Source of the DNA: Eledone cirrhosa
Taxonomy: Eukaryota
Assembly (NCBI GenBank): GCA_964016885.1
Contig: OZ024742.1
Span: forward strand, 279,682,001-279,746,000
Direction: 5' to 3'
DNA length: 64,000 nucleotides
The translations under genes were made by a program, and so were the position numbers. Positions within the stretch are counted from its first letter, which is position 1, and each line of letters begins with the position of its first letter. Below, one piece after another: positions 1 through 64,000 of the stretch. Under the pieces are notes generated by a model. That model was given only the letters and a program-made list of their open reading frames with translations, did no database searches and was not told where the DNA came from.

Positions 1-76
1 TTATTAGAAGCGTACAAACGAAGTCACGTCGATTCTATCACTAATCGCTACAGAGATATGTTAGTTCAACAGGACT

Positions 77-78
<2 letters not shown>

Positions 79-133
<55 letters not shown>

Positions 134-142
134 CTGTGTGTG

Positions 143-209
<67 letters not shown>

Positions 210-268
210 GTGTGTGTGTGTGTCTGTATGTGCGTATGTGTGTATATATATATACATATACATATGTT

Positions 269-300
<32 letters not shown>

Positions 301-333
301 CATTTATACATGGACACAGACACAGTCACAAAG

Positions 334-373
<40 letters not shown>

Positions 374-450
374 ACATATATATACATACGTGTATTCATG
401 CGTTGCGTATATATGCACGCATATATGTATGTATATATATATATGCATAT
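79..450. repeat. Compound (TA)n/(TG)n/(CA)n microsatellite
   Basis: Directly visible dinucleotide runs; they produce the YIYI-type spurious ORFs. Confidence 0.95.
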
Positions 451-723
451 ATTTAGAAAGAAGAAGGTAGATACGTGCGCAATTTGTGATTTTGCGTAAA
501 GTATTAGTGGATCTGTGTAAAGACCCGAGAACAAATATCTTCCATTCAGTTTAATTAATGAAACAATTAATATAATTATGAATCATATGATTCATGACTG
601 TCATATTTTGAAACACTCACGTACATACATACATTCTTATTTACATACATACATGCATCCATACATATACATACAAAGATACAGAGAAACACAACACCCT
701 CATATATATATATATTTAAATTG

Positions 724-755
<32 letters not shown>

Positions 756-763
756 ATATTTAT

Positions 764-1174
<411 letters not shown>

Positions 1175-1978
1175 GTACTAGTCTCTCTCACACACACACA
1201 TACACACAGAGTCTTCCACACATATATAAATGTGTGTGTGTGTGAGAAAATGTGTTTGTTTGTCTATGCTTATGTGTGCGTAAATCTTACTGATGTTTTT
1301 AGAATATTCTACATTAAAATTTTGTTTCCATGCAAACATTAAATGTTTACATAGAATTATTTGGTATTGGCTTTGTGAGTCTCTGGCCTTTTGTTGACAC
1401 ATTTTATGAGAAGAAAATGTATATCCCCACCCCATGTGCCTCTTTCTCTCTTCTCCCCCTTTGTCTTTCGTTCTCTTTCTTTTTCACCCTCTTGACATAA
1501 AACAGTTTAATTGCCATATTCTTTGAAACAATTTAAATTCCAGTGCCTAAATAATGAATGAAATTAAATAGTGTTTACTTCCAATTGTCGTTTCACACCC
1601 TCCCGTCTTTTGATCTCGAAGAAAAAAAAAAGGAAACCACTTGATCTTTTAACATTTAGTTATTTTATTACCTAAATCATCAATTTTCGCGATTTCATAT
1701 ATTTACGGAAACATTTTCCCGCGAAAATTGTTTCTCCTATTTTCGATTGCAGCCATATTACAGTGTGTGTACATCTCTGAACGTGAGCGAGATATATACT
1801 ATATATATATGGCATTCATGTCACAAACACTTCATATAATAACCATCATCACAAATCATTGAATCTAGTATACTTTGTGTTTGAACCTTTTAATACCAAG
1901 CTGTCTGAAACCCCCATGTTTCTAGAAAGCAAAATTATATTTATCTAAAATCCTTCCATTAAATTTTATATAAGAATA

Positions 1979-2165
1979 GGCGGTGGATTGTCAGTATCGG
2001 TAGACGGTCGGACGCCATGCTTTCCAGCATAGTTACGTCCCTTTACGATTTGAGTTCAAATCCCGCCGAGGTTGACTTTGCCTTTCATCCTTACGGGGAC
2101 GATAAAATAAAGTACCAGTAATGAACTGGGTAATTGCTGGCCTTGTGCCTAAAGTAGAAACAATT
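1979..2165 (+). mobile_element. tRNA-derived SINE
   Basis: A-box-like tggattgtcagtatcgg, B-box gagttcaaatcc, central gcctttcatccttacgggg.cgataaaataaagtaccag; many dispersed copies in the window. Confidence 0.85.
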
Positions 2166-2316
2166 AAATTTTATATAAGAATGTATTTTAATTATTGGTC
2201 CAAACACCAGCTTAGCCAGAAAGTGTCTTATATTATTAAAATCCCTCCAAAGGATTAACAATTTTCAAAATATTTTTTTAATTGTCGAATGTATCTTTTA
2301 TTAGAAATATGTTAAT

Positions 2317-2505
2317 AATTGTTTCTACTTTTGGCACAAGGCCAGCAATTATCCTAGTGTATTACTGGCACTTTATTTTATTGACCCCGTAAGGATGAAA
2401 GGCAAAGTTAACCTCGGCGGGATTTGAACTCAGTTCGTAAAGGGACGTAACTTTGCTACAAAGCATGGCGTCTGTCCCTCTACCGATACTGCCAATCCAC
2501 CACCC
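2317..2505 (-). mobile_element. tRNA-derived SINE, tail-to-tail with the 1979-2165 copy
   Basis: Reverse-complement match to 1979-2165 over its full length. Confidence 0.85.
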
Positions 2506-2949
2506 AATTACTGTTAATGATAGGGTTAAATTATAGCTGGGATATACTTTTGCAAGTTTTGCTTAAATCGGTAGATTCACTTTAATTTTATGAACGGGAA
2601 AGATCTCCTTTAATATTTAGTTATTTTGAAGCCGGAATCGTAATTTTGGAAATTGAATATCATTGACATTGCTATAACGTTAAAAACACTAACACCTGAA
2701 GGAAAAGGAAAACAAATCTATTCAAAGGATTTTAACCACATTCCGTGAAGTGATATGTTCGTATTGTTTAATATGCTTCACATTTAAATATAAATGTACT
2801 CCACTAAATTATGTGTATGAGTGTGTGTGTAGGGGGAGGGGCATGTGTGTAAAGATGGATCCTTGTATAGCGATATTTCACTTAAGACGGAAGAAAAGTT
2901 AACTGTGTGAACTAATTATTAAAATATTTATTATAACAATCCGTATAAT

Positions 2950-5273
<2,324 letters not shown>

Positions 5274-5350
5274 AATTTAAAATTTCTCAGAATAACCTCA
5301 GAATAACCTTAAAATAACCTCAGAATTTCTAACCTCAGAATTTCTAACCT

Positions 5351-7632
5351 TTCATCTAATCAGGATGTATTCGATAAAAATGCGACCTTTTATAACGAAG
5401 CTTTAGCTAGAAGCGGCCACAAAAACAAATTAGTATATATACCTTGTACCAATAATACTACAAACATACAACCCAATATTACCAACATACACCAAATGAA
5501 ATATACACACCTAAATGCCACTCACACTATACCCCAAAATACCAACTTAAAACTTAATTTCTCTACCTCTTTTAATATACAATATAATAACTTTCAAAAA
5601 ACCATTCATCCTAATATTCCAACATATGTTAATAACGTTGCTAACAAAATTCCTAATAATCAGGCTAAAACACCTAAATCAGTGAATCTAACTAAAAATA
5701 TGTGTAATAAAATCACTAATACTAATTTTCTTAGTAAACATCAGCATTTATGATATAATAATAAAAAAAACATCATCGAAACCGTAATAGACGAGTTACT
5801 TGGTATAATGCTCCATTTAATCTACAAATTAAAGATAATATACCTAAAAAAAAAAAAAATGTTTACTATCCTAAAGAAAAACTTCCCGCCAAACCATAAA
5901 TACCATCAAATTTAAAATAAATCAACGGTCAAATTCTCCTACTCAACAACCAAAAATATACAACAAAATATAAGTGCCTACAAGGGATATAAATGTAAAA
6001 GAACAATGAATATACCACCAACACATCAAACTAACCATAATACTAAAATAAACCACAGCAAACCACCATCTCATTCACATACAACAAGTTGAGAAAATTC
6101 CACACCTAATTTGACTAACTCCCCTGATATAACATTCACGAAAGGTTGTAACTGTAGAAACAAACAAATTGCCCATTAAAAGGAAATTGCCTTATTAATA
6201 ACATAGTATATAAGTGTAAAATTAGCACTAAGGACTCAACTTATTCATATATAGGAGCTACTTCTATCCAATTTAAAGTAAGATTTAATACCTACAAACA
6301 CAGTTTTTAAAATGTCGCATTAACTAATACAACATCCTTAGCTGAAATAATTAATAATTATAGAAAAAAGAATATCGATTATAACTTGACATGGAGTGTG
6401 CTCAAAAGGGCCACCCCTTATCAAAATAATAGATATGAATGTAGATTATGTTCCCAGGAACTTTTTGAAATAATGAAATCTAAGTATATCCTATTAAATA
6501 AGCAACAAGATTTAATTATATCATGCAATCATAGAATTAGAAAAACTTTCAAATATTATAAACCTAATTAATATACACTTATATTTTACAAATTATTATA
6601 ATAAATTTTTTTTATAATTAGTTAACTTATAATTAATATTCTACTACTAAGAATTGCATAACTTTATTTCCCTTTTACAGCTATCTTTTCCTAAAATGTA
6701 TACCAATAAGTATATATATAAACTAATTTAATTTCCTGTTATGAATCTAAATTCCTTGTAATCTATATAAGTTTGTTATTTCTCACTAATACATTTATCC
6801 CCCCCACCTCCAAAAAAAAATCTTTTTCCTTCGTTTTTATCAACATTCTTTAATAACATCTAACTCTTATTTATCATATCTATATGAATTAATATGAATT
6901 TATCCCTATAAATATACCTATCAATTAAATTAATTTAATTTCTTTTTATAGATCTAAATTCCTTATGTTTTAAACAAGATTGATATTTTTCACTAACACA
7001 TTTATAGTAAAATTGTATTCTCCTTAGATTTTAACATTAGCATTATTCTTTAATAACATCACATTTTCGTGTACCTTTCACCGGCTTGACCTATTTTCAT
7101 ACCCAAAGTAATCTTTTCATTCAAAACATAAGTCACAATTCCTCTACCCCTAAATTTCTACTACTACTATTCTATCAACTTGATCTCTTACTACTTTTCT
7201 ATTGGTCAATTCAAAACCTGTTCCAAACAGGCCTATTATATTAAATCTTTGTTGTTTTTTTTCAATAAACAAATATCATTATATCTGAAGACAGCATATA
7301 TATGTGTAGTAATGTATATTCCCTCTGATAGTTTGTAAACATTTTACATAGATACATATGATATACATACATATATATACATATAGATATACATATATAT
7401 ACATATAGATATACATATATATCCTAGAAACGATCTTAAAATTATGAATTTTTTAATATAAGGAACTATTTCTTTGTTTTTATTCATTATTTTGATTAAT
7501 TTATCTTGACTCTGTTTTCCTGTGTTTTTCATCGAAAAAAACTTTGAAAACATCTCTTTTCATGATATTTGGATTAAATTGAGTTCTTCATACGGATATG
7601 ACACTACCGTATATTTTGATAGATTTATCTAC

Positions 7633-7635
<3 letters not shown>
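5351..7635 (+). mobile_element. 5'-truncated Penelope-like element (RT thumb end, linker, GIY-YIG, 3' UTR), disrupted
   Basis: SSNQDVFDKNATFYNEALARSGH at ~5352, WYNAPF motif, CNCR..CP, and CRLCSQE..LLNK..SCNHR in ORF 6386-6571; ends at (TA)n. Confidence 0.9.
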
Positions 7636-7691
<56 letters not shown>

Positions 7692-7759
7692 CAAGGTTTA
7701 GCAAATAAGAAAAAGTTTCAAAATAAATTTTAAAAAATTAACTTTACTCACTATGGTTA

Positions 7760-7843
7760 CATTTACCGAATCGCTTTCGAGTTTCAAAAATAGATGGAGA
7801 GTCCTTACAGCATCCATTGCAAAGAAAAACTCTCGTCAGAAGG
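7760..7843 (-). ncRNA. Type I hammerhead ribozyme (family A)
   Basis: Reverse complement reads cctt-CTGACGA-gagt...actc-GAAA-gcgattcgg-TA-aatg. Confidence 0.7.
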
Positions 7844-8242
7844 ATCTTTTCACTCGGAGAATATAAAATTCCCGAGTTCAAATTACGAACTGGCGCTATT
7901 CAAAATTGTTCCCGAGATGAGAGTAAATGATGTGGGACCAATTCCTTCAAGTGCCGTGTATAAAGATAGAAGCAAAGGCAGGGAGGTCAGTCTTATACCA
8001 CTATAACTAGCAGCAGTGAGAACGACCACATTTTTTTCTCGACCAAGAGGAGAATAATAATAAAGTATATATCCCTACACGCACAAAGCGCATAGGGACA
8101 CATGTATTGTCCAACCATATGTCAATGTGGTTCAATGGCAGGTTAATAAATTAACGAGCCAGAACATATATAATCAAGGTTTAGCAAATAAGAAAAAGTT
8201 TCAAAATAAATTTAAAAAAATTAAATTTACTCACTATGGTTA

Positions 8243-8326
8243 CCTTTACCGAATCGGTTTCGAGTTTCAAAAATCAATGGACAGTCCTTACGGTATCCAT
8301 TTCAAAGAAACACTCTCGTCAGAAGG
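8243..8326 (-). ncRNA. Type I hammerhead ribozyme (family A), fully canonical copy
   Basis: Reverse complement reads CCTT-CTGACGA-GAGT...ACTC-GAAA-CCG att CGG-TA-AAGG; all three stems pair; GUA cleavage triplet. Confidence 0.85.
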
Positions 8327-8552
8327 ATCTTTTCACTTATAAAATTACTGAGTTCAAATTACGAACTGGCGCTATTCAAAATTGTTCCCGAGATGAGAAT
8401 AAATGATGTTGGAGCAATTCCTTCAAGTTCCGTGTGTAAAAATAGAAGCAAAGGCAGAGAGGTCAGTCTACTACCACTATAACTAGCAGCAGTCAGAACG
8501 ACCAAATTTTTTTTTCGACCAAGAGGAGAATAATAATAAAGTATATATCCCT

Positions 8553-8619
<67 letters not shown>

Positions 8620-8658
8620 TTGATGTTGATTTAGTTATCGATATTGATATTTTGGGTA

Positions 8659-8781
8659 CCCACTGAAGATTTGTAAGATCCCACTTGCATAGGAATCCAT
8701 CGATCTTACGCAAGTTTCTACATAACTTGGTATAATTTCACCCACCATGTAGAAATCTTACAATGAAACGGTTCGTTTGGG
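8659..8781 (+). ncRNA. Type I hammerhead ribozyme with long branched stem II
   Basis: CCCA-CTGAAGA-tTTGTAAGAT...ATCTTACAAt-GAAA-CG gtt CG-TT-TGGG. Confidence 0.75.
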
Positions 8782-9496
8782 AAATGAGATCTTTAATATA
8801 TCTCATACAAAATAATACAGACAATTATCCACACAATACAATTACAATATATTTAGCACGCCAAACGTTTAATAGTTGGGAATATACTCCCCGGTATTTC
8901 TTAATGTTTGTTGAGTGAGTTGGAAATTGGTCGGAGTTACGCTATTAGCTTTCTCCGTTTATGTTATTATATATATATATATAAGTTGTAATAAAATGAA
9001 AACGAAATTTCATTTCTCACTCTTCGTACGGCACTTATATATATATAAACATACTCACACACACCCAAACATCCTTATATTCCTTCACTTCAATTTACGT
9101 TTCATATGTTCTTCAAGGCCGATCACATTTTCAGATAAAAAATCACCGGGAAATTAATTACACATGGTGCAGTCATGCACATTTGCAACAATGAGTCCTT
9201 GTTGCTTTCTTATCATTACTGTATACTTCAGAGGATTATTTCGGAGAGTGCCTGGTAATTGGGAAAGTATCACTGAACATTGAGGAATACAAGGGTAAAG
9301 CTCTTCTGAATGAATCTAATCTCTTGTTTCCTTATCTTTTATTAAACTTTGTTCACGCGACATTCTGTCGAAGGTTTCTTTGGAGGAAATTCGATATGGT
9401 CGCTGTATAACTCTAGTAAAAATACTAGACGTACCTCAGATCATATTCAATCGGCTCAAATAACACAGGACAATATAGGTTTTATATACATACATA

Positions 9497-9586
<90 letters not shown>
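9497..9586. repeat. (TATC)n tetranucleotide microsatellite, insertion site of a Tx1 element
   Basis: Directly visible. Confidence 0.95.
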
Positions 9587-9587
<1 letters not shown>

Positions 9588-9826
9588 ATGTGTGTCATCT
9601 AGCTGTCGTCTGTTCTACAGCGTAGACCTAATTCACTTCGCGCAGAAGTTTTGTTCCAATTTATTGCGGAAATTTTGTAAGTTCAATTTTAATTTTGATA
9701 CTATTGTGTAGCTTGACCCCCCGTCTGAACTGTCAGGCGGTGGGTCAGCTCATCTTCGCCCCTCCCAGGGGTGAAAAACCTGTTTTTAAAAATTTTGTGG
9801 CATAAAATTTCAATCGTCTGACAGAA

Positions 9827-11701
9827 ATGTTAAACGAAGCTAACGAAAATAGTGGTGGGGGGACAGCGGTAAGAGTTGTAAGCTCGCACGCTTTAGTCCC
9901 CCCTTCCTTCCCAACTAACGTCATAGAGAAGGGAAGAAAAAATAAAATAAAAACAGACGAATGTGCGGAGAAAAATGACGAAAACACAAATCTGGAGATT
10001 GATTCCAACAACAACAACAATTTGAACAAATTGCATGACAATATTAATACCACACACAAAGACACAACAAACACAAAAATAATATTTGAAAACAACATCA
10101 TAACAGAAAGCAAAGCAGACGACAAAGTCAACACCAATAATATTTCATTTGCACAAACAACAAAGACATCTTTAACATATATACCTGAAAATATTTCAGA
10201 TGTGGCACAAAGAATAAAAAACGCCAAACAATACATAACTCAAGGGGAAAATGGTACCTTATCGGTAAAATTGCCTCAAGAACTCACCAAAGATATTGAA
10301 AGTCGGACGGTGGTTTTCCGCACCATCAACAACATCTCAAAAAAACCTCAACAGCCAACACAAGCAGAAATTAAAGCAGTACTTACAGAAGTTCTTAATG
10401 AAACCACTTTCATAAGAAGAGACAGACTGTATGGAAGCCTAGCGATTATTATGAAGAACGAATCAGCGGCAAAAAAATATGCCTTGTCGCCAATTCGTTC
10501 GACAAATTTTACCTTTTATCCATCTTATATGGGTAAAAGAACTCAGCGCATATGGCTGGATGCGATGATACCAGATGTGGACTACTGCTAGCTCATAGCT
10601 GGCTTCATCGATCCAGTGAATGACAACGTGATTTCCATTGGGAAAACCACAGGCAATGCGTTCAGTGGAACAGGTATATAACTTGTAGTGCAAATGAAGC
10701 CTGAACGCATTGCCCAAATATCCGAGAGAATCCTATTAGAGGGCCACGGGTATATAAACATTAGCGTGGAGGGGAGAAGGCCGTCCTGTCATATCTGTGC
10801 AGGCAGAGGGCACCTGAAGGCGGCTTGTCCCCAACTCAACAAGAAGAAAACCCTGCTACCAACACCAGCTCCACCACCACCACAACAGATAAACAAACAA
10901 AACTCAGTCCCACCAAACCCGTCCCTCAGTAAAACTACACCACAACACAAACAGACACAACACATTACCCAAAAACAAAACACAGTCACACCCAACCCCT
11001 CACTCAATAAAACATCACAATCACCCCAGTCACAACACACAACACAGTCTAACATAGTGACATCCATCTCCCCCACAAAGAAAACCAACACGGAAACATT
11101 ACCAGCAAACATACCTCTTCCCTCCAACACTGAAGATAACCCAACGAATTCGGAGGAAGAAACGGAGTCCTTCAGACAGATTAAAAGGAAAAAAAGAAAA
11201 CATGTGCAAAACACACAAGGCCAAACAACCCCTACCTAAATGTCAACACAATCCAACAAAACACAAAACACCCCTCCAGCAACAAACAAAACCAAACCTG
11301 CCCCTCCCCTCTTCGAAACACTCACACCATCCGAAAAAAAGACATTACACTATACTTACATCAACAGAAACAATAATAAATTAAATGAACTCATAAACAA
11401 TAACCCTTCGTTACAAACCGAAGGAGTAAACTTTGTTTCTTCAGAAAACTACCCACATTTAAAATTAATAAAGATCCCAATGAACCTCTACCAAAAACTA
11501 AAAAAAAGTTTTAAGGAGGACGTAGGACCACCCTCTGTCAAACCCATAAACCGCCTCCTACTAAAAAGCTTTCCCCCTCCCCTTCCCCTCCCCAACACAA
11601 CTTCAAACACTCCAACCACACCACCACAAGACATCCCTTCACCGAACACCCCCGACCCCATGGAAGTAGTGCGATCCGAACCCCGGGAAGCAGAAAGGTA
11701 G
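9827..11701 (+). pseudogene. Tx1 ORF1 (gag-like) with three in-frame stops
   Basis: ORFs 9827, 10688 and 11240 share one frame; stops at 10589, 10679 and 11237; CHICAGRGHLKAAC zinc knuckle. Confidence 0.85.
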
Positions 11702-11734
11702 GTCTCTACATTCTCCTTTGGCTTTGCCGCCCAC

Positions 11735-14700
11735 ATGGATGTGTTAAGAGTAGGATGTTTGAATGCACGTGGCCTGGGCTCAACTTGGAAGCAAGCAAAG
11801 CTTCTAAATGACCTCAGGTCACGTGGTATAAATGTAATGGTTATCTGCGAGATTCGAATCAGCGTCGTGCGGCAGCTGGCCCCTACCTTCGATGACTTTG
11901 AGGTGCATGCATCTCTCTGTCAACCTGGAGGTGGGGTGGGGTTGTCGTACTGCTGGAAAAACACCTGGGTCTCGCCGTACAGGTTGTTCACTCGGACCCG
12001 GAAGGTCGTTTGTTGGTGCTAGACGTTGGCAGTAGTGAAGGTGCGGCCTTGAGACTGGTCGCCGTCTACTCCCCTTTCGGAGTTGAACGACCCGATTTCT
12101 TCCAGCGTCTGGAGACTTTTCTCGGAACGTTGCGTTCCCTGCTTCTAGCGGGGGATTGGAATGACATCCTAGATGCAGGAGGATGTCCTAATAGAGCGGG
12201 GTGTAACAGCCTCAAGAGGTTACTCGACCGTTTTAACTTGGTCGATAGATATTGACTAGATTTTCAAACTGTGCCAACCTGGACTTGGAGAAACCACAGT
12301 GGTCAATCTAGATCGTACTAAGATAGATTCTTAGTTAGAAGTAAGGATAGGGACATATTAAGCTGTCTAGAAATGCTCACGGTTCGCTATACAGATCACA
12401 AATTAGTGACCTGCGTAGTCAATCTCGAGAAAACACATAGACAGGGTCCCGGTTACTGGAAACTTAATTTGTCTTTACCGGCAAAAGAGACTTACAGAAA
12501 CCGGATTAGCAGATTAGTTAAGGAGAGGTTGACGGGTGCAATCGTCAACAACCGATTGTGGGCATCTCTCAAAAGAGAGATTAGAACAGAATCAATAAGT
12601 TATAGCAAGATGTTAGCTGCCGATAGGAATAGGAACGAGAAAGAATTAACAGGTAAATTAGAAGAGGCAATCAAGAGCCAACATGTGGCCAGAGTGCTGG
12701 CATCGAGGACGGCGTTGAGCCAGTTTTTCGATGCAAAGCACGAAGGCTGCGTCATTCGAAGTAAAATACGTGCTCTAGGTAATGAGGGGGCCAAAGCCGT
12801 TGGCTGGGCCCGCGTGACAGAAGCTAAGAGTGGAAATCGATCCACCATCCGGTCTTTGCAAGACGAGGATGGACGGGTGATCCGGGAGCCTAAGCAGATG
12901 TGCGAGGCCTTTCAAAGGCACTTTGCCCGATTGTTCGGGGGAGGCGAGGGTCCGGGCGGCAACGTGGATTTCGGTCCATACCTCGACGGCCTGCCGCGTC
13001 TCTGGAGCAAAGAGTCCTGCGAGAGACCAATCTCGGCTGATGAGATCGGGGATGCGCTGAGCCAATGCAGCAGACGCAAATCTCCAGGTCTCGATGGTAT
13101 ACCTTACGAACTTTATTTAGCAATGCCGGTCTTCTTCTCCGAACTCCTCGAAGCAGTCTACTGCAATTGGCAGCAGAACGGGAGATTTCCTTGTTCTGTA
13201 GCCAAGGGCGTAGTCTCGCTGGTGAGGAAGGACGAGAACAAGGGGGATAGTACACATAATTTTCGGCCCATAACCCTGCTAAACACAGAGTTAAAGATTT
13301 TGGCCAAGGTGTTAGCAAAGAGGTTGGCGCTTGTCGTGGGTGGCCTGGTGGGAGATGCGCAGACATGTGCTATCCCATCCAGGTCCATTCACGACAACCT
13401 CCACCTCATGGGATACATCATAGAGAGGGTTCTCAACAATCCCGGCTTCGGTGGGGCCCTAATCAACTTGGATCAGTCTAAGGCGTTCGATAGGGTCGAC
13501 CATGGTTACCTGGATGCGGTGCTAGCGGCGGCTGGGTTCGGTCCTGTTTTCAGAGGCTGGATCACTGCCTTACATAGCAACCACATCTGTTCTAGGATCA
13601 AGGTGAACGGCTACCTTTCGAAGCCGTTCGAAATCACACGATCCATTCGACAGGGGTGCCCTCTCTCCTCCCTTCTGTACGTATTGACTCTCGACCCTTT
13701 ACTGAGGAAGTTGGAGTTGTTGCAGGGTATCCCCCTGGAACCAGGATTGAGCAAAGCGGTGTCGGCCTACGCCGATGACGTAACAGTAATGGTATCGACC
13801 GACTCGGAGATCGAGGCGATCGGTACCTTACTGGAGGAATACGAAAGGTTGTCAGGAGCGAAACTGAACCGGGAAAAATCCATCGGGCTGCAACTCGGAA
13901 CGTGGAGAGGCAGACCGATGCCTCCCGACGGTGTCGTCGGACACTGGACGGAGGGCCCGGTGAAGTTGCTCCAGGTGGAAAAGAACTGGGGTGAGGTTAC
14001 GAACAAGGTGTTTGCACTAACCCAGAAATGGGCCAAGTGTAAGCTGTCCCTAAAAGGTCGGGCAGAGGTGGCAAACATTTACATAGCGTCCGTCACTTAC
14101 TACCGCCTGACTTTCGTGCCTTGCCCTAAGGAAACACTCACCACCATGGAACGCATGCTCTTTCAATTTCTTTGGAAGAAGCGCCCTCCTATGGTGAGAA
14201 GATCCATCTGCTGCCAATAACCTTCGAAAGTAGGGCTGGGGATGCCCTGGATGATGATGCGTAGGCACGCATTAAGGCTACGGCACCTACAGGTATTCCT
14301 CACTGGTCAACTGGTGTGGGCTCCGTTCGTGAAACGAGCCTTTCCGAGACACGTCTCGCTCACCGAGCTGCAGTCCTGGGTCAAGCAAATATCCGGAAAA
14401 CTGGGAGACTGGCACACTGAGTGTGCCCAGGCGCTCAGGGCTCTCTGGCAAGCGGACGCGGCCATCGGTGGAGAATCCACCTCGTCATTCTATAGAGGGC
14501 TGGTGTCTAGCAGGGGCGATGACACCCTTGGAGAGTCGCTGGGCATGGAAGAGGACGAGTTGGCCAGCCTGATCGGTAGGACTTTCGGCCCAGAACCAAT
14601 GGACAACTTCCAGAAGTCACTAGCCTGGCAGTGCTACCTATCTACCCGTTCGAGAAAAGCTATACAGACACGGGCGCCCGGGCAGGGATCCCTCGAAAAA

Positions 14701-15124
14701 GATTTGCCCTAGATGCGTGCTTCACGAAGAAACCGTTGCGCACGCATTGGTGTAATGTCCGGGCGTGGCTGATCTGTGGGGCTACGCCGAACGACTGCTG
14801 TCGCGGGTGGCGCCGATTCGATTGGGCGCCGACTCCGTGATGACAATCAAGCCGCCTCCCCTCTTCACAAAGGAAGCAAAGGCGGTTTTTCTGTGCGTAA
14901 TAGCCATGTTGAAAGCGGTTGTTTGGTGGGCACGATTGAAAGGTCTGAGGTCAGGCAACTTCCTCTCTGGCCATAGTCTGGTCTACTTCCGATATCACTT
15001 CGGAAGAAGGATAAGAATGGAGAGAGAGAGGTGCTTGGCCACAGGCAGCTTTATGAAAGGTGGGTGATAGTGGCGAGCATTGCTCGTGTAAATGGGCCTT
15101 CTCTGTATACCATCCTGTCGGTAA
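11735..15124 (+). pseudogene. Tx1 ORF2 (APE endonuclease plus reverse transcriptase), frameshifted
   Basis: LNARGL, AGDWN, TDHK, YWKLN, SPGLDG, FRPITLLN, LDQSKAFDRV, RQGCPLS, YADD. Confidence 0.93.
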
Positions 15125-15367
15125 AGAAGTGAAGGAGAGGGGAGCACCTCCTCCATGTGCTCCCCGGGCAAAGGATTGCGCACTTTTTCGGGGGTGTGTG
15201 CAACCCCCATCACGTCCCCTCCCTTTTGAGGTTGTTTTCGATTATTTTCATTTTATACCCTTTTTACTCGGTTTTATGTAAACTCCCCCTTTGTATGTGT
15301 CCCTTCTTTTTTTTGCCTTTATGGTAAATAAAGAAATATATCTATCTATATGTGTGTGTATGTGTGT

Positions 15368-15480
15368 GTAGATCTAGCTGTCAAAACGGCCGGAGCTCAG
15401 CCGTCGGGGTCCTGACTCTTTTCCTATTACTCCCACTCTACTACCCTAAGTATTGCGTACTCTGGTGCGTTATTTTCCAC
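15368..15480 (-). repeat. Unclassified dispersed repeat terminus (also at 41730-41880, 52421-52530, 52572-52730)
   Basis: Shared cctattac(t)cccactctactaccctaagtattg.gtactctggtgcgttat; always abuts (TA)n. Strand is arbitrary, relative to the 41730 copy. Confidence 0.75.
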
Positions 15481-15627
15481 TATATATATATATATATATA
15501 TAGGTAGTGTAACGTGCAGTTCACCCGAGTGAGCACTCGATGCGTAGTTTCCCGTCTCTAAAGAAGTGTAGAGTGTACATATAATAAAAAAAGAACGATT
15601 TGTTATGTCTTCCTTACATTTATATAG

Positions 15628-15659
15628 TAGTGACGCGCGTTTCGCTATGGATCAGCTCA
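15628..15659 (-). ncRNA. Truncated hammerhead remnant
   Basis: Reverse complement reads TGA-GCT gatccat AGC-GAAA-CGCGCG-TC-acta; the CTGA and the 5' strand of stem I are missing. Confidence 0.45.
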
Positions 15660-16577
15660 AGGTTTGATTTGTATAGATCTGGCCCGTCTCTGGAATCAAA
15701 GGTTCGTCGGTCCTCTGCTGTAGTAATGACAGAAAGAACATGTAGAGCTTAGAGATGTCTGTAACGATTCACATTAATTTTAGTGGTGAGTTCCTGTTGT
15801 TTTGATTGGTGGTTTTACTATAAGGGATGTCTTGGCATGTGTGAGAGGGGGATCATAATGATGAGGTTGTGTTGGGGAGAGATTGCTGGTGCGAGTTGCG
15901 GGGGTGTAGTGCTTTGGCTTTTCCTATATATTGTGGCGTGTATGTGGGGAGGTGAAGGTACTGGCTGTGGGTGTGGATGTGGTTGTGGGCTATGCATGAT
16001 GAGAGAAGATTTAGGAACATATGAAGTAGAGAAAAATTCAGAGCTTAAAAGCGTTTACGCGTCAAAATTGTTTAGAAGTTAACGTTATGGTTAATTTTAG
16101 GAATTGAACATTAAAATTGAATGTTTAAAAATGTTTAAAGTTTAATTAAATAAGTAGAATGCGCACAGTTGGCCTGTGAAGTACCGTATGCTTGGTAATC
16201 ACCAATTAGAAAGACCAGTGACGTTAATGATTCTAATTACAGAGTTGTGTAAACCAGAGACTTAATAAACAAATAACATAATGTTAGTTAAGCTAAGTCA
16301 CTATCCGCTTTGGGCCCTGGGTGTATTAGGGTGTTAGTCATCTCCCGGAATGGAAGTATCGACTTTGATTACCACATAGATCTTGATTTTACATGTGAGA
16401 TCTGTAGTAATGAACGTCACTCTGCAAGTAGAGTAACATGGCACCACAAGGAATTCCACGCTAATCAAACTGAAGTATGCAGGAAACATACCTGTATACT
16501 ATGTGGTATGAGGAGTAATTTCCTATGTAAATACACACACACACACAAACACATATATATATATGTATATATATATA

Positions 16578-18492
16578 AACAAAGTTTTCAAATCCAAAAG
16601 AAATTCACCCCCCAACAAACTTTTATCTGACTTTGAAAACGATATAATTTCTATCATACAAGGAGTCAAATTCAAGAGAAACTTCAAAGGCCAGAAATAT
16701 CTGAAAGGCATTAGGGATAATATTGAGAGCTTAGAGAAAACTGAGAAGATCTTGGTAAAATCTGACAAGACCAACAACCTCTATGGAGTGCAGAAAGACA
16801 TGTATAATGGCCTCATACTAAAAGAACTGAGGAAAAAGTACAAGGTAGCGGGTAAGGCCGAGCTAGAGAAAATGAATGTTGATGCATCTTGTATAATGCA
16901 CGAGTTGGAAATTGAGAACAGAACACAACCTTTCGTGCCCAGGAAACCGAAGATCAATATGAAAGATCACAAGAGAAATTTTGAGAATGACTTGCCAGTC
17001 AGATTGATCGCACCATCAAAATCGGACCTGGGTAAACTAAGCACAAACATTCTTGACAGGGTGATACAGCAAATTAAAAACTTGAGTTGTTTACCTAACC
17101 TGAGCTTGTGGAAGGGAACTGGTGAGGTTGTTGAGTGGTTTAAGCAAATTAAATATAACAATAATAATAAGTTTATTCAACTTGATATTGCTAACTATTA
17201 TTCTTCCATTACCCCTAATCTACTAAATAAGGCACTAAATTACGCCGACTCAGCTCAGGTAACTGACCTTGTGGGCTTATTTTTAATCAATTCGCTGCAT
17301 AGGAAAATACCTGGTACTACCGGAGGTTTATATAGAGATGACATGCTTTTACTTATTGATAATAATAACTCTGAACTAAATAGAAAAAGAAAACAAATTA
17401 CACAATTTTTTAATCACTTTAATCTAAAAATAGAAATTGAGAATAACCATAGAATAGTCAACTTCCTAGATATAACATTAAATCTCAACACATGTCTTCA
17501 CTATCCATTTCACAAGTTGAATGAAAACTTAAACTATGTCAGCTTTAACTCTAACCACCCCAGATCTGTTAAAAATACTATAGTAAACTATGTTCAATCA
17601 CGTATCTCTAGAATCTCATCTAATAAAAAGATTTTCGACGAAAAAGCCCATTATTACAATGAAGCGTTAGCTAGAGCAGGATATAGTGATAAAATTATGT
17701 ACATAGATAACGATAAACAAATTAAACAAAATAACAACTATTTTAATTACGGCCACAACCTTAACAACTATAATAGAAAGCATTACAATAATTCCAAAAG
17801 CCATAAAAGAAATAGAACTAGGAATATAATATGGTTTGCCCCCCCCTTTCTCACTAAACATTAAAACCCACATCGCTAAACTATTTTTTAAAGCTCTTGA
17901 TAATCGCTTCCCTAGAACACATAGGTATCACTCAATTTTCAATAGACATACTATAAAATTAACCTACTCATCCACCAAAAATTTAGCACAAAATATTAAT
18001 AGAATAAATAATAGGAATTTAAAACCTAGCGATAATAGCATAAATAATATCCAAGTTAACAAATGTAACTGTAGAGATAGATCTAAATGTCCGTTAAATA
18101 ACAACTGCTTAGTTAAAAATATAATATACAACTGTAATGTTAAAACGGACGTTAATTCTTTTAACTACGTTGGTTCCACATCGACGGAATTTAAACTTCG
18201 CTATAACAACCACAAGAATTCGTTCACAGATCCATCCAAAAAATCCTCAACAGCACTATCAGGCGTACTCTGGCAACTTAGGCATGATAACGTTAGATAT
18301 TCGACGACTTGGAATATAGTTTCAAGAGGGATTCCTTTTAATTCATCCTCTGAGACATGTGACCTCTGTGCGGAAGAGATATTCTTTATACTAAAATCTA
18401 AAAATTCCCTTAATCTACGGACAAATTTATTCAGTTGCTGCAGACATAGATTGAACTCAACGTTTAAATATAAGTTTAAATTTAAAATGTAG
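16578..18492 (+). pseudogene. PLE RT-GIY-YIG polyprotein with internal deletion and one frameshift
   Basis: DKT, KDHK, RLIAP, QLDIANYYSSI, GLYRDD, NFLDITLNL, SNHP; frameshift in the C-run at WFAPPF; CNCR..CPL..CL, YVGST, CDLCAEE, CRH. Confidence 0.92.
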
Positions 18493-19782
18493 TTATGTTT
18501 GATTTGATTTGTAATTATTTATGAAACTAGCCGATAAATCTTTCGATTTCTTCTTTTTATTAAAACATTCTTTTTATTAAAACATTCTTCATAAATAATT
18601 AAACTACCCTAAAAGCTGATGCTCCATATATATCGAATTAAATTTTACACTAGATAAACTTCTATATTAAATATAAGAACATATGTAGACCAAATGGGTA
18701 TCCTAAACTTTTGGAATGATTTCTGCTAGACAGGATTTGGTAAACAAATTTTGTTTTATCTGTTTCGACTCTGATGCTTATGATGAACTTGGTAATATAT
18801 TGTCAATTAACTTTGAAAGGCTCTATCTTTGTGGCCGATTTGCGTGGCATACTATGTTTTATTTTTATTATTTTTTAATATTTTGTAATAATTTTATTTT
18901 TAATATTAAATGTTTTAGTTTTCTGTTTATTTATTTATTTTCTTGTCTCTGATATTTTTATTTATATTTATTTTTATTTTTATTTTTATTAATATATTGA
19001 AATCTTTTCTCTATTTCTGCTTGATCGACAATCATGTAGAGTAAAGACAAGAATAGTATTGTTAAAATTAATATAGACTCTATATATATGTGCATATATA
19101 CACACATATATGTATACTTGAATTTTTATAGCACAATGAGAATGTTTTCGTGTGAATTGGGAGTTTGTTTATAATTATGATATAAACATATGAATTTTTA
19201 AAAACTAGACATAAGATCATTACTTTTCACACATTATAGATACATGTCTCATTCATGAATACTGATATTTACATTATAATGCCTGTTTTATATTTCTACA
19301 TGATGATACATAGCGTTTTTTAAATTCTGCCTCGTTTATGTCTGGTTATTTTTCATTTTCTCTTTTTCATTTTCTCTTTTTTCTCTCTATATAACGTCTA
19401 TTTTCTCTCTTAACTACATACATCTCTCTTTACATTAATACTAGAGCTAAATAAATAAATAAATAAATAAATAAATGTATCAATTGATACTCAACTACCT
19501 AGTTTCTCTATCTATCTCTATCTATATCTCTTTCTTTTTTCCTCTCTCTATATATCCCTCTCTGTTTCTTTACATGAAGTTCTTCTCTTTATCTGTCTTT
19601 CTATATCTCTCTATTTAGTCACATACATTTCTTCTTTTTCTTCGTTTTTCTTCCTTTCTTTCTTTCTCTCTTTCTTTTTACAACTGTCCACAATATATTT
19701 TACTGCCAAATCAACCTCCCAAATGCAAGTCGATTGAAAGGTATGTCGTATCTATTTATTTATAAGACTGTTTATATTGTAT

Positions 19783-19842
19783 TTTGTCTGAAGAAGGCAT
19801 AACATATTGTTAATATGATATCCCTGAAATATATATAATGAA
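19783..19842 (+). ncRNA. Type I hammerhead ribozyme in the PLE 3' end
   Basis: tttgt-CTGAAGA-AGG...CCT-GAAA-TATATA-TA-atgaa; palindromic stem III; stem I has two G-U pairs. Confidence 0.7.
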
Positions 19843-19978
19843 ATAAATATGGTTTTATAAATATAGTTTCCATTTACTTAATATCATAAATATACTCCAA
19901 ATACTTGTTGAGTGATTTTATATCAGTTATAAATATTTACTCGTTGTTAACCCAACAATTTAAATATAACTTTCCATG

Positions 19979-20061
<83 letters not shown>

Positions 20062-20107
20062 GACCAACCAGATGTGAGAAAAACCACAGACCCTCCATCT
20101 CAACTCA

Positions 20108-20145
20108 CCTTTTGAAAAGCAGAAGAACTGCGAAACCGGTAAAGG
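20108..20145 (+). ncRNA. Degenerate minimal hammerhead
   Basis: CCTT-ttgaaaa (two changes from CTGAAGA)-GCAG aagaa CTGC-GAAA-CCGG-TA-AAGG; all stems intact. Confidence 0.6.
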
Positions 20146-20623
20146 AACCAAATAAATATATATATTTTTGTATCATCAGTTATTTCATTTGCTTCTTCTA
20201 AGGTTTGGGGTCAGAAGACTATAATGAGAAACTGGCTCGTAATTTTGTTGTTTAGAGGCTCGTTATTTCTTCATTTTTGTTAATAAGCAGTGATCTATTT
20301 ATAGCCACCGGAATTGATTGGGGAGTTATATTGTCTGTGGAATGACGCGTGTAGTGTTGTGTGTGCGTGTATGCGTGTTCCTGTCAAATATTGTGTGCGT
20401 TGCGATAGATAATTTAGCTATTCTGCCCTGAGTTATGTGTTTGGGCTGGTAATACGTGCATGCATGTGTCAAATGATGTATGTCTAATCATAATGACTCG
20501 TTACAGATGGATATTATGCGTGTGTGCGTTTTTATGTCAGAAGATACAACATATATCCATATATTTTCTCCTCAAACTTTCTCTTACTTCTCTACCATGT
20601 ATTTGTTCTCTCCTTATTCGAAC

Positions 20624-20659
20624 TTTCCTTAAGAAAGAATTATGTCCGAAACGTCGAAA
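20624..20659 (+). ncRNA. Degenerate minimal hammerhead
   Basis: TTTC-cttaaga-aagaattatgtcc-GAAA-CG-TC-GAAA; core has one change and stem II is poor. Confidence 0.45.
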
Positions 20660-20949
20660 CCCCCTCCACTTACACCAAGCGTGAACCAATTATAACACTG
20701 CAAAAATTGCCGCCTGTCTTTAGTCTATTTCGTGTATTAACTATATACATATATACATATATATACATATATATCCATATGCGTATCTAGACTTATATAT
20801 ATTTTGAGTTTCTAACTCAATATATACCTTTGATATATTCGGCTCCATTAATTTGTCGAGCTAATTTAAATGTCGAGTAAACTTGGCTGCTATTTTTAGT
20901 GGTGTGAGTTTGCGAAACACGCTAAGTTCTGATACCATGTGTATTATTC

Positions 20950-21768
20950 GCAAACTATTCAGTTGTCTAATATTCTTAGAAGTGAGGAAATTATTAATCT
21001 TCACAATTAATTTACGAAACAGCATCGCCAAAACTGTATGGGTGATCGGTAGTTACCACAATTCCGGTTTGTACTTATTTTCTTGATTTATTTTAAAGTG
21101 AGTCCGGCAAACCCTATTGTCCATAATTAGTATGTACAGTCAACGATTCCCACCAATGCGTTTTGTTCTCAAGCTTATTTCGCGTTTCTCCATTCTATTT
21201 AGTTGGAAAAGAGGAATATTTTCAATAATTGAAATGTCTTGTTTTCTCCCACACTTTCTCACGCCAACTCTCACTGACAACTATGTAAGTGTCTCTGGAA
21301 TGATCAACGACTTGCGCATGAATTTCATGAGCAAGCTATTCCGGTGCTTGATCATCCGGAACACACGTCGGCCGAACCAATGTGGATCGTAAACATCTAT
21401 ATAAGTATACATATCAGTCTCTTACAATAAAATAGCTCTAGGAAAGAGATTTTTCTGAGCCGTATATCATAATTGAATATAAAAGAAAGATAAACACAGA
21501 TATATATGTGTTCAAATCGTAAGGGACCAGATTCGCTAGGGTGAAAAAAATACTAACTATGGACAATAGGGTTTGCCGCACTCACTTTAAGAATAAATCA
21601 AGAAAATAATTACAAACCGGAATTGTGGTAACTACCAATCACCCATACAGTTTTGGCGATGCTGTTCCGCAAATTAATTGTGAAGAGGATTACCGATTCT
21701 TGCTCATCAGTGGGTGAAAATTAGTAATCTCCTCACTTCTAAGTATATTAGACAACTGAATAGTTTGC
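20950..21768. repeat. Inverted pair of HHR-family repeats (20950-21133 and 21550-21768)
   Basis: Reverse-complement match apart from a deletion in the left arm. Confidence 0.85.
21639..21717 (-). ncRNA. Type I hammerhead ribozyme with GAAA changed to GGAA
   Basis: Reverse complement reads TCACCCA-CTGATGA-GCAA...TTGC-GGAA-CAG catcgccaaaa CTG-TA-TGGGTGA; the sister copy keeps GAAA. Confidence 0.75.
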
Positions 21769-22029
21769 ATGTATATACATATATATATATATTAATGTAT
21801 GTATGTTCTTCTGGTTTTATAATTTCACAAATTTTTGCAAATTGAGAGAGAGTCGGTTTCTAACATAGACACAAGACTCTCTCATTGGAATTTACACAAC
21901 ATCAACTAGGTAGATATGTATGCATGCAAGCATGTGTAGATATGGATGTTATTGTATGTGTGGGTGTGTATGTTTTGAGTTGTATGTGTGCTTGTGTATA
22001 TGCTTTGTATCTGTACATGTGTATACGCA

Positions 22030-22385
22030 GTAATTAGATGCAAAATATTTGAATGTTTTACATATGTTTACTGTTCCATTAATGAATTGTACTTGTAATT
22101 TCCTAACTAGTTATGTTCTTTCTCTTCCTGTGAAGCCTAGCTTCTCAATATTCGTATTGAGGCCGTTACTAACATACCCCAGTGCCCCAATAAGAACAGG
22201 CATAAATCTGAAGGTGTAGTAAGGGTGGAGTATCTGCAGATATCTCATCAGTTCTTCATAAATATTCTCCTTTTCGCTAATGTTTGATATTATGTTGGCA
22301 TCTGCTGGACAGTTTACTTCCCCTACTGGGCATGCTTTCTTTTCTCTGTCACATATCATAATATCTGTTGTTATGCCTGCATTTT
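22030..22385 (-). pseudogene. Old R4/Dong-like RLE endonuclease fragment
   Basis: ORF 22111-22359: VNCPAD.NI..EKENIYEEL..PVLIGALG, homologous to the C-terminus of the 48580 ORF. Confidence 0.75.
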
Positions 22386-22998
22386 ATTACGGTTTTATGT
22401 ATGTATGTATGTATGTATGTATTTATGTATGTATGTATGTATGTATGTATGTATGTATGTATGTATGTATGTATGTATGTATGTATGTATGTACGTATAT
22501 GTGTATGTGTGTATGTATATATGAGTGTATGTATGCATGTATAATAGCATATATGTATGTATGAATGTATATATATGTGTATGTATGGACGTAGTTAGGT
22601 ACGATTTCATCACGATATTAAATGGAGTTCTGATGCATTATGGGCTATTGGAATTTGAGTTAGAGCAGCGTCAACGGATGATGTGTCCAACGAAACATAG
22701 AGCCAGATAAGAAGTATACAGATTGGTAAACAATAGAAGATATACAATAGAGGCAATTGTGTGATACGAAGCTAGCCAGATAACATAATATAATAAGTAA
22801 AGCTGCATTAATGAATAAGTTAAGAGGAGAAACATGGAAACATGAAACATAACAGATTTCATAATGAAGAGCACCGAGAATGAGAAGAACAATATATCAA
22901 AAAATGATAACTCATTAACTCATTATAGTAACATATATAGACACATGAGCTGGCGAGCACACATACTTACACGCGCACACATATACACACACACAGAA

Positions 22999-23046
<48 letters not shown>

Positions 23047-23540
23047 CGTTTTAATCATTTTCTAACCCAGAAAAAAGAGAGAGAGAAACAAAAAAGGAAA
23101 AAGATATACTTTTCTTCCTAATAATCGTCTCATTCTCCCAGTTTTCATATATATATATGTATATGTGCTCACCAGCGCATGTGTCTCTCTATATATATAT
23201 ATTCTATATATATTTATATACATAGATACATACATAAATACATCAATGTATACATATACCTATACTGAAGTGTAGCAACATCGGCTATAATCCACGGAGA
23301 TATCAACTCAATTCATAGATAACGGTTGCCTCCCTTGTTGAGGCCTGTAATTCGTAATCTGTTCTGTTATTCTTCATGTAATTTATAGGAACATTACACA
23401 TGAATAGCTTTTTTGTTCGATCTGTTTAATGTATAAGCGTATGTTTGTGTGAAAATGTTCGTGCGAGTGTGATATATGTATACCATGTTTTAGTCTGTGT
23501 TTCTTTTATAAATGTAAATAAATGTTACCAATTGTGTGTT

Positions 23541-23627
<87 letters not shown>

Positions 23628-23645
23628 AACACATATATATATATG

Positions 23646-23690
<45 letters not shown>

Positions 23691-24047
23691 GAACTGGAGA
23701 AGAGAGAAGAAAAGGGGCGAAAATTGTGATATATTATACTAGACGCCAATAGCCGAAATGTGCTCAATACTTTGAGGTGCACTTTTAAATATTATAGAAT
23801 GGTTAATATTTAATGAGAGTTAAGTGCAGAAGGTAAGCAGAGCAAGTATAAGCTGAATGAGTGGGGGAGAAGGCATTACATTTAAAAGCAAGTTTTACAC
23901 TTTACACAGTGTTTCAGCAATACAATATCAAATAACAGTTCACATATATATGTGTGTGTACGCACGCATATACGTTGTTACAAGTGATATTTGCATGGAT
24001 TCTTCAGAGAAGAGAGAATCGTTTATACTGATGTTATCTGATATTGT

Positions 24048-24232
24048 ATGGTGAATTGGCAGTATTGGTAGAGGGTCGGACGCCATTCTTTCCAGCATAG
24101 TTACGTCCCTTTACGATCTGTGTTCAAATCCCGCCGAGGTTGACTTTGCCTTTCATCCTTACGTGGTCGATAAAATAAAGTACCAGTAATGCACTGGTGA
24201 ATTGCTGGCCTTGTGCCTAAAGTAGAAACAGT
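24048..24232 (+). mobile_element. tRNA-derived SINE (same family as 1979-2165)
   Basis: Near full-length match. Confidence 0.85.
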
Positions 24233-24373
24233 TATTTGATATTGTATGGATTAAACAGTGTGTAAGATGTAAAGTTTGTTTTTAAATGTAATGTCCTCTC
24301 CTCCATTCATTCTGCTTACACACACACACACACACATACACACACACACACACATACACACACGCATACATAC

Positions 24374-24421
<48 letters not shown>

Positions 24422-24435
24422 TTTTATGTATTAGT

Positions 24436-25200
24436 ATTTCGTATTTCAGAAGAAATACGGTATGTTTAAAATAAACATTTGGAAAGCCGTAGCTATGCCA
24501 ACACACCAGCGACTAACGCCGTCTGGTTATGTCCTGCAAAAGAAAGGTAGACAATCATGGAGAGGTGAAAACCATATATTCTCACCTGTTTTCAAATTCC
24601 AGCACTTGCAAGTGTGGGAGGGATCGTGCTGATGAGAACCAGTTCATTTCGAAATGCGCATCCTTGATTATCCACCTTGCTACAGCTGGACACCGCCAGA
24701 CGGCATTAGTAACTGGTGCTTTGGCATAGCTACGGCTCCCCAAATGTTTATTTAAAACATAACGCATTTCTTTTGAAATACGAAATTCCAATACATGTTT
24801 GCATACAACCATGCCTGAAGCGAAATTGTATTTCTATTCTATTATAAGTTGAACCAACTTATACAGTTTCATACGCAAATGAGATTAATCACCTCATTTA
24901 CACAGACGAGAAAACCATATATTCACGCCTATTTTCAAAGTTCAGCAGTTGCAAGAGTGTGTGTCGGGGGGGGGGGGGGAGTTGGGTCGTGCTAATGAGA
25001 ACCGGTTCAGATCGAAATTCGCATCCACGATTGTCCCCCTTGCTTCTGCTGGAGACCGCTGGATGGCCTTAGACGCTGGTGATTTTGCATAGCTACGACT
25101 TTGTTTTAAAATGTTTATTCTAAATATATTGTAGTTCGTCTGAAATACGAAATTCCAATACATATCTGTATACAATTATGCCTGAAGCTAAATTGTAATT
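24436..25200 (+). mobile_element. HHR-bearing tandem repeat (~350-360 bp period, ~1.9 copies) preceded by an inverted partial copy
   Basis: Units start aaaaccatatatt at ~24567 and ~24911; 24436-24526 is the reverse complement of ~24696-24787. Confidence 0.8.
24623..24668 (+). ncRNA. Minimal type I hammerhead (second, more mutated copy at 24986-25031)
   Basis: atcgtg-CTGATGA-GAA ccagttcat TTC-GAAA-TGCGCA-TC-cttgat; copy 2 has the fully pairing cacgat but CTAATGA. Confidence 0.75.
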
Positions 25201-25509
25201 TCATATATATATGTATAATTATACACATACCTATATATAAACAAGCTCACACTCACTCACACGCGCACGTCCACACGCACACTCACAAATATATACATAC
25301 ACACACACTCACACATATATATATATATATATATATATGAGCTGAATAAATTGTGTATAATGCCATTTTCTTACCAAATGTGAAGAAGCATGATATATTA
25401 ACCACTTAGGTAAGATTATAGAGCATAATTTATCCTAATGTGTACAGGCTTTCAACATCAATATTAGCATATAATACTAAATTATCATTGGCGCATTTTC
25501 CTCAAGACT

Positions 25510-25720
25510 GAAAGGGTTAATCAACCAGCTTTTGAATTGACAGCCAAGAAGGTACATTTAGCTGAATGGAGAGGTTTCACAGCCATTTGACTACATTTTT
25601 CTGACTCACAGACAACAGAGTTATGGATTTGATTTTCTTCCCTGTGTGAAAGCGGGCTTCATCAGAGGTCCACATCAGATTCAGAAAACTGGGGTTGTTT
25701 ACTATCATTCCAGTATTTTC
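25510..25720 (-). pseudogene. Tc1/mariner-superfamily transposase remnant
   Basis: Minus-strand translation LNLMWTSDEARFHTG...KPLHSAKCT resembles the first catalytic Asp region (SDEAHF...PLHS.K.T). Confidence 0.6.
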
Positions 25721-26876
25721 TCAACCAGACACTTTCTGATGGTCTACTAAACTACAGTAAGATTTTCGTACTTAGTAAGACCGTATTTGTCAACCCCCTT
25801 TCCAAGTTTCTGTGAAGTGTCCCAAGCATTGGCAGCGATAGTTTTGGAGTCTGTTCAACAGAATTTCGAAACTTGTCATTAACTATAAGCTCCCTTCGTT
25901 ATACTGGATGAGTAGCTTGGATCCCAACCATTTTATTAAGGTTCTACATTGTCCATAATCTCAAGCTTCTTGTATATTATCTTTGAAGATTTTTTTCTTC
26001 AATAAAATGCATGACATTACCCTGGGCTAAATTGAACGAGCAACACTTATATGTGTGTTACACACAGAAAATCCAGTGCTGTAGCTTCCATCGGTGTCTT
26101 GTCATATCGTGAAATGTATAATTGATCAGTTAGAAAATGAATATACAGTGGCACGAACATGCACAAGGCCACTGTTGTTTGAATCACTCTGTATATATAT
26201 ATACATATACTAACTATGTAAAAACTATCTAGTTATAATAAAATAATTTAAAAAATGCTTTTACTCCATCCACACAAGTTTAAAAGATAACAATTATATA
26301 ATTAATAATTATATTTTGTATACTCTATAAATATTTATTTATAACACTACAACAATATTAAAACAACCCTCAATTTATCAAGGCCCTTAATTACCTCCCT
26401 TTCTTATTAACCCCCTTTACAACTTCTTGTGTAAATTCATAAAATTAAGCAACCTAACGGTCTCCCAGCAACTTAATAACGGTTAATACAAACCCTAGAA
26501 AAGATAATTTGTTGATAAAAATGCATAAGATAATATACCTACAATAACAACATGGCCAGTAATTCGGTGGCATTTACATTTAAAAACAAACAACTATTGA
26601 CTATAAACGACTCAAAATAATCCCATGGTTAATAGATGTGAGTAACAAACAACATATACACATACATACGAACTACAACACAAACACACTTGAATGAATA
26701 TCACCTATCCAATTCTATCACGCGCTTTGCATTACACCTCACATAACAAATACCTTCATTATCACCACATGCCTCTCTAACAAATTGCACACTATCTTAA
26801 ACATTTCCAACAATTATAACATACTTTAACACCCCACACAAAATATGTTTATTTCAACTGCATTATAACTCTTTCC

Positions 26877-27128
26877 TCATACATGCCTTATTGTCTGTAT
26901 TGACTCCGGCATTGTACGCACATAACATTTCCAACTGTTCTCTAAATAATCAATATTGTTACGTTCCTTAGTATAAACATTTCGTTTTAAGCGCTGGTCG
27001 TGGAAAAAAGCGATCCATCTAAGCCTTCTCACAAAAGAGTCAGTTTTTTCAATCAGAAGTTTAGGGAATTCAGATTTACCAGGTATAGGAATGTCTTTAA
27101 GTGAAGTTGTGATGTTGTAATAATCCAT
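26877..27128 (-). pseudogene. N-terminal fragment of a PLE protein
   Basis: SLKDIPIP...LIEKTDSFVRRLRWIAFF resembles the N-terminus of this PLE type (recalled motif, not searched). Confidence 0.7.
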
Positions 27129-27878
27129 GTTATATTAGAAAATTAGAGACCATCGAAGGTATCCGATATAAGAGTTAGCGCTCAAACAGTCAAGCAGCAA
27201 GTTAATGTATGAAGAGAGTTTTATATTTTTTTATATTTTTTCTTCCTTGAATCTCTTCTTTCTTCTCTCCTTCCGTGCTCGTATTAAATCTATTATTTAC
27301 TTTTTTCTATTACAATATATAGAAACAAACTTGGACCCTAATTAATTCCTCTAAGTTCATAATTAATTTAACATTATCTTCATTCACCTTATCTTCTTAA
27401 TATATTTTATTTTAATAATACATTTTAATAAATTCCTTTTCGCACATCTTATTAAACCCTTCAATATATAAACCTTAAATAAATAGTATTCTTAATTCCT
27501 TTTTCTTTAATCATAAGCATCACCATTCATAAACCTCATTAACTTTTAATTTCTAAATTTTTTAAAAAATTATGTATTATCTTACAGCGTTCTTTTTTTA
27601 TTTTTCTCTGTGAGACAGTGTTTCTCAGTATTAAATGTTTTCTCTCTCTCTCTCACTTCTTTTCTTCTCTCTCATCCTTCCTTCTTATACTCCTCCTCCG
27701 TCATCCTTTCCTTATTATTTTTTTTTTCTTCTATCTATATTCTTTCTTCCTCTTCCTTAACCCCCCCCTTCCTTTCCTTTTTTCCCAATCTCATATATCC
27801 ATCTTATTTTAACTTTCATATGTTGTTTTAACACTTCATTGCTCGCAAGTGTTTTTTAAACTTCATATCATGTCTCCC

Positions 27879-27949
27879 TATTTTATCTGATGAGAACGCA
27901 AATATCATCCCATGATGATATTTGTTTTCGAAATACGCATAATAAAATA
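27879..27949 (+). ncRNA. Type I hammerhead ribozyme
   Basis: TATTTTAT-CTGATGA-GAAc gCAAATATCATc..tGATGATATTTGt tTTC-GAAA-TACGCA-TA-ATAAAATA. Confidence 0.85.
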
Positions 27950-28092
27950 CATGGAACTCTTTTAACTATGTTTTGATTTTATATTATATATATATATATA
28001 TTTTAAAGTTGAGACATTAAACAGAACACAGAAAAAAGTGGAAGCGAAGATGCAGTAAACATTTTATTATTAGTTTCACGCTTGAGAGAGGG

Positions 28093-28135
<43 letters not shown>

Positions 28136-28579
28136 TAGAATTTTGATTCGTTACCCTAAAATAATATAAATTAAATATTTTGAAATTTAACTGCCAAGGC
28201 TATACATGTTTATATGTGTCTGAAGAAAATTTGTGCACAAATTACTCCCTTTTATCTCTTCCTCTCTTTAATTATCTATCAGTTGCATTCTCAAACTAAA
28301 AACTAGAAAAATTATAACTCCAGACACGTCTTCCTCTATAGTCCTACTGTAGTTAGCCAGACTTTAAAAACTCTATAACTGTTACATTAAAACAATGTGT
28401 TCCTTACTCACACCCTCTCTATTGATTCTATTACGTTTTCGCATGTTCTCATTATTAGGGTATAAATATTGAGTTTTCTCGTAAGTTAATCACTACCTTG
28501 ATTAAATCTTAACCATCTAACATGTCAGGGTATGTCATGCATCATTTTATTTGAATTATATTGAATTTTTTATAATCTA

Positions 28580-31550
28580 TATCACCGCGATGATGCACTT
28601 CTACTTATAGATTATAAAACATTCAATATAGAAAGAACTAGAAAACTATTGCACAAGACATTCAAAAACTATAACCTTAGTATTACCATGGACAAAAACA
28701 CTAAAAACGTGAACTTCCTGGACGCCACCCTCTACCTAGACTCAAAGATCTATGCACCTTTCCATAAACCTAATGAAAAACTCATTTACGTAGATACCAA
28801 GTCTAACCACCCTAGATCTATATTAAACTCTATCTCTAAGGGAGTATCTAATAGAATCACTAATCTATCCTATGACGTAAACATATTTAGCAAAAACTCG
28901 CAATATTATAATCAGGCATTAGCTAGATCAGGCTATAATATAGAGATCGAGTTTCTACCTACAAAAACACATAGCTACAACATTATTTGGCACAACATGT
29001 CCATGAGGAAATTTAGTAATAGGAATAGCAACCACACACACACTAATACGGAGGATGCCAACAAAAGTAACCCACACCACAGAAATTACCATAGTACCAT
29101 AAAAGGAAACAACTCACCAGACATAAAAACAAAAATAGAAAAAGAAATAATACATTTTTCAACCCGCCTTTCAATCTAAACGTCTCTACCAACCTACCTA
29201 GGGCTTTCTTCTCACTACTAGATAAAAACTTCCCATCCGGCCACAAGTACCATAGCCTTTTAAACAAAAACACTATTAAAATCTCCTACTCTACTACGCC
29301 TAACATAGCATACCACATAGATAGTAGCAATAAAAGAAAAATTAATTCTTACTTCCAGCAAACTAAATCACAACAGACGATAAACCTTCAAAATAACATT
29401 ATAGCAACTAACCCTAATATCAATAGAAATAATAGTAATAGCACTAGTGTAAACAATAACGCTGGGAACGTCAACCCACATAACCATAACCCTATAGCTA
29501 CCATACAGACTTCTACACAACATAATAACCGGCAGACTAACACCCAGAATAATTGTAACTGTAGATCAAATAGAACCTGCCCTTTAGATAAAAAATGCTT
29601 AACCAAGGATATCATATGCTCATGCACAGTCACAACTAACAACTCTTCTGAAACCTATGTAGGCTCTACTTCAAACTGCTTGAAAACCAGATACAATTCG
29701 GACCTCCACTCTTTCAAAAAACACAGTCTAGCCAACTCCACTTCACTATCAAGCTACATACACTATCTAAAAACTAAAAATAAACCATATACACTTAAAT
29801 GGGAAGTGATAGGTAACGCGACATCGTACAAACCACCTAATAAATTTTGTAACCTCTGCCTGCTAGAGACCCATACTCTCATCTTCTCAAACCATAACCT
29901 CCTTAATAAAAAATCAGAAGTGTTCGCGTCTTGCCAACACCGCTTCCGACACTCCTTCCAAAACTTTAAACCCAATATATAACAATGTCAGACTTGTACC
30001 CGTCACCACCTCTAGCAACAATCATCAGGGGCCCACCTTACACCTCATCTCCACACCCATTAATCCACTTTAACGCAAATAGTGACATCTTCCTAGTACC
30101 TTTTACCCTAGAGATATCCCCATGTACTTCTACTTTTGGTATATTGGCCTTCAACTACTTTGACCACATTACACCAATATATAATTAATGTAAACTTTAA
30201 GCACGGAATTGGTTGTGCTAACATTGTCCTGTGTATGTAGTGCCATCATTGGATAAATGGAAGATTAAGTAATTCATTTATTAACATAAAAGAGCTATAT
30301 AATCTATATGCTTAGTACAATGAATTATGTACAGGTGATGTATGAGTTATAAATACATGTATGACTTGATGGTCAGATTAGTGGCTTTGTAAGTGAGAGT
30401 TGATCTCTGGACTACCCTAGTGATATTTAACTTTGCCATGCAATCAGACATGGAATGACCCAGAGCTTACCAGGTGTCATATATAGAAGTGATTCTAATA
30501 AGACCCTGCCAGGTTCTGCGGGTGGACTACACTTACAAAGATCATTGATTTGGAGATTTGACTCTTCATGTGGAATATTCGGTGGTGGCACTCTATGATA
30601 GAAGGTAATCATCCTAATATAAACACCTTTAGTACTTCTTGAAAGACTACACTGTAATTTATAGATAAGATACTTAAATTTAGAAATTGTTTATAACCTT
30701 ATATGATAGGAACTCATTTGAGACACCATTAATGTACTTTAGGATAATAAATTTAGCTATAGAAATCAGCTAGTTACCTCCTCTTACGCATTAAAACCCC
30801 TTAATCACACCCACACTTCCGGAATATAATACGAAGTCAACTCTCACAACAAATACAATCTGCTCTATAGAATCGAATTAAAGAACGACAAGCTGTGATG
30901 TTCTAGCATGGTTCACCAGGCACCCAATGTTAAATCATCGTGGATTGTGTGATGGACATATAGTCTATAAATTGCGTTTCCTGGATTGTGAGAGCGGTGG
31001 TGTGTACGAGGACAGTGGTGCTGTTTTGCTTCTCATTTGTAATATTTTTGATATTTTTGGTGTTTCTCTACACACGGGCTTCTATATCGTACAGGTGTGT
31101 GTGAATAATGCTTTACCAGTACAGCCCCCATGATGCTCTTAATTACCTGCTTTGACTGCTTGTTTTACATGTAACAATCTGCCGCACTATAATCTGGTAT
31201 AAATAATAGGACACGCGTGCATGCCACACGTGTGACTGTTGCATACACTGGCTACTCCAAACTTTCTTCTTGCTTTATCTTAGTAAACTGCCAATGTTTT
31301 ATTTTAATTTTAATTTTAATTTTAACTTTAATTTTGTCCTTTAATACGACTGTAATCTTTGTATGTAAATGACCATGCTATATTATTATAATGGATGTCA
31401 ACCAATTGTGGGTCAATATATACATATGTTTCTATATGTCTCTTGTGTTGAAAAGGAGATCAAGTATGTTAAAAATCACTGAATAATTACCCCGAAGACT
31501 CCAAACCTCGGTTTGGAAGAAACAATTGTAAGCAAATGAATGATTTAAAC
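28580..31550 (+). mobile_element. 5'-truncated Penelope-like element with long 3' region
   Basis: RDD near 28587, NFLDATL, SNHP, YNQALARSGY, CNCR..CPL..CL, YVGST, CNLCLLE, LLNKKSE..CQH; degenerate HHR just before (TA)n. The 3' extent is inferred. Confidence 0.8.
31487..31535 (+). ncRNA. Degenerate or variant hammerhead (CCGAAGA core)
   Basis: ttacc-CCGAAGA-cTCCAAACC tc GGTTTGGAa-GAAA-CAATTG-TA-agcaa. Confidence 0.6.
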
Positions 31551-31594
31551 AGAACTTTGATTCATGTAATCTATATATATATACATATATATAC

Positions 31595-31702
<108 letters not shown>

Positions 31703-32065
31703 GTATGTGTGTGTGTCTACGTATGTATGTTTGTGACCTCGATGAGTGGGTGTTTGAGTATGAATATGTTAGTGTTTATGTGTGTAGTATGTCTCTGCTC
31801 TGCTATTCTGTGCGGTTGCTGTAATGGAATTGAGAATTGCAGATTTATTAAATCAGAATACTTAAAGCCTTAACATCTGTAAAATCTCTCCGCTGTTCCA
31901 CTCTATTGTTGTTCTCTTTTATATGTTTTTTCCCTAATCTTTATCTCTTATTTTCTATAATGCCCAGCCTTCGATAACCTCTCAAAGTAATGTATAATTT
32001 GATTTCTCTGAATGATAGACGAAATAAATAGAAATGGAGAAAGACACAACTTAAATATATCTATA

Positions 32066-32098
<33 letters not shown>

Positions 32099-32267
32099 CG
32101 CACCAACCCACAAAATATATAGGAAGCACACAAGGATCAATTGATTACAGAAGGAAAGCAAATATACAGTACGTACATACACATACACCTCTTTCTCTCT
32201 CTCTCTCTCTGTGTCTCCCTCTCTACATATATATATATATGTATATATAAATATGTGTGTGTGTGTG

Positions 32268-32327
<60 letters not shown>

Positions 32328-32581
32328 TATACATTTATTGTTTTACTAATTTCAATCATTGGCCTGCGGTTATGTAAGGACACACCCATAAAGAGTGCTA
32401 TCGATTATATCAGCGTCAGTACTTTGTTTGGCACGTTGGTACTTATTTTAAGCTCGTAAAGGGAGAAAAGATAAAATCTTCGTGGCCATTATATTTGCCG
32501 GTGAGAATAATACAAAATATATTTGTTCGACAATTTTTTTATTGGCGCCAATCTATATGTATGTAGTATTAATAATAATTA

Positions 32582-33720
32582 TTTCTTTATTAGCTACGCA
32601 AGGCTCGCATGGAGAAAACATTATGGCTGGTACATGATGGCGCGGGACCATACGGCATGGGATTTTGCATGTAAAATGTCATGAAACAAAAAATGAGGAA
32701 TACATGTAAAACAAATTCATACTAAGTAAATTCTGTCATGACTTCGGATGACTTCGGAGAGTAACACATGGAGAATGCCCACAAAAAGCCAAGGTCTCCT
32801 TGACCAGCAAGGCAAGTGCACTGTCGCAATCTTCCCCATCCAATCTAGAGGTGAATACTCAGAGCAGGTGCATTTACTCAGACCTTCCACTTAACTTCTG
32901 AGAAGGAAGCACTTCCCTCTCTACTCTGATTTTCGTTATCAAGTTAAATTTGAATAATTCAACTAGGGCTTCGTCAAAGGAGAAAGTGTCCACCACACGA
33001 CTTCTTTCGCTATGGACATCAGATAAAATCTGCCAGCCCTTCCCGGCTAAAAAAGGCGGTGATCATCTCACTATGTGATGCTTGTCAGGACTATGGTGAC
33101 GTTCTCATATGCTGACGCGGATCTCCTACAACTTGGTTCACGTGGTACGCCCATCAATTGGTGGAGTAATGGTTCAAGACTCAATACATACAAAAGGGAC
33201 GAGAGCGGATGCCCTTACCTTCTGTGTCCAAAATAATGGTCCTTATCGAAATCCAAGGATCTTCGCAACAGAACGACTCCACCTCCAGATCAGGGATAGT
33301 TTGGAGATGTATACACATCGTAGCCCCCAAGCTCATGAGCAAACAACACCACATACAGAAGAATCGTGCTATTAAAAAGCTCCAGCGAAAAATCTGATGG
33401 CCCATATAGCACAAAGAGATTGAGGGGGGAAGACATTTAAAGTGACTGGCAGCAACACATTTAAAGTGACTGAATCTTTAATGATGGTAGGAATGTCACT
33501 GAGTGCCTACAAATGCATTAGGGAAAGCTTTCCGCATGTCGTGGGGTCCCCTATTGTGTACGCCTTTAAAGGGGTTCGCAAATGAAACCTCCCCAAATAT
33601 GTGGTCCATACACCAGAGCTCGAACATTTCCCGTTGTGTAAGTAGCCCCCACTTTTTTCTCTCTTCACTAAGCAGTCGACCTGGATATTATAAGTGTAAG
33701 ATGCATAAGTTCCCCTGCTA
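32582..33720 (-). mobile_element. Old Tx1-family 3' fragment
   Basis: Reverse complement ends gctaataaagaaa; gaaaatcagagtagagagggaagtg corresponds to RIRMEREV of the other copies. Confidence 0.65.
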
Positions 33721-33759
33721 AACGACCACAGGTCAATAGATATATGTATGTGACTGCCA

Positions 33760-34530
33760 TCAACAAAACAATGATTTCCGTACGGACGATCTTCATTGAA
33801 ACGGACGGTAAGCTGGTGTTCCTTGATGTGAGCAATAGTGAAGCTGGCGCCTTTTGATCAGAGGATTTTTTCTGGCATCTGGAAGCTTTTCTAGGAACGT
33901 TTCGACATGTAATTTTAGCGGATAACTGCAAAGGCATCTTAGATGCATACTAAGAATATGTGGGGTAGCCGATAGAAGCGGGCTGGGAGAAAGCCTTAAG
34001 AATCTGATGAGGCAGTTCCAACTCTCTGACGAGTACCGATAATTTCCCGAAGGCGCCAGTGTTAACTTACACCAACCGCGCAGGTTCAACTAGATCATAT
34101 ATCGATTGGAATTTAGATAAGCAAATAGGGATAGCATCGGGTGTTCAAAAATCCAAATGGTCACACACTTAGACCACAAATTTGTGGCCTGTATGGTTGA
34201 CCTAAAAAGAACCTGGACACAGGAACCTGCTTATTGAAAGCTTAACACGTCGTACACGGCAAGTAAAGCTTACTGAGTCCAGGTTAACACTGATGTTAAG
34301 CAAATGTTAACAGAAGGAATTATCAGCAACATGTGATAGTGTGCTCTTACGGGAGAATCAATAGCTTTTAACTATGAAGTAGTGATAGAAAGTCAGAAAG
34401 CAGAGGAGTTTGTAGAGACATTAGAAGAGGCAACCAGAAGATGCATTACAACCGATGTGTTAGCGGCGAAACAGGAAGGTGGCAATGTGAAGGCAAAGTT
34501 GTGTGGTGTGAGAAATGAGAAAACGAAAGC
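33760..34530 (+). mobile_element. Old Tx1-family endonuclease/linker fragment
   Basis: Aligns by eye to 11975-12790 (cttgatgtgagcaatagtgaag, gaccacaaa, ttagaagaggcaa). Confidence 0.7.
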
Positions 34531-34659
34531 TCTTCGAATTCGACCCAAGTCCGTGAGATCAGCTTCGAGTAAGCTCCTTAATATTCTGAAATTAAATTAT
34601 AATTCTCATAGCAACAATAATGAACCTCCGACTATTAGATATTAACACCTGAACATTAG

Positions 34660-35450
34660 GTAATACGATTAACAATAGAAGTCTCCACACATGCTTTAAT
34701 CCACCTGCTAGTAAACGTATTACTTCAAATATAACTTAGTGGTTCTTTAGTATAATTGATAGACATTTACCTCAATCACATATGTACTATAAACTGTTAC
34801 ATAAAACTATTATCTAATTTTCCTTCATCACAACACCTAATTTAGCAGTTTATTTGGCCTCTAGCAACTGGGTAAAATTGAATAAGTATAATTTGATATC
34901 AGGCAATATACCTAACTCTGCCAAAACATCAGAAAGGAAACCTAGGATAAAATGTCACACTTATAGTAGTCCAAACCATTTACATAAACTTAATACTGTA
35001 TATAATACTCAGTGTAACCCAATAGTTAACCATAACTGCAACTGCAAACAACCACAAAGTAGCCCTCTTAAAGATAATTGCCTAGTATCTAACATAGTAT
35101 ATCAGTCAACTGTTTGTACACCTACTTGTACTAAAATTTACATCTGTGCTATATCGAAGAGTTTTAAATCATTGTACTCCTCCCACGCTGATTCTTTTAG
35201 GAAGGAAAAACTGAGCAATTAAACATCGCTCGACAGTTTTGAATGGGATATTAAAAGATCGTACAGTTTTTATTCACTTTCTTAGTCACGTGTAAAAACC
35301 GCAAAATCTCCTGAGCCAGGTAAACTGAAATGTAATTTGTGTTTATTTGAGTGCACTTTAATAGCTAATTCTAATCTAAATTTATTGATTAGGAATTTGG
35401 AAATAGTTTCAACGTGCACACAGGAGTTCTTTCTCTTTTATTATTGTAAA
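34660..35450 (+). pseudogene. Degraded PLE GIY-YIG fragment
   Basis: FNPP motif, CNCKQPQSSPLKDNCLVSNIVY, HADSF, CNLCL.E. Confidence 0.8.
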
Positions 35451-35904
35451 TGTGACTCCTTATATTATACAATTAATATAACTTAAAAATAATTTTAGGA
35501 ACTATACCTATCCATATTCTTAACACGAAACATGTTGCTGTAACAACTGATGATCGAGTCCTACGACATTAGTATTAGAATTAAGTCCATTAAATTTGCA
35601 TTAACTATATGTAGATATACACAGGGGTTTTACAATTAAATACATAGATAATTTTATTTAGTCGTATATGACTCAATGTATACTGATATTGAATGTCACC
35701 ATCTAATTTATAGCGTGTAAACATGCATTAGCCGGTTTTGTAATTGAACTCCTGATTATTGTAAATACAGACATCTTTTCAAATACCAACCATAATAAAA
35801 TACATCTCCATAAAAAGCGTCTAGTCAAATAACGCTGTTAAACAGTACTTGAAAATATACATTACAGGAATGCGCTACATGTAGACATTCTGTAGATATA
35901 ATAG

Positions 35905-36112
35905 GTTCCAATGTTGGCACAAAGTCAGCAATTTTGGGGGAGGGGAAGTCGATTAAGTCGATTAAGTCGACCCCAGTGCGTTTATTTCATCGACCCTGTA
36001 AGAATGAAAGTCAACGTTCACCTCGGTGGAACTTGAACTCAGAACGTAAAGGGCATAACTCTATGCTGCAAAGGATGGTATCTGAAGTTGTAACAATACT
36101 GCCAATTCACCA
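35905..36112 (-). mobile_element. Diverged tRNA-derived SINE
   Basis: ttggcacaa...atcgaccc...gaatgaaag...ttgaactcagaacgtaaag...ctgccaattcacc. Confidence 0.75.
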
Positions 36113-36599
36113 ACATATAATATGCTTGTGTTTACATACATGAACAGAAATTAGAGCACGAGGATTTATTTTTTTGCATGAGGAATTATTTTTTGCTTAA
36201 ATCACATTGCATAATACTAAACATTACTACTTTTCGCTAAATTGCCTATGAATCTATTTCCGATGTTTGGCTACTATTAAAATTATTTGTGCCAAACGTA
36301 GCAACAATTATTAAAATTATTTTATTATTATATCTATTATTTGCTCATTAACGCTTGCATATCGGTCAGTTGTGACATACATTCCTCAAATTTAATATTG
36401 GTTTCCTGGGGAGGTTTATGATATGTGATTACAATTAATTGATTTCCGAATTCGTATTCCTTGTTTGCAATTACATTTCTTTAAAACGAAACGGACGAAG
36501 AAAGTAATAAAATGATTTCAACTATAATCTTTAGTATTTACATAGATTGAGCTACTCGTGTACAAAAATGCAGTTGTACATATGTACACACACAAACAA

Positions 36600-36667
<68 letters not shown>

Positions 36668-36722
36668 ATGCATATATATATATGTATATATTTATATATA
36701 TGTATATATATATGTATATATG

Positions 36723-36760
<38 letters not shown>

Positions 36761-36773
36761 TGTATGTATATAT

Positions 36774-37864
36774 GTCAGGTCACCACTTGGTGCTATTGGT
36801 AACATGTATCCCAGTACAACCTGTCTCATGGTCGGGTCGTTGGCGACTAAACTGGCAACCCCACCAAGGTTTCTTGGTGAGGAGGGTGACTTTGGACATC
36901 CTGCAGGACTAAAAACAAAACCTGTCAAAGGGCAAAGGAGCTCTTAAGAGTCAATGGCCATCCAAAATCACTGGGAGAGATGACCCCTTAGCCTTTGTCA
37001 AGGCAGAATTCTAGGAGAAGGAAAACTCTGATATAACACCTGCAACCCTGATGGTATCCAATGATGTTGACTTGTTCTTCTTTTTGGTAAATATCATCTT
37101 GGTTAAGAGAGTGGGACTGGCTTTGTGCAGTGCCTTTGCTCACTATAAAAGCTTCATGGCACAGGCATTGCTTTGTATCTGGAGATCTCTCTGCACTTGT
37201 CGTCACATGGTACCAAAGGTAAAGCACTATGTGTCAATAATTGTCACAAGTGTAGTGTTTGTACCAGAGTTTTCAAGTCGCTGGCTGGACTAAAATGTCA
37301 CATTCGTTCAGCGCATCGGTAGGGGTTCTCCTACATGGATATAAAGTAGTGGCCGTACTCGAAAACGAGTTGGCAACCACCATATGTATATATATATATA
37401 TGTATATATATGTATATATATATATATGTATGTATATATGTATATATATATATACATATCAGAGTTTTCCTTCTCCTAGAATTCTGCCTTGACAAAGGCT
37501 AAGGGGTCATCTCTGATATAACACCTGCAACCCTGATGGTAGCCAGTGATGTTGACTTGTTCTTCTTTTTGGTAAATATCATCTTGGTTAAGAGAGTGGA
37601 ACTGGCTTTGTGCAGTTCCTTTGCTCACTATAAAAGCTTCAGGGCCCAGGCATTGCTTTATATCTGGAGATCTCCCTGCACTTGTCATCACATGGTACCA
37701 CGGGCCCAGCACTATTTGTCAATAATTGTCACAAGTGTAGTGTTTGTACCAGAGTTTTCAAGACGCTGGCTGGACTATAAATTCACACTCGTTCAGCGCA
37801 TCGGTAGGAGTCCTCGTACATGGATATAAAGTAGTGGCCGTAATCGAAAACGAGTTGGCAGCCA

Positions 37865-37868
<4 letters not shown>
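36774..37868 (+). mobile_element. RTE-like 5'-region repeat with internal duplication (37030-37383 vs 37513-37868); relative on the minus strand at 41238-41530
   Basis: Direct duplication is visible; ggcgactaaac and ctaggagaaggaaaactctga resemble RTE 5' UTR motifs (recalled, unverified). Confidence 0.5.
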
Positions 37869-37923
<55 letters not shown>

Positions 37924-37934
37924 TGTATATATAC

Positions 37935-37965
<31 letters not shown>

Positions 37966-38064
37966 AATGGAATAGAATGAAACGAAATTTCATTTCTCAC
38001 TCTTAGTACGGCACTTATTTAAATGTATACGTACATACATATATGTATACAGACGTACAGTAGC

Positions 38065-38127
<63 letters not shown>

Positions 38128-38277
38128 CAGGCACACATATATCTATGCACGTATCAGTTTACCGAACATTTATTATAATGTTCGCTTTGTTCGTTTGTAA
38201 ACAAAGGAACAGCCTGATTTACGCCGTACAGTGTTTAGGCAACCACGTCACCTTTTTGTTCAACACTGACACAGAAA

Positions 38278-38318
38278 CGATGTACTAGTTTCAAGCTTGT
38301 TAGCTATCGTCAGCACCG
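38278..38318 (-). ncRNA. Minimal type I hammerhead, copy 1
   Basis: Reverse complement reads CGGTG-CTGACGA-tAGCT aaca AGCTt-GAAA-CTAG-TA-CATCG. Confidence 0.85.
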
Positions 38319-38729
38319 TATACCTTACTGCCAGATGGTTGAACGTCCGAAAGTATATACTTTCCTTATGAAAATTGACGGCTGAGCAGCCCAATTTGCA
38401 TATCGAGGGAGTTCAGTCGGCCAGGCGCACCGAAAACGATAAATGGAATAGAATGAAACGAAATTTCATTTCTCACTCTTAGTACGGCACTTACTTAAAT
38501 GTAAGTATGTATGTATACGTACATACATATATGTATACAGACGTACAGTAGCATGTATATATATATATATATATACATACAGGCACACATATATATATGC
38601 ACGTATCAGTTTACTGAACATTTATTTTAATGTTCTCTTTGTTCGTTTGTAAACAAACGAACAGCCTGATTTACGCCGTACAGTGTTTAGGCAACCACGT
38701 CACGTTTTTGTTCAACACTGACACAGGAA

Positions 38730-38770
38730 CGATGTACTAGTTTCAAGCTTGTTAGCTATCGTCAGCACCG
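38730..38770 (-). ncRNA. Minimal type I hammerhead, copy 2
   Basis: Identical to copy 1. Confidence 0.85.
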
Positions 38771-39003
38771 TATACCTTACTGCCAGATGGTTGAACGTCC
38801 GAAAGTATATACTTTCCTTATGAAAATTAACGGCTGAGCAGCCCAATTTGCATATCGAGTGAGTTCAGTCGGCCAGGCGCACCGAAAACGATAAATGGAA
38901 TAGAATGAAACGAAATTTCATTTCTCACTCTTAAACGGCACTTACTTAAATGTAAGTATGTATATATACGTACATACATATATGTATACAGACGTACAGT
39001 AGC

Positions 39004-39054
<51 letters not shown>

Positions 39055-39216
39055 CAGGCACACATATATATATACATATATATATGCTCGTATCAGTTTA
39101 CCGAACATTTGTTATAATGTTCGCTTTGTTCGTTTGTAAACAAACGAACAGCCTGATTTACGCCGTACAGTGTTTAGGCAACCACATCACCTTTTTGTTC
39201 AACACTGACAGAGGAA

Positions 39217-39257
39217 CGATGTACTAGTTTCAAGCTTGTTAGCTATCGTCAGCACCG
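39217..39257 (-). ncRNA. Minimal type I hammerhead, copy 3
   Basis: Identical to copy 1. Confidence 0.85.
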
Positions 39258-39545
39258 TATACCTTTCTGCCAGATGGTTGAACGTCCGAAAGTATATACT
39301 TTCCTTATGAAAATTAACGGCTGAGCAGTTGCGATTAGAGAGATTATTAACGAGTGACCTAGTGTTATCTATAGAAGAAATTGGATTGGAGAAGTTATTT
39401 CCGATAGGAATAATAGTTTCTTGATTTAGAATGGGATTAAGAACATTTTTCCCAATATCACACATCAATCTAAAACTACTTTTCATATGTTGATTCAAAA
39501 CTGCACTATTCACAAGTATTTTTTAACCTTCATATCATGTCTTCC

Positions 39546-39616
39546 TATTTTATCTGATGAAAACACAAATATTATTGCATGATGATATTTGTTTTTGAAA
39601 TGCGCATAATAAAATA
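39546..39616 (+). ncRNA. Type I hammerhead, same family as 27879-27949
   Basis: TATTTTAT-CTGATGA-aaacACAAATATTATtgc atGATGATATTTGTtttt-GAAA-TGCGCA-TA-ATAAAATA; flanks 39478-39655 match 27815-27990. Confidence 0.82.
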
Positions 39617-39739
39617 CATGGAACTCTTTTAACCATCTTTTGATCTTATATATTATGTATACTCCAGTCCTACACACTGTAGAGTGCTTCTTATCCGATA
39701 TCTGCATTGCTTTATTGTACTACAATAAATCTCACCTCC

Positions 39740-40940
<1,201 letters not shown>

Positions 40941-41148
40941 TAAACCACTTGTCTGTGTAAGTCTCTGGATTTATATTGCATGTGGTTATGCTTTGCCGGC
41001 TAGAGATTTGACAAAGAAAGATCGGTAAAAAAATATATCAGATAATATATATGTATATGTATGTATGTATGTATATATTTCTATGTCCGCGCACATATAC
41101 AAACATATGCACACATGCATATAATATATACATATATATACATACATA

Positions 41149-41200
<52 letters not shown>

Positions 41201-43178
41201 CATACATATATACATATGTATATACATATTTACACATTTTTGGATGGCCGTTGACTCTCATGAGTACTTCCACCGTTTGTCAGGTTTTATTTTTTGTCCT
41301 CCAGGGTGTCCAAAATCACCTTCCCCACCAAGTAAACTTAGTTGGGTTGTAGGTTTAGCCGCCGAGACCATGCGACAGTTTGTACTGGGTTAGATGTTAT
41401 CAGTAGCACTCAAACGTGACCCGACATAATCGGACTGGATAACTGATCGCGCGGTTACCTGATCGGAGTGAAGGACCCTTGCCTGTGTCAGGGCATTCTT
41501 CTAGGAGAAGGTAACTCCGACATAAAACCTGCGACTCAGTAGTTACCGATCGTGTTTCTCTTTTTTTCATTTTCAGGTTATAGCTACTGTCGCTCAGAGA
41601 GTGGGATTGGCTCAGTCCACCGTCTTTCCTCACTTTAAAATAATTTTCAGGCACAGAATTGCACGATAGAATTAATTAATAATTATTAATAATGGTATAT
41701 CGTGCATCACGAGGGGCAGCCATCAACATCATATATATATATAACGAAGGAGTTGTGGTAAGGAACCAGATGGACCATAACGCACCAGAGTACTCAATAC
41801 TTAGGATAGTAGAGTGGTTAATAGGAGAAAGTATGACCCCGACGGCAGAGCTCAAGCCGTTTCGACGGCTATATCTGGACTAAAGCAAGAGTTTTTTTTG
41901 TCTGGTAAATAAATAGCCGAACTTTTCAAGGGGTACTTCCTTATATGGGAAGATTGTAGTTGACAAGAGGACTGGTCAAAATTTGTAGCAGACACAGAAA
42001 AGTCTATCATGGCAGTGGGTGCGGAGTGGGGATGGCTGAACTTGCCTGTAGAACGATAGGCGAGTGGGTAGAGCCGGTCAAGCGTAGAAGGTGAAATCTA
42101 CATGGCAAATTCTAAGGAATGTGTATAAAAGTAGGCCAGTTGAGGTTGGCGAAAAAAGGTTTCTTTAGAAAGTGGAGGAGGGACGTTATAGAAATGGTAA
42201 ATCAAATGCGAATAGGGGACAATGAAAATATATAATAAAAGAGAATATGTTAAAAAATGAGAGAAAGATGTATCAGAATGTAAGATTGGAAAGTGAGAAG
42301 TGAAATAAAACAAAAACTAAGGAATCTAACACAGCTGCCATATTTAGTTGGTGCTGCTATTTCGGCCAAAGCTATAGAATTAGTTGCTAGAGGATAATTA
42401 TCGAAAATTTAAAATTAAAAATTAATACCACATCTCTGGGGTCTAACACAGCTGCTATGAATAGTTAGTATAGCGTAATCGGCGAATGCTATTTATAAGT
42501 TACTGGAGTGGGAGTACTGAGGCTAAAGAGGCCCGATGACTCTGAAACACCACACTTGCCGAATAAGATAGGGAAAACTCCTACTTATATAGGTAGATGC
42601 ACCTCTTTCCTTTTCCACTATGTTTTCTCCTTCCCTTTGTCTCCTCTTATCACTTCTTTCCACCACCGAATTTCTTCCTCGTTCGTTTCTTTGTTTTTCC
42701 CCCCTTTCGTCTACCCCGAGGTAGCCCATCGAAAAAAACCCAACGGAGTATTTTCAAACTTTACACGTGTAATAAGTATGGTCCCGTGCGTGTTTTGAGC
42801 AAACATTTCAAATTTTCAATGCCCTAGCCACTGCATTAGGCGATTTAGCGTACTCTGTCTATAATTTTTAGGCTTTCTCTTTTTAGATAGATACATAGAT
42901 ATAACGTTGCGCCCTTATAATATCTGTCTGTATGCCGGTCTGTCTGCAGTATGTCATTATGACGCGATGAGTGTGTGTGTGTATATATATAGTGTGTATA
43001 TATATATATATTCTTATGCCAATGTACCGTCTTCCTGTTTTCATTCGGTTGCAACGTTTTTCGAAATATTTACATCTGCGTTCACAGATTGATTTTTTTT
43101 ATTTTAGTTTCAGAAGATCCCGTTAAGAGTGAAAGTGAAAGCAGCGATTCTTTGCTTAAACTTTAATCTGTTAATTTA

Positions 43179-43270
<92 letters not shown>

Positions 43271-43272
43271 CA

Positions 43273-44110
43273 GATCTGTTGTTTTATTTAGCTGCTATTT
43301 TTAGTGGCGAGATAGACAATACGTCTACGTATACTTCTGCTTCTACTAAGGGCTGGTTCATGCATAGGTCAAATTTACGGCCCCATTCAGTCCTGTGCTA
43401 GCTGGCAGATGGCAATATATTTTGCCGTTCCTGGGACTTTTGTCCTATGTAAGGAAAATGCTCTCTGATGATCTGAACATTTCCATTGGAAGTACCTAGG
43501 GATCTCCAATCTTTTCTGAAGTGAAACTGTCGGTAAAAGCAAACGGAATAGGTAAATATTTAAATTATATTTTTTTTATTTATTTTAAAAAATTGTTTGA
43601 ATGTTGCTTGCTCCGCTTATCTCAATTTTATAGTTCTGGTATGTCAAATTAATACCATAGAACAACCACTGTATCATAGACACCCTATATATTTCCAGGG
43701 GTACTTAGTACCTGTGGGGATATTAACTTCTTTTAATATTCTCCGTTATGTAAAGAACACATCTGCTGTTTTATTTAGGTGCTATTTTTAGTAGCGAGAA
43801 AGACAATACGTCTATGTTTACGTCCGCTTCTACTAAGGGCTGGTTCATGCATATGTCAAATTTTCGGCCCCATTCGATCCTGTGCTAGCTGGCAGATGGC
43901 AATATATTTTTCCGTTTCTGGGACTTTTGTCCTAGGTAAGGAAAATACTCTCTGATTATCTGAACATTTCCATTGGAAGTCCCTAGGGTTCTCCAATCTT
44001 TTGTGAAGTGAAACCGTCAGTGAAAGCAAATGGAGTAGGTAAATATTTAAATTATATTTTTTAATTTATAAAAAAAAAATTGCTTGAATCTTGCTTGCTC
44101 CGCTTATCTC

Positions 44111-44115
<5 letters not shown>
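43273..44115 (+). mobile_element. Two-copy tandem repeat (period ~485 bp) with an HHR-like motif, between (TA)n tracts
   Basis: 43273-43630 matches 43761-44115. Confidence 0.8.
43460..43540 (+). ncRNA. Probable hammerhead (mutated second copy at 43947-44027)
   Basis: GCTCT-CTGATGA...GAAA-CTG t CGG-TA-AAAGC; the base of stem II pairs poorly. Confidence 0.55.
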
Positions 44116-44199
<84 letters not shown>

Positions 44200-44202
<3 letters not shown>

Positions 44203-44560
44203 TCGTGTACAGATATTTTTGCATACACAATAACAAAATATAAAAAAAAGTATTTATTTCGCGATAAATTATTGATTTTCTTCGCACGGAAATCGCACGG
44301 AAAAACCCCTGGTGATGTACGACGAATGTTTTTTATAAGCACAAAATGTGGACACCATCACGAGGCAGATGTATTTCGTACTTCTCTGTACTGTTATATA
44401 TATATATATATATATATATTCGTGTACAGATATTTTTGCATACACAATAACAACATATAAACAAACGTATTTATTTCACGAGGCTCGATAAGGATAAATA
44501 TATATCAAATATATAAGGGCCCTAGAGCAAATTCCGAGCAACGCCGGGGCATCCTGCTAG
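44200..44560 (+). mobile_element. Non-autonomous Helitron-like element (3' terminus evident)
   Basis: Hairpin ccgagcaacgccgg followed about 10 nt later by CTAG then T; the 5' limit is uncertain. Confidence 0.55.
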
Positions 44561-44785
44561 TATATATCTATATATATGTAAATATATATATATATGTCCA
44601 CACTTATACATTTAAAACATGTATACGTACACACACACACACACGCCCACAAACACATCTACACACATATATATAAATGTATGTGTGAATATATATACCT
44701 GAATATTTATATATTTAAAACACGTATGCCTACATATATTTCTACACATATACACACACACACATACAAACACACACACACACAT

Positions 44786-44860
<75 letters not shown>

Positions 44861-44902
44861 CATAACCAGCCACATGCACACACACACAACCACGTGCACA
44901 CG

Positions 44903-44946
<44 letters not shown>

Positions 44947-46478
44947 CACCTACGCACATAATTAAATAAAAAGGAAGCGAACCTTGTATCTAAATGGCTG
45001 CGTTACTCCTTTACGTATTTACCACAAACATTCCGCATTTATGCAGAAGAAAAACAAACTGTTTCTTTTCTAAAGCAGCGAACGCCTTTAATGTTACTCA
45101 TCACGTGTTTCACCCCCGAATAAATCTCTGACTTTTTACCCCTCTCTTAATTAAGCCGTAAGAAAATATTAAACAGAGCAGCAATAATGTCATCACTGCG
45201 TATTCTAAACTTAACGATAACTGTGATGTTCCTAATACAAATAGTCAGTGATATGCTACCAAAGAAATATTTGGTAATATAATCTTTCTTCTGAAAAGGA
45301 ACAATGTTTCATATCTCTTTCGACCTTCTTTTCCTTCCTTGGACATACATCACATTGTAATCACAAGGATCCAGTTTCGATTCCACTGCGGTGTATATCG
45401 AGCAATTACACATTATCATTTATATTATTCTCGAGAGTTGAAGCATGACTAATGTGTAAAATTGGGGAAATGGAAACAGTTTAGAAGCCCTTCGGATAGA
45501 TGAACATGTAATTCAACGAGCCAGCATTGTTACATTGGGCGTCCCACAGAATCAACTTGTGTATTATGTTTAAATGCATGCGTATCATTGGATTGAGCAG
45601 CTACACGCATGTTACTCTCAACATAAGTTTGAACCGTTGATAAAAAAATAGGAAACCGAAGAAGGGCTATTGCATTCTATATTTTAAGCAAAAATCCTTT
45701 GATTATATAATAATTGTTTCTACGTTAGGCACAAGGCCAGCAAATACCCAGTGCATTACTGGTACTTTATTTTATCGATAATGCTCCATAGCCCTTTCAC
45801 CTATATTATCCTTGGCGACAATATTGTTTATGCTTTCCATTGGTAAAAAGAGCTGCCATTTACACACATTTAGGGGCTAGAGATCTGGGAGAGGAGCAGT
45901 CGAATCGATCCCAATACTTGACTGATAATATATTACATCAACCCTGGTGGGAAAGATTGTATATTTGATCACTTGCAGATTTGTACAGATAAATATGTAA
46001 AGGCGTGAACTTAGTGGTTAGGTGTTCGCCTCACGATGATAGAGTGCACATTTCTATTTGTGACTCCACGTGTTTCTTTGAGCAAGACATTATTTTAAGC
46101 AGATCTTGTCCACAAACTGGCAAAAATGAATCATATCGAGTTGACACGCGCTGTGTATCACTTAATGTCTAAGAGTACTAATTAAAGGTTACACTTATCT
46201 GTGGAATGCCCAACCTCTTGCAGATTAATTTACTCCGTAGGCTTTTGAATTATTCGAACAACTCGAACACTCATCTTGTTACCAATGGTGGTTCAAAACG
46301 CACATAGAATGTAAATACCTCCAAAGAATGTCTCAAATCATTTTATCCGACACTAAGGGTTCTGCCAAACCATCACATTACTCATCCTATATATGTAGAA
46401 GACCAGATATGTTGATATATGCTATAACAACAGAGACAGAAACTGCCATTGATCTCCCCCTCCTTCTCTTTTTTTTTA

Positions 46479-46489
<11 letters not shown>

Positions 46490-46523
<34 letters not shown>

Positions 46524-46545
46524 ATCTCTCTTATTTCTCTACCTC

Positions 46546-46626
<81 letters not shown>

Positions 46627-46734
46627 TTCACTTCACATACCTGCGTATTTGAACGCAAAACAACTGTCTGAAAGGTTTGATTTCTCACTTCTCCATGTAA
46701 TTGAACTAGACACAATCTCTATTATTCCGCTATA

Positions 46735-46800
<66 letters not shown>
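46490..46800. repeat. (TTTC)n, (CT)n and (TA)n microsatellites
   Basis: Directly visible. Confidence 0.9.
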
Positions 46801-46802
<2 letters not shown>

Positions 46803-47257
46803 GAAAATGTTCACTATCAAATCACACACTTTTAAATCCTATTTACTAGAGCTAAGCTGCCTTACTCAGCTCAGCTGTCTTACCCAAGTTGATACGAAAT
46901 AGATTAATCACTATAAATACTAACAATAAAAAGCGTGAAAAATCCCGAAAAGCTGAACCACTTCGTCAAAAGTTTTACATGGTTTGTCTTAAAACAAATT
47001 GCATGCACTGTTTTGTGCATAATATGGTGTATCTACGAACATCAAAGGGTTTCAAACACGATATACAGCAGCTGATCCACCAATTGATGACGCTAAAGAC
47101 ATAAAGAATAATTTGAATCTCGTGTCGTACAGTAGAGACAAACACTAGAAAAACATTCAACAGTCACTGTCTCAGCAAAGCGGTGCTTGTAAAAAAAGAA
47201 AGCAAAGTCACATGCATATATACAAACACCATCCCACACACGCACTGATACATATGC

Positions 47258-47289
<32 letters not shown>

Positions 47290-47789
47290 GCCCCCCCCCC
47301 ACATATATATGTGTGTGTTTGTGTTTGAGTGTATGTATGTATGTATGTATGTGTGTATGTATTTATATGTGTGTGTTAATGTATGCTTGTGTTTCTGTGT
47401 ATATTCGCAAGTCTATAGGTTCGTATATGCTTGTGCTTATCTAGTGTTTTATGTGACTTCCTTTTATTGTTAAAATATCTGTATTTGTGTGGAATTCTAT
47501 AGAATAAAAACGTGTTGTCTACTTACATTTCACTAATTTGTTATTTAGTTTAGATATGCGTTCTGTGATGTGGTTCATTGCAACTGTTACTTAGGGTAAG
47601 TGCATTGTGGGCCGACGAGAGAATGTATATCTGTGGCCGATATAAAGATTTGTGTTGTTTCCAGCTTTTAGTTTAATGGAATACATCAATCACTTTGATC
47701 ATTCACAGCTATGCGTGGTTTTGCAGACCTGCGTGCTTTATATCACGATTTGCATACATGTCTTGAAAAACAACCATAAGAAGGGAGGC

Positions 47790-48220
47790 ACATGTATCAG
47801 GCTTGTTGTAGATATCTTATTGTTGCAGCAATGTTTGAGGCAAACGTAGGTGGCAGGCTTGCAGCCATTCACCTTCTAATTAACCGACAACATCAAGGAG
47901 GCACTTCATGAAACAGCCTTAGATGTGCTGGAGAGAAAGAGAAGGAAAAATAAACCGTATGTCAATTATGACGTATGTGATTTAAAACGTGACTTGAGGA
48001 AGCCCTAACAACAATACAACACCACACTGTGAATAGGAAAGTCAGGAAGAAACTGAGGAATGCTAAAGGGAGGTGGATAACAGACCAAGGCAAAACATCG
48101 AAGCTAGAATAAAAATAGGCACAGAAAATCAGCTCATGAAACGCTCAACATGCTAAAAAAAAGAAAGCAGCACTGTCACTGAGCACAAAACTGGCATTCC
48201 CCTTACAGACGAGGCCCATG
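47790..48220 (+). pseudogene. Degraded RTE-like LINE fragment (EN-RT linker)
   Basis: GGRLAA.., A.DVL.R..RKNKPYV, VNRKVRKKLRNAKGRWI. Confidence 0.5.
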
Positions 48221-48224
48221 TACG

Positions 48225-48255
<31 letters not shown>

Positions 48256-48291
48256 TAAAGAATAATCAAAACTATGTTCATAACATTTTTT

Positions 48292-48338
48292 TGCTGACAA
48301 TCGTTTCTTCTAAACTTCCGGTTGGCTTCATCGGAGCA
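48292..48338 (-). ncRNA. Degenerate or variant hammerhead (CCGATGA core)
   Basis: Reverse complement reads TGCT-CCGATGA-...-GAAA-CGATTG-TC-AGCA, then ~40 nt and (TA)n; resembles 31487-31550. Confidence 0.55.
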
Positions 48339-48459
48339 CTAGCAAAGTTTCGACATATAATTAACGTCCAATTCTACAGAACAAACATAAAGGTATATAC
48401 ATAATGAATTACTGACCTTTCCTGTTTAGAATTATATGTAGTGTATATATAAGTATAAA

Positions 48460-48493
<34 letters not shown>

Positions 48494-48505
48494 GTTATTG
48501 TTATT

Positions 48506-51500
48506 CCTTGAATCTCAGTCATTGATGTTGGTTAACTGGAAAGTCCGTTGGATTGAATATCAAGCCACTACCTGCAGCCTCAGATATTCAGGACGTATTG
48601 GAGGGTTCTTGCCGTTCCAAGCAAGCATGCCTTTTGAAGCGTTCCAAAAAGCGTGAAGGGGCCGATTTTCTTTAACCATCCCTGGAAACCTTTGGAGATA
48701 GTCCCCAGTGCGCCTATGACAATCGGGATCACTTTGACTTCATGGCAGTTCCAAATCCTTTTCACCTCCCATTTTAGGTCCTGGTATCGGTTAATTTTCT
48801 CCCTCTCCTTCTCTTGCACTCTCGTGTCGAACGGGCAGGCCACATCCACAATCAGGCACGATCTTTTTTCTTTGTCCACAACCACCAGGTCAGGTCTATT
48901 GTGTTCCAGTTTTTTGTCCGTCTGTATCCTAAAATCCCACAGCACCTTCACCTGACTGTTCTCCATCACCGCCTCTGGCCTATGCTCATACCATTTCTCA
49001 GAATGTGGTAGATTGTTTACTTTGCACAGGTGCCAGTGGATCACCCTGCCCATCACATCGTGTCTCCAGCCCTTATAGTGGGTCTGGGCTAGGTGTTTAC
49101 ACTCGGACACAATGTGAGCCACAGTCTCCTCTCTCTCTCCACAGATCCTGCACAGTGGGCTAGCCTCCTCCTTGTAGATATGGTGCTTCAACCACTTCGT
49201 TTTGAGGGCCTGCTCCTGCGCAGCCATTAGCATTCCTTCTGTAGCCTTTTTGAGGTCTCCTCTTCTCAACCAGTTCCATGTCTGTGGATCTCTAAATTCA
49301 GTTTTCTCAAAGAAGGTACTATGAAGGGATTTTCCCTTAAGGCTGCTCTTCCTCCTTGATGTTATTTCCTCCTTGGGTATCCCCTGGCCTACTGTCCCCT
49401 CCTTCAGTACAGCTCTGAGCATTGGCTCCTTACTATAGGTCACGTATTTGTATAGGTTGTTTTTCTCCATCTGAACACAGTCCTCTATGCTGATAAGACC
49501 TCTTCCACCCTCAGATCTCCTTAGGTAGAGTCTATCGACATCACTCCTCTTGTGGAACATGTTGTAGATAGTCAATAGCTTCCTAGTCTTCCTATCCATT
49601 TCTTTTTGTTCAGCAACATTCCATCTCAGAATTCCCGCACTGTACCTAATAATAGACACAGCTCGGGAATTTACTGCGCTTATGGCATTTCTGCTGTTCA
49701 GATGTGACTTCAATACGCTCCTTACTCTCCGAATGTATTCAGTTCTTAACAATTCCTTCATTTTTTTGTTCTTTATGCCATCAGCCTCCAGAACGCCCAA
49801 ATACTTGTATCCTTCCTCAGAGTCAATTTCCTTTATCATCTCACCTGTTGGTATCTGGATCCCGTTACTTCTGCTCAACCTACCCCTCCTCATCACAATG
49901 ACTCCACATTTACCAATACCAAACTGCATACATATATCACTGCTGAAAATACGGACAGTGTCAACAAGCACATCCAACTCCTTCTCACTTTTCCCGAAGA
50001 GCTTAAGATCGTCCATGAAGAGGAGGTGATTGATGGTAAGCTCTCCCCTTCCCAACTTGTATCCTGCTCTCACTTTTCGCAGCATAATGGTCAAGGGCAT
50101 CAGGGCAAGGACAAACAACAGAGGGGACAGGCTATCTCCCTGGAAGATACCTCTCTTGATCTTCACGCTTCCCAAGGATACTCCAGTTGATGTCAACTCT
50201 GTCTCCCAGGACCCCATACTCCTGCCCAGCAACTGTCTGATGTTATCTGCCACCCTGAAGATCTCCAGGCTTTTGGTGATCCAGGAATGAGGCACCATGT
50301 CAAATGCCTTTCTGTAGTCTATCAATCCCATGGCAAGATCAGTGTGTCTCCTCCTGCAATTCCCCATTACCATCTTATCAATAAGCAACTGGTCCTTTGT
50401 ACCACGTGACTTCTTTCGGCATCCTTTCTGTTCGTCCGGCAACAAGTTGTTTGTGTGGAGGTGATGGTAGATTTCCTCAGACACAATGCTCGTCAACAGT
50501 TTCCACATTACGGGCAGACATGTGATAGGTCTATAGTTGGTAACATCATTACCCTTGATTCGGTCTTTCATTATCAGAACTGTGGTACCTTTTGTCAACC
50601 ACTCTGGCACCTCACCCGACACCAAGCAGTCATTGAACATGGCCGTCAGCTTCGGGTGGAGGGATGTTAAATGTTTAATCCAATACCCCTGCACACCATC
50701 TGGGCCTGGTGATTTCCAGTTGGTTAGTTTTTTGGCTTGCCCCTTAAGAGTTTCAACTGTGATACTCAAATCAGTCTGTTGCTGTGCCTGCTCACCGATC
50801 TCCCTCTGTACTGTCTCAATCCACCCTGCCTGGGCATTGTGTCTAACATCCTGCTCCCATATTCCTCTCCAGAATGTTTTAGCTTGTTCCGCCCCAGGGA
50901 TCAAGTCGGTGCCTCTTTCTTTCCCCTCAAGCTGTCCAAACAGCATCTTCTGGTTGTTGTCGAACATGCGGTTCTGTTTATACTGACTGACTCTGTTCTC
51001 GTATCGCCTGATTTTGGCACTCTTTGCTACAATGCGTTGCTTCAATTCCTCTATGATAATATTTAGCTTTTTACTCCTAGTTTTGTATTTTATTTCCAGT
51101 CTATTTTTAGTGCCTATGTTTTTTAGTGTCCCATTCAGTAGTGACTCAAGCTTTCCTATGTCATTTCTCATTTCCCCGATTTGCCCACTCAGTCGCTTCT
51201 TCCACCACGGCTCTGCTCTTTCTTGTCTGTTGTTTCCTCTCGCTTTTATACCAAGTAGTTTCCTCACCGTATTTGCTGTTGCTTTGAGGATATTGTTGCA
51301 CTGGTGAAGACTCCTCGCCTCAAGGTATGGGATGACTTTGTTTACCTTAGCTGTTGTTTCTTTTAACTTTTTCCTGTCTACAAATCTTAGGTTCATAGGT
51401 CTCCCACTATCATTGTTCAACTCATCTACCACTAAATTTAGGATGTCAACCGAATCTTGTCCTAGCCCGTCAGCATTCATCTCCTCAGTGGCCGTATCTC

Positions 51501-51711
51501 TGTTCCAGGTATTATTTATCTCAGTATTCAGATCATTGTCTGCTTCGGGTGGTTCCTCCGCTCTCAGGACCTCCTCACCTTCATTTCCCGCCGGCTCGCT
51601 TGTCTGGCATACTACACCCGCCATCTCCAAGCCATTCTCTCTGCTCAGTTCCTCCAGGCCAGCTCGCTTATCCACCCATTAGTTCTTATTACCCGAGCCT
51701 GCCCGGCCAAT
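48506..51711 (-). mobile_element. Dong/R4-clade non-LTR retrotransposon, 5'-truncated, inserted in (TAA)n
   Basis: Single RT-RLE ORF, ~75-bp 3' UTR, (TTA)n on both flanks. Confidence 0.92.
48580..51675 (-). CDS. Reverse transcriptase plus CCHC finger plus restriction-like endonuclease (1031 codons; the listed start is not the native start)
   Basis: WKSPGPDG, NYRPITCL, IDYRKAFD, GIFQGDSLSP, FMDD, YKYLG, CRICGEREETVAHIVSEC, RHD, RPD..IVDVACP..EKINRY. Upstream LAGQARVIRTNGWISEL is out of frame by one base near 51660. Confidence 0.93.
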   Translation of the reverse strand: MDKRAGLEELSRENGLEMAGVVCQTSEPAGNEGEEVLRAEEPPEADNDLNTEINNTWNRDTATEEMNADGLGQDSVDILNLVVDELNNDSGRPMNLRFVDRKKLKETTAKVNKVIPYLEARSLHQCNNILKATANTVRKLLGIKARGNNRQERAEPWWKKRLSGQIGEMRNDIGKLESLLNGTLKNIGTKNRLEIKYKTRSKKLNIIIEELKQRIVAKSAKIRRYENRVSQYKQNRMFDNNQKMLFGQLEGKERGTDLIPGAEQAKTFWRGIWEQDVRHNAQAGWIETVQREIGEQAQQQTDLSITVETLKGQAKKLTNWKSPGPDGVQGYWIKHLTSLHPKLTAMFNDCLVSGEVPEWLTKGTTVLIMKDRIKGNDVTNYRPITCLPVMWKLLTSIVSEEIYHHLHTNNLLPDEQKGCRKKSRGTKDQLLIDKMVMGNCRRRHTDLAMGLIDYRKAFDMVPHSWITKSLEIFRVADNIRQLLGRSMGSWETELTSTGVSLGSVKIKRGIFQGDSLSPLLFVLALMPLTIMLRKVRAGYKLGRGELTINHLLFMDDLKLFGKSEKELDVLVDTVRIFSSDICMQFGIGKCGVIVMRRGRLSRSNGIQIPTGEMIKEIDSEEGYKYLGVLEADGIKNKKMKELLRTEYIRRVRSVLKSHLNSRNAISAVNSRAVSIIRYSAGILRWNVAEQKEMDRKTRKLLTIYNMFHKRSDVDRLYLRRSEGGRGLISIEDCVQMEKNNLYKYVTYSKEPMLRAVLKEGTVGQGIPKEEITSRRKSSLKGKSLHSTFFEKTEFRDPQTWNWLRRGDLKKATEGMLMAAQEQALKTKWLKHHIYKEEASPLCRICGEREETVAHIVSECKHLAQTHYKGWRHDVMGRVIHWHLCKVNNLPHSEKWYEHRPEAVMENSQVKVLWDFRIQTDKKLEHNRPDLVVVDKEKRSCLIVDVACPFDTRVQEKEREKINRYQDLKWEVKRIWNCHEVKVIPIVIGALGTISKGFQGWLKKIGPFTLFGTLQKACLLGTARTLQYVLNI

Positions 51712-51758
51712 TATTATTATTATTATTATCATTATTATTATTATTATTACTATTATTG

Positions 51759-52084
51759 TATCTGAATGATACAATACGATGACAAGATTTCCATATTATA
51801 TACATATTGAACTCTGGCCACTTTACCTCATGCGATACTGCATCAGAATTGGTGGAACACAAACGTTGAATGCTTTTTTCCTTTTTACACCAATATATTT
51901 TCGATTGGAGCGACACACTCTTAGCTTTATATACCAATCAGGAACACAGAACAACCCAAGTGCATATATATATTCAACGTTTGTGTTCCACCAATTCTGA
52001 TGCAGTATCGCATGAGGTAAAGTGGCCAGAGTTCAATATGTATATAATATGGAAATCTTGTCATCGTATTGTATCATTCAGATA
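51759..52084. mobile_element. MITE/foldback element with perfect 113-bp terminal inverted repeats
   Basis: 51759-51871 is the exact reverse complement of 51972-52084; 100-bp spacer; TA at both ends. Confidence 0.85.
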
Positions 52085-52368
52085 TCAATATGTCTAATTT
52101 ACGCCCTCTCTCTCTCTATATATATATATGTATGTGAGTGCGTGTGTTTAAGTGTATGCGTTAGTATATTTATTTGTGTGTATGTGTACAAAGGCAGCGT
52201 GAGAAAAATTGAGTTGAAGAGAGAGAAGGAGAATAAGCCAAACACTAATACATGGAATTCGGACGTTTTCTTTGAAGGCATGCCAAATTACAAGGAAAAC
52301 ATATCAGAGGTTAAATGAATCTTGCTCTGACACTTGTTATATATAAATTTCTTTCTCACCTCTCTTTT

Positions 52369-52422
<54 letters not shown>

Positions 52423-52527
52423 AACCAGTAAGACCCCTTACTGGTTCCTATTACCCACTCTACTACCCCAAGTATTGAGTACTTTGGTGCGTTATGGTCC
52501 ACCTGGTTCCTTACCACATTTCCTTCG

Positions 52528-52574
<47 letters not shown>

Positions 52575-52726
52575 AAAAGAGTCAAAACCCTGATGGTTGA
52601 GCTACGGCCGTTTCGGCGGCTAGACCCGTCGGGCTCCTGACTCTTTTCCTATTACCCACTCTACTACCCTAAGTATGGAGTACTCTCGTGCGTTATGGTC
52701 CACCTGTGTCTTACCACACCTTCTTG

Positions 52727-52816
<90 letters not shown>

Positions 52817-52978
52817 GCACATGAATCTTTATGCAGTTGATGACACACATCACCATTACACATACAAGAGCCATCCATTGAATGCTCCCTGAACTTTCAT
52901 TGTGAAGCTAGCGTTTACATATTAATGTATGGACCATCACAACCCCTTTCTCACTGTAATACCAAGAATTTCGATAAT

Positions 52979-53455
52979 AATGGTCTCCTATTTAGTTACA
53001 AGGCCAACCACTTCAGGGGTGGGGAAAGACGATTAAAACGCCTCAGGCGCATTACTGGTGCTTTATTTTATCGACCCCATAAGGATGAAAGGTAAAGCTA
53101 ATCTCGGCTAGATTTGAACTCAGACCGTAAATGTCCGTAACTATATGCAGCAAAGCCTGGTGTCCGACGCTCTAGCTATACTGCGATGCGATAATAATTG
53201 TTTCTACTTTTGGCACTTACTCAACACTTACTCAGTGCATTACTGTTACTTTTTTTATCGATCCCGTCAGGACGAAAGGCAAAGTTAACCTTAGCTGGAT
53301 TTGAACTCAGACCGCAAAGTGACGTAACTATTCTGAAACGTATGGCGTCCAACCCTCTACCGATACTGCCAATTCACCAATAACTGTTTCTACTTTTGGC
53401 ACAAGGCCAGCAATTATCCATTGTATTACTGGTACTTTATTTTATCGACCCCTTA
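52979..53455 (-). mobile_element. Three tandem tRNA-derived SINE copies (two near-complete, one partial)
   Basis: Repeated atcgacccc..aggatgaaagg..atttgaactcag blocks. Confidence 0.82.
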
Positions 53456-53487
53456 AGGAGATAATAAAAACGTCATTAATTGCACAT

Positions 53488-53509
53488 GAAGTAGTAGCAG
53501 CGGCAGCAT

Positions 53510-53559
<50 letters not shown>

Positions 53560-53594
53560 CTAGTAGTAGTAGTAGTGGTGGTAGTAGTAGTAGT
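53488..53594. repeat. (GTA)n trinucleotide microsatellite
   Basis: Directly visible. Confidence 0.9.
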
Positions 53595-53862
53595 TTTTTT
53601 AGCAGCTGCAGCAATAGTTGTTAATTTGTTAACATATTTGTAATGTGTGTGTAAAGAGTAAACATGACAATTATAAATTAGGTTTGTTTCGAATATATAT
53701 TGTATTTCTTTTCGACATAATGCGGAGATATATATATCTGTATGTCTGTATGTATGTGTGTATGTGTGTGTGTGTGCGTGTGTGTGTGTACATGTGTATG
53801 ACAACGCACACACACTCATATATTTATATATATATATAGAGAGAGAGAGAGGGGGAGGAAGT

Positions 53863-53894
<32 letters not shown>

Positions 53895-55127
53895 TAGACT
53901 ACCGGTCTAGATCTATTTAATTCGTATGAAATCATCAAATTGAAGTCATTTCTATATATAATAAATTTGCTAATACTCTACCAATGTATAGAGTAGTTTT
54001 CTAACTGTGGTTACCCTCGACACAGCTCGGGTGTCTCTCTCTCTCTCTCTCTCACTCTCTCATTCACTCTTCCTCTCTCTCTCTTTCTCTCGCTCTCTTT
54101 CTCTGTCTCTCTCTCTCTATATATATATGTGTGCGTGCGTGTGTGTATGTGTCTGTGTGTGCCTGTGTGTCTGTGTATCTGTGCGTGTGCGTGCGTGTAT
54201 TATGTGCACATCATTACCAATATATCAGAATAATGTCTTACCTTTCGCAATCAACTTCCATTTAAAATATACCATATAACTACATGAACGTAACGCAACT
54301 CAACCAGAAACTCCATACATGATTTTACTCTCATATTTTCTAAGACCACTGTTTTTCTATTCTTTTTCATATGTGATATTAAGCATAGGGACATTTTTTG
54401 TTTATATGTAATGTTTCGTCTTTCTTTATTCACTGACATAGCTCCCCAAAACCATCACCACACACTACGCGTGCACAAATATATATGTTTTCATGTATTC
54501 CTTAAACCTTGTATTTTCGATAATTCTATCGTCGAATAGTCGCCATTTGACAGAGAAACCACTCGAAAAGTAAACTGAAATAATATTATTTTCCTGTTTG
54601 TGTTTTCATTTTATCATTGTTTGCATGTGTGTGTATATTTGTGTATATTTGTGTGTGTCTATTTGTGTTTCTCTGTGACTGTATGTTTGTGTGTGTGTGT
54701 GTTGGTGTTTCTTATTCAATTTCGGATGAATAAAAAGAAATATTCAAAATAATCCGGTTTACCGGTGTGCGGTTGTTATTTTGCAATCAGTTTTAGAAAA
54801 TAATGGCTTCTGTCATCCCTAAATCTCACATTTTTCTCTTCATTTTTCCTAAGTTTCTTTCTGTATCTTTCACTACCTCTATCTGTCTGTCTATTTCTCT
54901 TCCCCTCTCTATCTATCTATCTATCTATTTATCTATCATCTATCTATTTATCAATCTATGTATCTATCTATTTTATCTAGCTACCTATCTGTTTACCTAA
55001 ATATGTATCAATCAATAAACCTATCTATCTATCATGGAACACACACAGACACGCACAAAATCCTACACACACACGCACATATGGACGGAGCATGGCCTAA
55101 TGCTTGAGTTCGCAAACATTAATTTCA

Positions 55128-55206
<79 letters not shown>

Positions 55207-55262
55207 ATTTATATATCTATCTATCTACCTATATATCTATCTATCTACCTATATAACTCTCT

Positions 55263-55598
55263 AGAGAGAGGTGCTGTACCCCAGCAAGTTTTATAAAAGG
55301 TGGGTGAAAGTGTCGAGAATGGCCGGAGTGAATGGGCCTTCTCTCTATATCAGCCTGTAGGTTGAGGAAAAAGAGGAAGAGAGGAAAGGGGTACTCAATC
55401 TTCGTACTCCTGGAGATGAGGGTTGCACATTTTTGGGGGGGTATGTGTTACCCATATGTAATGTCTCCCCCTATTGGGGAAAATCGATTAATTTTTAAAT
55501 TACCTTTGTGATAGTATTTCACACGTTTTTATTGTATGTAAACTTCCCCCTTTGTATTTGTCCCCTTCTTTTGTGCCCTTGGGGCTAATAAAGAAAAA
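55263..55598 (+). mobile_element. Tx1-family 3' end fragment
   Basis: gagagagaggtgctgtaccccagcaa... through aataaagaaaaa; TATC-like flanks. Confidence 0.88.
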
Positions 55599-55644
55599 TA
55601 TCTATCTCTCTAACTATCTATCTATCTAACTATCCATCTAGCTA

Positions 55645-58489
55645 CGGAGGCCATTGTCAACAACAGATGGTAGTACTCTCTCAAGAGGGCAGTTAGATTA
55701 GACTCGATAGGTTTTAGTAAAGAATTAGTGTTACATAGAAATAAGACCGAAAAGGAACTGGTAGATAAAGTATAAGAGGCACTTAAAAATGGCAACGTAG
55801 CCAGCGTGCTAGCGACGAGAACGGCCTTGGACCAGTTCTTCGACGCAAAGCATGAAGGTTGCGTTGTCAGAAGCAAAATACGTGCTCTGGGAAACGAGGG
55901 AGCCAAAGCTGTTAGCTGGGCCCGAGGGACGGAGGCGAAAAGTGGCAACAACTTAACGATTCGGTCTTTGAAGGACCAAGACGGATGCGTGATACGTGAG
56001 CCGAAGCAAATGTGCGCGGCCTTTCAGCGGCACTTTGCTCAACTGTCCGGGCAGGGCGGCGCGCCGGGAGGGGCTATGGATTTAGGTTCATACCTCGACG
56101 GCCTACCGCGACTCTCGGACATCGAGGCGAACTTCTGCGAAAGGCTGATTTCGGCCGCTGAGATAGGGTACGCGCTGAGCCAATGCGGCAAGGCAAATCT
56201 CCAGGTCTCGACGGTCTACCCTACGAATTTTACGTAGCAATGCCGGACTTGTTCTCCGGTCTCCTGGAAGCGGTCTACTGCAACTGGCAGCAGCACGGGA
56301 GAATTCCCAGTTCTGTGACCAAGGGCGTAATCACGTTAATCAGAAAGGACGAGTACAAGAGGGATGACATAGGCAACTTCCGGCCCATAACTCTGCTCAA
56401 CACAGAGTTACAGATTTTGGCCAAGGTGTTGGCAAAAAGGCTGGCGCTTGTCATGGAAAACCTGGTGGGAGAAGCGCAGACATGCACAATCCCGACCAAG
56501 TCTATACAATACAACCTCCACCTCATGCGATACATCATAGAGAGGGTAGTGTGTAAATCCGGCTTCGGTTGGGCCCTGATCAACTTGGATCAGTCTAAGG
56601 CTTTCGATAGGGGTGACCATCGTTACCTGGATGCGGTGCTCGAGGCGGCAGGCTTCGGTCCCGTGTTCAGGGGCTGGATTGCTGCAATGCACAACAGCAA
56701 TAACTGCTCAAGGGTCAAGGTGAACGGCTACCTCTCGGAGTCGTTCCACATCACACGATCCATCCGACAGGGAAGCCCTCTCTCCTCCCTTCTGTACGTA
56801 CTGACGCTCGAGCCAGTACTGCGGAAATTGGAGCGATTGCAGGCATCCCTTTGGAACCGTACTATGAAAAGCGACGTCGCACTACGCCGACGACGTGACA
56901 GTAATAATGTTGAGCACCTCGAAAATTGGGTAGATCGGCACCTTACTGGAGGAATACGAAAGGTTCACAGGAGCGAAGCTGAACGGGGACAAATCCGTCG
57001 GCTTGCAACTCGGAACGTGGAGAGGCAAACCGATGCCTTCCGATGACGTCGTCTGACGCTGGACGGAAGGCCCGTAAAGCTACTCGGGGTCTGGTTTGGT
57101 CCCGACCTCCAGGTGGAGAATAACTGGAACGAGATGACGGCCAAGGTGTTTGCGCTCACCCAGAAGTGGGCCGAGTGCAAACTATCCTTGAAAGGTCGAG
57201 CGGAGGTGGCCAACACTTTTATAGCGTCCGTCATCTACTACCGTTTGGCCGTTGTGCCTTGTCCAGCAAAAACGCTCACCAAAATGGAGCGCGCGCTCTT
57301 CCAATTCCTTTGGAAGAAACGGGCTCCTTTAGTGAGAAAATCCATCTGCTGCCAACACCCTTCAAACGGAGGGCTGGGGACGCCGTGACTGAGGATGCGC
57401 AAATACGCGCTCAGGCTGAGGCACCTCCAGGTATTCCTCACCAGACAACCGGTGTGGGCCCCGTTCGTGAGGTACCTCCCACGACTCGTCTCACTGACCG
57501 AGCTTCAGACCTGGGTCAAGCAAAGACCGAGGAAAATGGTCGACTGGCATATCGAATGTGCTCAGGCGCTCACAGTCCTCTGGCAAACGGAACCGGCGAT
57601 CTGTGGAGACTCCACTTCAACATTCTATAGAGGGTTGGTCCGCAGAAAGTGCGACGACACGCTTGGAGAAACTCTAGGCGTAGAGGAGGACGAACTGGCC
57701 AGTCTGTTCGGTGGGACCTTCCGCCCGGCACCAATGGACAACTTCCGAAAGTCCCTGACCTACTGAGGAGCTCTACCAGTTCGAGACAAGCTCTACAGAC
57801 ACGGGCGTCCGAGTAGGGACCCTTAGAAAAAGATCTGTCCGAGATGCGTGCGCGACGAGGAAGCCGTGGCACACGCATTTTTATACTGCCCGGGCGTTAC
57901 CGACCTGTGGGGCTATGTAGAACGACTATTGTCGCGGGTGGGACCAATCCAGTTGACCACCGAGTTCATTGTCATGATCAAACCGACACCCTCCTTCAAA
58001 AACGAGGGAGAGTCGGTTTTCCTATGTGTTAAGGCTATGGTGAAAGAGCTTATATGGTGGACGAGGTTAAAAGGGCTGAGGTCAGACACCTTTCTCTCCG
58101 GCGAGCAAGTGATTCGTTTTTTCAAATATAATTTTGGAAGAAGAATCAGGATGGAGAGAGAGGTGCTGTACCCCAGCAAATTTTATAAAAGGTGGGTGAA
58201 TGTGGCAAAGATGGCCCGGCTGGTTGGGTCTTCTCTCTATATAAGCCTTTTGGTTGAGGAAAAAGAGGAAGAGAGGCAGGGAGTACTCACTAGTGGTGCT
58301 CTTGGAGATGAGGGTTGTACATTTTTCGGGGTGTGTACAACCCCTGCGTAACACTTCACCCCTATTGCGGATGGGATATCAATTCTTATTTCTTATTGTA
58401 TTAATAGTTTTATTTTCATATACCTGTATGTAAATTCTCCATTTGTATTTGTCCCCTTCTTTTGTGCCCTTGTGACTAATAAAGAAATT
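55645..58489 (+). mobile_element. 5'-truncated Tx1-family copy with disrupted RT
   Basis: SPGLDG, FRPITLLN, DQSKAFDR, RQGSPLS; 14-bp TSD TATCCATCTAGCTA at 55631-55644 and 58490-58503. Confidence 0.92.
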
Positions 58490-58517
58490 TATCCATCTAG
58501 CTAACTATCTATCTATC

Positions 58518-61500
58518 AGCCTCAAAAATCTAATCGGCCTATTCCAACTGGCCGATAGATATCGACTAGATTTCCCGACTGCACCACAGCGGGACATCTA
58601 GATCGTATCTAAATGGGTTTTTCATTAGAGAGAAGGACTAGAAGATGTTAAGCTGTCCACAAATGCACATGATTGCCTATTCAGATCACAAACTAGTCGT
58701 CTGCATAGTCGACCGTGATAGAATAGATAGACAAGGACCCGCATACTGGAAGCTGAACGTGTAGTGGCAGGCACGAAAAGCCTACAGTGAACGGATAAGT
58801 AGATTAGTTATGCAACAGTTGACGGGAGCCATCGTCAGCAATAAATGGTGGCACTCTCTCAAGGGAGCAATTAGAGTAGAAACGATAGGGTTTATTAAAG
58901 AATTAGCTTTAGAAAAAAGCAAATCAGAAACAGAACTAGTAGCCAAGATAAAAGAGGCGCATAGGAGTGGAAACGCAGCTAGAGTGCTAGCATTGAGAAT
59001 TATACTGGACCAGTTCTTCGACGCGAAACATGAAGACTGCGTGGTCAGAAGTAAATCACGTGCTATAGGAAACGAGGGAGCAAAAACTGTTAGCTGGGCC
59101 TAGTGGCGGAAGCGAAAAGTGGCAACAAGTCCACGATTCGTTCATTGAAAGGCCAAACGGATGCGTGCTAGTTCACCCCAGGCAGATGTGCGCGGCCTTC
59201 CAGCGTCACTTTGCGTGACTGTTTGAGCAGAACGATGGTGCACCGGACGGGGCAATGGACTTTGGTTCATAACTTGACGGCCTGCTGTGTCTCTCAAGCA
59301 AGGACACCGAGTTCTGCGAAAGACCGATCACAGCCTCTGAGATACGGGACGCTCTGGGCCGCTGCGGGAAACGCACGTCACCCGGTCTAGATGGTCTACC
59401 CTATGAGTTTTAAATAGGCATGCCGGAGTTGTTCTCTGGCGTCCTCAAAGCCGCCTACTGCAATTGGCACCAGAACGTGACAATTCCCAGTTCTGCAGGC
59501 AAAGGCGTAATAACGCTTATCAGGAAAGACGAGAACAAGGGGGACGAAATAAACAATTTCAGGCCCATAACTCTGCTCAACACAGAGTTAAAGATTTTGG
59601 CCAAGGTGCTAGCAACGAGTCTGGCGCTTGTCGTTGAAAACCTGGTAGGGAAAGCGCAAACGTGTGAAATCCCGACCAGGACCATACAGGACAATCTCCA
59701 GTCTTGCGATATAACATACAGAGGGTGGGGTTTAAACCCGTCTTCTGTGGGGCACTGATCAATTTAGATCTGTCTAAGGCATTCGATAGGGTCGAGCATC
59801 GAATTTTGGAAGCGGTTCTCAAGGCGGCCGGTTTCGGCCCGTTTTCAGAGGCTGGATCAAGGCGGTGCACACCAGCATCTGCTTGATGGTCAAGGTGAAC
59901 TGCTACCTATCGGAGCCGTTCGCAATCGCGCGTTCCATTCGACAGCGATGCCCTCCATTCTGTACGTATTGACTCTAGAGCCTCTATTGAGGAAGTTGGA
60001 GCTTTTGCAAGGCATCCCTTTAGAACCGGGACTGCGAAAAGCGGCGTCGGCTTATGCCGACGACGTGACGGTAATGGTGTCGAAAACACCGGAAATGGAG
60101 GTAATCGGCAACCTACTACAGGAATACCAAAGGTTCACAGAAGCAAAACTGAACCCGGTCAAGTCTGTCAGTTTGCAACTCGGAACGTGGAGAGGAAAAC
60201 CGGTGCCGTCCGACAGCGTCGTCGGATGCTGGACGGAAGGACCAGTGAAATTGCTCGGTCCAGTGGAATTGCCAGACGGAAGGACCAGTGGAATTGTTCG
60301 GAAATAGTTCGGTCCAGATCTCAAGGTGGAGAAAAACTGGAACGAGGACATGGCCAAGGTATTTGCGCTAACCCAGATGTGGGTAGAGTGCAAACTGTCT
60401 TTGAAAGGTCTAGCGGAGGTGGCGAACACTTTCATAGCGTCTTTCATTTACTACTGTTTGACTGTCGGGCCTTGTCCCCGTGAATACCTCACCAAGGTGG
60501 AACGTATGCTCTTCCAGTTCCTGTGGAAGAAGCAGGCTCCACTGGTTAGGAGATCCGTCTGCTGTCAACACCCTTCCAACGGAGGGCTGGGCATGCCGTG
60601 GCTAATGATGTGCAAACATGCGGTGAGGCTACGGCATCTCCAGGTATTCATCACCTACAAACCGGTGTGGGCACCGTTTGTGAGACAGGCCTTTCCACAA
60701 CTTGTCTCGCTGACGGAGCTGCAGTCCTGGGTCAAGCGAAGACCGAAGAAGATGGGCGCCGGGCACATTGAATGCGGCCTGGCGCTCACAGCCCTCTCTC
60801 AAGTGGGCACAGCAATCAGTGGAAACTCCACTTCGACATTCTATAGAGGGATAGTACATTACAAGTGCGACGACGTGATGGGGAGACTCTAGGCGTCGAA
60901 GACGACGATCTCACCAGTCTGTTCGGTAGGACTTTCCGCCCGGGACCTATGTACAACTTCCAGAGATCCCTGGCAGTGATACCGAGGAGCTCTACCCGTT
61001 CGAGACAAAATCTACAGGCATGGACGCCCCAGCAGTGATCCTTCCAAGAAGACGTGTCCAAGATGCGAGCAGGACATTTAAACCGTCTTGCATGCAATTG
61101 TACACTGCCCGGGCGTAAGCGACCTGTGGGACTATGCAGAACAACTGGTTTCGCGTATGGGACAAATCCAGTTGACTGCCGAGTCTATAGTAAGGATCAA
61201 GCCACCAGCCTCTATTCAAAAACGAAAGAGAGTCGGTTTTCTTCTGTACCGTGTCTATGGTGAAAGAGGTTATATGGTGGACGAGATTGAGAGGACTGAG
61301 AACAGATGCCTTTCTCTCCGGACAACAATTGATTCCCTTCTTTAAGTGGAGAGAGAGGCACTGCACTTCAGTAAATTTACTGAAAGGTGGGTGAATGAAG
61401 CGAAAATGGCCCGAGTGTTTGGGTCATCTCTGTTTATAAGCCTGTAGGTTAAAGAAGAGAGCAAAAGGAAGAAAGGAGCACTCGCACAACACGCTCCTGA

Positions 61501-61682
61501 AGTTGAGGGTTGTTCTTTCGACGGGGTATTAAACAACCCGTTTGTGGTGCCTCCCACCTTTGGGGAATTTCGATTGTCATAATTGTTTGTTGCAATATCT
61601 TTACACGACTGTATGTAAAATCCACGGCAAGTGTCTTTGTATTGTCCCCTTTTCTTGTGCGCCCTTGTTGCAAATAAAGAAA
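58518..61682 (+). mobile_element. 5'-truncated Tx1-family copy (end of EN plus RT), disrupted
   Basis: SDHK, YWKLN, FRPITLLN, YADD; ends aataaagaaa; TATCTATCTAT on both sides. Confidence 0.92.
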
Positions 61683-61731
61683 TATATCTATCTATATTTG
61701 CTCTTGTTGCAAATAAATAAATATATATATA

Positions 61732-61788
<57 letters not shown>

Positions 61789-62119
61789 TTATCATATCTT
61801 GCTACCTCACAACTCTCTCTTTGTCATTCTCTCTCCCACCCTCTCTCATTATCTCTCTATCTATCTATATTTATCTGTCTCATCCCTCTCACATTCTCTT
61901 TCTCATCATCCACCAATTACCTTCGCTCAATCTGTTTCTCACCTTTTCTCTTCAGCCTCTGACTTCCCCTTCTTCTCTCCTCAACTTCCTCTTTCTCTCT
62001 AACTCTATTTTTCTCTCTCTCTCTCTCTCTCTCGCTTTTATTACACTATTGCTCTGCTAAATCTCACTTGATCTCTAATTTCAGTAGCTATAATATACTA
62101 TTATTTTTATTATTAGAGT

Positions 62120-62205
62120 TATAGCCCTTTATGTTCTGAGTTGAAATCCCACCGCGGTTAGCTTTGCATTTCATCCTTACGGGGTCGATAAATAATGCAC
62201 CAGCT
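62120..62205 (+). mobile_element. Partial tRNA-derived SINE
   Basis: gagttgaaatcccaccg...tttcatccttacggggtcgataaa. Confidence 0.7.
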
Positions 62206-62930
62206 TCCCAGTACTGGTTTTTGTTTGCTACTAGTCCATATTAGCTGAGCGTGATCATTAGTGTATACATCTTCATCGAATGTTTAATAAGTTCACTTCT
62301 TAATCACTTTCAGGATTTGGTGTGATGTAAATCTGTGGTAAAAGAAAATTGGTCATGATGTCGAACAGTGTGAACAAACATAAAGCCATGCCTAGTTCTG
62401 AAGCTAACTTCTCAACCATTCCGACTTTCTACATGTACTATTGCATTTAAAAAATTCAAAACGAAATGGAAGCAACACATTTAAATCAAAGGAGTAGCAT
62501 CTTAAAGGTAGGGTATACTCATTAATTCAAAGCTGTATGATGTATGAAAAACAGAGTCTTGAATAAGAACATAATTAAGAAAAGTAATTTACGAATGTAG
62601 CAGCATCCAACATATTTAAATAGCTAGACATAATAAAAATATGAGCCACGTTAAATGGTACAATAACTAAAATTTCGACGTGAAGTGATCTTGAAGTAAT
62701 GTTTTTTTTTTTCTTTTGTTAATAAAGACTTTATAACGAGGAGCATGGTGTAAAAAGTATCCAGTTCATTCATAAAAAAGAGATTCTCTAAGAAATATGA
62801 AATTACACATACACGTATACATGACCATTACACGTATTTTGAATTGTGAAACTTAGAGATTCATATACACATCAATATATACATTCATGTTTATTAATAC
62901 ATACATGCAAACATACATAAATACACCCCA

Positions 62931-63064
<134 letters not shown>

Positions 63065-63175
63065 CGTTGCTGAGACCGGGGAGATCGCTAATCATGGGAG
63101 TACTCAATGCATAGTGATATGTAGAGAGGGTATAGAGGCTTATAAAATCTCGACCGTGGTGCCAAGTCGAAGCTG

Positions 63176-63752
<577 letters not shown>

Positions 63753-63952
63753 NNNNNNNNNNNNNNNNNNNNNNNNNNNNNNNNNNNNNNNNNNNNNNNN
63801 NNNNNNNNNNNNNNNNNNNNNNNNNNNNNNNNNNNNNNNNNNNNNNNNNNNNNNNNNNNNNNNNNNNNNNNNNNNNNNNNNNNNNNNNNNNNNNNNNNNN
63901 NNNNNNNNNNNNNNNNNNNNNNNNNNNNNNNNNNNNNNNNNNNNNNNNNNNN
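63753..63952. other. Assembly gap (200 N)
   Basis: Run of N. Confidence 1.
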
Positions 63953-64000
63953 ATTTCTGTCACAAGGTCTGGATTGACCTGAAGATATTGTAAATAACAT

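What the first reader, a model, noticed from the sequence alone, without database searches (positions are those of the whole stretch)
37964..39328. Young three-unit retrozyme-like array with a minimal hammerhead in every unit
Seen: three near-identical non-coding units, each carrying the same 41-nt minus-strand motif CGGTG-CTGACGA-tAGCTaacaAGCTt-GAAA-CTAG-TA-CATCG, spaced 452 and 487 nt apart. Known: minimal type I hammerheads with a tiny palindromic stem III occur in PLE pseudo-LTRs and metazoan non-LTR retrozymes, where they cleave as dimers and release monomers that can circularise. Inferred: a read-through transcript would self-process into 452- and 487-nt RNAs, copied by a PLE reverse transcriptase in trans. 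Unusually, each monomer contains a variable (TA)n tract.
Basis: partly seen in the sequence, partly recalled or inferred. Interest (0 to 1): 0.85.

Follow-up and report, generated by a model that had tools for sequence, protein, structure and literature searches.

The report
Microsatellite-seeking hammerhead retrozyme family
These three repeats are one insertion of a protein-free jumping element with a predicted self-cutting RNA motif, present tens of thousands of times in this animal genome; its copies end in the pattern that Penelope-type transposon enzymes leave, and it is likely copied from a small RNA circle, which makes it a new member of a known class (retrozymes) whose copying step can now be tested.

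Summary
Observation confirmed: three identical 41-nt minus-strand type I hammerhead motifs, 487 and 452 nt apart, in 2.9 tandem units (37963-39328). This is one insertion of a large dispersed family (24,619 matches of the 33-nt core; control 0). Stems covary across related families, so the fold is under selection, though stem II opens with U·U. In 185 sampled insertions, 242 of 296 3' ends fall at two sites 57 nt apart, mostly joined to (TA)n. Two-armed insertions use one site per arm (69 of 72). That is the Penelope-like (PLE) 'tail' footprint, also seen in an intact (TA)n-targeting PLE of this genome. No parent PLE was found. One A>G-rich copy, unique in the genome, repeats its changes in successive units and in both arms, which favours a circular RNA; other arrays look like copies of mixed multimers. 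Cleavage and expression are untested. Verdict: new member of animal non-LTR retrozymes. The scan already reported 310-, 422- and 467-nt relatives elsewhere in this genome.

The parts
37963..39328 (-). Whole insertion: one-armed, 2.9 tandem units, 5'-truncated at unit position 50, 3' end at the 'long' fixed site joined to (TA)n
38891..39328 (-). Unit 3 (5'-most, partial)
38439..38890 (-). Unit 2 (452 nt), used as reference; unit position p = 38891 - window coordinate
37963..38438 (-). Unit 1 (476 nt, 3'-most)
39217..39257 (-). Type I hammerhead motif 1; predicted cleavage after 39222
38730..38770 (-). Type I hammerhead motif 2; predicted cleavage after 38735; U·U at base of 4-bp stem II; 6-nt palindromic stem III
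38278..38318 (-). Type I hammerhead motif 3; predicted cleavage after 38283
38710..38796 (-). Predicted extended stem I around the hammerhead (shown for unit 2); part of it covaries with the sister family
37963..38019 (-). 57-nt 'tail' between the short (unit ~395) and long (unit ~452) fixed 3' ends; present at this insertion's 3' end
38439..38495 (-). Same tail segment inside unit 2; holds a short hairpin that the sister family keeps
38068..38123 (.). Internal (TA)28 tract of unit 1, centre of a long predicted hairpin
38556..38575 (.). Internal (TA)10 tract of unit 2
39007..39050 (.). Internal (TA)22 tract of unit 3
38846..38853 (-). Octamer-like motif about 75 nt upstream of the hammerhead (also 38394-38401), kept in the sister family; promoter role not supported by the tests made
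37867..37965 (.). Target (TA)n microsatellite, the tail of an older unrelated repeat

Best explanation
The array is one insertion of a dispersed, protein-free tandem repeat with a hammerhead motif in every unit (a non-LTR retrozyme), whose predicted self-cut and likely circularised RNA is probably reverse-transcribed into nicked (TA)n microsatellites by a Penelope-like (PLE) enzyme supplied in trans. Steps: (1) SHOWN: thousands of dispersed copies, tandem and head-to-head, no ORF. (2) INFERRED: read-through transcription of the hammerhead strand; the strand is supported by end polarity and by strand-biased shared A>G changes. (3) INFERRED: slow cleavage at GUA by paired ribozymes that complete stem III through the palindrome, then ligation by a host ligase into 420-540-nt circles; some uncut multimers also serve as templates. 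(4) SHOWN as a genomic pattern, enzyme INFERRED: reverse transcription starts at two fixed internal sites 57 nt apart, one per DNA end, giving two back-to-back 5'-truncated arms or, as in this window, a single arm. (5) PARTLY SHOWN: later, TA tracts change length, other elements insert into the internal tract, and some arrays are reshaped by local duplication. My odds: PLE-mobilised non-autonomous element about 90%; ribozyme cleaves in vivo about 70%; circles are a main template about 60%.
For: Copy number: 24,619 matches of the 33-nt core, control 0; 3,650 of a 23-mer in the tail. Ends: 185 distinct complete insertions from 210 loci: 113 two-armed, 70 one-armed, 2 complex; 242 of 296 3' ends at two sites, 190 of these 242 followed by TA-rich DNA vs 1 of 19 other ends. 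One short plus one long end in 69 of the 72 two-armed insertions with both ends at fixed sites (binomial p 1e-17; 40 of 43 without the tail-anchored sample). An intact young PLE family (frames to about 1,240 aa; 138 scored matches at 96-100%; GIY-YIG/HTH_animal/RT look-alikes) also ends in (TA)n at two sites 60 nt apart, one of each in 7 of 7 loci showing opposed ends. Frangieh 2024 (PMC11167929, parts 1-2 of 4 read) shows in vitro that a PLE protein starts RT at two internal sites bounding the tail and extends both strands. Fold: on 15 hand-picked variants from three related families, 92% of cells pair, 9 of 13 pairs change on both sides, slid controls 28-49%; core minor-allele frequency 0.6% vs 4.1% elsewhere in a sample chosen without the hammerhead (98 segments). 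Same template for both arms: mismatch at non-CpG diagnostic sites 6.8% within insertions (9.1% between opposite arms) vs 41.8% between insertions. RNA step: rare variants shared by all covering copies of an insertion are A>G in 11 of 23 cases vs 65 of 719 single-copy variants (p 3e-6; single-copy A>G:T>C 65:78). L051 has 16 A>G vs 1 T>C; its edited 26-mer occurs 3 times in the genome, all in that insertion: two successive units and the opposite arm.
Against: No cleavage or RNA data. Stem II opens with U·U; the axolotl motif with this mismatch cleaves weakly as a monomer (22% in 1 h; PMC7229834 part 3), 8 of 9 Xenopus dimers did not cleave (10.64898/2026.07.22.740005 part 3), and a PLE hammerhead was dispensable for insertion in vitro (PMC11167929). 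A misfold that buries the core is predicted 2.1 kcal/mol more stable than the active-like monomer fold. Among 22 arrays with three or more overlapping units, rare variants were shared by all units in only 2 and by a subset in 13; single shared sites can be chance, but L032, L034, L036 and L109 have several, and L034 shares a set between one unit of each arm, which fits a mixed multimer template. In this window one rare variant is in units 1 and 2 but not unit 3, so this trimer is not itself proof of a single circle. Five of the 11 shared A>G sites come from L051 alone, and its A>G changes show no significant neighbour preference (2 of 16 vs 14 of 84 with 5' G). Site-level depletion of subfamily variants in the core is not significant (Fisher p 0.16). 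The partner enzyme is not identified: no DNA similarity to the PLE tested, tails differ in length (57, 69, 60 nt), and several other PLE families exist.
Confidence: 0.62

Rival explanations
1. Same non-autonomous PLE-mobilised element, but the templates are uncut multimeric read-through RNAs from existing arrays; the hammerhead is weak, protein-assisted or acts at another step, and circles are minor.
For: Copies cross the cleavage site freely (245 of 339); subset-shared variants in 13 of 22 arrays and across arms in L034; block-wise shared variants in a 30-unit sister array; U·U in stem II and predicted misfold; hammerhead dispensable in vitro for an Anolis PLE (PMC11167929).
Against: The genome-unique A>G pattern of L051 recurs one unit apart in the same arm (2 of 2 A>G sites in the overlap); 13 of 13 complete units identical across both arms in sister array L300, although that variant occurs at 7 loci; strong covariation of the hammerhead stems.
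Confidence: 0.27
2. The unit is the pseudo-LTR (3' end) of an autonomous PLE that I did not sample; arrays are by-products of its truncated tandem insertions.
For: All the insertion hallmarks are those of PLEs; 24 of 57 Xenopus retrozyme families match PLE termini (10.64898/2026.07.22.740005 part 3). Only about 205 insertions were inspected out of many thousands.
Against: In the rows displayed (the output was cut), the tail always continued into the next unit or into (TA)n, never into an ORF. PLE ORFs near units were separate insertions, mostly antisense or behind (TA)n. The PLE families seen carry different hammerheads. The homologous 469-nt sister family has the same ORF-less unit.
Confidence: 0.06
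3. A minisatellite or DNA-transposon-like repeat amplified at the DNA level, with a hammerhead that is a passenger.
For: Some arrays show signs of local duplication.
Against: Dispersed copies with fixed 3' ends, variable 5' truncation, inversions and one-sided tails; strand-biased shared A>G; compensatory stem changes.
Confidence: 0.03

Closest known systems
Metazoan non-LTR retrozymes (Cervera and de la Pena 2020, PMC7229834, parts 2-4 of 6 read; Li, Clavereau and Pollet 2026, 10.64898/2026.07.22.740005, parts 1-3 of 5 read)
   Same: Tandem non-coding units of a few hundred bases, one type I hammerhead per unit, short palindromic helix III, GC under 50%, co-occurrence with PLEs; U·U at the base of helix II as in axolotl HHR_Amex2.
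   Different: Here the PLE footprint (two fixed 3' ends, one per arm; head-to-head arms; (TA)n targets) is read directly from the copies, which those papers propose but do not map in the parts read; no homologous PLE terminus found, unlike many Xenopus families; variable internal (TA)n tract; cleavage and circular RNA not shown here.
EN+ Penelope-like elements and their pseudo-LTR minimal hammerheads (Cervera and de la Pena 2014, PMC4209133, parts 1-2 of 4 read; Craig et al. 2021, 10.1101/2021.04.23.441226, passages; Frangieh et al. 2024, PMC11167929, parts 1-2 of 4; PMC3846280, passages)
   Same: 5' truncation, partial tandems, inverted 5' copy, tail on one end only, (TA)n bias (Neptune/Naiad), hammerhead upstream of the RT start sites.
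   Different: No ORF; tail 57 nt instead of 30-40; hammerhead lacks the extra base after A9, the G10.1-C11.1 pair and the 7-8-bp helix II typical of PLE minimal hammerheads.
Newt satellite 2 (snRNA-type internal promoter; known to me from a passage in PMC2220036 and from recall; the 1994 paper was not held)
   Same: Tandem hammerhead repeat; an octamer-like motif lies in the unit.
   Different: No octamer or similarity to the unit in 300 nt upstream of the host U2 genes checked, and a sister sub-lineage with a mutated octamer still spread to 7 loci.

Membership tests
Non-LTR retrozyme | Tandem units of a few hundred bases, type I hammerhead in consecutive units | tested here: met
   3 of 3 units in the window; 420-540-nt subfamilies
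Non-LTR retrozyme | No protein-coding capacity | tested here: met
   Longest ATG frames 51 and 39 aa, through the TA tract
Non-LTR retrozyme | Dispersed mobile copies | tested here: met
   24,619 core matches; 185 distinct insertions inspected
Non-LTR retrozyme | Conserved catalytic core and stems | tested here: met
   Core invariant and 9 of 13 pairs with two-sided change in 15 variants; base pair 10.1-11.1 is U·U in this family
Non-LTR retrozyme | Self-cleavage of the transcript | not testable with these tools
   Needs an in vitro assay
Non-LTR retrozyme | Expressed as monomeric linear and circular RNA | not testable with these tools
   No RNA run was offered; only indirect genomic support
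Non-LTR retrozyme | Coexists with autonomous PLEs | tested here: met
Non-LTR retrozyme | Target-site duplication longer than 4 bp when present | tested here: inconclusive
   Targets are microsatellites; none seen in the window
Non-LTR retrozyme | No LTR, primer-binding site or polypurine tract | not tested
   No LTR arrangement seen in the copy maps; PBS and PPT not searched
PLE-mobilised element | 5' truncation with inverted 5' copy | tested here: met
   113 of 185 insertions two-armed; 236 5' breakpoints spread over the unit
PLE-mobilised element | Tail on one end only (two RT start sites) | tested here: met
   69 of 72
Autonomous PLE or its pseudo-LTR | Attached in sense to an RT plus GIY-YIG ORF | tested here: not met
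   None in 185 insertions plus 20 further loci; neighbouring PLEs are separate insertions
Autonomous PLE or its pseudo-LTR | Sequence homology to a PLE terminus | tested here: inconclusive
   None to the main PLE family by blastn; other families compared by eye only; not all PLE families sampled
PLE minimal hammerhead (Cervera 2014) | Extra base after A9, G10.1-C11.1, helix II of 7-8 bp | tested here: not met
   U·U and 4 bp, no extra base
PLE minimal hammerhead (Cervera 2014) | Palindromic helix III region | tested here: met
   6-nt palindrome, duplex -4.8 kcal/mol; a different palindrome in the 310-nt family
Rfam hammerhead families | Score above gathering threshold | tested here: not met
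   HH9 17.6 bits vs 52

The most novel reading that the evidence does not exclude
A clade of retrozymes that has no PLE parent sequence and has evolved on its own, parasitising (TA)n-targeting PLE enzymes through structure alone: two enzyme molecules copy one edited RNA circle from two fixed start sites into both ends of a DNA break, and genome-unique A>G patterns repeated around the unit are the fossil record of rolling-circle reverse transcription. The unit's own (TA)n hairpin would double as an editing substrate and as a landing pad for its helper.
Probability: 0.4. Interest if true: 0.72.

Novelty: new member of a known kind. Interest (0 to 1): 0.5.

Why it matters
Retrozyme mobilisation by PLE enzymes from circular RNA has been proposed since 2014-2020 but, in the papers read, rests on co-occurrence and homology. 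This family gives mapped RT start sites, a candidate intact helper with the same target and footprint, and natural variants with G-C, C-G, C·A or U·U at the base of stem II, so both the trans-mobilisation step and the need for cleavage can be tested with the published in vitro PLE assay. At more than 24,000 hammerhead copies (plus more than 11,000 in related families) it is also a sizeable part of this genome's repeat content. The class itself is known, and the scan has met the same footprint in other families of this genome.

Tried and rejected
Chance motif: rejected. Cleaved linear monomer as template: rejected (4 of 339 segments start within 5 nt of the site; 5 of 236 breakpoints in positions 152-163). 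snRNA-type promoter: no octamer and no alignment above shuffles upstream of U2 genes (octamer scan on 3, alignment on 2 of the 12 U2 loci fetched); an octamer-mutant sister lineage still spread (69 matches at 7 loci); U1 and U6 not checked. L300 as proof of a single edited circle: rejected, the variant is at 7 loci. Internal (TA)n as a third priming site: unresolved; of 35 ends first classed there, by eye 13 were misclassified, 8 are nested insertions and 14 end in the tract. Tail length as a ruler shared with the PLE: not exact (57, 69, 60 nt). Hairpin shared with the PLE tail: not evident in single-sequence folds; only a 10-nt word is shared. L066 (PLE fragment joined without TA into an array) and L016 as template-switch chimeras: more simply two events. 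ADAR neighbour preference in L051: not significant. Sequencing runs: no RNA holder listed; contigs of two runs of unrecorded kind were laid, one from a second organism holding the stretch with 15 differences in 391 nt. Pfam found no family in the full PLE protein and PDB only a GIY-YIG endonuclease at E 0.25; its identity rests on motifs read by eye (names recalled) and Atlas look-alikes. Circular fold z of -7 to -9 is discounted because the (AU)n tract drives it. Rfam microRNA hits are TA-repeat artefacts. Literature: searches (hammerhead, retrozyme, octopus; cephalopod, hammerhead ribozyme; retrozyme, editing) listed nothing that describes this family by title or abstract; listings were not read further. 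bioRxiv supplements (family tables of the 2026 preprint) could not be seen and PMC supplements were not opened; they may list related invertebrate families.

Full report
Observation. The array runs from 39328 (5' truncation at unit position 50) to 37963, where it joins a (TA)n tract that ends an older repeat. It has one arm, 2.9 units, no ORF, and units 2.6-3.7% apart. The motif has the full type I core, a 5-6-bp stem I that extends into a long irregular helix, a 4-bp stem II opened by U·U, and a 6-nt palindromic stem III. Rfam scores it far below threshold.

It is a large dispersed family. The 39-nt motif has 675 exact matches, a 31-mer typical of the window's subfamily 97, a 23-mer in the tail 3,650 and the 33-nt core with two free positions 24,619; all reversed controls were 0. 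Twenty loci picked from that last list show subfamilies of 420-540 nt, 88-93% identical, each with a TA tract. A homologous 469-nt sister family aligns over the whole unit (score 178 vs shuffle maximum 68), is 98-99% identical among copies and forms arrays of 15 units or more; cores with the same palindrome and a base other than U at 10.1 number 11,313 (control 4). A 310-nt family has the same architecture with another palindrome.

The fold is under selection. On 15 hand-picked variants from these three families, 92% of cells pair, 9 of 13 pairs have two-sided changes, and slid controls fall to 28-49% (the rows are related and were chosen for variety, so this is not a probability). The extended stem I also covaries (12 of 25 predicted pairs). 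In 98 segments sampled by the tail anchor, core positions have 0.6% minor alleles vs 4.1% elsewhere; the only subfamily variant in the motif there converts a G·U pair of stem I to A-U; the site-level test is not significant (p 0.16). The 10.1-11.1 pair is unpaired in 9 of the 15 rows, so this family probably has a weak ribozyme, like axolotl HHR_Amex2, which works better as a dimer (PMC7229834). A monomer misfold is predicted 2.1 kcal/mol more stable than the active-like fold, and the palindrome duplex gives -4.8.

The ends show how it moves. From 210 loci (best hits and three exact-pattern samples, the larger lists taken from the start of contig 1) I kept 185 distinct insertions that lay wholly inside a locus: 113 head-to-head two-armed, 70 one-armed, 2 complex. 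On the hammerhead strand 242 of 296 3' ends fall near unit position 395 or 452, and 190 of those run into TA-rich DNA; 5' ends are scattered. Of the 72 two-armed insertions with both ends at fixed sites, 69 have one of each (40 of 43 without the tail-anchored sample); the other 41 two-armed insertions have at least one end in the TA tract or elsewhere. The sister family ends at the orthologous sites, 69 nt apart. This is the PLE tail on one end only (Craig 2021), which Frangieh 2024 traced to two internal RT start sites and extension of both DNA strands. A young intact PLE family here (frames to about 1,240 aa with RT and C-terminal GIY-YIG motifs) ends in (TA)n at two sites 60 nt apart, one of each in 7 of 7 loci showing opposed ends. 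It is a candidate helper, not a proven one: it shares no DNA similarity with the unit, and related PLE families exist. No unit was found in sense continuity with a PLE ORF.

What is the template? Not the cleaved linear monomer: 245 of 339 segments cross the cleavage site and 4 start within 5 nt of it. Both arms usually come from one lineage (9% vs 42% mismatch at diagnostic sites). L051 carries 16 A>G vs 1 T>C, and its edited 26-mer occurs only three times in the genome, in two successive units of one arm and in the other arm. The simplest reading is one edited monomer read more than once round, from both sides; editing by ADAR is inferred, and the neighbour test was inconclusive. Against a single route: 13 of 22 longer arrays share rare variants among only some units, L034 shares a set between one unit of each arm, and a 30-unit sister array shows repeated blocks, which point to mixed multimer templates or later duplication. 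In the window, units 1 and 2 share one rare variant that unit 3 lacks; chance or local duplication can explain it.

The TA tract. It varies widely (spacer 11-337 nt, median 35, n 207), centres a long predicted hairpin and has received other elements in 8 of 185 insertions, three of them PLEs. The sister family has only a degenerate TA-rich stretch there and moves by the same route, so the pure tract is not required. Whether it also primes is open.

Comparison and verdict. It works like, and meets the genomic criteria of, an animal non-LTR retrozyme; cleavage and circular RNA could not be tested. It is not an autonomous PLE or a recognisable pseudo-LTR, and its ribozyme is not the typical PLE minimal form. 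The host was not identified; earlier notes call similar genomes cephalopod, which I did not test. The searches named under Tried and rejected listed no paper on this family. The scan has already reported the same footprint for 310-, 422- and 467-nt families in this genome; a look-up by sequence returned nothing, and my end analysis came before those look-ups. New member of a known kind; interest 0.5, because it makes the proposed PLE and circle route testable but is not a new system.

Noticed in passing
window 36780-37866: Repeat that looks like a non-autonomous LINE derivative (RTE-like, from recall) with a short internal inversion and two copies 485 nt apart at 93%, each ending in (TA)n; the same 5' end sits inside a unit's TA tract in L223.
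   Followed up: no
window 48580-51678 (-), 12322-14220 (+), 56162-57046 (+): Reverse transcriptase frames (RVT_1; 1,032, 632 and 294 aa); none matched the PLE protein by tblastn.
   Followed up: partly
L151-L158 (e.g. G000:C2:132075514 region): Young, abundant, intact (TA)n-targeting PLE with an asparagine/histidine-rich N-terminal insert, its own pseudo-LTR hammerhead, and a 60-nt tail encoding the ORF start.
   Followed up: partly
L012:661-1130; L292-L293; L298; L300: 469-nt sister retrozyme family, very young, arrays up to 31 units, G-C at the base of stem II; one sub-lineage has three A>G changes in the octamer-like motif and occurs at 7 loci.
   Followed up: partly
L202:2340-3001; L080; L118: 310-nt tandem hammerhead family with U·U or A-U at the base of stem II and a different stem III palindrome.
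   Followed up: partly
L066:1428-3030: PLE 3' fragment joined without (TA)n into a unit array in antisense, replacing about 70 nt, with a short microhomology at its 3' junction.
   Followed up: partly
G000:C3:307349256-307453739: Tandem cluster of more than 40 U2 snRNA genes with a period of about 2.2 kb.
   Followed up: no
L244:1929 (-), L171:2226 (+), L039:371 (-), window 24629-24662 (+), 8294-8322 (-): Further hammerhead-like motifs of other families; the two in the window were not checked for stems.
   Followed up: no
run X4, record 9: A second organism holds the unit in one contig with 15 differences over 391 nt, so the family is probably shared with a related species.
   Followed up: no
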